This document shows positions 1 through 64,000 of a DNA stretch of 64,000 nucleotides, in pieces. Position 1 is the first letter of the stretch. The number at the start of each line of letters is the position of its first letter. The translations under genes were made by a program, and so were the position numbers. Origin of the DNA: Blastocystis sp. Blastoise (taxonomy: Eukaryota > Protista > Bigyra: Opalinata); contig JBBPEB010000003.1 of assembly GCA_039096225.1 (NCBI GenBank), positions 1 through 64,000 on the forward strand, read 5' to 3'. The notes beneath the pieces are model-generated. The model ran no database searches, was not told the origin of the DNA, and worked only from the letters and a program-made list of their open reading frames with translations.

Positions 1-701
1 TTCATTTATATTTTATCAAAATAGTATTTATTTACTATAAAACTACATCTTTATTTATTTTCATTCCCTTTTCTTCTAATATTTTATTAATATTAGATGA
101 TTATAATTTTTAACATATTTAAAAATATTATTTAAAACAAAACATGATAATAGAAAATTATTTTCAAAATGTTAAATAATAATTTTTATTGGACTACTCT
201 AAAATATCATTTCAAATTCTACTTTATTTTGTGTTTTTTCTTTGTTTTTAGTACTATTTCTTTTTAGATTATAAGCTATCAAAAAAGTGATTATTAAAAA
301 AATATAAAGTTTTGTATATAATTTAATTTTTTTTTATTTGATGACGTTAAATAACCATATATTTTACTTACAATAATTCTCTTTTTATTACTATTATTAT
401 ACATGGATTTATTAACTACTAAAAAATATTTTATTTCTTGGAAGCTTTTGATTTTATAATTATTTTTCAATTGTTTATAAACAACTGTACACCACTCTCC
501 ATATAAGTCTTTTAAATTTTTCAAAAAAATTGATATTTATATTTTATTCATATTAATAAATATTATATATATATTTTTCATGAAATTTGATATTCACTGT
601 TTCTATAAATCGTATATAAACTTCCTTGAAACAAAAAAACGAAAACTTCTAATTAATGAACAACTATATCTTTAAATATGATTCATTTTCAAATAAATAC
701 C

Positions 702-773
702 TTAATAAGACAGGAGTTGAACCTGTTTACAATCTTAATAGAATTATTTCTCACCTTTCTGAGCTTATTATTA
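702..773 (-). pseudogene. Decayed tRNA-Asn-like sequence, organellar type (possible NUMT)
   Basis: The minus strand folds as a cloverleaf: acceptor TAATAAT/CTTATTA (6 of 7 bp), D arm GCTC-AGAAAGGT-GAGA, anticodon arm TAATT-CTATTAA-GATTG, perfect T arm ACAGG-TTCAACT-CCTGT. The loop CTATTAA is one transition from the Asn loop CTGTTAA. Confidence 0.55.
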
Positions 774-1599
774 AAAGCATAAATACCATATTTACTTAGA
801 AATATTAAAATAGTTTATGAAATATATTAATATACGTATCCATTTATATTCAAACCAATAAAGCTTCATTATTATAATATTTATACATGAAAATAGCTAA
901 TTAAAACTAAATGAAGAAAATATAAAAATATTAAGAAAGAAAGTAATTGATAAGTATCTATATAGAATAGAGAAAGAGAATAAAATAATTCATACTGAAT
1001 ATATGTGTTCAAACATTTCCTAGTAAAAGATATTATTTAAAAAAAAAAATGATGATGAATAGAAAATATATATATAACTAGAAGAAAAGGAAGAATAGTG
1101 ACCACTAGCAAAGAATATGAAACATCCATATATTTAATGATATATAAACAAAAGACAAAATATGAATAAGATATATTAAAATGAAGAATATCTATATAAG
1201 ATCACTCAATTTAGAATTCAATTTGATAAACTTTATATGAACTAATATTTATATATACATAACAAATCATAGTGAAGTATGTTTATTTCTTCATAACGAC
1301 ACAAGTTCACATTAAATATAAGAAATAAGAAGATAAAGTTGATCAAAAGAGAAGAAACGACTTTTATAAACGAAGATGAGTGAAATCATTTGATAATGAA
1401 AGACATCAAATCTAATTTAACAGTTGAAAAGAAGAAGAATTGAAGTTAATTCAAACATGAAGTAACATTGAATAATTAAAGATAATAACTAAAATAAGAA
1501 AATATAAGTGAATAGAGTTTACTATTCTAATCGATCATTAGAATGTGTATTAATGAAGAAGAAATGTTTATGAAAGGGAATAGTTAACAAATTAGTCAT

Positions 1600-1811
1600 A
1601 GAATAATTATGGGAAATAATGAGTAAGTAGAATAATTATGGGAAATAATGAGTAAGTAGAATAATTATGGGAGATAATGAGTAAGTAGAATAATTATGGG
1701 AGATAATGAGTAAGTAGAATAATTATAGGAGATAATTAGTAAGTAGAATAATTATAGGAGATAATTAGTAAGTAGAATAATTATGGGAAATAATGAGTAA
1801 GTAGAATAATT
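1600..1811. repeat. 29-bp minisatellite, about 7 copies (AGAATAATTATGGGAAATAATGAGTAAGT)
   Basis: Directly visible tandem array with a few A/G and G/T variants between copies. Confidence 0.95.
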
Positions 1812-2837
1812 AAATATGTCAATAGAGAAGAGAAGGTTATAAGAAGAGAAGGCAAGAAGAAAAGAAAAGGATGATCTGGGTGAAGAAGAAAACTTAAAAA
1901 GTAGTATGTATGAAGTATATAAAATACTAAAAATAGACATTAAGATAGTGTGATAAAAAAAATAAATAATATAAGAAGAATGTGTAGAAAATCAAGTAGA
2001 TATGCAAATGTTAAGAATACAGAATCCATAGAAAAAGATAAGAAAGTCAAAGAACAAGTAGAATCAACAAATATAATTATCCTATATAAAAAAATAAAAA
2101 TTAATTTAATGAATATCATAATTTAGATATTATAGTATGATAATAATATAACAGAAAATAAAATAAAATAAGAAAATGAATGATAATCCACAAAAAAAAT
2201 ATCACAGTTGAATTACTATATGAAAAATGAGAATATAAGAAATAATCTAATAAAATCAAATAAAATAAAAAACAATAGATAATGAGTATATAAGATATAA
2301 ATGAAAATCATCACAAAAACATTAAAAGAAAACATACAATCAATTAAAGTAACTAATCAACTAGAATCAAGTTAAGATATAAATCAACAAGAATCAACTT
2401 AAGATATAAATCGACTAATTATTAGCATAAAATAATGAATGAAATAAATAAATATAATAATTTCAATATAATTATAAATAGATCACATACTAAGAAATTA
2501 TTTTGGATTGCAATTCAATTATCATGCAATACTAAATCCTTCATTCTCTTCTATCATAGAATTAATTAATATTAGAATGATACATCACTGAAAGATCAAA
2601 CTGATTCGCTTATTTTGGACTTCAAGTTTTATAAATCAATATCAACAATATCTAATACTTCTTTACAAACAAAAATATTTAAAATAGATAATATATGTAA
2701 ACAGAATAAAAACAAAACAAAACATCGATCAAATATCAGATTCTTATTCAATTTAAAGTGTAAAAATTAAAAATTTCTATGTTTTTGAACAGTAGAGTTT
2801 TGTTTTGATTTTTATTAAAATAAATAGATAGATAATA

Positions 2838-4388
2838 ATGTTTTCAAGTGCAAAGGATATTACTGAGCAAAAACAGAAAGAAGTAATTTATCTATAATCC
2901 ATGAAGCTATGTAATTACAGGAAGCTGAAAGAGAAAGAAGAAAGTTTGTCACTAGGGAGTTTGCTTCAAGAGGAAAAGAGTTTTCTGGTGAAGGTCTTGA
3001 TGTTTATTATTGTCGTTTTTGTGCAACTTATTGTTTGATTGTTGGTAAATGTTTCTATCTTAGTATTTTAGAAGTATATTGTTTATAGATCAGCCACTAG
3101 ATACATTTCCAATAAGAAAATGTGATGAGACTCGTGTTATTGAAGTATATATTATTTGTTTTACTACATTTCATATTTTTTGTCTTTAATTTTCAAAGAA
3201 TATTTATTATTTTATTATTAATTTATTATTATTTTAATATTATTTTAATATTAATTTATTATTATTTTATTATTTCAATATTATTCTAGTATTATTTTAT
3301 TATTTTAATATTGTTTTATAATTTATTATAACCTAATCCTAACCTTATCAGTTTAATATTTTATATTTAATATTATGTCATTAAGCATTAGTCTCTATGA
3401 CTATTTAGGAATCAAAGCATAAATTTTCTTATGAATTAGATAAAGAAAAACCTATTGTTCTTCTTCGGTATATATAAAAATATGTTTTATAATAAGTGAA
3501 ATCTATGTTTAAATATATATATATAGTGGTACAAAAAAAGAATTACAATATCGTCTTTCCTGCACTCATTGTCACTGTGTTGTTGGCTACCGATCCGATC
3601 TCCCTGAAAAACAAAGTCAGTACGTTTATATATTATATATATTTTTATTAGGTTTATGTTTATTTTTTTAATTATTATTGAATATTATTATTATTGAATA
3701 TTATTATTATTATTATTATTAATTATATGCGTTATTCTTTCTATTTATATGATATATCTAGATATTTATATATATATAATGATGCATTAAGCGATGATCC
3801 TCTTATTCTTGAAAAACAAATTCCAAAACAATCTACAAAAATACCTACAGCTATTGAAGTATATATACATGTGTAGAATATTTACATAATTCATATATAT
3901 AATATATACACAAATTATATATATAATATATACACAAATTATATATATAATATATACACAATTCATATATATAATATATACACAAATTATATATATACTA
4001 TTTTAATCAAATTATATATATACTATTTTAATCAAATTATATATATATAGAAAGATCCAGATAATAATACAAATTCGATTGTTCATTTGAAAATTACATA
4101 TAATTGTCCTATAGATAAGATAACAAATATTGATGATCAATACTTATATATTAGTCTTAAAGTTTCTGATGAAGATGAAGCAAAGAGTAACAGTTATTTA
4201 CTACAATATATATGTGATATGTTTAGTATACCTGTTTTATATGTATCTTTAGCCATGGATTTCAAAGGACTTTTAGTTAAAGTATATATTTATATATAAT
4301 AATTTATATTTATTCTTCATTTTAGTTTGAAAGCAAGATTCCTGAAGATATATACTTAAAAGTAAGAAGAATTCTAAAACAAAAATAA
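2838..4388 (+). CDS. STEEP1/CXorf56 (UPF0428)-like protein with C-terminal DUF167/YggU-like domain, multi-exon
   Basis: Spliced reading gives VYYCRFCATYCLIV-DQPLDTFPIRKCDETRVIE...KELQYRLSCTHCHCVVGY (STEEP1 Zn motifs), then VHLKITYNCPIDKITNIDDQYLYISL...KSNSYLLQYICDMFSIP (DUF167-like). Introns are GT-AG and the TAA is at 4386-4388. Confidence 0.75.
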
Positions 4389-4722
4389 ATAGTTCTCTTA
4401 TTTTTTTCCATAAATTATGTAAATACAAAATTCATATTATTATTTTATTTTTTTTTAAATCTTTTTATAAACAAAACAACGATAAAATAATTTCAAATAG
4501 TTGGGATTATGCAAAATAAAATTATAATATAAAAAATAGAGCAAAAGAAATAGAAATATAAATTTACAATAATGCGACAAAAAAATAGCTTTAAAAAGGA
4601 TAAAAATAACAATTATTGTTGATGATATATATAAATAATTATATAAATAGAAAAAAAGTACAAAAGGTTTTTGATTATATAATATATAATCAAATTCTTT
4701 GTATTAAAAGCAAAGAATTAAT

Positions 4723-7013
4723 TTAGTGTTGAACCTTCTTTTCAGTAAGAATTTGAAGGATCTTTTCAGCACAAGTAGGAATACGAGTACCAGGTCCAAA
4801 TACAGCAGAGCAGCCCTTACTAGCAAGGAAATCATAATCACGAGGAGGAATGACACCACCAGCAAAGACAATAATATCTTCACGTCCTTCTTTCTTTAAG
4901 CAATCAATAAGAGCAGGAATGAGAGTCTTATGACCAGCAGCAAGAGATGAACAGCCAATAGCATGAACATCAGCATCAACAGCAGCTCTAGCAGCTTCTT
5001 CAGGTGTTTGGAATAAAGGACCAACATCAACATCAAAACCTAAATCAGCTAAACCAGTAGAAACAACCTTAGCACCTCTATCATGTCCATCTTGACCCAT
5101 CTTAGCAACATAAACACGAGGTCTACGACCAGTCTTATCAGTAAAAGTCTTTACTTCATCAGAAATCTTTTTAAATTCATCTTTTTCATTACTATTAGAG
5201 AATTCTTCTCTATAAGCACCTTGGACCATTTCTTGTCTAGGAGTATGTCTTCCCCATTTAGATTCAAGAGCAGAAGAAACTTCACCAAGAGTACATCTAG
5301 CACGCATAGCATTAATAGATAAATTAAGAAGGTTATTAGGATTATTACCAGCACCAGTAGGTTCAGTAAGAGAAGCACTATTAGAAAGAGCTTCAAGAGC
5401 AAGACGAGCTTTATCTTGATCACGTTCAGCTTTAACTTTATTAATACGAGCAATTTGAGATTCACGAACAGCTTTATTATCAACTTCAAGAAGATCAACA
5501 GGAGCTTCTTTAGCTAATCTATATTTGTTAACACCAACGATAACATCCTTACCAGAATCAATACGAGCTTGTTTTCTAGCAGCAGCTTCTTCAATACGTA
5601 ATTTAGGCATACCAGAAGCAATAGCTTTAGTCATACCACCAAGAGCTTCAACTTCATCAATAATACCTTCAGCACTCTTAATTAATTCATTAGTAAGATA
5701 TTCAATAAGATAAGCACCACCGAAAGGATCTACAGATTTACAAATACCAGTTTCTTCTTGAATAATAAGTTGAGTATTACGAGCAATACGAGCAGAGAAT
5801 TCAGTAGGTAAACCAAGAGCTTCATCAAGAGCATTAGTATGAAGAGATTGAGTACCACCCATAACAGCAGCCATAGCTTCAATAGTAGTACGAATAACAT
5901 TATTATAAGGATCTTGTTCAGTCAGACTATAACCAGAAGTTTGACAGTGAGTACGAAGAAGAAGAGATTTATAATTCTTAGGATGGAATTCTTTTTGAAT
6001 TCTCTTAGCCCAAACTTGTCTAGCAGCACGAAGTTTAGCAACTTCCATATAGAAATTCATACCAATACCCCAGAAGAAAGAAAGACGAGGACAAACAGCA
6101 TCAGGAGAAACACCAGCAGCTTGAGCACAACGAATATATTCAATACCATCAGCAATAGTAAAAGCCATTTCTAATTTAGCATCAGCACCAGCTTCTTGCA
6201 TATGATAACCGGAAATAGAAATAGAATTAAATTTTGGCATATGAACAGAAGTATATCCCATAATATCTTGAATAATACGAAGAGATTCATGAGGAGGATA
6301 AATAAAAGTGTTACGAACCATAAATTCCTTTAAAATATCATTTTGAATAGTACCACGAAGTTTTTCTTGAGAAACACCTTGTTCTTCAGCAGCAATAACA
6401 TAACCAGCAAGAATAGGAAGGACAGCACCATTCATAGTCATAGAAACAGACATCTTATCAAGAGGAATACCATTGAAAAGAATCTTCATATCTTCAACTG
6501 AATCAACAGCAACACCAGCCATACCAACATCACCAGTAACACGAGGATGATCAGAATCATAACCTCTATGAGTAGCTAAATCAAAAGCTACAGATAAACC
6601 TTGTTGACCAGCAGCAAGATTCTTACGATAGAAAGCATTAGAAGCTTCAGCAGTAGAGAAACCAGCATATTGACGAATAGTCCAAGGCTTTTCAGTATAC
6701 ATGGTAGCATAAGGACCACGAGTATAAGGGAAACAACCAGAAGCTTGAGCAATATCAAGATCTTTAATATCATCCTTTGTAAATAAAGGTTTTACACTAA
6801 TACCTTCAGGAGTCTTGAAAATAAGAGATTCTAAAAAAAAAAGATATTGTTAAAAAAGAAATAAAAAGTGTAACAGAATCATAATAAAGACATACCAGGA
6901 CTCTTTCCTTTAAGTTCCTTAGTAGCAAGCTTAGTCCATTCAGCAGGGAATGTAGCAGCAGCAAAGTTACGAGCTAAAGTAGGTTTGAATACAGATTGAG
7001 TGATCTTTAACAT
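4723..7013 (-). CDS. MMUT: Methylmalonyl-CoA mutase, mitochondrial (adenosylcobalamin-dependent)
   Basis: Contains [23 protein letters not shown] and the B12-binding [10 protein letters not shown] motif. Exon 1 encodes a presequence-like [20 protein letters not shown]. There is one CDS intron at 6831-6895. Confidence 0.98.
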
Positions 7014-8135
7014 TTTCTACTCTATAGAGTAATAAAATAAATAGAATAATAGTGAAATAAATAGGTTATAACACTTACGTATCTTGAAGTTTGAAATATA
7101 TAAATATGTGAAAAAAAAGTCATAATTCCTCATCAATTCTCTGTATAGGAAGTAGATATCTCTTCATCATCTATATAGGGTCATTTTTTTAAATAACCCA
7201 ATTAATTCAACAAAACTCCCAAGATTATTTTGGAGAATCTATACAAATAATTTTTTTAATGAATAAATAGGGATCTGTTTCATTTTATGTTTCTCTCCAT
7301 GAAAAGTAGATTCTTTTGGATGAGATCTCCCTTTATTATCATGGCCATCATTTATTACTGTACATCCAAAAAGTTTCTTCTTTTTGACAAAAAGAGAAAC
7401 TAATTCTTTTTTTGGGAACTAGGGTCTTCTCCATTTTCATAGAAATAATGAAAATTTAATATATGAAAATGTCAAGAAGATCGATTTATCTTCATTGTTT
7501 CAATGCACAAATAGCTTAAAATCATGGTATCTCTTCAAGTTTCCCTTGAGTATTATAAATTTTTTCTTCATCACTATACGCTTTTATTGTATTGTTTCTT
7601 TTTTTAATTAAATAAATAAAACTGAAGTATATCATTATAAATTCAGTTATAAAGTCATATATGATGTGATAAAATAAAATTGATGAGTTTCGGAACAATC
7701 CATTCTAATTGATCGTGTTACTCTTTAAAAACAATATGTTTTATAATTTAAAAGGAATATTTTCGATCATTCAGTATACTCGTAGTTATAAATTTATAAG
7801 TTTAAAAAAATACCTAATGAGGAATTATTTTTATTTTTATAATATTTATGCAAATTTTATTTTTGTTTTACATGCACACAGTTGGTGTACCAAATTATAT
7901 GAAGTATAATTCAACAAAAAATATATATGATAAACAATACTCACACAACATTTAACTTTTGAATTGCTTTTCATAAATACATTATCATCTAACGAAACAA
8001 ATAGAGGTCACCTAAACAAAATGAATTTTATAATAATTATTCCTTGATTTATTCAATACAGAAATCTATATATAAAATAATAGAATAAAACTTTTTTTTT
8101 AAGAATTTTAAAAATAATTATATATTATATTAATT

Positions 8136-10082
8136 ATGTTAAAATTAGTATCAATTATTTATGGTAATGATCAGCGTAGTCTTTATATAAATACAAATTA
8201 TGATTATAACTGGTTATTGAAACAGATACGTGTATGTATCTTAGCTATCCTATATTTATTTTACATAGAAATTATTTCAACTAAGTGATCGTTGTGTTGT
8301 GAACTTTGACATTAATAATTGGACAAAATTATCACAAAATCTGGAAAATTGTGATTTTACAATACGAATTAAACCTTATATATTTGTTGATAAGACGATT
8401 GCTGTTAAAATAACATTTGACGAATCTTCATTTTTTGTAGATTTACCTGAATCTACATCGTTTCTTTCAGTGATTCAACTTTTTAAAAGTGTATATATAT
8501 ATATTTCTCTATAGTATATGTTATCTACGAATTATAGAAAATGGAATCTATTATTCATTATGAATTTGTTGACTTTATTGTAGAATTTAATTCTGAAGAA
8601 GTATTTGATTTAGAACGACGATTATGTTTTTATAAAATGAAGAATGGTGATGAAATTAAATTGATTCGAAAAAATAGTTTTATTGAATTATCTTCACTTC
8701 ATTCTCCTGATCATCAAGTACTTTTTAATTTTTTTAGTTTATATATATATATATATCATCTTTTTTATTGAATTATAGATATTATTTCAATGTAAATTAT
8801 TAGATGACTATTTATTTTCAAAATATTATCCATCAAATACAATGATGTATATCATTAAAAAGGAAATAGCAGTATATAGATATGTTTTTAAATAAATGAA
8901 TTATCATTTCGTTCTTTCTGTTATTGTCTTTAAGTAGCTTTCATTTATATATATTGAATCAATTACTATAGGCATTTTGTTGTGTATCTGTTGAAGATAT
9001 CTTTCTATATACATCAACAAACGAAAGAATAAATTCTCAAAAGTCATTATCTGATTATTATATCAGTTTTCAACATCCCTGTATTTGCTGTTTTAAGGTA
9101 TGTATTTTTGTATAATTTTTTAAAAATTATAATTATATTTTTTATTATTATTTAGTGATTTATAGTTATATATGATTTTATATTTTTTGTTATAATTAAA
9201 TTTCTTACAATTATTTAGTTATTTATAGTTATATATGCTTTTATTATATTTTTTGTTATAATAATTTATTTTTTATAGTCATATTTCTTTTCTAATTATA
9301 TTTCTATCATAATAACATGATTATAATACACTATTATAATAACATGATTATAATAACATTATTATAATAACATTTCTATTATATTACTTAATTTGATTTC
9401 ATGAATACTGTCTTCTTTATTCTAATTTAATAAACTATTCTTTTATTTTAAATTAATAAACTATTCTTTTAATAAACTATTCTTTTATTATAATTTAATA
9501 AACTATTCTTTTAATAAATTATTCTTTTATTCTAATTTAATAAACAATTCTTTTATAAATACTATTAAACAAAAATAAAATTCATTCAGCTATATTCTTT
9601 CCATTCTAGTTATTTCTCTTAAGTCCTCAAAATAAAATGATGTCTCTTCATATCACTTCTTATTCTGCTACTTTACAAAATATCGTAACTACATTACAGG
9701 TATTTTCTTTTATATGGAATGAATCTCTATTGTCTCTTTATATAGGATAAACAAGATAATAATCAAATTCTTTTTGTTTCTTCAAATAGAACAGTTCTAC
9801 AATCTAATATTTATCTGTTTTCATTAACATCCTTTAGAAACCTAGCTTATCATCCTATCGTATATCTTTAAATTCACTTGATTATTCTTATACTCATTAT
9901 AGCTCACAAAAAACATAAAAATATGCAAAGCTTTACAATCCTATGTATCTGATTATCCACATTGTCTTTCATTCAAGAAGGGTGCTTTATTTGAAATCAC
10001 ATCAACCACAAATAATTGGTATTATTGTAAATATAATGGAACACAAGGATATGTTCCTATTGACTATGTTCATGTCTATTAA
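8136..10082 (+). CDS. Protein with several divergent ubiquitin-like domains and a C-terminal SH3 domain
   Basis: The last exon (9903-10082) reads ICKALQSYVSDYPHCLSFKKGALFEITSTTNNWYYCKYNGTQGYVPIDYV, an SH3 domain. Upstream exons have UBL-like segments (RRLCFYKMKNGDEIKLIRK; TMMYIIKKEIA...ERINSQKSLSDYYI). GT-AG introns keep the frame. Confidence 0.65.
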
Positions 10083-10670
10083 ATATCAACTCATGACGTT
10101 CTCTATAAATATCATTCATTTTCTATTATTATTTCCATTGCCTTGCTTGTATCTACTATTCTTTTTGTTATTTTCATGATTCTAAAAGAAATTATTAATA
10201 TTCTATATTCCAATTCTTTCATTAGCACTTCAATAAAACATAATTTTTAATAAAGCAAGTTTATGTGACTACAAATGAAAATGGATTCATAAAAAATATG
10301 AAATTATTTTTCTCTGACTTTCTCCAAGAGACTATTCATAATCATCAATATTCATATAACTATTTAACTGCAATTTAATTGAATATCTTCTTTTCCAAAG
10401 CAAATTATTATACTTGAAAAAAACAGAAGTTTTAGGTCAACAAATAATGATTGCGGGAATTTCTTTGATGATCTGTGGAATATCTAATAAAACCAGAATT
10501 ATTTGCAAAAAAATAAACAATTGGAATTCCTTAGCAAACAAAATTTTCAATACAGAAAATGAAAATGTACAGTGATGAAGAAAGTCTCATTTTTAAAAAA
10601 ATCCTTCATTTTCTTTGATTCAAATTCTTTGTGATTTTATAAAAGTATGATGAAAAAATAAATTTCTTAG

Positions 10671-15072
<4,402 letters not shown>

Positions 15073-15912
15073 TTTTCTTATTTATTGTTTTTATATTATT
15101 TTCTTTAGAATTTATATATATATCGTTTCGTTTTATATAACTTAAAATATTACAATTCGTAAATCTATATATTATTCTCAATTATTGACTAATCCTTAAA
15201 TCTTTTCATGTTTTTATTGTTATTTTTAAATTACTATATACACTCTATTTTGATTCTTCATAATAAAAGAATTCATAACATTAAAAATACATCCATTTTT
15301 TCTCATTATATTTCATTTTCAACAGTTTTTATTCAATTTCATAACGAACATTACTCACCATACTTCTCATTTATTTGTAATGAAGTTACAAAACAACAGG
15401 AAACCATATAAATCAAGTCTTTTATCACTGATAATTTTATTCCTATCATTCATTATTGTTCTTAATCTCTATCATCTAAAGTTCTCTTTTTCCATATTCT
15501 TTATTCTATTAGTATTCTCCATTTTCTACTATTTGTTTTACACATAGTTTGTTTTTCATTTTGAGCCTTTCATTCTTTCTTATGATTACCAAGAAAAAAC
15601 GATTTGTGTCTCGAAGAGAATTCTAGAATGAGATTTTTCATGAAAAAAACTTGAATTTTAGTATATGCTGAATGAAATTCCCCTGGTAAAAAACACTTAA
15701 GGATTTCAAGTTGTTGAGATTCCAACATAAAAAATGAAAAATCAGTGTAGATCAATGATTCGTCTAAAATATCTAAGAACCAATAAATCGTGAGAATGTC
15801 CTCCACTCATAATAGAGAAATTGAATGGTTTCTTTGTATCTGTTTTCAATCCATACTTTTTAGGGTATATATTAATTTATCTATCACTCTTTCTTGCTAT
15901 ATCAGCAGCATT

Positions 15913-18614
15913 ATGGATACTGAACAAAAGGTATTTACTTACAGTATTTGTATAATGTGTAGTATGTCAATTTAATTCGTGTTTTGGTTTCTGAATTTGT
16001 TCAAAAAGCCAAATCTGGACATCCTGGTGGTTCTATGGGAGGTGCTCCTATTGCTCATACTCTTTATTCTAAGGTTATGAATTATAATCCTAAGGATGCT
16101 CATTGGTACAACCGTGATCGTTTTGTCTTATCTAATGGTCATTGTAGTTCTCTCCAATATGTTATGCTCCATCTTTGTGGTTTTGATGTATATATCTTTA
16201 TTTATATTGACTATTATTCGTAATATTTTTAAATTTAATTGATTTTTTTTAAATTTTAAGCAAATTTTACCAAATAATCATTTTTTTTTGTTAAATATTT
16301 TCAATAATATATATATTTAATATATATTGAATATAAAATAAAAAATATTTATGATTCTATATATAGGTAAGTGTTGAAGATTTAAAGAATTTCCGTCAAT
16401 TAGGTTCTAAGACTCCTGGTCATCCTGAAGTTCATGTAACTGATGGAGTTGAAGTATCTACTGGTCCTCTTGGTCAAGGTATTTGTAATGCTATTGGTAT
16501 GGCTGTTGCTGAGAAACAATTAGCTGCTAAGTTTAATAAGGAAGGATATCCTGTTTTTGATAATTTCATTTATGCTATGTGTGGTGATGGTTGTCTTGAA
16601 GAAGGTATTAGTGCTGAAGCTGCTTCTTTTGCTGGTCATTTAGGTTTAGGTAATGTTATTGTTCTTTATGATGATAATAATATTACTATTGATGGTGGTA
16701 CTGATCTTACTTTCTCTGATAATACTCTTATGAGATTCGAATCGTATGGTTGGCATGTACAATCTGTTGAACAAGGTAATACTGATTTAGAAGGTATTTA
16801 CAAAGCTATTGAAGAAGCTAAACGTGTTACTGACAAGTAGGTGTTGATGTTATATGTTTATTTTAATTATATATATATATATATATATTACATTATATTT
16901 ATTATATTTTTTTTATTTATTATGTTTTTTTTTTAATAAATAAATTTTCATAAAAATTATTAATAAATTTAATATATGAATTATTAACTTTATAGACCTT
17001 CCATTATTTCAGTTCATACTGCTATTGGTTATGGTTGTCCTTTAGAAGGTAGTTCTTCTTGTCATGGTGCTCCTCTTGGTTGGGATAAGATTGAAGCTAC
17101 TTTAAAGACCTTTGGAATTGAGAATCATGAACCTTATTCTATTCCTGAAGATATGAAAGAATATTATCTTGAAGCTGGTCAACATGGTATGACTAAATAT
17201 AATGAATGGACTGAAATGATGAAACGTTATGAACAAGCTTATCCTGAATTATATAAGGAATTAAAGAGACGTTTTAATGGTGAATTTATTGAAGGATGGG
17301 AAGATCATTTACCTGTATATGCTTCTACTGAAAAAGATGTTGCCACTCGTAGTACTTCAGGTAAAGTACTTAATTATTTAGCTGCTCAATATGAAGAAAT
17401 CAGTGGTGGTTCTGCTGATCTTACTCCTTCTAATAATACCAATCTTACTTGTACTTGTTCTTTCTCTAAAGATCATCCTGAAGGTAGATATATTCACTTT
17501 GGTATTCGTGAACATGCTATGGGAGCTATTTGTAATGGTATGTATGCCTTTGGAGGTATGAGACCTTTCTGTGCTACTTTCTTTACTTTTACTTGTTATA
17601 TGATGGGAGCTATTCGTATGAGTGCCATTCAAAAGTTCCCTGTCTTATATATTATGACTCATGATTCTATTGGTATGCTTTTTATATATTATATTTTTAT
17701 TTATTAAAATAATATTTATTATTTATTAAAATCATATTTATTATTTATTAAAATAATATTTATTATAAAATATTTATTATTTATTAAAATAATATTTATT
17801 ATAAAATATTTATTATTTATTAAAATAATATTTATTATAAAATATTTATTATTTATTAAAATAATATTTATTATAAAATATTTATTATTTATTAAAATCA
17901 TATTTATTAGTTATTAAAATCATATTTATTATTTATTATAAAAATTATAAAACAATAATAATAATAATACTATTTATTATAGGTGTTGGTGAAGATGGTC
18001 CTACTCATCAACCTATTGAACATATGGAACAAATTCGTGCTATGCCTAATATCTATATGATTCGTCCTGCTGATGCTAATGAAACTGTAGGTGCTTATGC
18101 CTTCTACATGAAATCTCAATATCCAGTTGTTCTTGGTCTTTCTCGTCAAAATCTTCCTATCTTACCTGGCTCTAATAAAGATAATGTTGCTAAGGGTGCT
18201 TATATTGTTGATGATTGTGAAGGTAAACCTGATCTTATTCTTATTGGTACTGGCTCTGAAGTCTCTCTCTGTTGTAATGCTAAGAAACTTATTACTGATC
18301 TTAAAGTCCGTGTTGTCTCTATGCCTTGTTGTAAACTCTATGATCAACAAAGTATGGAATATAAACAATCTTTATTCCCTGACAATACTCCTATTATGGC
18401 TGTTGAAGCTGCTTCTCCTTCTGGTTGGAATAAATATGCTCATGTTGTCTATGCTATTCAATCCTTTGGTGTTTCTGCTCCTGCTAAAGATGTTTTCAAT
18501 TATTTCCATTTCACTCCTGAAGAAGTTGCTACTACTGCTATTAATATGAAGAAATTCTATAATGATAAACAAGTTCCTTCTCTCACTAATGTTTTCGTTC
18601 CTTCTTTCAATTAA
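15913..18614 (+). CDS. TKT: Transketolase, 5 exons
   Basis: [19 protein letters not shown], ThDP motif GDGCLEEG...[33 protein letters not shown]. Confidence 0.98.
17719..17900. repeat. 39-bp tandem repeat inside transketolase intron 4
   Basis: The repeated unit is visible as the 13-aa periodicity of the spurious ORF 17719..17901. Confidence 0.85.
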
Positions 18615-19386
18615 AAAAATCAATATTTATATTAAACTTTTCTTATTCTTTGTTTTCTTTTCTATTTATTTGTGTATTTATTTTATTCTTGTTTTTATAA
18701 ATTATATCTATTTTATGAATGGATAAAATGGATTTCTATATATATCTCATATATATGTTATTATGTTTTTTTTTTAAATTCTTATTTTTTTTCTACTTTA
18801 ATTCCTTTGTGAAGTTTATCCAATTTGTTTTACTATCCAATTTTATTATTTATATTAACATTATTTTTTTTTTAAGAAATAAATTATAAATACACTTTCA
18901 ACAGACAATCAATTAATCTTAAACAAATGAATCGCATAATATAATGAATTTTAATGCAATTAAAAAAGCCAAGAATATGACATTCATCAACATAATCGTC
19001 TAAATATACATATTCTACATAATTCTTATTCTTTTTATTCTCATATACTTTTCTCTATTCTATATCTATTCATTAAATATATGATGAAAACTTGATAGAA
19101 ACAATAATAAACAAATATAAAAAAAAGATTTAAAAAAATTGTTTTATTCACGGTTATATCAATTAACAAGAAACTCACTATTCATGAGAATTCTTCTTTT
19201 ATACAGAGAATCTCATTGATTCACATGGTTTTTATTTTTTTCTTTGTTATTTTTCTACATATGGAGAAATCATGGGTTTTTTCTCTTCAATTAGAAATAT
19301 AGACTTATTTGATTGATTTCTTACTAATTCTTTCATTAACAAAGTATTTCATATTTATTTTATAATACTCCTATGTATCTATAGAA

Positions 19387-19743
19387 ATGGCTGATCCTAA
19401 GATGAATAACCCTAATGTTTTCCTTAAAGAAGATGGTAATGTTGCTCCTGAAAACAGAACCAAGTTCCTTCTTGCTGCTGAAGAACAAGCTAAAGAAAGA
19501 ATTGTTAATATCGAAACCTTAAACATCTTACGTGAAAGAGTTCGTCAATGTTATAGAAAAGAAGGTATATTCCTAAAGATATAAACACTCATTCTACTCT
19601 TATTCTATTCATAATTATCGAAATATAATCTATTCTATAACTATTCTTTAGGTGTCAATCATTATGAAAATTGCAAAGAATATACTCAAGCTTATTTAAA
19701 TATGTTAGATAAACTTCATTTAAATTTAGTTCCTAAAAATTAA
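19387..19743 (+). CDS. NDUFB10: Complex I accessory subunit NDUFB10 (PDSW)-like
   Basis: The spliced product has ILRERVRQCYRKEGVNHYENCKEYTQAYL, the conserved C-Y-x-x-E-G-V-N-H-x-E-N-C motif. One intron. Confidence 0.88.
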
Positions 19744-21042
19744 TCGCCAATTATCATAATCATATATAATATATATATATATATATAGTATTTATTTATA
19801 TATATAATTGATTCTACACTTTTTCTTGCATTTCCTTTAACTTTTTTTTTTATTTATAAATATACGTAATCCATAAAATATTATACAATAATGTATTCAT
19901 TATATTGTTTCATTATTTTTTAATTCTATATTTTTTTAATTATATAAAAAACTTATTAAAGAATACCATGCATTTTATTTTTGTAATTAATTCTGACCTG
20001 CTTAACATCCTAATATATACATTTTTCAAAATTATAGACCACATTCTACTAGTTTATGATAAAGATGAGTTCTCATTTACACATATATAACATTTACATT
20101 AATATATGTGTAAAACAAAATATTTATTTAACAATATGCTATAATTATTCTCTTGATTATGGACCAGAACTCTTCAAGATCCCAACTAATTCTCTTATTT
20201 TATGTTCATATCATTTGCATCGTTTTCTCAATATCATATATTGAATCATACTTATCAACAAACAACATATAATGACAATATTCTGAAGTTCCACAATCAA
20301 TCATGTATCTTTATCATTAAAAACATATAATTCTTTAGATATCCTATTATATCTACATTCATCTTATTTTATAACGAACAATCAATAACGTATCACTAAA
20401 ACTATAAAAAAAAAAGGTTTTTGTCTAATATCTGTGAAATCGTGATTATTATCATGCTTTAACTGTAAATCCAAAGATATTTATGAATATTCAAAACATT
20501 TTTATTTTTTAAAAATCATTTTCCGAAAATGATTGTTCTAGTTCCTTATCCTTGTAACCTATTTTATTTTAAAAATCACATATATAAACTCCACTAATAA
20601 AAGTGTATAATAAGATAGTTTTAACTATAGTATTTTTAAAAATATAAGTAATTGAATAAAATTTTTCTTCCATTGGAATACTTTACTATAATACAAGTTT
20701 ATAAAGCAAATTGAGAATTAAAATACATAAATAAAAAAAAAACATCAAAGAATAATTAATTACAAGAAGACAACCATAAAACAAAATTGAGAATGCTTTT
20801 TTTTTTTGGATGAACTACCATTTTTATTTATATTTTTCGTTAACTTGAAATTCACTAAATAGTAAATATTCATTATTCTTTTATATATCTTCTTCATCTA
20901 AATAATATAGAATATATAATTTGAATTAATTAGAAATATCTAAGTAAATACAAATTAAAACTAGATTACAAAGTATTATTTCTTCTGAATTCTTGCTTCT
21001 ATATATTTAAACAGTATCTGCTTATATAGATACCCCTATAAT

Positions 21043-24000
21043 ATGAGTGATTATCCTCATCGTCCTTCTCGTGTTGATGCTGAATTGTATTTTTTATATG
21101 ACTTTTTATTTACTGAAAATAATCTTTCTTCTAGATATCAAGCACCTGTACCCTCTATCAATACATTAAAGAAGAAGATATTACTAAATAAAAGTAATGT
21201 TCAAGAAAATGCTTCTCGACTTTGCTTACGTGTTGTTCGAGATGATATTACAAAAACTTGGGATCCAGACTATCTAGATGATAACAATGAAAAGGATGTA
21301 TGATTCTTTTATGTATCTACTTATATTAATTAGTTGGAACAATTAAAACAATATATTCAACATTTATATGGAATATCTAATGATGATTGTCTTTGTCATA
21401 ATGTATATATTCTTATAGATATAATGAACATAAAATAATATTATTTATCTTTAGCAAATTGATCAACTTGCCTACGATCTAATTGGAAAGTAAATAAATT
21501 TCTTTAATTTATGCTATAAATAAGAATTATCATTAAATTCTTTATTAATTTATAACTATCTAGACATAAAGGAAATGTTGAAGCAGCTCGACTTGAATTA
21601 GATATTAGTTGTAGTGGAAATATTGCATCAAAATACTTATGTGAAGAATATTTACCTAAAATCAATCCTTATCGTATTCCAAAAAACAAAGTATTTTCAT
21701 CATTATTGTTTTTATTAAAGAATATTTATATAGAATGGTGAAGAAATTATAGATAAAGATAGTGTTGCCATGCACAAGTATTTCATTTTTAATATCTAAG
21801 AATTTTTAAATATTTTTTATGGATCAACTGTTTTTTATTTTTTTTTTGTTTTATTCTCTTCATTAAAATAAAATAATTCTACAAATATTAAAATCATTTT
21901 AGTGATTGGAATCGTTGGAAGGAAGAAATGAATGATATTTTTAGTGTTTCTCATCCTGATTATTTGTGTATAAAACAATTATTCGATGAGGTATATATAA
22001 TTTATATATTAGCAATGCTTTTGAATAATCAGGGATAGATGTTCTTATCTATTATTGTTTATTATCGTTTTTTTTTGTTTTTTTTAAATATCCTTCTAAT
22101 AATATATATTATTAAATGAATTCTATTTATAATAAAAAGGATGCTCTCTTTAGGCTCGTCAGTTATTACTCGCAAATAATGTCGCGTCTACACGTATAAT
22201 TAGTTATGTTCATCGCATACAGGGGATCGTTAATGATGTCAATAAATGGATATGCAAAATTGAAGACTTATTTACTGGTATATATATTTATTATTATATT
22301 TATTATATTTATTATATTTATTATATTTATTATATTTATTATTTTTATTATATTTATTATATTTATTATTATATTTATTATTATATTTATTATTATATTT
22401 ATTATATTTTAATATTTATTATATTTATTATTATATTTTAATATTTATTATATTTATTATTATATTTTAATTTTTTTTATTATTTATTTATTATTAATTT
22501 TTTAAATTTTTTTTTAAATTCTTATTTCAAATATATTATTGGTTTTCATTTCTTATGATCTTCTTTATTCAGCGGACCACGTGACATCTTCCCAATTAGC
22601 TTCTCTTCTCAAGAGTGCGTCAACCTTACCTTGTCAAGTACCTTATGTTTCCATTCTTAAGTCGATGCTATCGGATGAAACTACGCTTTTAAATCAATTA
22701 AAGAAAAAGTATGTATATATATAATCACATATTATTATATTCTCTATATTATTATAATATATATATAGTGTTGATGAAGAAATTCCTCTTTGTGTATTAT
22801 CTTATATAATAAATCAAATTAATAAAGATCCTATTCATGATCATCCATCACGAAATAACCACGGGGAGTCTCATGAAGGAACATCTATTGTATTGAGATC
22901 TAGTCGTTTAAATAATAAAGATACTAATAATAAAGATAATAATAATAAAGATAATAATAATAATAATATCTCAGATAATAATAATAATAATATCTCAGAT
23001 AATAATAATCAAATAAATACACCATCTACTATTGTTCGATGTAATCCTTATCGAAAAAGTCGAATTCCCGCGGGAGAAGACGCGTCTAAGGAACCAGAAA
23101 ATATCACCCCTCGATCTAAAGATGATGACACACCATTGACAATTATGCTACCACGTGATACAGGTGAGGGATTAGATTTAGATATCGTGATAGAAGAGGA
23201 GACAGAAGAACGTACGGGTATTCACGATGAGTTGAAACGAAAGATGAAAGAACGATATTTCCGAGGTATTCGATTTCGACAGAAAATACTCGAATTACCA
23301 AGAAAACATAAGAAAGTATATATTCTATTTTATTTAGAAATATTTATTATATTCTCTATTTATATTATTTATTTACCTTTTCTTTTAGTTTATTCTCTAT
23401 TTATATTATTTATTTACCTTTTCGTTTAGTTTATTCTATATTTATATTATTTATTTACCTTTTCGTTTAGTTTATTCTCTATTTATATTATTTATTTACC
23501 TTTTCTATTATTATATTCTCTATTTATATTATTTATTTACCTTTTCGTTTAGTTTATTCTATATTTATATTATTTATTTACCTTTTCGTTTAGTTTATTC
23601 TATATTTATTTATAGAGTAAAATGACTATTACTGAATTAAATCGTTTAGTTAAAGAAGTATATATATATATTATATACTATATATATTATATATTATATA
23701 TTATATATATAGTATACATTATTGAAGACACCCTTTGTAGAAATGGAGGAATTACTTGTTTTGAAAGAGAAAGCGGATCTATTTAAAAGTCAATTTAATG
23801 CCTTTAAAGAAGGGACTACTATGGATTTAGAAACAGTTAAACAACTGAAACAAGAAGCAGATCAATTCCCCGTGATTATCAACGATTTCGATGAAGCACT
23901 TCAAGTATTCTTTTTTTTATACATCGATGATTTATATTATTATTCTATTATATTTTATTATTAATATTATAAATATTATAAATATTATAAATATTATAAA

Positions 24001-24194
24001 CATTTATATAATAATATTTATATAGATTCAAATTACTCGATTAGAAAAATATCAAACACATATTACTAATCTTATAAAAACCGCGGGAATTGAAGAGTTT
24101 ATTGAAGGAACAAGATTATTCCCTTCGGATGAACCTTTTGTATTCCCACGGGGAAAAAAAACTTTTATATGATGATTTAGTAACTCTTGTGAAT

Positions 24195-24265
<71 letters not shown>

Positions 24266-24363
24266 TTATTTATAGGGTAAAGAGATGAAAGTGAAAACAA
24301 CAGATTTCCTTAAATTGAAAGCATTTTTAGATAAAATTGTATATATAGTATAGTATAGTATAG

Positions 24364-24395
<32 letters not shown>

Positions 24396-27300
24396 ACTAA
24401 ATGGAAGGATAGTTTCATCAATAAAATTCAATCCAATTCTATATTTACAGATGTATATATATATATTATATATATTTTATTATTAATCATATATATATAC
24501 TTAATGATATCTATCTTAGGATCCCAACATCTTTACTCAGTACGAAACACAATTAAAGTCGTTACCACTTGTTCTTCCTGAAGGTCGTTTGCTCACATGC
24601 ATAGCACATTATCATGAGTGGAAAGATCGATATAATCACGTGATGGAAATCGCTAAAGAGAATAATGTTACGGAATTAAATGACTTTAAACGGTTATTAA
24701 AACAAATAACTGATATAAAGAATACAATTCCTAAAGATTTACGAGTTCAAGTATATATATATACTATTATATATATAGAATATCATTTGTATATATATAG
24801 TATAATTTATATTTTTCAGAAGAAAATATATTGAAAGAAAAAATCAAAATTACTGACCAATGGAGAAAACAAGTATATATATATATACTTATCAATAATA
24901 ACTATCTATTTTATAGTGCCGTCAAGTATTGGAGGGAAGTAAGCCCGCCAAAGAAGATCTGGAGACTCTTTTAGAACAAGAACTTGAAACGGGTATCATA
25001 GATACGCGATATGTATATATATTCTATATTATGTAATATATATGCTTATTCTACTATTATAATCTATACTTATACTATAAATAATAATTATTATACTATT
25101 CTCACATACTATTCATATATTATGTATAGATAATCAATATATATTATCCTTATTAAATATTTATTTGTTATATCTATAGCATCGCCGTTTGCTTCGGTTA
25201 AAGCATATTACAGAGGAGTGGGGGTCTCTTTTGGAATACTATTCCACAAAGAAGAGACAGGATCCTGTTCCTACTCTTTATTATTTAGACGTTACAGGGC
25301 GTTTAATTCCGGAGGTAACGGAAGATATGGATCCCTATCATGACTGTCCAATACCCAATGAATCGAATAGCGTTCCTCATGATATTCTTCATAATCCTAT
25401 AGATATAGATGACGTTAGTGATTATGGAAATACTGTTTCACGAACAACTTCCACTGCTTATATTGATGAACAAAGTAGTATTACTGAATCAATCATTTCC
25501 CGCGGGGATATACCTAAAACTGAGTCTATTACTAGTGACAAAAACAAATCGTATGGAAACCAAGAAACTGATAGTATTTCTGAAAATAACCACGGGAATG
25601 TAGAGAATGATGATGACAATGATGATCGTATATATATATATTTTTTTATAAATTTTTTTTATATAAATTTTTTTTGATTTTTTATTTTTTTGTTTTTTAT
25701 TTAATATATATAAATATAAATATATATAGGATTTTATTATACAACTATTCGTCAATTTAGTCGATCTTTGACCTCTCTCCCCGTGGTTATTCCAACAAAT
25801 AAAAAGCAATTGTATGTATTATAATAATTCTCTTTATATCACATATATATTTTTAAGGTTAAAACATTTTTATATTTTCATGTTTTTTTTTTACTCTTAT
25901 TTGAAATACAATATATATATATATATAGATATCTTATATGATTATTTATATATTAATTTATATGATTCTATATAGATCTTTGACCGAATGTGACCAATGG
26001 TCATCACGTGCTAAACCGTACTTAGTGAGTGACGCCACTAAAAGTGACAGTTGTTTTAATAAATGGGGTAGTTATGAAGATGTATCGACGTTATTAGAAC
26101 AAGAACTACTTCTTCCTTATAAAATGGATAATTATCAACATGTACTCAAACAACTCTATGTATATATATATAGTTATATGTAATAATAATAATAATAATT
26201 TGGTTAATAATAATAATAATTTGGTTAATAATAATAATAATAATAATAATAAATATATATATAGTTATATAATAATAAATTTATATGACTTTGATTCTAT
26301 ATAGGAGAGAAGCAATAGTTGGTATCAACGCGCCAAAGACACTATGGAGGAATTATTTCCCGCTATTCAAGCTATTATATCTAATGAGAAATTTCGTATA
26401 TAATTATAAATAAAAATTTAAATAGAATAAGAATTATCAATATAAGAATATATACTATTAATATATATATATATATAGCTTATAATGATGAATATGATGT
26501 TCCTCTTCCCGGGGTTATACCTGATTTCCCTCCAACTTCATTCGATATTCCTATCAGCCAATCAGCGCACGAAGAATTAGAACGGAACACGTGCTATCAG
26601 TCCGTATTAAATGTGTTTTTTACTGAAGACGATGAAGAAGAGGAAGAAAATAATAATAAAGATGATAAAGACAATAATAATAAAAATGATAATAAAAAAG
26701 AAGATGATAATGAAAATGAGAAAGATATTAATAATGAAAATGAAAATAAAGAGATCAATTCAAATGAAATACAATTGAAACAAAACGACGTGTTATTTGA
26801 TAATTCTACTATTCGTTGGAACACTATTCCCGAATACATACATTCTTTAAACGATGGAAGCTTAGAATCTAGTAATTATTCATTTATCTTATTTGATAGA
26901 ACAATTGATACACAAAATATTACTATGAATGGTATATATATATATATATATATTATATTATATATATATATAGATTTATCTTATTGTTACTATGTCATGT
27001 CGAACAATCAAATGTTATATACTGATATTTGTACACATTTTGAACCTCTTTTATCTCTATATAAACAACGTCTACAAGTATATATATATATATATATATA
27101 TATTTCTCTCACTCTATATATATAATATATTGTTTAAACTTATATATATAGGTATTATTATCAGATATGGATAGTATTCCTATTCATCCATGGATTGAAA
27201 CGACTATCGAAACACTATTACCTGTTATAGAAACACTATTACAATGTTGTGATATTCCTAAACAGAAATATTCATGTTCTAAAGTGAAAGAATTTATTGA

Positions 27301-27558
27301 TATACTACAAGATTATCGATATAATATGATTTGCAGATTTATGCCTCATTTGATTGGTCTATTTCTTGGACCTCTTCTTCAGCTTGAAAAGGCGTGGGGA
27401 CCCGTTACCGCCAATTTTAAACGCGCGCGCGAACCCTATTCTCTTGAAGAAGGCACTTTCTTAATAAAATGGGTATATATATATATATTTATTTGTATTG
27501 TAATAATAATAATAATATATATATATATATATATTTGTATTGTAATAATAATAATATA

Positions 27559-27589
<31 letters not shown>

Positions 27590-28064
27590 TATATATATAT
27601 ATATTTGTATTGTAATAATAATAATATATATATATATAATAATAATAATAATAATATATATATAATAATAATATATAGTATGATCAGTCGTATATTAATA
27701 CTGCTTATAAGAGTTCATTTACTACGAAATATAATGCGTATTGTTCTTGGAAAAATGAAGTTACAAGACAATTAAGAAGAGCTACGAAGTATATAGTCTA
27801 TTTATATTCTATTATAATAATATATATTTTCTATTTTATAAATTTTATTTTGTGTAAAATTATATCATATTTTATATTATTCTATTATATAATCTATATA
27901 GTGGCCAAAAGATTGATATTTCCAAATATATTAAATTAGGAAAGGCTTGTATTATTAATGTATATATTATAACGACTATAATTATAATCATAGTCATAAT
28001 ATTATATATATATATATAGGATAAAGAACAGATGAATATACTCTCAAATTATAAACCTAAATTT

Positions 28065-28101
<37 letters not shown>

Positions 28102-31022
28102 ATTATAATAAAACATAACTTAATATATATATATATATAGATGGAACCTCCAAAGAAAACAATTCAGTTAGAATCTGTTAAAACAAATGTTCGTAAAACA
28201 TCAGTACAATCTAATGAGTCCCAAATAAATCGAATTCAAAAGAATAATATTGTGAATTCAGTACAGAATACTATTTCAGAATCCATGATAATCCCTCAAA
28301 CCCTCATCCCTTCCATCTCAATCTCATCTGAGAACCATCAATCAAATCCAATAAATAACACAAATACATCTTCAGCATATGCATCTGCACGTGATGCTCC
28401 TCTTCCAATCCAAACGGAAACAATGATTAGCCAATCAAATGATCATTCTTCTTTCTCTATACCCTTACAAGAAGAATCTAATTACGCTAGAATATTTTCT
28501 ACCCCACTTTTAGAAAGTCAGGAAATAGCTTCACTTCAACATACTAGATCTTCAGAACTCCCAATACACGATTATATACATACTGATACTACTTCTGTAT
28601 ATATATATATAATATAAAATATACTATTCATATTTATTATTATTAATAATATATATATATATATTAGAATACGGGGATTTGTATTTGTCAATCTTCACAT
28701 GATAATAGTTATATTATTCATTGCAATCATTGTCATGAAATGTATATATATATATATGTTTTTATTTTTTTTTAATTTATTTATAATATTTATTATATTT
28801 ATAATATTTATTATATTTATTCTATTTATTCTATTTATTCTATTTATTCTATTTATTATATTTATTATATTTATTCTATTTATTATATTTATTCTATTTA
28901 TTATATTTATAATATTTATTATATTTATTCTATTTAAAATATGTATTATATATTATTAACTTATTATATATACCATATATAATATTTTTATAATGAAAAT
29001 CTATATATCTAGTTATCATTCCGATTGTATGAATATATCGGATGACAAAGAAATCAGTACTTTCATTTGTCCTCGTTGCATTGCTCGTCTTTCCATTCAT
29101 TCTTTGCGTGAAACTGCCTTCTCTCTCTTAGCTACATCTCTTGCTCCTTCGATTTCTGCTGACACAATAATCATGGGAATTCAAACAATAAATGATTCTG
29201 TGAATGATACTTCTTTTAATATGTATTCTTATCCTCATTATATATATCAAACACTTGAAGAGAATCAACTTAGTCCTCTTTCTACTGTTAATCCCAAAGA
29301 TGCACATTTCCCCACAAAACACGTGACTCTATCAACTAATGACCAATTAAAATGCTCAGATCCTGAAATTGATTCAAATTCTATTATTATTCCTATTTAT
29401 AATAATTTTGATTGGTTTATTCAAGGATACAATTTACTTGTTTCTTATAATAATATTCTTAAAAACTATTCACGTAAACATAATCGCTATTACATTCCTT
29501 CCCAACTACAAGAATTAGCAGATATTGCAGACCAACTTGGTATATATAATCATCCCCATGTTGTCACTGTAATAAACCTCTTGAAATCCACTATAGCGTA
29601 TTATAATCTAGAAAAACTCTATATTTCGAAGCAACCAATGAGATCCTGGATTCGTACTGATGCATTTGACAGACTTTTAGGTGTTGATAATGATACTATG
29701 TTCACTTTTGTACACAATGTATCTATTATAACCGATATCTTGTTGTTTAATTATTAGTTGTACTTTTATTTTGTGAACTTTTTTTCTTTTATGTTTTTTT
29801 AATATTATATATTCTCTCCTTTTTCATTTAATATATATATATTTCTTCTCATTTTATGTATTTTTTTTAATTATATAAATATTCTATATTCTATAAATCT
29901 TTATATATATATATTTATAGGTTGTATATCGTGCCAATAAGTGGGAGCGTCGTGTTACAACACTATTAAATTCTCCTCCTCTTCTTCCTTCAACAGATAT
30001 TACAGGTATCTTAGCAGAAATGAATGAATTGAAACAACAATCCTTCTCTATTCCATGCAGTGTATATTATATATATTATAGTCATCTATTTTCTTAAATT
30101 TATATTTCTTATCAATATTACAATATATATGCTGGTATTCTCTATGTAGTCTTTATTTTTATATTATTATTCATATATACTTTATTTGCTTTTTTGTCTC
30201 TCTCTCTATATATATTCTTTTTATTAACTTGACAACTAGTTATTCTTTTTATTTAGCTTCATTCTTTACCGTGGTTATCTGTCGTTATTTCTGATCAATG
30301 TAAACAATATTGTGTGTGTCATGGATATATAAAAGAGCCAAAATATATGATTCAATGTAATCGATGTAAACAACAATATCATATTTCTTGTCTGTATATA
30401 TATATATATTGCTTCATATTCTTTTATTATTCAATAATTGAATATTCTTTTTATATATTTGTTGTTATTAGTTATTTTTTTTAAAATATTAATTTAATAA
30501 TAAATGTAATAAATATAATAAATATAATAAATATAATAAATATATAATAATAATAAATATATAATAATAATATAAAATAAAACATATAATAATAAATATA
30601 TAATAATAATAATAAATATATAATAAATGTAATAATAAATATGCAATAATAATATAAAATAAAACATATAATAATAAATATATAAATAAAAAAAACAAAT
30701 TCTTTCCTATCAAAAAATCCTTACATTGCATTTATTATCATTTAATATATGACAATAATTATACTTTATTCTATAGATCTGATTTCCAGTCGTCTTCATC
30801 ATCTCTGAATGGTTCTGAAAAGGAGTGTAGTTCTCCTCTATCTCGCAATACATTCATATGTAATAACTGCCGTTCTCTCTATTCGAATGATTCCTCTTCA
30901 ATTCAAAGTATACTTATATATATCAATATTTATTGTTTACCTAATTTATAATGTATATATTTATAGCAAAACGATCTATTTTAGAAGATGACCTCAATGC
31001 GAAAAAAAATAAATTAGAATAA
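21043..31022 (+). CDS. Large chromatin protein: ELM2-like N-terminus, PLU-1-like helical repeats, two PHD fingers; many introns
   Basis: ELM2-like SSRYQAPVP...WDP...AYDLIGKHKGNVEAA; repeated helical W-x3-A segments (DQWSSRAK, NKWERRV); PHD fingers CICQ...HCNHCHE-YHSDC...FICPRC and CVCH...MIQCNRCKQQYHISC...FICNNC. There is one apparent frameshift near 24154-24161. Confidence 0.7.
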
Positions 31023-32798
31023 ACTTTTATTATCAAATCCAATGATATTCTATTTCTTTTATTATTTTTTATATTTATTATTAATATTTTTTTTTATTTT
31101 CTACTTTTTCAATAACCTTGTTCAAAATATTCACATTAGAATATATATAAAATAGTATGTGATACTTTAGGGTTTGTTCATTTGAATAAAATTATGTATA
31201 TAATAACTTCATCCTATCTAAAAGAAATGTATTTCATTATTCAAAATATACACATTTGTTCCCAATACTTTCATAACAAATACTTTTTTAGGTATATAAG
31301 AATCAAATATTTGAGAAACTATATATATATATAAATATCAAAGAGTTCTTTCAATATATATGATTCTCAATATCATTTTCTTCATCATTTATCATTACTC
31401 TATTTTCTATAGCTGTAAAAATATATAGTTTAAATGCAAGAAATTTTTTATAAGTATGAATTTTATGATACGTGACAAATCTCCATGAATTCAAGGATTT
31501 TTATCACATTCTTATTTCATTTTAATCACCGTATTTCAGATTTTATCATCATGTGAACAATATGTCATTAATTTCAGAAAAAAATAGATTAATATATAAA
31601 AATTATAAATGAAGAATTTGTTCATATTTTCTATTGAGTTTATTGTAGATATATTGAGTATTATACTCCAAAGTAATAATTCCAATCATTTAAAAAAAAT
31701 TAGTATCTCTTTGTAAAAATTCAAAATTTTTCAAAATTCAATTAAAGAAATGAATCAATCTATATGAATGAATAATCAGCTCAGTTAAAAAACTAACCTA
31801 TACTAATAACTCCATTGCTGTAATAGATATAAATAAAAAAAATCATTAAAAAAAAAGAGTCTTTGAGAGTTTAAAAAATGGTTGATCAATTTGACACTAA
31901 CAATTTATCTTATCATTAATTGGTCTATAATAGGATATTAGCCAATAATATACTGATTTTGAAGAAAGAATCCATGTAATATTAGTATGTTCCTAATGTG
32001 TTTTTAATTGATAATAAACAATTCCTATTATGTAGAATTGCATAGTTTCATAGATATTCAATATCTATCAATATATATTTCATCAGAGATTTCATTTTTC
32101 ATACTTTTGACAGTTATACCAAGAAATTTGTTTAAATAGTATCATTTTTCATTAGATGAGAATTAAATCTGATAAAATAAAATCACTGAGGAGTTCAGAA
32201 ATGCCAAAGAAAAAAAAGAACTCGTTTAAAAAAAATATAAATCAAAAGACTGGACTCAACACTATTTAGAAGCATATAATGACTCCAAGTAGATCTCTAT
32301 ATAATAACTGATATAATAGAACTTCATAAGATAAGTAACAAAAATGCAAAAGAATACAATTATAAAAAATGAAGAGCGAAATGAAAAGTAATTGAATAAG
32401 TGTTATAAAACTATTCTTTACCTTTTATAGTTTTAAATATCTCATTAAATTAAATAATTTTTATAAAGAAAACTCACTAAAATTACATACATAGAATGCT
32501 CTTCAATACTAAAGAGAGAGTGATTCTTTAAACGAAAATTCCAGAAAATTCTCAACTAAATAATCTCCATAAATGAAATTTTAAATTTTTCATTTAGCAA
32601 AACGTCTTAATACCGGATATTCATGGTTTATTCCATATTATTTCGGAAATTCTAGTTCTTATCATGGTTATTTAAGAAGACACTTTCTAAAAATACATAA
32701 AAACTCTTTTTGAGTTTATCTATACAAGATTTTTCTTATTTATATTTAAATTAGCTGTTATTAATAAGATATTAGATAATAGAAGACAAATAATTAAA

Positions 32799-34375
32799 AT
32801 GGAACCCGATTTATCAGTTAATGATCATTTCTTGATGTATACGTTATCTTCTGTATATGTGACTTATTTTTATAGTACAACGGATGCAAACAATGAAGTC
32901 GTTATTGGGAAAGTATAATCATTATGAATTATATGATTTCTTATTATTTTTTGTATAGATTCTTAAAGGTCTTTCTGGAAAGAAATTTCAAGGTATTTCT
33001 TCTAAATAGCTATTTGTTTGACTACTCGAATAGGTTGTGAGTATATTCCAATAAATAGAAAGAGTAAAGAACCTTTAACAGTTGCTTCAAATTTGTATAC
33101 AATTATATCTCCAGAAGTACGTTAATTTTTTAAATTTATGAGTATATATAAATATATTTAGAATGAAGATAAGTGTCATGTAATATTGAGTCAATGTACA
33201 AACAAAGATACCATTAGTCAAGTAGATTTTATTCTTGCTCAACAAATTAATAAAGAAATGCAAGAAGAATCCAAACGTCGTATATTATATATAATTATAT
33301 ATATATAAATTATTATATGAATGATTCTATTTTATGATTAGCCATTCAATCTGTTTATCGACGAGATGATAATGAACAAAATAGTATTAATTCTAAACAT
33401 GGTATAATAATATGATTCAATATGAATATAGTTCTATTTAAATATAGATTCTGAGAAATCTCAATCAACATTACAAGGTGATCATTATGATAATTATTCT
33501 CAAAGTCATGAAGATAATTCCAGTATTAGTCCTTACGAGTCTGTTTATTATGATAAAAAATCAAGTAATTCAAGTAGCAAGAGATCTATGGATTTTAGTG
33601 TTCATAATCTGTATGTATATATATATATATATGATTTATTTATTCATAGTTTCAATTGATGTATATTTCATCAATATAAAAGAATAATATTATAAATTAG
33701 ATATATAGTAATAGTTATTATTATTATTATAATATATAGTCGTCGTCATATTGGATATAATCATATAAATCAAGTATGATATATATATATATTATATTTA
33801 TATATATTGTTAATAGAAAAAATGTATTTATTGTTCTCAATATATTGATTATTATCCTTATGCCATCACATGCTCTATATGTCGAAATACGTATATATAT
33901 ATATATATATATTATTATTTGATAAGGAGGCTTTATAAGTATATATATGTGTGTGTTTTTATTATTTGAAATTTTATTTATAATGATAAATGTATTCTTT
34001 TGATGAATATATATATATATATATATAAATTAACTGTAATTTAGTATTGATATATTATGAAAATGACTTAGAGTAAATATGATAGAATGATTCATTGAAT
34101 ATATAGTATATTAATAATCTTAGTATATAAGCATCAATGATAAGAGTATAATAATATATATATATAAATTGGAATTAACAATAATATTATTTAAAATATT
34201 AATGAATAATTATTATATGAATAATAATAATATAGATATGATAATATTATAGGGCTATGATAGATTCTATATATGTTATGAACAATATAGTTGAATAGAG
34301 ATATAATAATAATAATATATATAGTTGAATAGAGATATAATAATAATAATATATATAGTTGAATAGAGATATAAT

Positions 34376-34456
<81 letters not shown>

Positions 34457-35777
34457 TCATCGTAAATGTACTTGGGGTAGTTATTATATGGATGAAAATA
34501 ATGATCGATTCTGGAAGTGCAATCGATGTATTGTGGATACATTCGTTTATATATATGATCCACATATTCTAAAGTATTTATATATGTTTTATATTATATA
34601 CATGCTATATATATATATATATATATAGATATCGATATGCTAAGATAGATCGATGTCTTGATCATACACATATAGTTAAATTTCAGTATATATATATATA
34701 TAATTATACTCTATACATATATATAGAGATACATTAGAAGTATATGAATATGATTTGAGTCAATATAAAGTGGTAAGAGAAGAAATGAAAAATAGAATTA
34801 AAGATAATATATATGTATATATATATATATTGTTTATAATATCTTTATATATTAACTATATAGGAAAAACCTGTTGTTCCACATACCATGAATATTCAAG
34901 TTGTATATATATATATATATTATATATATTATATATTATATATATATATATAGTTAACCTTTAATAGTTGTTTATTTCATAATCCAAAAGAACAAGTAGA
35001 TCAAATATTTACTAGAAGGTATATATATTATATATATATTATACATCTATATATAGATGGAATCCTCGTAATTATATTGAGTGTTTAGTGAAATTATCGA
35101 ATAAGAGTATATTAGAGTCCGTTTGGATCCCTCAGTATCAGATTCCCATGAAAACAGAAGATATTCTGGGGAGATATTTATTAAATAATGGATTAAAAAG
35201 TGATGTCTGGAGGAAAACTATTTCTAGAAGAGAAGTATATATATATTATTATTCATTATATATATATATTTATAGGAGACATATAATCAAATTGAGTTTT
35301 CTCCGTTACTTTTACCCGCGTTTCAATTGGAGGGAATTCTTGAAGAACAAACTGCCTGCTGTATTTGTAAGAAGAATGACCATCCTGAAAAGAATTTATT
35401 ATGTGAGATATGTGACTCTGAATATCATATTTATTGCCTTAATCCTCCTCTACGAAAAGTACCTGAAGATAGTTGGATATGTGATGATTGTAAACGTAAT
35501 CCGGACAAACACAATAAATATCCAAAGGGGTGTTATTACACCGTACGATTCATGAACCAATCAGAAACAATCATTGACAGTGCACTCTTAGCGTATATAT
35601 ATACTATACTATACTATATTATATTATATAATATATATTATATTATATTATATTATAGATCTTATCCTTATGGACGAGAATTGATATATATGTATCGACG
35701 TCATGATGAAGAATTCGATGATAAAAAGGCTATTGATGAAGGAAGTGAAGATAAACGTATATATATATATATATATA

Positions 35778-35834
<57 letters not shown>

Positions 35835-36292
35835 GCTATACCTACTCTACCTCCTCTTCAATCGACTATTCGAAATACACTTTTTACGGGGAATGAGCTT
35901 TTCCGCGGGAATCGAAAGGTTTTCAATAATCAAGTATACTTCTACTAAATATAATATATATATATAGGTACCTATTATATCACGTTTACTTCAAAGTTTA
36001 TATACTTATAAACATACTGCATTGTTATATTCACCAGATTCTACTTATAGAATATCTATTGTATATATATATATAATTGACTCTTATTCTATATATATAT
36101 AGGCTGTTGTATTATATTATTTATTTAAGAATCACGTGCTTAATGAATCTGTGTTACTACTCGTAGATGATGACGCACTGAGGGAATGGGAATTAATATT
36201 AAAAAAGTGGACCACTTTAAAAGTGAAACGATTATGTATATTATTATTATTATTATGTATATTATTATTATTATTATTATTATTATTATGTA

Positions 36293-36336
<44 letters not shown>

Positions 36337-36520
36337 ATATAGCTGAGAATGCAGGTGCTCGTCGTGACGAATGGCGTGATATTTGTGGCGATGTTGGTGC
36401 ATATATATTATGTTCTATGGATATTATTATAGGTAGTAATAAGATGATGAAGAAGAAGAGTTCAATTGATTTACATTATATATATCATTATGGATGGGGA
36501 TTACATATTGTTGATAATTA

Positions 36521-36589
<69 letters not shown>

Positions 36590-38487
36590 GTCTTGGAGGT
36601 ATAACAGAAAAGGAAATTGTTGATTTAAAACAAGTCAAATTAGCTGATGATGAATGTCACTATGATCGGTTTTTGCTAATGCAATCAGTAGATACCTATA
36701 GTACTTCTACTTCTCCTGCTATATATCCAATTAAAGAACTATTTAAATGGATAGATGGTCGAGATGAAGATGAAATCCCCGCGGGAACTGGAGACATGAT
36801 CCCTATTGAGGAGGGTCGTCGAGAACAGCGAAAACGATGGAAATTAGCTCTTGATTCAGATATTAATAAGGCAGGGAAGGTATTTATTATGTTTATATAT
36901 TTATTATTATAGTTATTATAATTCTATTTATTATAATTATTATAATTCTATTTATTATAGTTATTATAATTCTATTTATTATAGTTATTATAGTTCTATT
37001 TATTCTATTTATTATTTATTTTATATAGAGTCAAATAGAGACTGTTTTCCCTCCAATTACTATAATCGAATCTGTATATATATAAATATAATATTATTCT
37101 ATATAACTATTATACTATATTATATACTTGAATACATATGTTAACCTTACTGTATAGCCTGAGCGTGATAATGCACTTATTCACGATTATTTCGTTCCTT
37201 GCTATATGTCTCAATTACAGGAATATGCCTTACAATCCATGTATACGCGATATCGATATATTCTTAATAGAAAGTATGTAATTATTACTAGTATTATAAT
37301 CATAATAAAAGTAATATTAATTATTATTATATAATCATAATAAAAGTAATATTAATTATTATTATATAATCATAATAAAAGTAATTTTAATTATTATTAT
37401 ATAATCATCATAAAAGTAATATTAATTATTATTATATAATCATCATAAAAGTAATATTAATTATTATTATATAATCATCATAATAATCATATTATATAAT
37501 CATAATAATAATCATATTATATAATCATAATAATATATTCTATAGAGATTGTAGTAAAGAAGATGAAGAGAATATTTCGTCGTTATATACGGAGTTACTG
37601 AAGGCATATGATCATCCCTTTTTGATTGGAGGAATAGAGTATATTATCAATGAAGAATTCAAACAGAACAGTTGGAAAGATAATTTCTTTTATTCTTCTG
37701 GAAAAGTTGAAATGCTGACAAATATTATACATCGACTGATGTCTGTATATATATAATATATATATATAATATATATAATATATATAGTATAAAAAGAATA
37801 AGTTGGTTGTGTATAGCCGTGATAATATGATGAATAAATTATTATATAAATACTTTAAATTATCATCTTTCTCTACTTACATGTATATATAATAGTAATA
37901 ATAAATTGTTATTATTATTATTATATATATATAGTTTACAAGGAGTTCATTCTCTAAGTGAATATGTGGATATTATTCACCAATTTCAGCAGAATTCAGC
38001 CTTTTCTCTGCTTATTTTAGGATGTATATGCCCAAGTATAAATCTACCACTTGATTTTGTTGATGAAGTATATATATAATGATTATTATCTTATTATATA
38101 TATATATATATATAGATAGTATTATATGATAGTGATTGTGTTCCTTCTTTTGATATTAATGGACTTAAAACTACTTATAACATTGGAACTTTATTTGTAT
38201 ATTAATATACTTATTATACTTATATATTTATTATACCTATAGAGTTGTAATATATATCGTTTGACATGTGTTGGTACTACGGAGACACTTGTTTTTGACC
38301 CGCGGGAAAAGCTGCGAACTATAAATGATAAGATGTTAACAGGTCAAATGCAGTCGCTTAAAGAAATACTTTTGTATATATATATATATTGTTATGATTA
38401 TCTCTCATATCAATATTATATGTTTTATAGACGTTGTTCCATGTGTTTAGAATCAAAAATATATAAAGATTTTATAAAAACAGTATA

Positions 38488-38518
<31 letters not shown>

Positions 38519-39699
38519 TATTCATATATATATATATATATATATGCATAGAAAACCAATGAGAAAGCCGCCTTCATTGAGTTTTATTTATTAGATTCGA
38601 TGACACACCTCCTTCCAGAAAAAACTTATCAAATACTTGTATCTATTATTGTTATTGTTATTGTTATATTTATTGTTATTGTTATATTAATTGTTATATT
38701 TATTGTTATTGTTATTGTTTATTTATTGTTATTGTTATTGTTATATTTATTGTTATATTTATTGTTATATATATATAGCATAGTGCCTTACCATTATATG
38801 TATTAGAATCCCTGCCTATTGATATAAAGCCCCTCACTTCCCTCCAGTCGCTTCCCGCGCAGTATCTATTGGAAGCTATCTGGAGTGGTATATATATATA
38901 CATATATTATTATTATTATATTCTAATACATATTATTTATATACACATATATTAAAATAATAATAATCTTCTGTATATAATAGCTAAAGATGCCCATACA
39001 TTCAATAATATATATACAACTCTTTTCTCATTTCTTCCGGATTCAATTATTAAAGATGATTTTGTAAGTCCTCCTACATCTGATTCTCCCACGGTTCTTT
39101 CCTATTTCCTTTATGAATATGTTATTAGTCAATTCCTTCTGTATTCTTATCCTTATAATGCTACACATATATCTATTGAAGAAACATCCAAAAACAGAAA
39201 AACACCCAAACAATTCCAAGCAAAAACCCCGCGGGAAAAAATGGATAAGGAATCACTTGCTACTATTGTATATCTATATATGTAATTTATATATTTAAAA
39301 AGTTATATTTATTTTATAATAATAATATTTTATTGTATTCAAATTAATATATTCTAAAACATATATTATTTATTCTATTCAAATTAATATATTCTAAAAC
39401 ATATATTATTTATTCTATTCAAATTAACATATTCTAAAACATATATTATTTATTCTATTCAAATTAATATATTCTAAAACATATATTATTTATTCTATTC
39501 AAATTAACATATTCTAAAACATATATTATTTATTCTATTCAAATTAACATATATATAGTGTGGTAAGTTGACTGTATCTTTATATAAATGTCGTGATGTT
39601 TTGAATTATCGTATATATACGAATGTTCCTTATTCGGATATTTTTGAAATGATTCTTTTCCGTAAGATCCATCGCTCTTCTTCTATAGAAAAACAATAA
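32799..39699 (+). CDS. CHD3/Mi-2-like protein (PHD, chromo-like, PHD, degenerate SNF2 ATPase), probable pseudo-ATPase
   Basis: PHD CCICKKND...LLCEICDSEYHIYCLNPPLRKVPEDSWICDDC; chromo-like ECLVKLSNKSILESVWI; HelicC-like SSGKVEML...LVVYS...IVLYDSD...IYRLTCVGTTE. The TAA is at 39697-39699. Confidence 0.75.
34381..34452. repeat. (TA)n microsatellite directly abutting a 3' splice site
   Basis: Pure TA run ending in TAG. Similar runs occur at about 24199-24262 and 36525-36586. Confidence 0.95.
37301..37475. repeat. 35-bp tandem repeat inside an intron
   Basis: Unit CATAATAAAAGTAATATTAATTATTATTATATAAT, about 5 copies. Confidence 0.85.
39341..39550. repeat. 40-bp tandem repeat inside an intron
   Basis: Unit AAATTAAYATATTCTAAAACATATATTATTTATTCTATTC, 5 copies plus a partial copy. 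Confidence 0.9.
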
Positions 39700-40087
39700 A
39701 TATATATATATATAAATCATTTAATAAAAACTATAACATAATAGCTAAAAAAGATTATATGGGTATATAAAATAAATTATATATATACACTTGTTTATTT
39801 ATTTGTATCATAATTATATATTAATTTAAAATGTTTGAGTTATAGCAAAATAGTTTGTTTTTTTTTTAATTTCTCTATATAAACTTCACGAATAAAAATA
39901 TATATATGATAAACAAATATTTAATCACTCTTCTAAAAATAATTTCTGTTCTAATCATATAAAAACTAATAAAAAAACAAAACATTCATTGAATTTATGA
40001 TTTTTTAATAAATAAAAAGAAATAAAATATAAATGTTTTCATTAAATAGAGAAAAGAACAAAATATGCAATCATCAACTAATATTAT

Positions 40088-40252
40088 TTAGTGTTGACGA
40101 GTTTTTCTGTTATGGAAGAAGTTATATGTCCATTCTCCAGCACAATAAATAGCAAAGATACCAACAGCATACTTGAATCCAGGGAAAGATTGACGAATCT
40201 TAGGTTTTACCATAGGGTGGTTTCTCCAAGCATCATAATTACCAAAAACCAT
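40088..40252 (-). CDS. NDUFB3: Complex I accessory subunit NDUFB3 (B12)-like, 54 aa
   Basis: MVFGNYDAWRNHPMV...RQSFPGFKYAVGIFAIYCAGE matches the plant/protist B12 pattern D-x-W-R-x-H-P-M...PG followed by a TM helix. Confidence 0.85.
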   Translation of the reverse strand: MVFGNYDAWRNHPMVKPKIRQSFPGFKYAVGIFAIYCAGEWTYNFFHNRKTRQH

Positions 40253-40521
40253 TTTGATTAACTCAAATTTGATTTCAAAAGAAAGAAGAATAATATATTC
40301 TAATAAATCTCTGATTAGAGTATACAAAGAGTTCCACTGTTTTTTAAGAAAGGCTATATTTAGCGGAGTGATCCGTGATTATTTGTGAGAATCTGCACAT
40401 AAATATATATAGGGAATACCGAGATACAGTAGTTCCCACGAATATTTCGTTTTTTTTTTGTTTTTTTTAAATATTCTTTATTGAATTTATACTCTTTATA
40501 TCATATAGTTTAATTAATAGT

Positions 40522-42135
40522 ATGGATAATTCTGTAGAAAAGGAGCAATTATTAGCAAAGAAAACACAATATCAATCTCAACTTGAAAAGGTTGAAGAAC
40601 TTCTTAAGACAAATCCAGATCCAAAATTACATCAATTAAAAACTCAAATGATTGAGTTTATTTCCATGGTTGACTTATCGGTATACAAATATTTATTATT
40701 TTTTTTTTGCTATATATATATATTTTTAGAATTTACTTTTTAATATATATGTATATAATATTATTAATGATTTATATGTTTTAATATATAGTTAGCCAAG
40801 TTAAATCCTGTTAAAGAAGAAGTTAGACGTATATGATTATGTGTTATAAATTCCTTGAGTTTATATTAATTAAATATATGTATATATATATATAGCTGAA
40901 ATAAAATCTGAAGATGGTAATTGGGAAATTGGTGATGAATGTGAGGCTTTATTTGCTGATGATGGATTATATTATCCAGGTATATGATGATAATAATAAT
41001 AGTCATAATTATTATTTTCATTATTCAATATTATATAAATAGTTTACTATTATGTATATATATAGCTATCATTAGTGGTAGTGATGAATATAGTTCTGAT
41101 TTAACTGTTACCTATGTTGGCTATGGTAATTCTGCTCAAGTAGAATTAAAGAATATTCGAAAACCAACTCAAAAATGGGATGATTCAGAACCCATGGATA
41201 GTAAAGATATTAAAGTATTTATATATTTAGTTTTTTTTTATTTGTTTTATTATTATTTTATTATTATTTTATTATTTTATTATTTTTTTATTATTATTTT
41301 ATTATTATTTTATTATTGTTTTATTATTATTTTATTATTATTTTATTATTATTTTATTATTATTTTATTATTATTATATTATTTTATTATTATTTTATAA
41401 TTTTTTAATAATTATTTTATTATTATTTTATTATTATTTTATTATTTTATTATTGTATTCCAATAATAATAATAATAATACTATATATATAATAGGTAGG
41501 AATAGATTGTCGTGTTCGTTATATTCGTGACGGATGTTTACATGATGCTGTTATTGATACTATTATTAATGAAAAAGTTAGAGTCTATTATAAAAAACTA
41601 AATATATATGAAACTGTCCGAATGAAAGATATAAAGTATATTTATTTACTTTTTTCTTTATTTTTACAAAATAATTACATATATATAATGTTTTCTGTTT
41701 TTAGAGAATATATATATATACTTCTACAGTTATATGATTTATAATTATTATTTTATTTTATATATAGAAAAAAGAAGGTAGATAAAAAGACAATGGATCC
41801 CTTCGAAGCTTGTAAAATACTGCCAACAGACAGTGCTCATGTTCAAAGACAAAAGAAAAAAACCCTTCGTCAATTAAATTATCAAAAGGAAATTAAAGAG
41901 CAAGAAGATATTTTTAAAGAAAAACAAAATAGTTGGAAGAATTTTCAAAAGAAAAATGAAAAGAAAAAAACAACTACAGGTTATTTTATGGTTCGTATGT
42001 TTATTCTTTATTATCATTATATATATAATATATATATAATATATATATTATATAGCTGTCAATAAAGAATCTCGTGCTGCTACGAATGAAAAGACTATGA
42101 CTCCTTTTCCTGAAAAGAAACGTGTTTTCTTTTAA
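40522..42135 (+). CDS. SMNDC1: SPF30/SMNDC1-like splicing factor with tandem Tudor domains
   Basis: N-terminal YQSQLEKVEELLKTNPD; Tudor WEIGDECEALFADDGLYYPAII...VTYVGYGN; C-terminal KILPTDS...KQNSWKNF. Confidence 0.8.
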
Positions 42136-43193
42136 ATTATTTTTTTAAATACTCATTCACATTATATTTTTTTAAATTGTTTTGTTTTTTTCCTAATAAT
42201 GATAAATATATATTCTATGATATATATATATATACAAAAACAATAATAACAAAACTAGTAATAAATTAAAAATTGTTTACCCCATAATCTAAAATTCTAT
42301 AAACAAAATTATATATAGATTCAATATATAGTATGATAAAATAGTATATAATGATAAAGATAGAAAAATAGAACAAAAGGCTAAACGAACAAAGTCTATG
42401 AGTATTATCCATATTTCACTGAATTTGTTTGAGTATAGTCAAATGAGCAGTTAATCTATTGCACATACAAGATGATTATATAAAACAACAAATAATATAG
42501 AAGTAAAAATATGCAAAAAAAAATATAGAATCGCTATTAAAAAAAAATTATATAAAGTGTAATTATATTTTGGTATATGTTGTAAATATAAAAATTAATT
42601 AAAAAAAAATAAATTAATTTAAAAATATATATAAATTAATTAAAAATAAATAAATAAATTAATGAATCCCTAACATATATATATATACAAAAATATAAAT
42701 TATATATATATATGAAGTAAAATAGAAGAAAAAGATGAGATAATATAATGATATTCACCTAAGATACCAATATAGAAAAATAGAAATAATCATATTATAA
42801 TAGTAACAAAAAAAAATACATATATAACTCGAATAAGCAAATAAAATAAGCAAAATAATTAATTATAAACTAATTGATCAATCTAAAATATAAATATATA
42901 TATTATAACTTTTATAATAAATAGAGTTTTAACTAAAAATAAGAGTAACAAATATATAAATAAAATTTATATGTATAAATATCTATATACATTATAAAAA
43001 ATTATTATTATTATATTTATATATATATATGTAAATTAAAGGAATTAAAAATAATAAAAATATAGAAAAAATAATTTAAATTGATTATCTATAAATATTA
43101 TATCTACAATGATTTCAAAAGAAATATCCAGCTAGTTAATAATAATAATATATATTCTTATTTTTCTCTCTCCTCCTCTTCTTCTTCTTCTCT

Positions 43194-45875
43194 TTATTGA
43201 GAATAAGTATAATTAGAATATTGACTAGGTGTCATATAAGGTTGTTGATAACCTCCATATATAGCAGGATAACTAGACATAGAATTTGTAGCTTCACTTT
43301 GTTGAGTAGTAGATGGACTAGTATTAACGTTCATATCTACAGGTTTAGTTTCTTGAGTATAAGCAGTATTTGTATTAACAGGAGAACCATTAGTAGTATT
43401 AGAAGGAGTATTTGAAGCATTAGTAGGAGAAGAAGCATTAGGTCCAGACATAGTATTGTTATTATTATTATTATTAGTATAATTAGACATAGAATGATTC
43501 ATAGTAGCATTATTATAACTACTCATAGAATAATTACTAGTAGGAATTTGTTGATAAGAAGATTGAGTATATCCATAATTGAAATTATTACTAGAAGGAT
43601 TAGCATATTGATAATAACCAGTATTATTATAAGTGTGGAAAGCAGAGGAATAAGCCATAGAATTATTATTACTCATCATTTGATTGTTATTATTACTTTG
43701 AGCAATAGTAGAATTAATTTGATCTGGAGTACTGTTCATAAAACGCTTTATTAATTCACTATAATATATATATAGTTATTTATTATTAAATAATTAATAT
43801 ATATATATATTTATAATAAAAATATAATAAATATAAATAATTAATATATATAAATATTTATAATAAAAATATAATAAATATAAATAATTAATATATATAT
43901 TTATAATAAAAATATAATAAATATAAATAATACATACAGAGCTTTTTCGATATTAGCGACTTCACCAGTAATAGTCATTTCTCGTTCCTTAGCAGTAGGA
44001 AGTACTTCATCTTTCTTTTGAACTTGAATATGAGTTTGAGTATCATTGACAACAAAACGAATGATATTACCACCCTTACCAATCACTTTACCCGTGGATT
44101 CTAAAGGAACAGCAATCTTAATTTCACCAGTAGCAGCACTACCGGTTAATACACGATAATTAATGTCTTGCTTAGCAGGCATATTATTGGTATTGTTATT
44201 ATTATTACTGTTATTCTGATAATTATTATTCTTATTATTTTGATAATTATTATTTTGATAATTATTATTGTTGTAATGATTGTTATAATTGTTATTATAA
44301 TAGCCATTTTGATTATAGCCTTGATTATTCATAACAGGAGTATTTTTTAGTTGTTCAGGAGCTTCAAGGAGTTTCTTAGCTAACATGCCTAAAGCCTTTA
44401 CAACCCATTCAGGTTTACCTGTCAAAATAACAGGACGTTCATTAATATAATTAGGATAATTTTCCTTTTGAAGAATCTTAACATGAGCCTTCGTTTCCTT
44501 GTTAATTTCACGAATATTATCACCATTTCTACCAATAATAAAACCAATTAAAGAACTATGTAAAGCTAATTTCAATACTATAATCTCAGTATCAACAACA
44601 CCAGAGGAAATTCCTTCTTGAACAATAGATTCAATAGTAGCTTTAGCTTCACGTACTTTATCACCAGCACCACTTAAATCGATAGCACGTACGTTTAAAC
44701 CACTAACAACATCCTTTTCTAAAGATAATTGAATCTTACATTGAGATTGATCAGCAATTTCCTTAATCTTGGCACCTCCTTTACCAATAACAAGACCTAC
44801 AGCTCCATGAGGAATAAGCATACGTATAGCTAATTGATCGTTATATTCCTTAAGATCAGTACCATTCACATGACTCATAATAAGATCCTTTGCAGCCTTG
44901 ACACTCTCTGCGTCACCAGCAATACGAACTAAACGACAAGGAGATTGAGGAATAGCATCAATGTCATTAGTAACACGAATCTATATTCATTTATATATAT
45001 AACTCATATTCAAATATTTATTTTCTTTTTTAAAAAATCAATTATATATAATTATAAAAATGAATATTAATTTTATAAAAAATACAATAATAAATAAATA
45101 ATAAATAAATAATAAAAAAATAATAATAAAAAAATAATAATAAAAAAATAATAATAAAAAAATAATAATAAATAAAAAATAAAAAAAAATAATAATAATA
45201 AAATAAAATATACTCTAGTATGAGTTTCATCAGCAATAGAACGAATACCTGATCCAGATTTACCAATAAGTTCACCAACATTTTCAGTAGGAATAACAAT
45301 ATCTAAATCAAAGTTAGGTTCCTTAGCAATTTCAAATTCAACAGAAAGCTTAGGAATAACAACTTCAACAGCTTTTTCAATATTCTCAACACTACCTCTA
45401 ATAACTAAAGGACGATCATATGTTGTAGGAAAAACTTCAGTACCATCATCAAGTTGCATAGTAACATGGCAATTATTCTAATTTTAAAAAAAAAAATATA
45501 TATATATTATTATTATTATTTTTAATTTAATTTTGTTAAAGAATAGTCTTTAATGTAACATAGAATAATAATTAAAATACTAATATATAATAAAAACGAA
45601 ATTATATAAATAAAAATTAAAATAAAGATTAAATCAACAAAAAATACTTGAATTTCTTTAATAACAGATCCACTTCTTCCAATAACAGGACCACAAGACT
45701 TTTGATGAATACAAAGTTTAATGTCAACGATGGAACTAGTGCGTCTTTGTAAATCAATTCCTTCTTCTTCTTCTCCCTTATGCTTATAAGCAGTATTATT
45801 CTGATGAGGATAGGAGATAAACTTAGAAGGTTGCATTTCTTGACGTTGGGTTGTTGTTTGTTGAGGATATTGCAT
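43194..45875 (-). CDS. RNA-binding protein with five KH domains and an N/Q/Y-rich low-complexity tail
   Basis: Five GxxG KH motifs (VIGRSG, LIGKSG, VIGKGG, IIGRNG, VIGKGG). Three GT-AG introns. Confidence 0.9.
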
Positions 45876-46230
45876 TTATATTTATAATAAAAAATATAGA
45901 TAATACAAAAAAACAAAAAAATATATGTAAAAAACAGTTCTATTCGTAGAATGAATGCCTCAGATGATGTTTAGTGATTCATGAAACGAAGAGAAATGCA
46001 TTGAAGATCATAGTTATTCCTTTTATTTTTTTCTTGGTTTTTATTCAAATAAAAAAGTCAAGAATTTTTTTTCTGTCACCCATCAACCAATCATTTGTGA
46101 TATATATATTTTTTACTTTTGATATAGATAATAAATGTCATACTCTTTCTCAATAGGGAATTTTTTACTCTGTTTTGATCAAAACAACAAGCTATAGTTA
46201 TATTTTGCTATATTTATATAAATAGAGATA

Positions 46231-47675
46231 ATGTCAGCATTAAGAGCTATTAGAACTTTTGCAAATACCTCTTCTTTCTATCGTTTAGCTAGTACTACTG
46301 CTATTACCAAGAGTACTTTTGGTTGTGCTTCTAAAGTTTTACAAACTGAAACTGTTGAACTTCCTGAACTTAAAGCTAATCAAGTTCAAGTTTCTATGAT
46401 TGCTTCTCCTATTACTCTTTTCGATTTAACTGCCGTATATGATTTTAAAGAATCATTATTATTTTTATCAAATACAAAATGAAAATCATTGTTTAATTTT
46501 TTTAAATATTTCTTATATAGATTCAAGGAACTATTCCTTGTATGCCAAATAATCATATTGCTGGATTAGAAGGTGCTGGTAGAATTACTCAAGTTGGTTC
46601 GAGTGTTACTGGATTAAATGTCAATGATTCTGTTGTTTTTGTTAAACCTACCACTGGTATGTTTATTTGAATTGTTTTTTTTATTATTATTATTTTAAAA
46701 TTTTTATATTTATATGTTTTTTTTTTATTTTAAAAAATAAATTTTTTATTTATCTTTAAAAAAAATTTGCTTTTTTTTTAATCTTTAAAAATAATATATA
46801 TATGTTTATATATTTAAAATAGGTACTTGGGCTAAGGAAGTTGTTGTTGATTCTTGTTCTTTATATAAGATTCCTACTTCTATTAATCCTGAACTTGCTG
46901 CTGGTATTGTTGGTGCTCCTTCTATTGCTTACAGAATCCTTAATGATTTCGCTACTTTAGAAGCTGGTGATGTTGTTATTCAGAACGCTGCTAATACTTC
47001 TGTTGGTCATGCTATTGTTCAACTTTGTAAAGCTAAGGGTATTAAAACTATTAATATTATTCCTGAAAGTTCTGAATATGAAAATGAATTCCGTACTTTA
47101 GAAACTATCGGTGCTGATATTATTTGCAGAGAAACTTATGTTGGTACTCCTGCTTTTAAGAAACTTCTTAGTGATTTACCTGCTGCTAAATTAGCTGTTG
47201 ATGGTATGGGAGGTATTGTTGGTACAAATACTGCTAGAAATATCAAGAATGCTACTTTAGTTAGTTATGCCGATATATCTCGTCAAGCTATGACTATTCC
47301 TTCTTCTCTTCTTATTTCTAATAATGTCACTCTTAAGGGATTCAATCTCTATCAGTATTTATTATTTTATGATTATTATTAATTATATTATATATACCTA
47401 TTTTATTATTTTATAATATATTTATTTATTTATTTAATAATATATTTATTTAATAATTTATTTCTTTATTTATTTAATTCTTTCTTTCTAGATGGTTAGA
47501 AAATGCTAGTTGTGAAGATGTTAATACAATGATGTCTTCTATTACTTCTCTTGTTGAAACAGATAAATTACGTGTTTTCTTAAAGAAGGATAAATTCAGT
47601 GAATTTAAGAATGCTCTTGAAGCTTCTACTGAACCTTTTGCTTCTAGAACTATTTTAATGATGATGCAAGAATAA
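46231..47675 (+). CDS. MECR: Mitochondrial trans-2-enoyl-thioester reductase (MECR/Etr1)-like MDR protein
   Basis: Presequence-like MSALRAIRTF; AGLEGAGRI; GTWAKEVV; AYRILNDF...GDVVIQNAANTSVG; KGFNLYQW. Three introns. Confidence 0.8.
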
Positions 47676-48054
47676 ATATAATATATATTCATTCATTCAT
47701 TCATTCATAAAAATACTATAAAATCTTCAAATTAATAAATAATCAACTTATATTTTATTATCTTTTCTAATTTTTTTTTTATATATATAAAACATTTAAT
47801 TTAAAAAAAAAAGTATTTTTTCATCATTCATATATATTATATAATCTATTATAGATACATTTATAGTATCTATTTTAGAATATTCACCCCTATATATCTA
47901 TAATTTTTTATTGAACTGTATAAATGCAAATAAACTATATATATTTATTTTGTTTTTACTAATATATATGTATATATTAAAGTACAACAATTGTTAATAA
48001 AAATACATCCATTTTAAACATAATACAAATTCATTGAAAAAATAAATAAATAAA

Positions 48055-49508
48055 TTATTCTTCTTTTGAATGAAGTGTATCTAATTTATCAAAAAGAGAA
48101 AAAATTTCGTTATTCTTCTTCTTCATAGAAGTAATTAAATCCTTTATATCTTCTACTTCTAATACTTCATTTCCTGGCTTACAAATAGTTAATATCTATG
48201 ATAATAAAAATATATTATTTATCATTCATTAGAATTAATAGATATATAGAATATAATAAATGTACTATAATAAACATAGAATAAATAAATATAAAATAAT
48301 AAAATAACTTAATAAATATACTTTATTATCGAATCCAAGTACAATTGTGACACGATCTGTCATAATATCTTCTTCAAAACTTGTGGGGTCTGATATTATA
48401 TACTGATTAAAGAAACCAAATGTTTGACTATGAATTTTATTCATTAAAGCTAATTGACTACAATGATCTATAATATATAATAATATTTATAATAATATTA
48501 ATTTATAAATTATTCTTTTTATTATTACTATTCAATCTTTATATAGAATTATTATATATATACCATAATCAAATATTAATTCTCCATCAACATTTTCTTC
48601 TACCTTAGGTATTTGTAATGTTTTTAATGCACCGTATAAGGCATATGTAGCAGTATCTATAGCATTACCATCATAATCCAAACATATAAGATCGGCGTGT
48701 AATGTCCAAACATACTTTTTAGGTATTATCACCAAATCAGATAAATCTATTAATGAACTATATTAACAATAATTATAAAAAATATTATATACAAATAATA
48801 ATGATATTAATATAATAAATAATAAAAATAATTAATTAATTCATGATTATATAAATATATAATAAAAAATAATAACAAATAAATAATAATAAAAAAATAA
48901 TAATAAAAAAAATAACAAATAACAATAATAAAATAACAATAATAAAATAACAATAAATATACTTTACACATAAATCATGAAGATATTGACTAAGAGCTAC
49001 GGACTCTGCAGAAGGTTTGCCGACATTAAATTTAGTACTACATAAAGGAGATAACATAACACTCACATCTATAGAAAAATACATTATATATATCAACTAA
49101 AACAATATTTTATTCATTAGCAATTCTTTGTTAACATATAAATATCTCCATAAATTAAAATAAACAAAAATTAACAACATATAAGCATACCTATATTACC
49201 AGTTTCATTAATTTCACCAGAATGCTTCACAGGCTCTAATTTTAATCCACAAATCATAGCAGTCTGACCAATACGAACAATACATGATCCTTGAGATGTA
49301 TTTATATTACCTATATATATATTTATACCATTAAAAAACAATTTTTTCAAATAAAGTAACTCAAACTCATTTAGAAAACATATATACCTGGTGCAACTAA
49401 TATCGATCTACAGTCATTCATTTCTCTTCCATCTGGTCTTACAGATTTCTCCAAAAAAGATTCATAAAAAATCTTAGGACTCACTTTCTTAAATGATTCA
49501 GCCTCCAT
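48055..49508 (-). CDS. EXOSC8: Exosome core subunit Rrp43 (RNase PH fold)
   Basis: FLEKSVRPDGRE; GSCIVRIGQTAMICGLKLE; VWTLHADLICLDYDGNAID; DPTSFEE. Confidence 0.9.
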
Positions 49509-50498
49509 ATATAGATTCTTCAATTATGTAATAGTAAATAACGTTTTTTCTTTTTTTCATACAAAAAATCAGTTCCATTCAATGAATTTCAGCCATTTCC
49601 ATCACTTTTCTTTGGGTTTATAAAAAAACAACCTTTTCATATTCATTATTTAATAGAAACTATAAAAAAACATATTCATTTAAAAATTTATTACATGTAT
49701 ATGAAATATATATATATTTTATTATATTATCTCACTCAATTGTAGAAATCAATAGGCTTTTATTTATAAAATTGACTTGAGTTCTCTATCATTGTTACCA
49801 TCATTGATCGTTGATCTATTTTATTATTTAAAAAAAAATATCTTTATTCAAATTCTATACAATATTTCCAAGAAAAAGTAATTTCACGCTTGTAAACAAA
49901 ACAAATAAAATATATAGGAACAAATAAACAAAGAAAAACAAACACTTTGATGATTTATTAGTTTTTAAATAACTAATCAATCCATTTTAAACGATATAAT
50001 ATATTTTTTTCTTTTTAAATATGAAGGAACAGAAGATTATATGTACTTTTTCAAAGAGACATAAATATATTTTATATAGATTAAATAAAATAGAAACAAA
50101 AATAAAGAAACAAACAAACAAAAAAATTAAAACTATAATTAAAACAAAAAAAAATAAAATGATAAGAATTGTATAAGAATTCAAAAAAAAAATGAAAAGA
50201 AATTAAGAAGATATGAACTATAGATTATATATATATATATATAGATAAATTATATGATATTTCTTGTTCTATTCTATAAATCTATATATGTATATTTATA
50301 TATATACACCCTAATACTTTAAAATCAAACTAAAGAAAATGACATATATAAATATAATTAATAAAATGAAATAAAAATATAGAGAATAAAATTTAAAAAA
50401 AAAATGACAATAAATAATAAATGATATATATATATATTCAAGAATAAGAATATATATATATATAATACTTACTATACCATAATATTATGAATATAGAA

Positions 50499-53400
50499 TT
50501 AATGATGAGTAAAACTCATAGCAGTTTTAATTAAATTAGATTTTTCTAATCCAATAGTATTCCATACATCTAATAATAATTCTTGTGGGATTTTATTTTG
50601 GATATTAAATACTAATTGAAGAATACGATGCATTGTTCCTTCTTTAACTAATTCTATACTTAAACAAACAACTGTTAATATTTGAGATATATTCACAAAG
50701 TCATCTCCTTGGACAGTATAATTATTCTTTTCAAATCGTTCACATAAAATAGATATACAGAAATCACTTTCATCTATATCTTTATGTAAAGGCAAACAAG
50801 ATAACCAACAATTAAATAATATAGGCATATTGGGAAGAGAAGGATGATAATATAATATTTTACCAAAGGCACTAACAGCATTATCTGAAGCTATATAATA
50901 ATCAGGATTATCCACGTCATTACTACCTAAGAAATCATTTATGGCCAATATACATGATTCAGCTACAGATTCAAAGGTTTCCCCTCCATATTTCGCTAAT
51001 ATTCCAATACCATACGCAGCTCCTTGTCTTAATGCAGGATCTGGATGCTTCAAATCAGTAAATAAAATAGGAAGGAATTGAGGATAATAACTATAAGCTG
51101 CAGACCCACAATGCTCAATTATATCATCAATAACAAATAATCCAAATTTCTTATCTCCATTCGATCTCCATTCTTGTGTGAATTCTAAAACTTCTTTATA
51201 ATATAATCGATCAAAAATAGGTAAAAAACGACTACCATAACAACGGAATAACCCGCCAATACATTCCGAGAGATATAAATGATACACATTTTCAGCATTT
51301 TCAGCCTGATTATTATCTTCTTCTTCTTCTTCATCGAAAGGTTCATTCTCTAATCCTTCTAATCTTTGACTACGACGCTGTATACTATTATATAAAGCAT
51401 TCTTAATAGCAGTTAAAATACGTTCTAAATCACTATCGGAAAGGATATATGCAGTGATTCCATTTGCATCGGTGATAGTACTCTTATTACATACAATAGT
51501 CATAATTTGAGATACATTCGTCAACATTTCTAAATCTTCTTCTCCTTCTAAACACACTAATAATTCCTTTATTAACATTTCATAAAGAGCTTTATATTGA
51601 TCGATAGGACATAATTGCTTATGAACACAGTTCTCTACAGTAATAAGAGCAGGCTCCATAATAGATAATGCACATAAACATAAATCATAAAAGGTAATTG
51701 TATTTAGAAGAGGAACTAATACTTTTACTATATCCTCTAAATATGTATATATATTCTCATGTAATTCTGTTAATAAAACACATAATGTCTCACATGCATT
51801 CGCTTTCTCATCTAATGCATTTGTACGTATATTTATAAAACTACCATTATCTAGCTCTTGTATCTATATATATATAGTAGTTTAATAAGAATAAGATATA
51901 TATTATTATTTATATATATACAATAACATCTTCATCTTCTTCATCTGTATCAATTTCATCTTCTTCAATAGTATAATCCATATTAGCTGTCTTTAAAAGT
52001 AGGGGAATAATTACATCTACATAGGGAAGGAAATCTCCCTTTAAAGCAGTACACATACGACTCCAAGCCTATTTGTATTAATATATAAATCATAATATAT
52101 AAAATACATTAAAAATATATATATTAAATATATTAAATATAATAAAAAAAATAAAAATAAATAATAATAATATAGATATAATATAATAAAAATATAAACA
52201 AATAATAATATAAATATAAAAAAAATAAAAATAAATAATAATAATATAAATATAATATAATAAAAATATAAACAAATAATAATAATATAAACATAATAAA
52301 CATAATAAATAATATAATCATATAATATAAATTTATATACTTGCATCATAGTGACTTTCATTTCTTCTCCTTCTCCTTCTATTTCTCCCATTCCTTCCTT
52401 ATACATTATTTCCATGATTTCTCGAGCATCTTCTTTAAATAAACTTCCTACGGCCATTCCCACAATTGTGATGCATTCTAACGCTTGGCCGCGGTACAAA
52501 CGAATATCTGTAGGAGAAGATACCGCGCGATTGAATGGCGGGTTGATATATAATTGTTTCATAATTGTCATAGTATTCTTATAATAAGGAATAAAAGAGG
52601 TTGTCACACAACCAGCAATAGAAGATATCACACTAAAGATCTATATATATATATTGTTCATATTTTTCTATATTATTTAAAGATATATCATTTGAAAAGA
52701 TAGATCAATTTTTAAAAATATAAAGTACAATAATAAAATATATATTAATATATATTTATATAATAAAAATAATAAAAATAATATACATATAATAAAAATA
52801 ATAACATAATAAACATAATAAACATAATAATAAACATAATAATAAACATAAGAATAACTATAATACTTGTGTTTGGACCATGGGTGGTGAATTTGAAAGA
52901 TTATTAATAAGTTGAGTGTTCATTTCAGAGAGAACGGGTTTCAATAATTCATCTTCACATTCATCTACGAAGTTACTTAGTGCCGCAGCTGTGATATATC
53001 GAATACGAGGAGGTTGAGAAGGATTAAGAAGAGAAAAGAGTTTAGAGAGAGTTTCTTGATTCACTTCTGTTTGTAAATAAGGTGAGAAATCAGTAGAGAG
53101 TTGACCCAAACAATATATAGAAGCGAATCGAACTCTAGGGTGAGGATCATCCAATAAACTAATGACATAATTACATATAGCAGCACGATCGGAAGTCTCT
53201 TCTGAAACAAACTCTGAAATCTATATATATATAAAGGAATTAGAAGATAAAATAGGCATAATAGAAAAGAATAAGAGAATAAAAATAATAGAAATATATA
53301 ATGAATAAATATATAATCAATATATATATAATCAATATATATATAATCAATATATATATAATCAATATATATATAATCAATATATAATCAATATAATATT

Positions 53401-55137
53401 ATAATCAATATATATATAATTAATATATATATACATCACTGATAGCATACATAGCTGCATATTTATATCTCCAATTATCATTTGATAAGAACTGTTCTAT
53501 TAATGCATAGCAATGAGGAAGGAACTTTTTCCCGCGAATCTGTTGAGCAATTTGATCTAATGATGTTAAGGCGAATGAAAATAAGGAATTGGTGTCTTCT
53601 ATTGGTTCATCTTCTCGTTTCTCCCAATCAGGTTCTTCTTCTATATCTACTAACATAGGGAAAATAACATCTAAAACGGGTTGAATAAAATAAGCAGGAG
53701 GGAATGAACGAATAACCGTGGGAGACGATTTACTTAAAAGAACTAATAATTCTAATGATAATTTTCGAATTTCCGGTGTGAGTAACGTATTTCCCGCGAT
53801 TGATATCATAGCTGATATTATTGATTCTAACTATATATATGATTATTGTAAAAAAAATATAATAATATAATAATATAATAATATAATAAAATAAATAATA
53901 ATAATATGATACTATATACATTTTGATTAAAGAAGGTGGGTACTTCATTGAGTATATCGATGAGTGTTTGAATGACTTGGATGGCAGCGTCATAATTACG
54001 ATCGCAGAGGAAATCCGAGAGAGTCTTCAACATTAAGGGAATTACACTAAAGAAGTCATTGAGATCTATGGGTTGTAAATTGATAATTAAGGAAGAAAGA
54101 GCTTTAAATGTCTCTATTTGAACCATAGGGTAGTCTCTCTGTTGAATAAACAACATATATAACGTCTATATATATATATATATAGATAAATGAAAACATA
54201 GAGAATATAATTTGATATAAATATAGAAATCTCTATATACTTTAAGTCTATTGATATCATCTCTATATAGAATAGTAATAAAGGAAGCGATATCTCCTAA
54301 TATTCGAAGGCTACACACACGTTTTGAAGGGTCAGGAGACTGGCATAAGGAAAATAAACAAGGAATCAATTCAGGCCACTATAGAGAAAGCATAATAGTG
54401 CAATATATATTATGGTTTCATATAATTGCTTAATTGATTATAATATATTTTATATATATAATATATTTTATATATTATAATATAATTGCTTAAGTGATTA
54501 TAATATATTTTATATATATAATATAATTTATATATAATTTATATAATTTATATATTTTATATATATAATATAATTTATATATATACTTCTTGATCCGCTA
54601 ATAAATAATTCCCTAATTCTGATATGATATCACATATTTTCTCTTTAATAACTTGTTGTCTTTCACCCTATATATAATATATATATATAATAACATCAGA
54701 ATTCCATTATATTATTGTAAATAAAACTTCATACATCTAGAATAATCAGTAAATCTTTCTTTAGTGTCTGTTGTATATTTTCAGGCATATAATTCCACAT
54801 AGGATCTTCGCCAAGAAACAGCTTTTGTCTCAATAAAACAGCAGCCATACTTCGTATAGCAGAATGAGTAGAAATCTTTAAAATCTATACATATATATAA
54901 TTATAAAATTATATTTCATATTCTATTATTCATAATATAAAAGAAAAAACTCATTCATAAAAACAATATAAATGACAACATAAATACATTAACAAGACCA
55001 AGTATGAATTCCTCAGTGTGACTCTCAGATTCGACAAGAGCTCGCTCAGCCAAATTTCTTCTTTCGTTATCACCAGTGATCAAACCATTTAAAATAAGTT
55101 CTAAATCATTATTTTGGGTAATTGCTACAGTATCCAT
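50499..55137 (-). CDS. IPO5: Importin-5 / karyopherin beta-3 (Kap121/Pse1)-like HEAT-repeat protein
   Basis: DNERRNLAE; DPHPRVRFASIYCLGQLSTDFSP; RGQALECITIVGMAVG; IRTNALDEKANAC; LRQGAAYGIG; SDNAVSAFGK. Confidence 0.92.
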
Positions 55138-56043
55138 CGTTGTTTTCTATAATTTTTATAATAATGATCAAGAAAAAAAGCATACTGTTTATAAAGAAAT
55201 GGGAATGAATGCGTGTTTTTTTGTTTAACAATATAGACTGATAATTCTTGATTTTTTAATACTTGACTTGTATTAATGATTTATTTTAAAAATGCAAGAA
55301 TACAAGAGAAAGAACCTTTCAAAAAATAGACTAGTATTTCTTTTTTCTAACTTCTTTATTAAAACCATGGTTTTCTTGTAAACTCTAGTCTAAAAATATT
55401 TTGTCACACAAATAATTTCAATCCAACCAAATTCTATAGAAACTGTTCGATCTGGATTTTTTTTTAAAGACTAATAAAAAAGGAATTTGTTTTGTTTTAT
55501 AAATGAAATATAGCATGATTTGTATGATTGGTTGAGACAATTCATGATTGAAACTCAATTGAATATATTCTAAACTCCGATTACAGAATCTACATGACAT
55601 TGTTTCATAATTTTGAAAATATTTCATGTAATTTAGTCGCTAAATCTAAGTACATATCCATGATTTAGAATATTATTTTTAAAATTCTCATTTATGTAAT
55701 ACTAAAACAATAATCTGAATTAGTCACTTGAATCTTCATTTGTTTTTTATTATAATCATCTATTCTTATATCTTAACAATCATAGAATAGAATGTTGATA
55801 AATAATATATTATAAAAATATAAATACATAACAAAACACGACAATTGTTAAAACAAAGGAATTATAAAACCATAATATAATAAATAATGACTTGAAACTT
55901 ACTCGCAGAATAAATAAATATATTTATATATATCATGTACATTTTATAATTATAAAAACGCATCAATTAAATTATTTACTAAAAACAAAGTAGATATATA
56001 TTTATGACTATGACTATTACTATATATATATATAAAGAGTTGT

Positions 56044-59000
56044 TTAAACACTTGATGGACTAGCATCAGGAGTTGGTACAGGACGTGTGTTTGAAATAGT
56101 ATGTAATTTCTTATTCATTTGAACAAACATAACTGTACCCACAAGAAGTGCAACACCTAATAGACTACCTAAAATACCTATAGTAATAGATTTCCAATCA
56201 TAGGATGATTCATGAGTAACAGTTGATTCATCTAAAGATTGATCAGCTATGAATAAAGTAGAATATCTACTTGTAGAACCTGATAAGAATTGACCCATTT
56301 TTGTAAGCATAGGACTACCATTATTGAAGTCATCATTATCTACAGTCCATACCATACCTCCTTTTAAGCCCATATCTCGAATATATTCCAATTTATAAGT
56401 AATACTATCTAGATTTTCATATCCATACCATTGATCTTGATATTGAACATAAGGAGTCTTTGTATATTCATCAAATCCTTCAACACCACCTTTAGCAATA
56501 ACATCCATCATTTCTAAATAATTAATAACACCATCTTGACCTGTATAAGGCATAGCAGAACTAGCTCCTTTAGCAGCAGATCCCATAGGTTGACCTGAAG
56601 CAGAAGAAGCTAATGTCCATCCACGACCATAAGTAGCCATACCTAAAACAATCATATCTCTTGGCATACCTAATTCAATCCAATAATGAGTAGCAAAATC
56701 AACAGTATAATAATAATCTAAAGTACCTTCAACAGTATCTTTAGGAGGATATAAAGCAGTTGGAGCACCAGTAACATCTTCCCATTGACCATGAAGATCA
56801 TAAGTCATTAAATTAATAAAATCAATTTCAGGAACCATATTCGGAACATCATAAGCTACATCAATCTTATCTTTACCTGCACCTACAGCTACAGTAAGAA
56901 GAAGACGACTCTTACCTGTTCTACTAGCTTCAGCATCAAAAGCTTGACGCATTTCTCTTAATAAACTAATGAAATTAGCTTTATCTTGAGGTCTTCCTCC
57001 CATATCTTCTACACTAGGATACTCCCAATCTAAATCTATACCATCAAATTCATGAGTACGTAACCAAGAGATAGCAGAATTAATAAAAGCTGCACGATTC
57101 ACAGGAGTCTCGACCATTGTAGTAAATATATGCTTAAATTGTTCATATAAATTAAAATTCCATCCACCAAAAGCCAGTAAAGTCTTACAATTAGGATTTG
57201 TTTGTCGTACTCTCTTATTAAAACGAGCATATAAACCATTAGCAGGATTCCAATCAACAATATCATTCCATTCAACAACTTCAACATTAAATGTTTTAGC
57301 ATTAATATAAGCAAAACCATAAATCATATGAGTAAAGTATTTGGCATCTATTTGTTCAGGCATAAATTTACCTTTATCTGAACGATATTGAGCCCAGTTA
57401 GTAAAGTATCCTACAAAATATTTTGGACCTGAAGGTGCAGTAGTAGGTGCAGTAGTAGGTGCAGTAGTTGGTTTGGTTGTAGGTGCAGTAGTTGGCTTGG
57501 TTGTAGGAGCAGTAGTAGGAGCAGTAGTAGGTGCAGTAGTTGGCTTGGTTGTAGGAGCAGTAGTAGGAGCAGTTGTTGGAGCAACAGTTGGTTTGGTTGT
57601 AGGAGCAGTAGTAGGTTTGGTTGTAGGTGCAACAGTAGGTGCAGTAGTAGGTTTGGTTGTAGGTGCAGTAGTAGGTTTGGTTGTAGGTGCAGTTGTTGGT
57701 GTAGTAGTAGGTGCAACAGTAGGAGCAACAGTTGGTTCAACAGTAGGACATTCACCACAGTCTTGAGGACAGTTTGAGCATGATTCTCCTTCTTGGCAAA
57801 TACCATCACCACAGAAATTAGGTAAATCTTGATCACAAGAAATATTCTTACATAGATCATCATTATCAGCAACTAGAGTTCCTTGATAACAAATAGAACC
57901 AGGAGCTGTAGAATATAATCCATATCGAATACCAAGAACGCATTGTTGGAAGGATCCACAACAATTATGAGGATAACATATAAATCCAATATCTGTAGGA
58001 CCACATGTTCCTGATGGAGTAGGAGCAACAGTAGGTTTGGTTGTAGGAGCAACAGTAGGTGCAGTAGTAGGAGCAGTTGTTGGCTTAACAGTAGGTGCAG
58101 TAGTAGGTGCAGTTGTTGGCTTAACAGTAGGTGCAGTAGTAGGAGCAGTTGTTGGCTTAACAGTAGGTGCAGTAGTAGGAGCAGTTGTTGGCTTAACAGT
58201 AGGTGCAGTAGTAGGTGCAGTTGTTGGCTTAACAGTAGGTGCAGTTGTTGGTTGAGTAGTAGGTGCAACAGTAGGAGCAGTAGTTGGTTTAGTAGTAGGT
58301 GCAGTAGTAGGACATTCACCACAATCTTCAGGACAAGATGAGCATGATTCATAGATAGCACAAACACCATCACCACATGTCTTTTGAGAGGATGGACATT
58401 GGACATTAGCACATCGAGAATCACTAGCTAATACTTGTGCACCATCATAACATAATGTTCCAGGAGCTACACCTTGAACAGGGAATAAGAATCCATTACT
58501 ACATGTATAATACTTATCACAACAATTATCTGGATAACAATATATTCCACTAGGTTTGTTAGAACAAGAAGGAGTAATTTCAATATCAGAATCACATTTA
58601 CAATCATTAGGACAATTTGAACATGTTTCACCAACTTCACATATACCATTACCACATACAGATGGAGCAGTAGTAGGAGCAGTAGTAGGAGCAACAGTTG
58701 GTGTAGTAGTTGGCTTTGTTGTAGGAGCAGCTGTAGGAGTAGTAGTTGGCTTAGTAGTAGGAGCAGTTGTAGGAGTAGTAGTTGGCTTTGTTGTAGGAGT
58801 AGTTGTAGGAGTAGTAGTTGGCTTTGTTGTAGGAGTAGTTGTAGGAGCAGTAGTTGGCTTAGTAGTAGGAGTAGTAGTAGGCTCATAATCAAGAGTATTA
58901 GCTAAAGATCCATAGGGAGCAAGATAAGGTGTATATGCATTATTAGGTTTAGTTTCCCAACTATGAGGTTCATCAGCTATTTGATTATTAAATGACCAAC

Positions 59001-61281
59001 GTACAATGGATCTATAAATATTAAAATATATATATAATGAAAATAGTAACAAAAAATATATATATATATAAACATACTCCATAGTAGGTCCATAGAATGT
59101 TTCTTTTTCAGGTAAATATGCACGAATAGAAGCAAGCATAAGTCTCCAATCATATCGGAAGGAAATACCTGTAGCAGATGGATTCTTTGATTTTCTATGT
59201 GTAAGAATTTTATTATAAACAAGAGATGCTTGAGATTGAATAAGTGTCCAATCAATCTTCCCATGAATATGTTCAACTTCTTCATAAGGATATGATTCTT
59301 TCAGTTTATTAATAAACCAAAGTGTGTTCGTCCAAGAAATAGAGAAATCATAAAGATTAGTAGCTTTACTACAGGATAAACAAGCGTTATTAATATCTGT
59401 ACTATGACCACCATATCCATCTAATTTACAGTCAGAAATAGGATTCTTATCAGCGGTACAACCCTCTACATTCATATTTCCAAATAAACCACGGTTATAA
59501 GTATACATAGCTGCAGCGAATTCCATAGCATCTTCAGCATCTTCATCTCCTTGACGAAGATCCCATGCAGGACGCATTCCCTATATATATAGATATGTAT
59601 ATTTATAAAATGAAAAATAATAAATAATAATACATATTAAGAGAATAATATATATATATATAACAAAGTTACATGTAAAAATATATAAATCATAAATATA
59701 ATATAAATATAATATAAATATAATATAAATATAATATAAATATAATATAAATATAATATAAATATAATATAAATATAATTATATGTAATATAAATATAAT
59801 ATAAATATAATATAAATATAATTATATGTAATATAAATATAATATAAATATAATATAAATATAATATAAATATAATCATATGTAATATAAATATAATCAT
59901 ATGTAATATAAATATAATAAAAAATATAATATAAATAAAATAAACATAATATATACTTGTTTAGGAAGACGCATAATAACATTATGTCTGAAATGAAGGT
60001 CAAGAGAAGATAATACAATAGCTAAATATAAATCACCAGTGACAGAGTCATGATATTCACGGAACTTATTATAATTAATTAAAAATTCATTATCTGAAAT
60101 AAATCTATATATTATAAAAATTAGAATATATATACATATATCAACATAAAGAACAACTTACGAAGGTTTTCTTTCAGAAATAGGAATAGAAGAATTTCCA
60201 GTAAAGAAACGATGAGGAATGACAGAAACATCAGTAGACATAGCAGGAGTTTCGACTTGGAAAGGACCATCCTTATTATTATCGACAAATAAACCATCAT
60301 TTCGTAATGTATTTAAGAATTCATCATCACCATCAACAATAAAATAACTATTATCTTTTTCTTTATAAAGAGCAGTAGCAAAGGTTTCTTTAGCAGCTAA
60401 ACCCATCATAGCATTTGGATTAATACCATATTGATCTTGACCATAAGCGAGGAACATACCAAAATATTTATCAGGAAGACGAATAATAACGGGAGTATTA
60501 CTGACTGTAATGACATTATCAGGTCTACCAATGAACATTTGAGTATATTGATTTCTAAAATCAGAATGGAAACCACAAACATCTTTAGTAGTTGGTTTGT
60601 ATACAGAAGAATCATCATATCCAGGAGAATTCATAATAGTAGTCACTTGATCAAGTAATTGATCACGAGATAAAGTCAATGCATAACTATAGGATATATA
60701 TTGATAGAAAATGAATACAAAAATTATATTTTAATCATTTTTTAATAAAAAAAATATAAATATAAATGTGAAAAATAATTCGAAACAAAAAGAGTAAAAT
60801 TTCTAACTAAAAAAATTAAACAAATTAAAAAATATATTTACGGTCCATGTTGAGTATGGTTAAAAACATAATTTGTTGTAGCATCGCCACCAGATCCATT
60901 AGTATTATCATCAGTACTTGTATCTCCACCAGGTACACCCCAAGGCCATTCAGGATCTTCAGTAGGACAATTTGTTGTTGAAGGACATTCCCAACTATGA
61001 ACAATAGTGCCAGCTTTACATTTAGTACCAGAAGGAAGTTCCTATAAAAGATATTTAATAGATCAGAAGTTCAATGATAGATAATATGATGAATATGAAG
61101 TGAAATATACTTGAGGTTTATGTAAATATCCATTCTCACATTGAACAAATTTTGAACAACAATCGATAGGATAACAAATAACTCCAGAAAAGCCAGATTT
61201 ACATTGATCTCTGTTGTCTGTGCTTTCTGCATAAACAAAGGTAAGGAACAATAGAACGATTTCAATAATATTAACTTTCAT
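56044..61281 (-). CDS. Secreted, C-terminally membrane-anchored multidomain chitinase: CBM14-like modules, lysozyme-fold domain, PT repeats, GH18 domain
   Basis: Signal peptide MKVNIIEIVLLFLTFVYA; GH18 FVGYFTNWAQYR...FDGIDLDWEYP...LMTYDLHG...GGMVWTVDNDD; three CYPxxCC modules; three CG(N/D)G(I/V)C...CPxDC repeats; TM ITIGILGSLLGVALLVGTVMFV. Five introns. Confidence 0.92.
57430..58885 (-). repeat. Three coding Pro/Thr (PTT[A/K/T]) mucin-like repeat tracts in the chitinase
   Basis: 12-bp-based repeats at about 57430-57745, 58020-58310 and 58663-58885. Confidence 0.95.
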
Positions 61282-62006
61282 ATTTGTAATAACAAAACAA
61301 ATAAAATATGTCAAGAAATAAGAAAAACAAAATGAACCAAATATCTTTGTCCCCTATAATGATACACTATTTCGAAGTTATTTCATTGGATACTATTTGT
61401 TTCGATTTTCGAAATATAAATGTTCGTATTGGTTTTTTATAGGACCTCCATAAGTTTTCGAAAGATATACATAATGTTAGTTACGATTTGATGAAATATC
61501 GAATCAACAGAAGACGATTTTCTTTTTCCGGATGAATTGAAACGAATGTATACAGTAGAAAGATATCTATGGTTTCATAGGATAAAATACTACTGACGAT
61601 GAACTGTGTCATAATTAAATGTAAATATTGATCGAAAATAAGTTGTTGATGTCGGTGATTCAGCGATGGATGGCGTGTTCTTGAAGGACATATTTGACGA
61701 AGATAAAATTATGTATATCAGTTTCGGATATGATGACATACATAATTATTTGCGATTTATTGAAGAATATTCTTTAAAAAAATGGTTCTTTTTTAATTTT
61801 TTGTTTTTTTCTGTAATCTCAAATACTATAAGGATAAGAATATATATAGAGTTGACATTTATAAGTTGATTAAATATATGATAAATTTGAAAAAAACTGG
61901 ACTACTTTAAAAATATATGTGAAGAATACATAGAAAACTAATGCATGAATAGAAATATATTAAAAATTAGATCATTATATTTAAAAATATATATAGATCT
62001 ATATAT

Positions 62007-63801
<1,795 letters not shown>

Positions 63802-64000
63802 TTGAAATTGTTTAATATTTCATATAAAAAGTAATAATTTATGAAAAAATCTTTTTATTCCCTAGAATTCCCTTTGATATTCGTGAATCTATTAAAATAA
63901 TTAAAAAGCAGAGTTTTGCACTCATCTGTGTTTATAAAATATTTAAATTCTTTTTCTATACATATCATATTGTGTTTTGTTGTGAAATAAATATAAACAA

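What the first reader, a model, noticed from the sequence alone, without database searches (positions are those of the whole stretch)
56044..61281. Surface-tethered dual-catalytic glycan hydrolase: unannotated lysozyme/SLT-fold domain fused to a GH18 chitinase
Seen: one spliced ORF runs signal peptide, Cys module, a roughly 390-aa globular domain (about 60686-59077), PT stalks with Cys modules, an intact GH18 domain (DGIDLDWE), a TM helix and a short tail. The globular domain has three motifs in the order diagnostic of the lysozyme-like superfamily (SLT/GH23/GH124): YGINPNAMMGLAAKET (helix ending in the catalytic Glu, like the ES motif), DGPFQVE (like GLMQ) and AAAMYTYNRG (like AYNAG). Known: that fold cleaves beta-1,4 bonds in peptidoglycan, chitin or cellulose and is mainly bacterial or phage. 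Inference: a possibly horizontally acquired domain, now carrying introns, forming a two-headed cell-surface enzyme for digesting chitin and/or bacterial walls, or for remodelling a cyst wall. It may represent an unclassified GH family.
Basis: partly seen in the sequence, partly recalled or inferred. Interest (0 to 1): 0.8.

Follow-up and report, generated by a model that had tools for sequence, protein, structure and literature searches.

The report
Blastocystis two-headed membrane-anchored chitinase
A gut protist (very likely a tortoise Blastocystis) has one membrane-anchored gene that joins an ordinary GH18 chitinase to a second, lysozyme-shaped domain of the rare ChiD/Jessie-3 family, which suggests that the Entamoeba cyst-wall "lectin" Jessie-3 and chitinase work as one chitin-remodelling machine.

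Summary
A six-exon minus-strand gene (61281-56044) encodes signal peptide, an 8-Cys module, a ~430-aa globular domain, three PT stalks with Cys modules, an intact GH18 domain, a TM helix and a short tail.

The globular domain is not an orphan. It is homologous over its whole length to the catalytic region of the archaeal chitinase Tc-ChiD (PDB 5XSV; profile E 9.8e-78). It is also homologous to the C-terminal "daub" domain of Entamoeba Jessie-3. All four proposed ChiD catalytic residues are kept: Glu in AAKET, Asp and Glu in DGPFQVE, His in GYGGH.

A model of an orthologue's domain (pLDDT 87) matches 5XSV at Z 36.

The fusion is real. Two Blastocystis-like orthologues encode nearly all (L002) or all (L004) of the protein in one open reading frame.

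It is the only ChiD-like locus and the only GH18 locus found in this 33.3-Mb genome. Bacterial relatives also pair GH18 with this domain.

The family, its ChiD link and its presence in Blastocystis are published (2021, 2026). I did not find the conserved fusion to GH18 discussed. Catalysis by this domain and the origin by gene transfer remain untested.

The parts
61111..61281 (-). Exon 1: start codon, signal peptide, first half of the N-terminal 8-Cys module
   Evidence: The orthologue L002 has the same exon end (…PPQ|GT), followed by a 29-nt intron.
60842..61041 (-). Exon 2: second half of the 8-Cys module and a Gly/Asp/Thr-rich linker
   Evidence: It is collinear with P0002 and P0003.
60162..60686 (-). 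Exon 3: first part of the ChiD/Jessie-3-type lysozyme-fold domain. It carries Glu (60386-60388), Asp (60269-60271) and Glu (60251-60253).
   Evidence: Matches 5xsv_A at E 1.3e-7. The residues align to ChiD Glu532, Asp566 and Glu572 (numbering from PMC8136499).
59957..60104 (-). Exon 4: middle helices of the domain
   Evidence: Matches P0002 301-349 and P0003 236-284.
59078..59580 (-). Exon 5: YNRG motif (59488-59499), His (59404-59406) and the C-terminal helical part of the domain
   Evidence: Matches 5xsv_A collinearly at E 0.17, with the His aligned to ChiD His693. It is 62-64% identical to P0001-P0003.
58885..59011 (-). Start of exon 6: last ~40 residues of the globular domain
   Evidence: The model of the orthologue is ordered up to about residue 410 of 451. 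Alignment.
57430..58884 (-). Three Pro/Thr stalks (58657-58884, 58012-58308, 57430-57744). They separate two Cys-rich blocks: 58312-58659 (6-Cys mini-module, 8-Cys module, mini-module) and 57745-58011 (8-Cys module, mini-module).
   Evidence: Pfam PT repeat. Coordinates. One 8-Cys module gives a sub-threshold CBM_14 match, E 0.0049.
56332..57417 (-). GH18 chitinase domain with DGIDLDWE intact (57022-57045)
   Evidence: Pfam PF00704 at 2.8e-85. Closest solved structures are insect chitinase and human chitotriosidase, E 1e-84 to 1e-86. It is the only GH18 locus found in the genome.
56044..56331 (-). Ser-rich juxtamembrane stretch, TM helix (56122-56190), ~25-residue tail starting with Lys-Lys, and stop codon
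   Evidence: Sequence. Orthologues end the same way.

Best explanation
This is one gene of a tortoise-clade Blastocystis, and the genome fits strain Rus-B. It encodes a type I membrane glycoprotein with two chitin-directed heads.

The membrane-proximal head is a canonical GH18 chitinase. The distal head is a Jessie-3-like unit: an 8-Cys module followed by a ChiD-family domain. That domain has a GH23-like lysozyme core with an extra helical subdomain and keeps the Glu/Asp/Glu/His set proposed as catalytic in Tc-ChiD. Long, probably O-glycosylated Pro/Thr stalks and further Cys modules space the two heads.

Shown here: the gene model, family membership, the fold, conservation of the catalytic residues, conservation of the fusion across Blastocystis-like lineages, and single-copy status.

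Inferred: both heads hydrolyse beta-1,4-GlcNAc polymers. The protein trims and compacts the organism's own chitin in the cyst wall or surface coat from the plasma membrane outward. This combines in one polypeptide the jobs that Entamoeba divides between chitinase and Jessie-3.
For: Homology to ChiD:
- Exon 3 alone matches 5xsv_A at E 1.3e-7, and exon 5 matches it collinearly.
- A family profile matches 5xsv_A at E 9.8e-78 over chain residues 39-479, and matches no other PDB sequence.

Catalytic residues:
- The four residues named in PMC8136499 are present in the window.
- They are kept in 20 of 25 homologues. 57 columns are invariant among the 11 closest sequences, including E111, D150, E156, YNRG 263-266 and H294.

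Fold:
- Model of the orthologue's domain: pLDDT 87.4, pTM 0.89.
- Foldseek finds 5xsv at E 8.6e-14.
- VIA-align gives Z 36 to 5xsv, then GH23-type enzymes at Z 8-10.

Fusion:
- P0002 and P0003 carry the same architecture in continuous ORFs.
- L002 has only a 29-nt intron, at the position of the window's intron 1. L004 has none.

Genome context:
- One ChiD-like locus and one GH18 locus were found in the genome.
- A chitin-synthase-type exon was also found.

Chitin context of the family:
- Bacterial-type relatives carry CBM5/12, CBM2, CBM49 and GH18 in the same protein.

Literature:
- Blastocystis encodes chitin synthase and GH18 chitinases, and its coat is reported to contain chitin (PMC5608401).
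- In Entamoeba, Jessie-3 and chitinase appear together, traffic alike and co-localise (PMC12944779).

Organism:
- The genome is 33,340,088 bases in 34 contigs at about 22% GC.
- Rus-B is listed with 33 scaffolds, 33.3 Mb and 23.1% GC (PMC12129017).
Against: - No activity was measured for this protein.
- Recombinant Entamoeba Jessie-3 and its C-terminal domain showed no chitinase or deacetylase activity. The C-terminal domain did not bind chitin (PMC2698119).
- The Blastocystis domain lacks the N-terminal beta-sandwich subdomain of ChiD (one search aligns only chain residues 421-804). That subdomain is said to extend the chitin-binding site (PMC12022489).
- The structure was modelled on an orthologue whose domain is 64-67% identical to window exons 3-5, not on the window protein itself.
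- No expression or localisation data were available for this strain.
- The chitin-synthase evidence in this genome is a single exon match.
Confidence: 0.6

Rival explanations
1. The distal domain is a non-enzymatic, self-aggregating 'daub' module, as proposed for Entamoeba Jessie-3. It would seal or cross-link the wall, and only the GH18 head would be catalytic.
For: Jessie-3 and its C-terminal domain self-aggregated and showed no chitinase activity (PMC2698119). Some family members (P0029, P0031, P0033, P0039, P0043) have lost the catalytic residues, so non-catalytic uses exist.
Against: The Glu/Asp/Glu/His set is strictly kept in Blastocystis-like, Archamoeba and bacterial members, which is hard to explain without catalysis. 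The authors of PMC2698119 themselves allow for misfolding or an untested activity. A membrane-tethered protein is an odd mortar.
Confidence: 0.2
2. The distal domain is a muramidase or lytic transglycosylase aimed at the peptidoglycan of gut bacteria, for defence or feeding, rather than at chitin.
For: The nearest folds after ChiD are peptidoglycan lytic transglycosylases and g-type lysozymes. The Jessie-3 domain expressed in the E. coli periplasm often disrupted the outer membrane and clumped cells (PMC2698119).
Against: The one characterised member is a chitinase. Relatives carry chitin- or cellulose-binding modules and GH18, and none of those scanned carries a peptidoglycan-binding module. 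No sequence-level match to SLT was found.
Confidence: 0.1
3. Both heads are active chitinases, but the target is foreign chitin in the tortoise gut (fungi, arthropod fragments), for nutrition or competition, not the organism's own wall.
For: The GH18 head is closest to animal digestive or defensive chitinases. Tortoise isolates have acquired other glycan-degrading enzymes (PMC12129017). The long stalks would project the distal head beyond the coat.
Against: The same gene is conserved in orthologues whose GC content resembles human subtypes. The closest eukaryotic relatives are cyst-wall proteins of Archamoebae. Membrane tethering suits action on a cell's own surface.
Confidence: 0.15
4. The 5' exons belong to a separate gene, and the fusion is an artefact of the gene model.
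For: There is no transcript evidence for this strain. The 376-nt intron 4 is filled with AT-only repeats.
Against: Exon 5, which carries the catalytic His, and GH18 lie on one 1177-aa ORF. Exons 3-5 abut without gaps on continuous orthologous proteins. L004 encodes the whole protein from signal peptide to TM helix in one ORF.
Confidence: 0.02

Closest known systems
Tc-ChiD, chitinase of Thermococcus chitonophagus (PDB 5XSV/5XSW/5XSX; Horiuchi 2016 and Nishitani 2018, known to me only through citing papers)
   Same: Homologous across the helical catalytic region (E 9.8e-78, Z 36). The same four proposed catalytic residues and the YNRG motif are present.
   Different: The window protein has no beta-sandwich subdomain. 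It is eukaryotic and carries introns. Its accessory modules are different Cys-rich modules. It is fused to GH18 and to a TM anchor.
Entamoeba Jessie-3 cyst-wall lectin (e.g. E. invadens XP_004183669.1 = P0062) and Mastigamoeba MbJessie-C
   Same: The order is the same: signal peptide, 8-Cys module, spacer, then the same domain (about 43-47% identity). MbJessie-C also has a C-terminal TM domain (PMC8136499).
   Different: Jessie-3 has no GH18 domain. Its 8-Cys chitin-binding domain has a different Cys pattern. The function described for it is self-aggregation, not catalysis.
Entamoeba and Mastigamoeba GH18 chitinases (Cys-rich chitin-binding domain, low-complexity spacer, GH18; some with a TM domain)
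   Same: The C-terminal two thirds of the window protein have the same logic: Cys module, repetitive spacer, GH18, TM helix.
   Different: Here the chitinase carries a whole Jessie-3-like unit at its N-terminus.
Bacterial-type multidomain proteins with GH18, CBMs and a C-terminal ChiD-like domain (Vallitalea okinawensis WP_105616692.1 = P0040; also P0041, P0045, P0061)
   Same: The same two catalytic domain types sit in one chain, together with chitin- or cellulose-binding modules.
   Different: The domain order is reversed, with GH18 first. The CBMs are bacterial and there is no TM anchor. They fall on a different branch of the tree, so the fusions are probably independent.
GH23 lytic transglycosylases, g-type lysozymes and the Ralstonia GH23 chitinase (3W6B)
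   Same: The lysozyme-like core fold is shared (Z 7.8-10.3).
   Different: There is no detectable sequence similarity: no Pfam SLT match and hhalign probability 0.8%. The window domain has an extra helical subdomain and additional Asp/Glu/His residues.

Membership tests
ChiD / Jessie-3 'daub' domain family | Sequence homology over the whole helical catalytic region of Tc-ChiD | tested here: met
   (exons 3 and 5 searched alone). (profile E 9.8e-78, no other PDB hit).
ChiD / Jessie-3 'daub' domain family | Proposed catalytic residues Glu532, Asp566, Glu572 and His693 | tested here: met
   All four align to identical residues in the window. The numbering comes from PMC8136499.
ChiD / Jessie-3 'daub' domain family | Three-dimensional fold of 5XSV | tested here: met
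   Tested on the orthologue's domain (64-67% identical to window exons 3-5): Z 36.0, rmsd 3.0 over 349 residues. The window's own spliced domain was not folded.
ChiD / Jessie-3 'daub' domain family | N-terminal beta-sandwich subdomain of ChiD | tested here: not met
   The structural match covers only chain residues 421-804. The window has only a ~40-residue linker between the Cys module and the domain. Jessie-3 proteins also have only a low-complexity spacer here.
ChiD / Jessie-3 'daub' domain family | Chitinase activity | not testable with these tools
   This needs an enzyme assay. Recombinant Jessie-3 was negative (PMC2698119).
Entamoeba Jessie-3 lectin (whole protein) | Secreted protein made only of an 8-Cys chitin-binding domain plus the daub domain | tested here: not met
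   The window protein continues into PT stalks, GH18 and a TM helix.
Entamoeba Jessie-3 lectin (whole protein) | Entamoeba-type 8-Cys chitin-binding domain | tested here: inconclusive
   Eight Cys are present, but the spacing differs from P0062 and P0008. One internal module gives a sub-threshold CBM_14 match, E 0.0049, 17.4 bits against a cut-off of 22.1.
GH23 / SLT (Pfam PF01464) | Match to the SLT sequence profile | tested here: not met
   No Pfam hit on any of exons 1-5 at E<=1. hhalign of A2 against an SLT alignment gives probability 0.8%.
GH23 / SLT (Pfam PF01464) | Lysozyme-like core fold with the catalytic Glu at the end of a helix | tested here: met
   Z 8-10 to MltC, MltE, Slt70, MltF and g-type lysozyme. 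Glu111 is at the C-terminal end of helix 101-112. The only hhalign alignment places this Glu on the SLT ES Glu, but it is not significant.
GH23 / SLT (Pfam PF01464) | GLMQ and AYNAG motifs equivalent to DGPFQVE and YNRG | tested here: inconclusive
   Both motifs are invariant within the family. No residue-level superposition on a GH23 structure could be obtained.
GH18 chitinase | Pfam PF00704 above its cut-off and the DxxDxDxE catalytic motif | tested here: met
   287 bits against a cut-off of 29.6. DGIDLDWE lies at 57022-57045.

The most novel reading that the evidence does not exclude
The fusion works as a 'Rosetta stone'. Under this reading, the Jessie-3 daub domain of Entamoeba cyst walls is a latent lysozyme-fold chitinase that works obligatorily with GH18 chitinase. 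The pairing would have arisen independently in bacteria (GH18, CBM, ChiD-like) and in Blastocystis (ChiD-like, GH18). The domain would have spread among unrelated anaerobic gut protists (Archamoebae, Blastocystis) and an aphelid by lateral transfer. That would revise the 'wattle and daub' model and give a shared cyst-wall drug target.
Probability: 0.35. Interest if true: 0.6.

Novelty: new variant of a known kind. Interest (0 to 1): 0.45.

Why it matters
Cysts are the transmissible stage of Blastocystis, and their wall chemistry is poorly known. This gene is the only GH18 locus and the only ChiD-like locus that six-frame searches found in the genome, so it is the obvious handle on chitin turnover in this organism.

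The physical fusion of a Jessie-3-like unit with chitinase is conserved across Blastocystis-like lineages with 22-52% GC. The same domain pairing recurs in bacteria. This is independent genomic support for the recent observation that Jessie-3 and chitinase behave as a functional pair in Entamoeba. It also argues that the daub domain should be re-tested as an enzyme.

It adds a eukaryotic, intron-bearing member to a very small glycosidase family: 49 clusters among 1.84 billion representative proteins.

Tried and rejected
- Pfam on exons 1-5 taken singly found nothing at E<=1 except one chance zinc-finger hit on exon 2 at E 0.42.
- An exact look-up of the 1177-aa ORF in public assemblies found nothing.
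- The primary ChiD paper (PMC4959179) is not held. What I say about ChiD biochemistry therefore rests on citing papers and on PDB titles. I could not establish whether CAZy has given the family a GH number.
- The search for related loci with alignment A1 failed because no stretch was conserved enough. With A2 it found a single Pseudomonadota MAG among the GTDB representatives. This is a lower bound from two strict peptide patterns, not a distribution.
- Profile-profile comparison with an SLT alignment built from that MAG (A3) was not significant.
- The tree could not name a donor (30 rows). Near-identical cluster members were dropped. The key branch has 89/87 support, and most rows are unnamed metagenome proteins.
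- The separate-genes reading was rejected (see rivals).
- A Dictyostelium origin was my first guess, from the AT-richness and PT repeats. I dropped it after the genome statistics and the Blastocystis-type 29-nt intron and TGTTGTT motif in the orthologues.
- Joined-exon step: I did concatenate the exons once in a local script to check the frame. The result was 1504 codons with no internal stop, and one BLASTP segment over residues 22-807 against P0002 residues 11-774. The files were deleted, and the joined sequence was sent to no search or folding tool. All searches were done exon by exon by reference. Searching or folding the joined model was left out.
Full report
**Observation**

The window is AT-rich, about 20-30% GC. 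It rises to 32-36% over the gene.

Reading the minus strand between 61400 and 58900 gives a clean six-exon model with GT...AG introns:
- E1 61281-61111
- E2 61041-60842
- E3 60686-60162
- E4 60104-59957
- E5 59580-59078
- E6 59011-56044

Intron 5 is 66 nt and in frame. The mechanical ORF 56044..59577 (1177 aa) therefore already links the last third of the globular domain to everything downstream.

Pfam sees only GH18 (2.8e-85) and PT repeats. It finds nothing on exons 1-5 apart from one chance hit at E 0.42. The globular domain ends about 40 residues into exon 6 rather than at 59077.

**What the globular domain is**

Exon 3 alone, searched by reference against PDB sequences, hits one thing. 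That is 5xsv_A, the archaeal chitinase of Thermococcus chitonophagus (ChiD), at E 1.3e-7. Exon 5 hits the same chain further along, at E 0.17.

A paper on the Mastigamoeba genome (PMC8136499) states two things:
- The C-terminal domain specific to Entamoeba Jessie-3 cyst-wall lectins corresponds to this ChiD catalytic domain.
- The proposed catalytic residues are Glu532, Asp566, Glu572 and His693.

Counting along the HMMER alignments places these at chain positions 213, 247, 253 and 374. They align with the Glu of AAKET, the Asp and Glu of DGPFQVE, and the His of GYGGH in the window.

**Relatives**

An exhaustive HMMER search with exon 3 found only 49 clusters at E<=1e-3 among 1.84 billion representative proteins. 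The family is rare.

Named members are:
- Pelomyxa schiedti KAH3731474.1
- Entamoeba marina and E. invadens 'chitin binding lectin' (Jessie-3 type)
- a Deltaproteobacteria MAG protein
- Vallitalea okinawensis WP_105616692.1

Exons 3, 4 and 5 match the same homologues collinearly.

In a 29-row alignment, the Glu/Asp/Glu set is kept in 20 of 25 homologues. The His is kept in every one of those 20 whose sequence reaches that region, except two that have Tyr. Five divergent members have lost the residues.

Among the 11 closest sequences, 57 columns are invariant. A profile of the family hits 5xsv_A at E 9.8e-78 over chain residues 39-479 and hits no other PDB sequence.

**Fold**

The spliced window protein may not be joined for the tools. 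I therefore folded the equivalent domain of the orthologue P0003 by reference (L002:607-1959), with the family alignment as its MSA. This domain is 64-67% identical to window exons 3-5.

The model is confident: pLDDT 87.4, pTM 0.89.
- Foldseek finds 5xsv at E 8.6e-14, and only weak g-type lysozyme and MltE matches below it.
- The all-against-representatives VIA-align search gives 5xsv Z 36.0 (349 residues, rmsd 3.0).
- Below that comes a long, nearly uninterrupted run of lysozyme-superfamily enzymes: MltC 10.3, MltE 9.2, Slt 9.0 and 8.5, MltF 8.5, g-type lysozyme 8.4, Tse3 8.2, the Ralstonia GH23 chitinase 7.8, phage lysins about 7, and GH124 6.0.

The tool warns that Z under 8 is common. Here, however, the matches are functionally coherent and cover one contiguous core (model residues ~42-312).

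A profile-profile comparison with an SLT alignment gave a single alignment, and it was not significant (probability 0.8%). It happens to place this Glu on the SLT 'ES' Glu. The fold claim is therefore supported. The motif-by-motif equivalence for GLMQ and AYNAG is not shown.

The match to 5xsv covers chain residues 421-804 only. The beta-sandwich subdomain of ChiD is absent here.

**Is the fusion real?**

A word-based search with the exon-5 region found three proteins 62-64% identical that also carry GH18. P0002 (1223 aa) and P0003 (1213 aa) show the same order of parts in continuous ORFs: Cys module, ChiD-like domain, PT or extensin-like linkers, Cys modules, GH18, TM helix.

Their contigs were fetched.
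- L002 has 51.5% GC. It has one 29-nt intron at exactly the position of the window's intron 1 and is otherwise one ORF.
- L004 has 45.8% GC. It encodes the whole protein, from signal peptide to tail, without interruption. A TGTTGTT-type motif follows the stop codon.

According to PMC12129017, ~30-nt introns and that motif are Blastocystis hallmarks. The two GC values resemble ST3 and ST7 in that paper's Table 1. The fusion is therefore conserved across deep Blastocystis-like lineages and does not depend on my splice model.

**Organism**

The assembly has 33,340,088 bases in 34 contigs at about 22% GC, and the window's contig is 1.33 Mb. Table 1 of PMC12129017 lists Blastocystis sp. Rus-B (Russian tortoise) with 33 scaffolds, 33.3 Mb, N50 1323 kb and 23.1% GC. 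Earlier notes of this scan reached the same identification. I take it as very likely.

**Context in the genome and in the literature**

Six-frame searches of the whole assembly find one ChiD-like locus and one GH18 locus, both in this gene. They also find one exon with a chitin-synthase signature above Pfam's cut-off.

Relevant published statements:
- PMC5608401 reports that Blastocystis ST1, ST4 and ST7 encode chitin synthase and GH18 chitinases, and that the coat is reported to contain chitin.
- PMC12944779 (2026) notes, in one sentence and a supplementary figure, that the Jessie-3 daub domain is conserved in hypothetical proteins of Pelomyxa, Blastocystis sp. (KAK8816815.1, residues 120-586) and Amoeboaphelidium. 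It says their role is unclear.
- The same paper shows that Jessie-3 and chitinase appear together, traffic alike and co-localise, and that a chitinase inhibitor disturbs Jessie-3 placement.
- PMC2698119 found that recombinant Jessie-3 and its C-terminal domain had no chitinase or deacetylase activity, that the C-terminal domain did not bind chitin, and that both self-aggregated.

**Architecture of other family members**

Several bacterial-type relatives combine GH18, chitin- or cellulose-binding modules (CBM5/12, CBM2, CBM49) and a C-terminal ChiD-like domain in one chain. These are P0040, P0041, P0045 and P0061. Pairing the two catalytic domain types is therefore recurrent. The reversed order in Blastocystis suggests an independent fusion.

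**Phylogeny**

A maximum-likelihood tree of 30 domain sequences was built. The window was left out because its exons were not joined, and near-identical cluster members were dropped.

The Blastocystis-like pair falls on the side of the tree that holds Pelomyxa, Entamoeba and several unnamed metagenome sequences (support 89/87). The named bacteria lie on the other side. The pair is not nested inside Archamoebae, and no donor can be named. Lateral transfer is plausible given the patchy distribution, but it is not shown.

**Mechanism proposed**

The protein is anchored by its C-terminal helix, with the GH18 head next to the membrane. Three Pro/Thr stalks of 76-105 residues hold out the Cys modules and, at the tip, the Jessie-3-like unit. 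One Cys module is weakly CBM14-like.

I infer that both heads cut chitin. GH18 is a retaining enzyme, a family property stated from my own knowledge. The ChiD-type head would use the Glu/Asp/Glu/His site of a lysozyme-like cleft. Together they would trim and compact nascent chitin of the cyst wall or coat.

The rival readings are:
- a non-catalytic 'daub' role;
- a peptidoglycan target;
- foreign chitin as the substrate.

They are set out in the Rival explanations section, with the experiments that would separate them.

**Verdict**

The domain is not a new family. It belongs to the ChiD/Jessie-3 family, whose fold, link to Jessie-3 and presence in Blastocystis are already published.

I did not find the following discussed in the held library:
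- the conserved single-gene fusion with GH18 plus a membrane anchor in Blastocystis;
- the parallel GH18 and ChiD-like fusions in bacteria;
- the explicit structural placement of the eukaryotic domain among GH23-like enzymes.

Interest is moderate.

**Procedural note**

In one search I concatenated the exons once in a local script to check frame and collinearity. The files were deleted, and the joined sequence was given to no search or folding tool. Searching or folding the joined model was left out.

Noticed in passing
window 59640-59956 (intron 4): The 376-nt intron 4 is almost entirely an AT-only tandem repeat of ~10-11-nt units (TATATTTATAT-type). It is far longer than the other introns of the gene, which are 57-155 nt.
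   Followed up: no
P0040, P0041, P0045, P0061 (database proteins): Bacterial-type proteins carry GH18 (one has two GH18 stretches), CBM2, CBM5/12 or CBM49, and a C-terminal ChiD-like domain in one chain. This is a recurrent dual-catalytic chitinase design that I did not find described.
   Followed up: partly
P0029, P0031, P0033, P0039, P0043 (database proteins): A divergent subset of the family has lost the Glu/Asp/Glu/His residues. These are possible pseudo-enzymes or binding proteins. The P0043 cluster has 17 members of up to 1437 aa.
   Followed up: no
G000:C18:121298-121435 (L005:5314-5607): A single exon matches Pfam Chitin_synth_2 above its cut-off (36.5-37.9 bits). The rest of the presumed chitin synthase gene was not delimited.
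   Followed up: partly
window 4723-6702 (-): A 659-aa ORF encodes methylmalonyl-CoA mutase with its B12-binding domain (E 1.6e-210).
   Followed up: no
window 62473-62826 (+): An ORF runs into roughly 100 consecutive Ile codons (an ATT/ATA microsatellite) just upstream of the chitinase promoter region.
   Followed up: no
L002:4385-5632: In the ~52% GC orthologous contig, the chitinase is followed by a fragmented ADH_N / ADH_zinc_N gene. This may be a remnant of synteny.
   Followed up: no
L004:3932-4021: A TGTTGTTGTTGT run follows the stop codon of the ~46% GC orthologue. It resembles the Blastocystis 'downstream gene element' (TGTTGTT core) described in PMC12129017.
   Followed up: no
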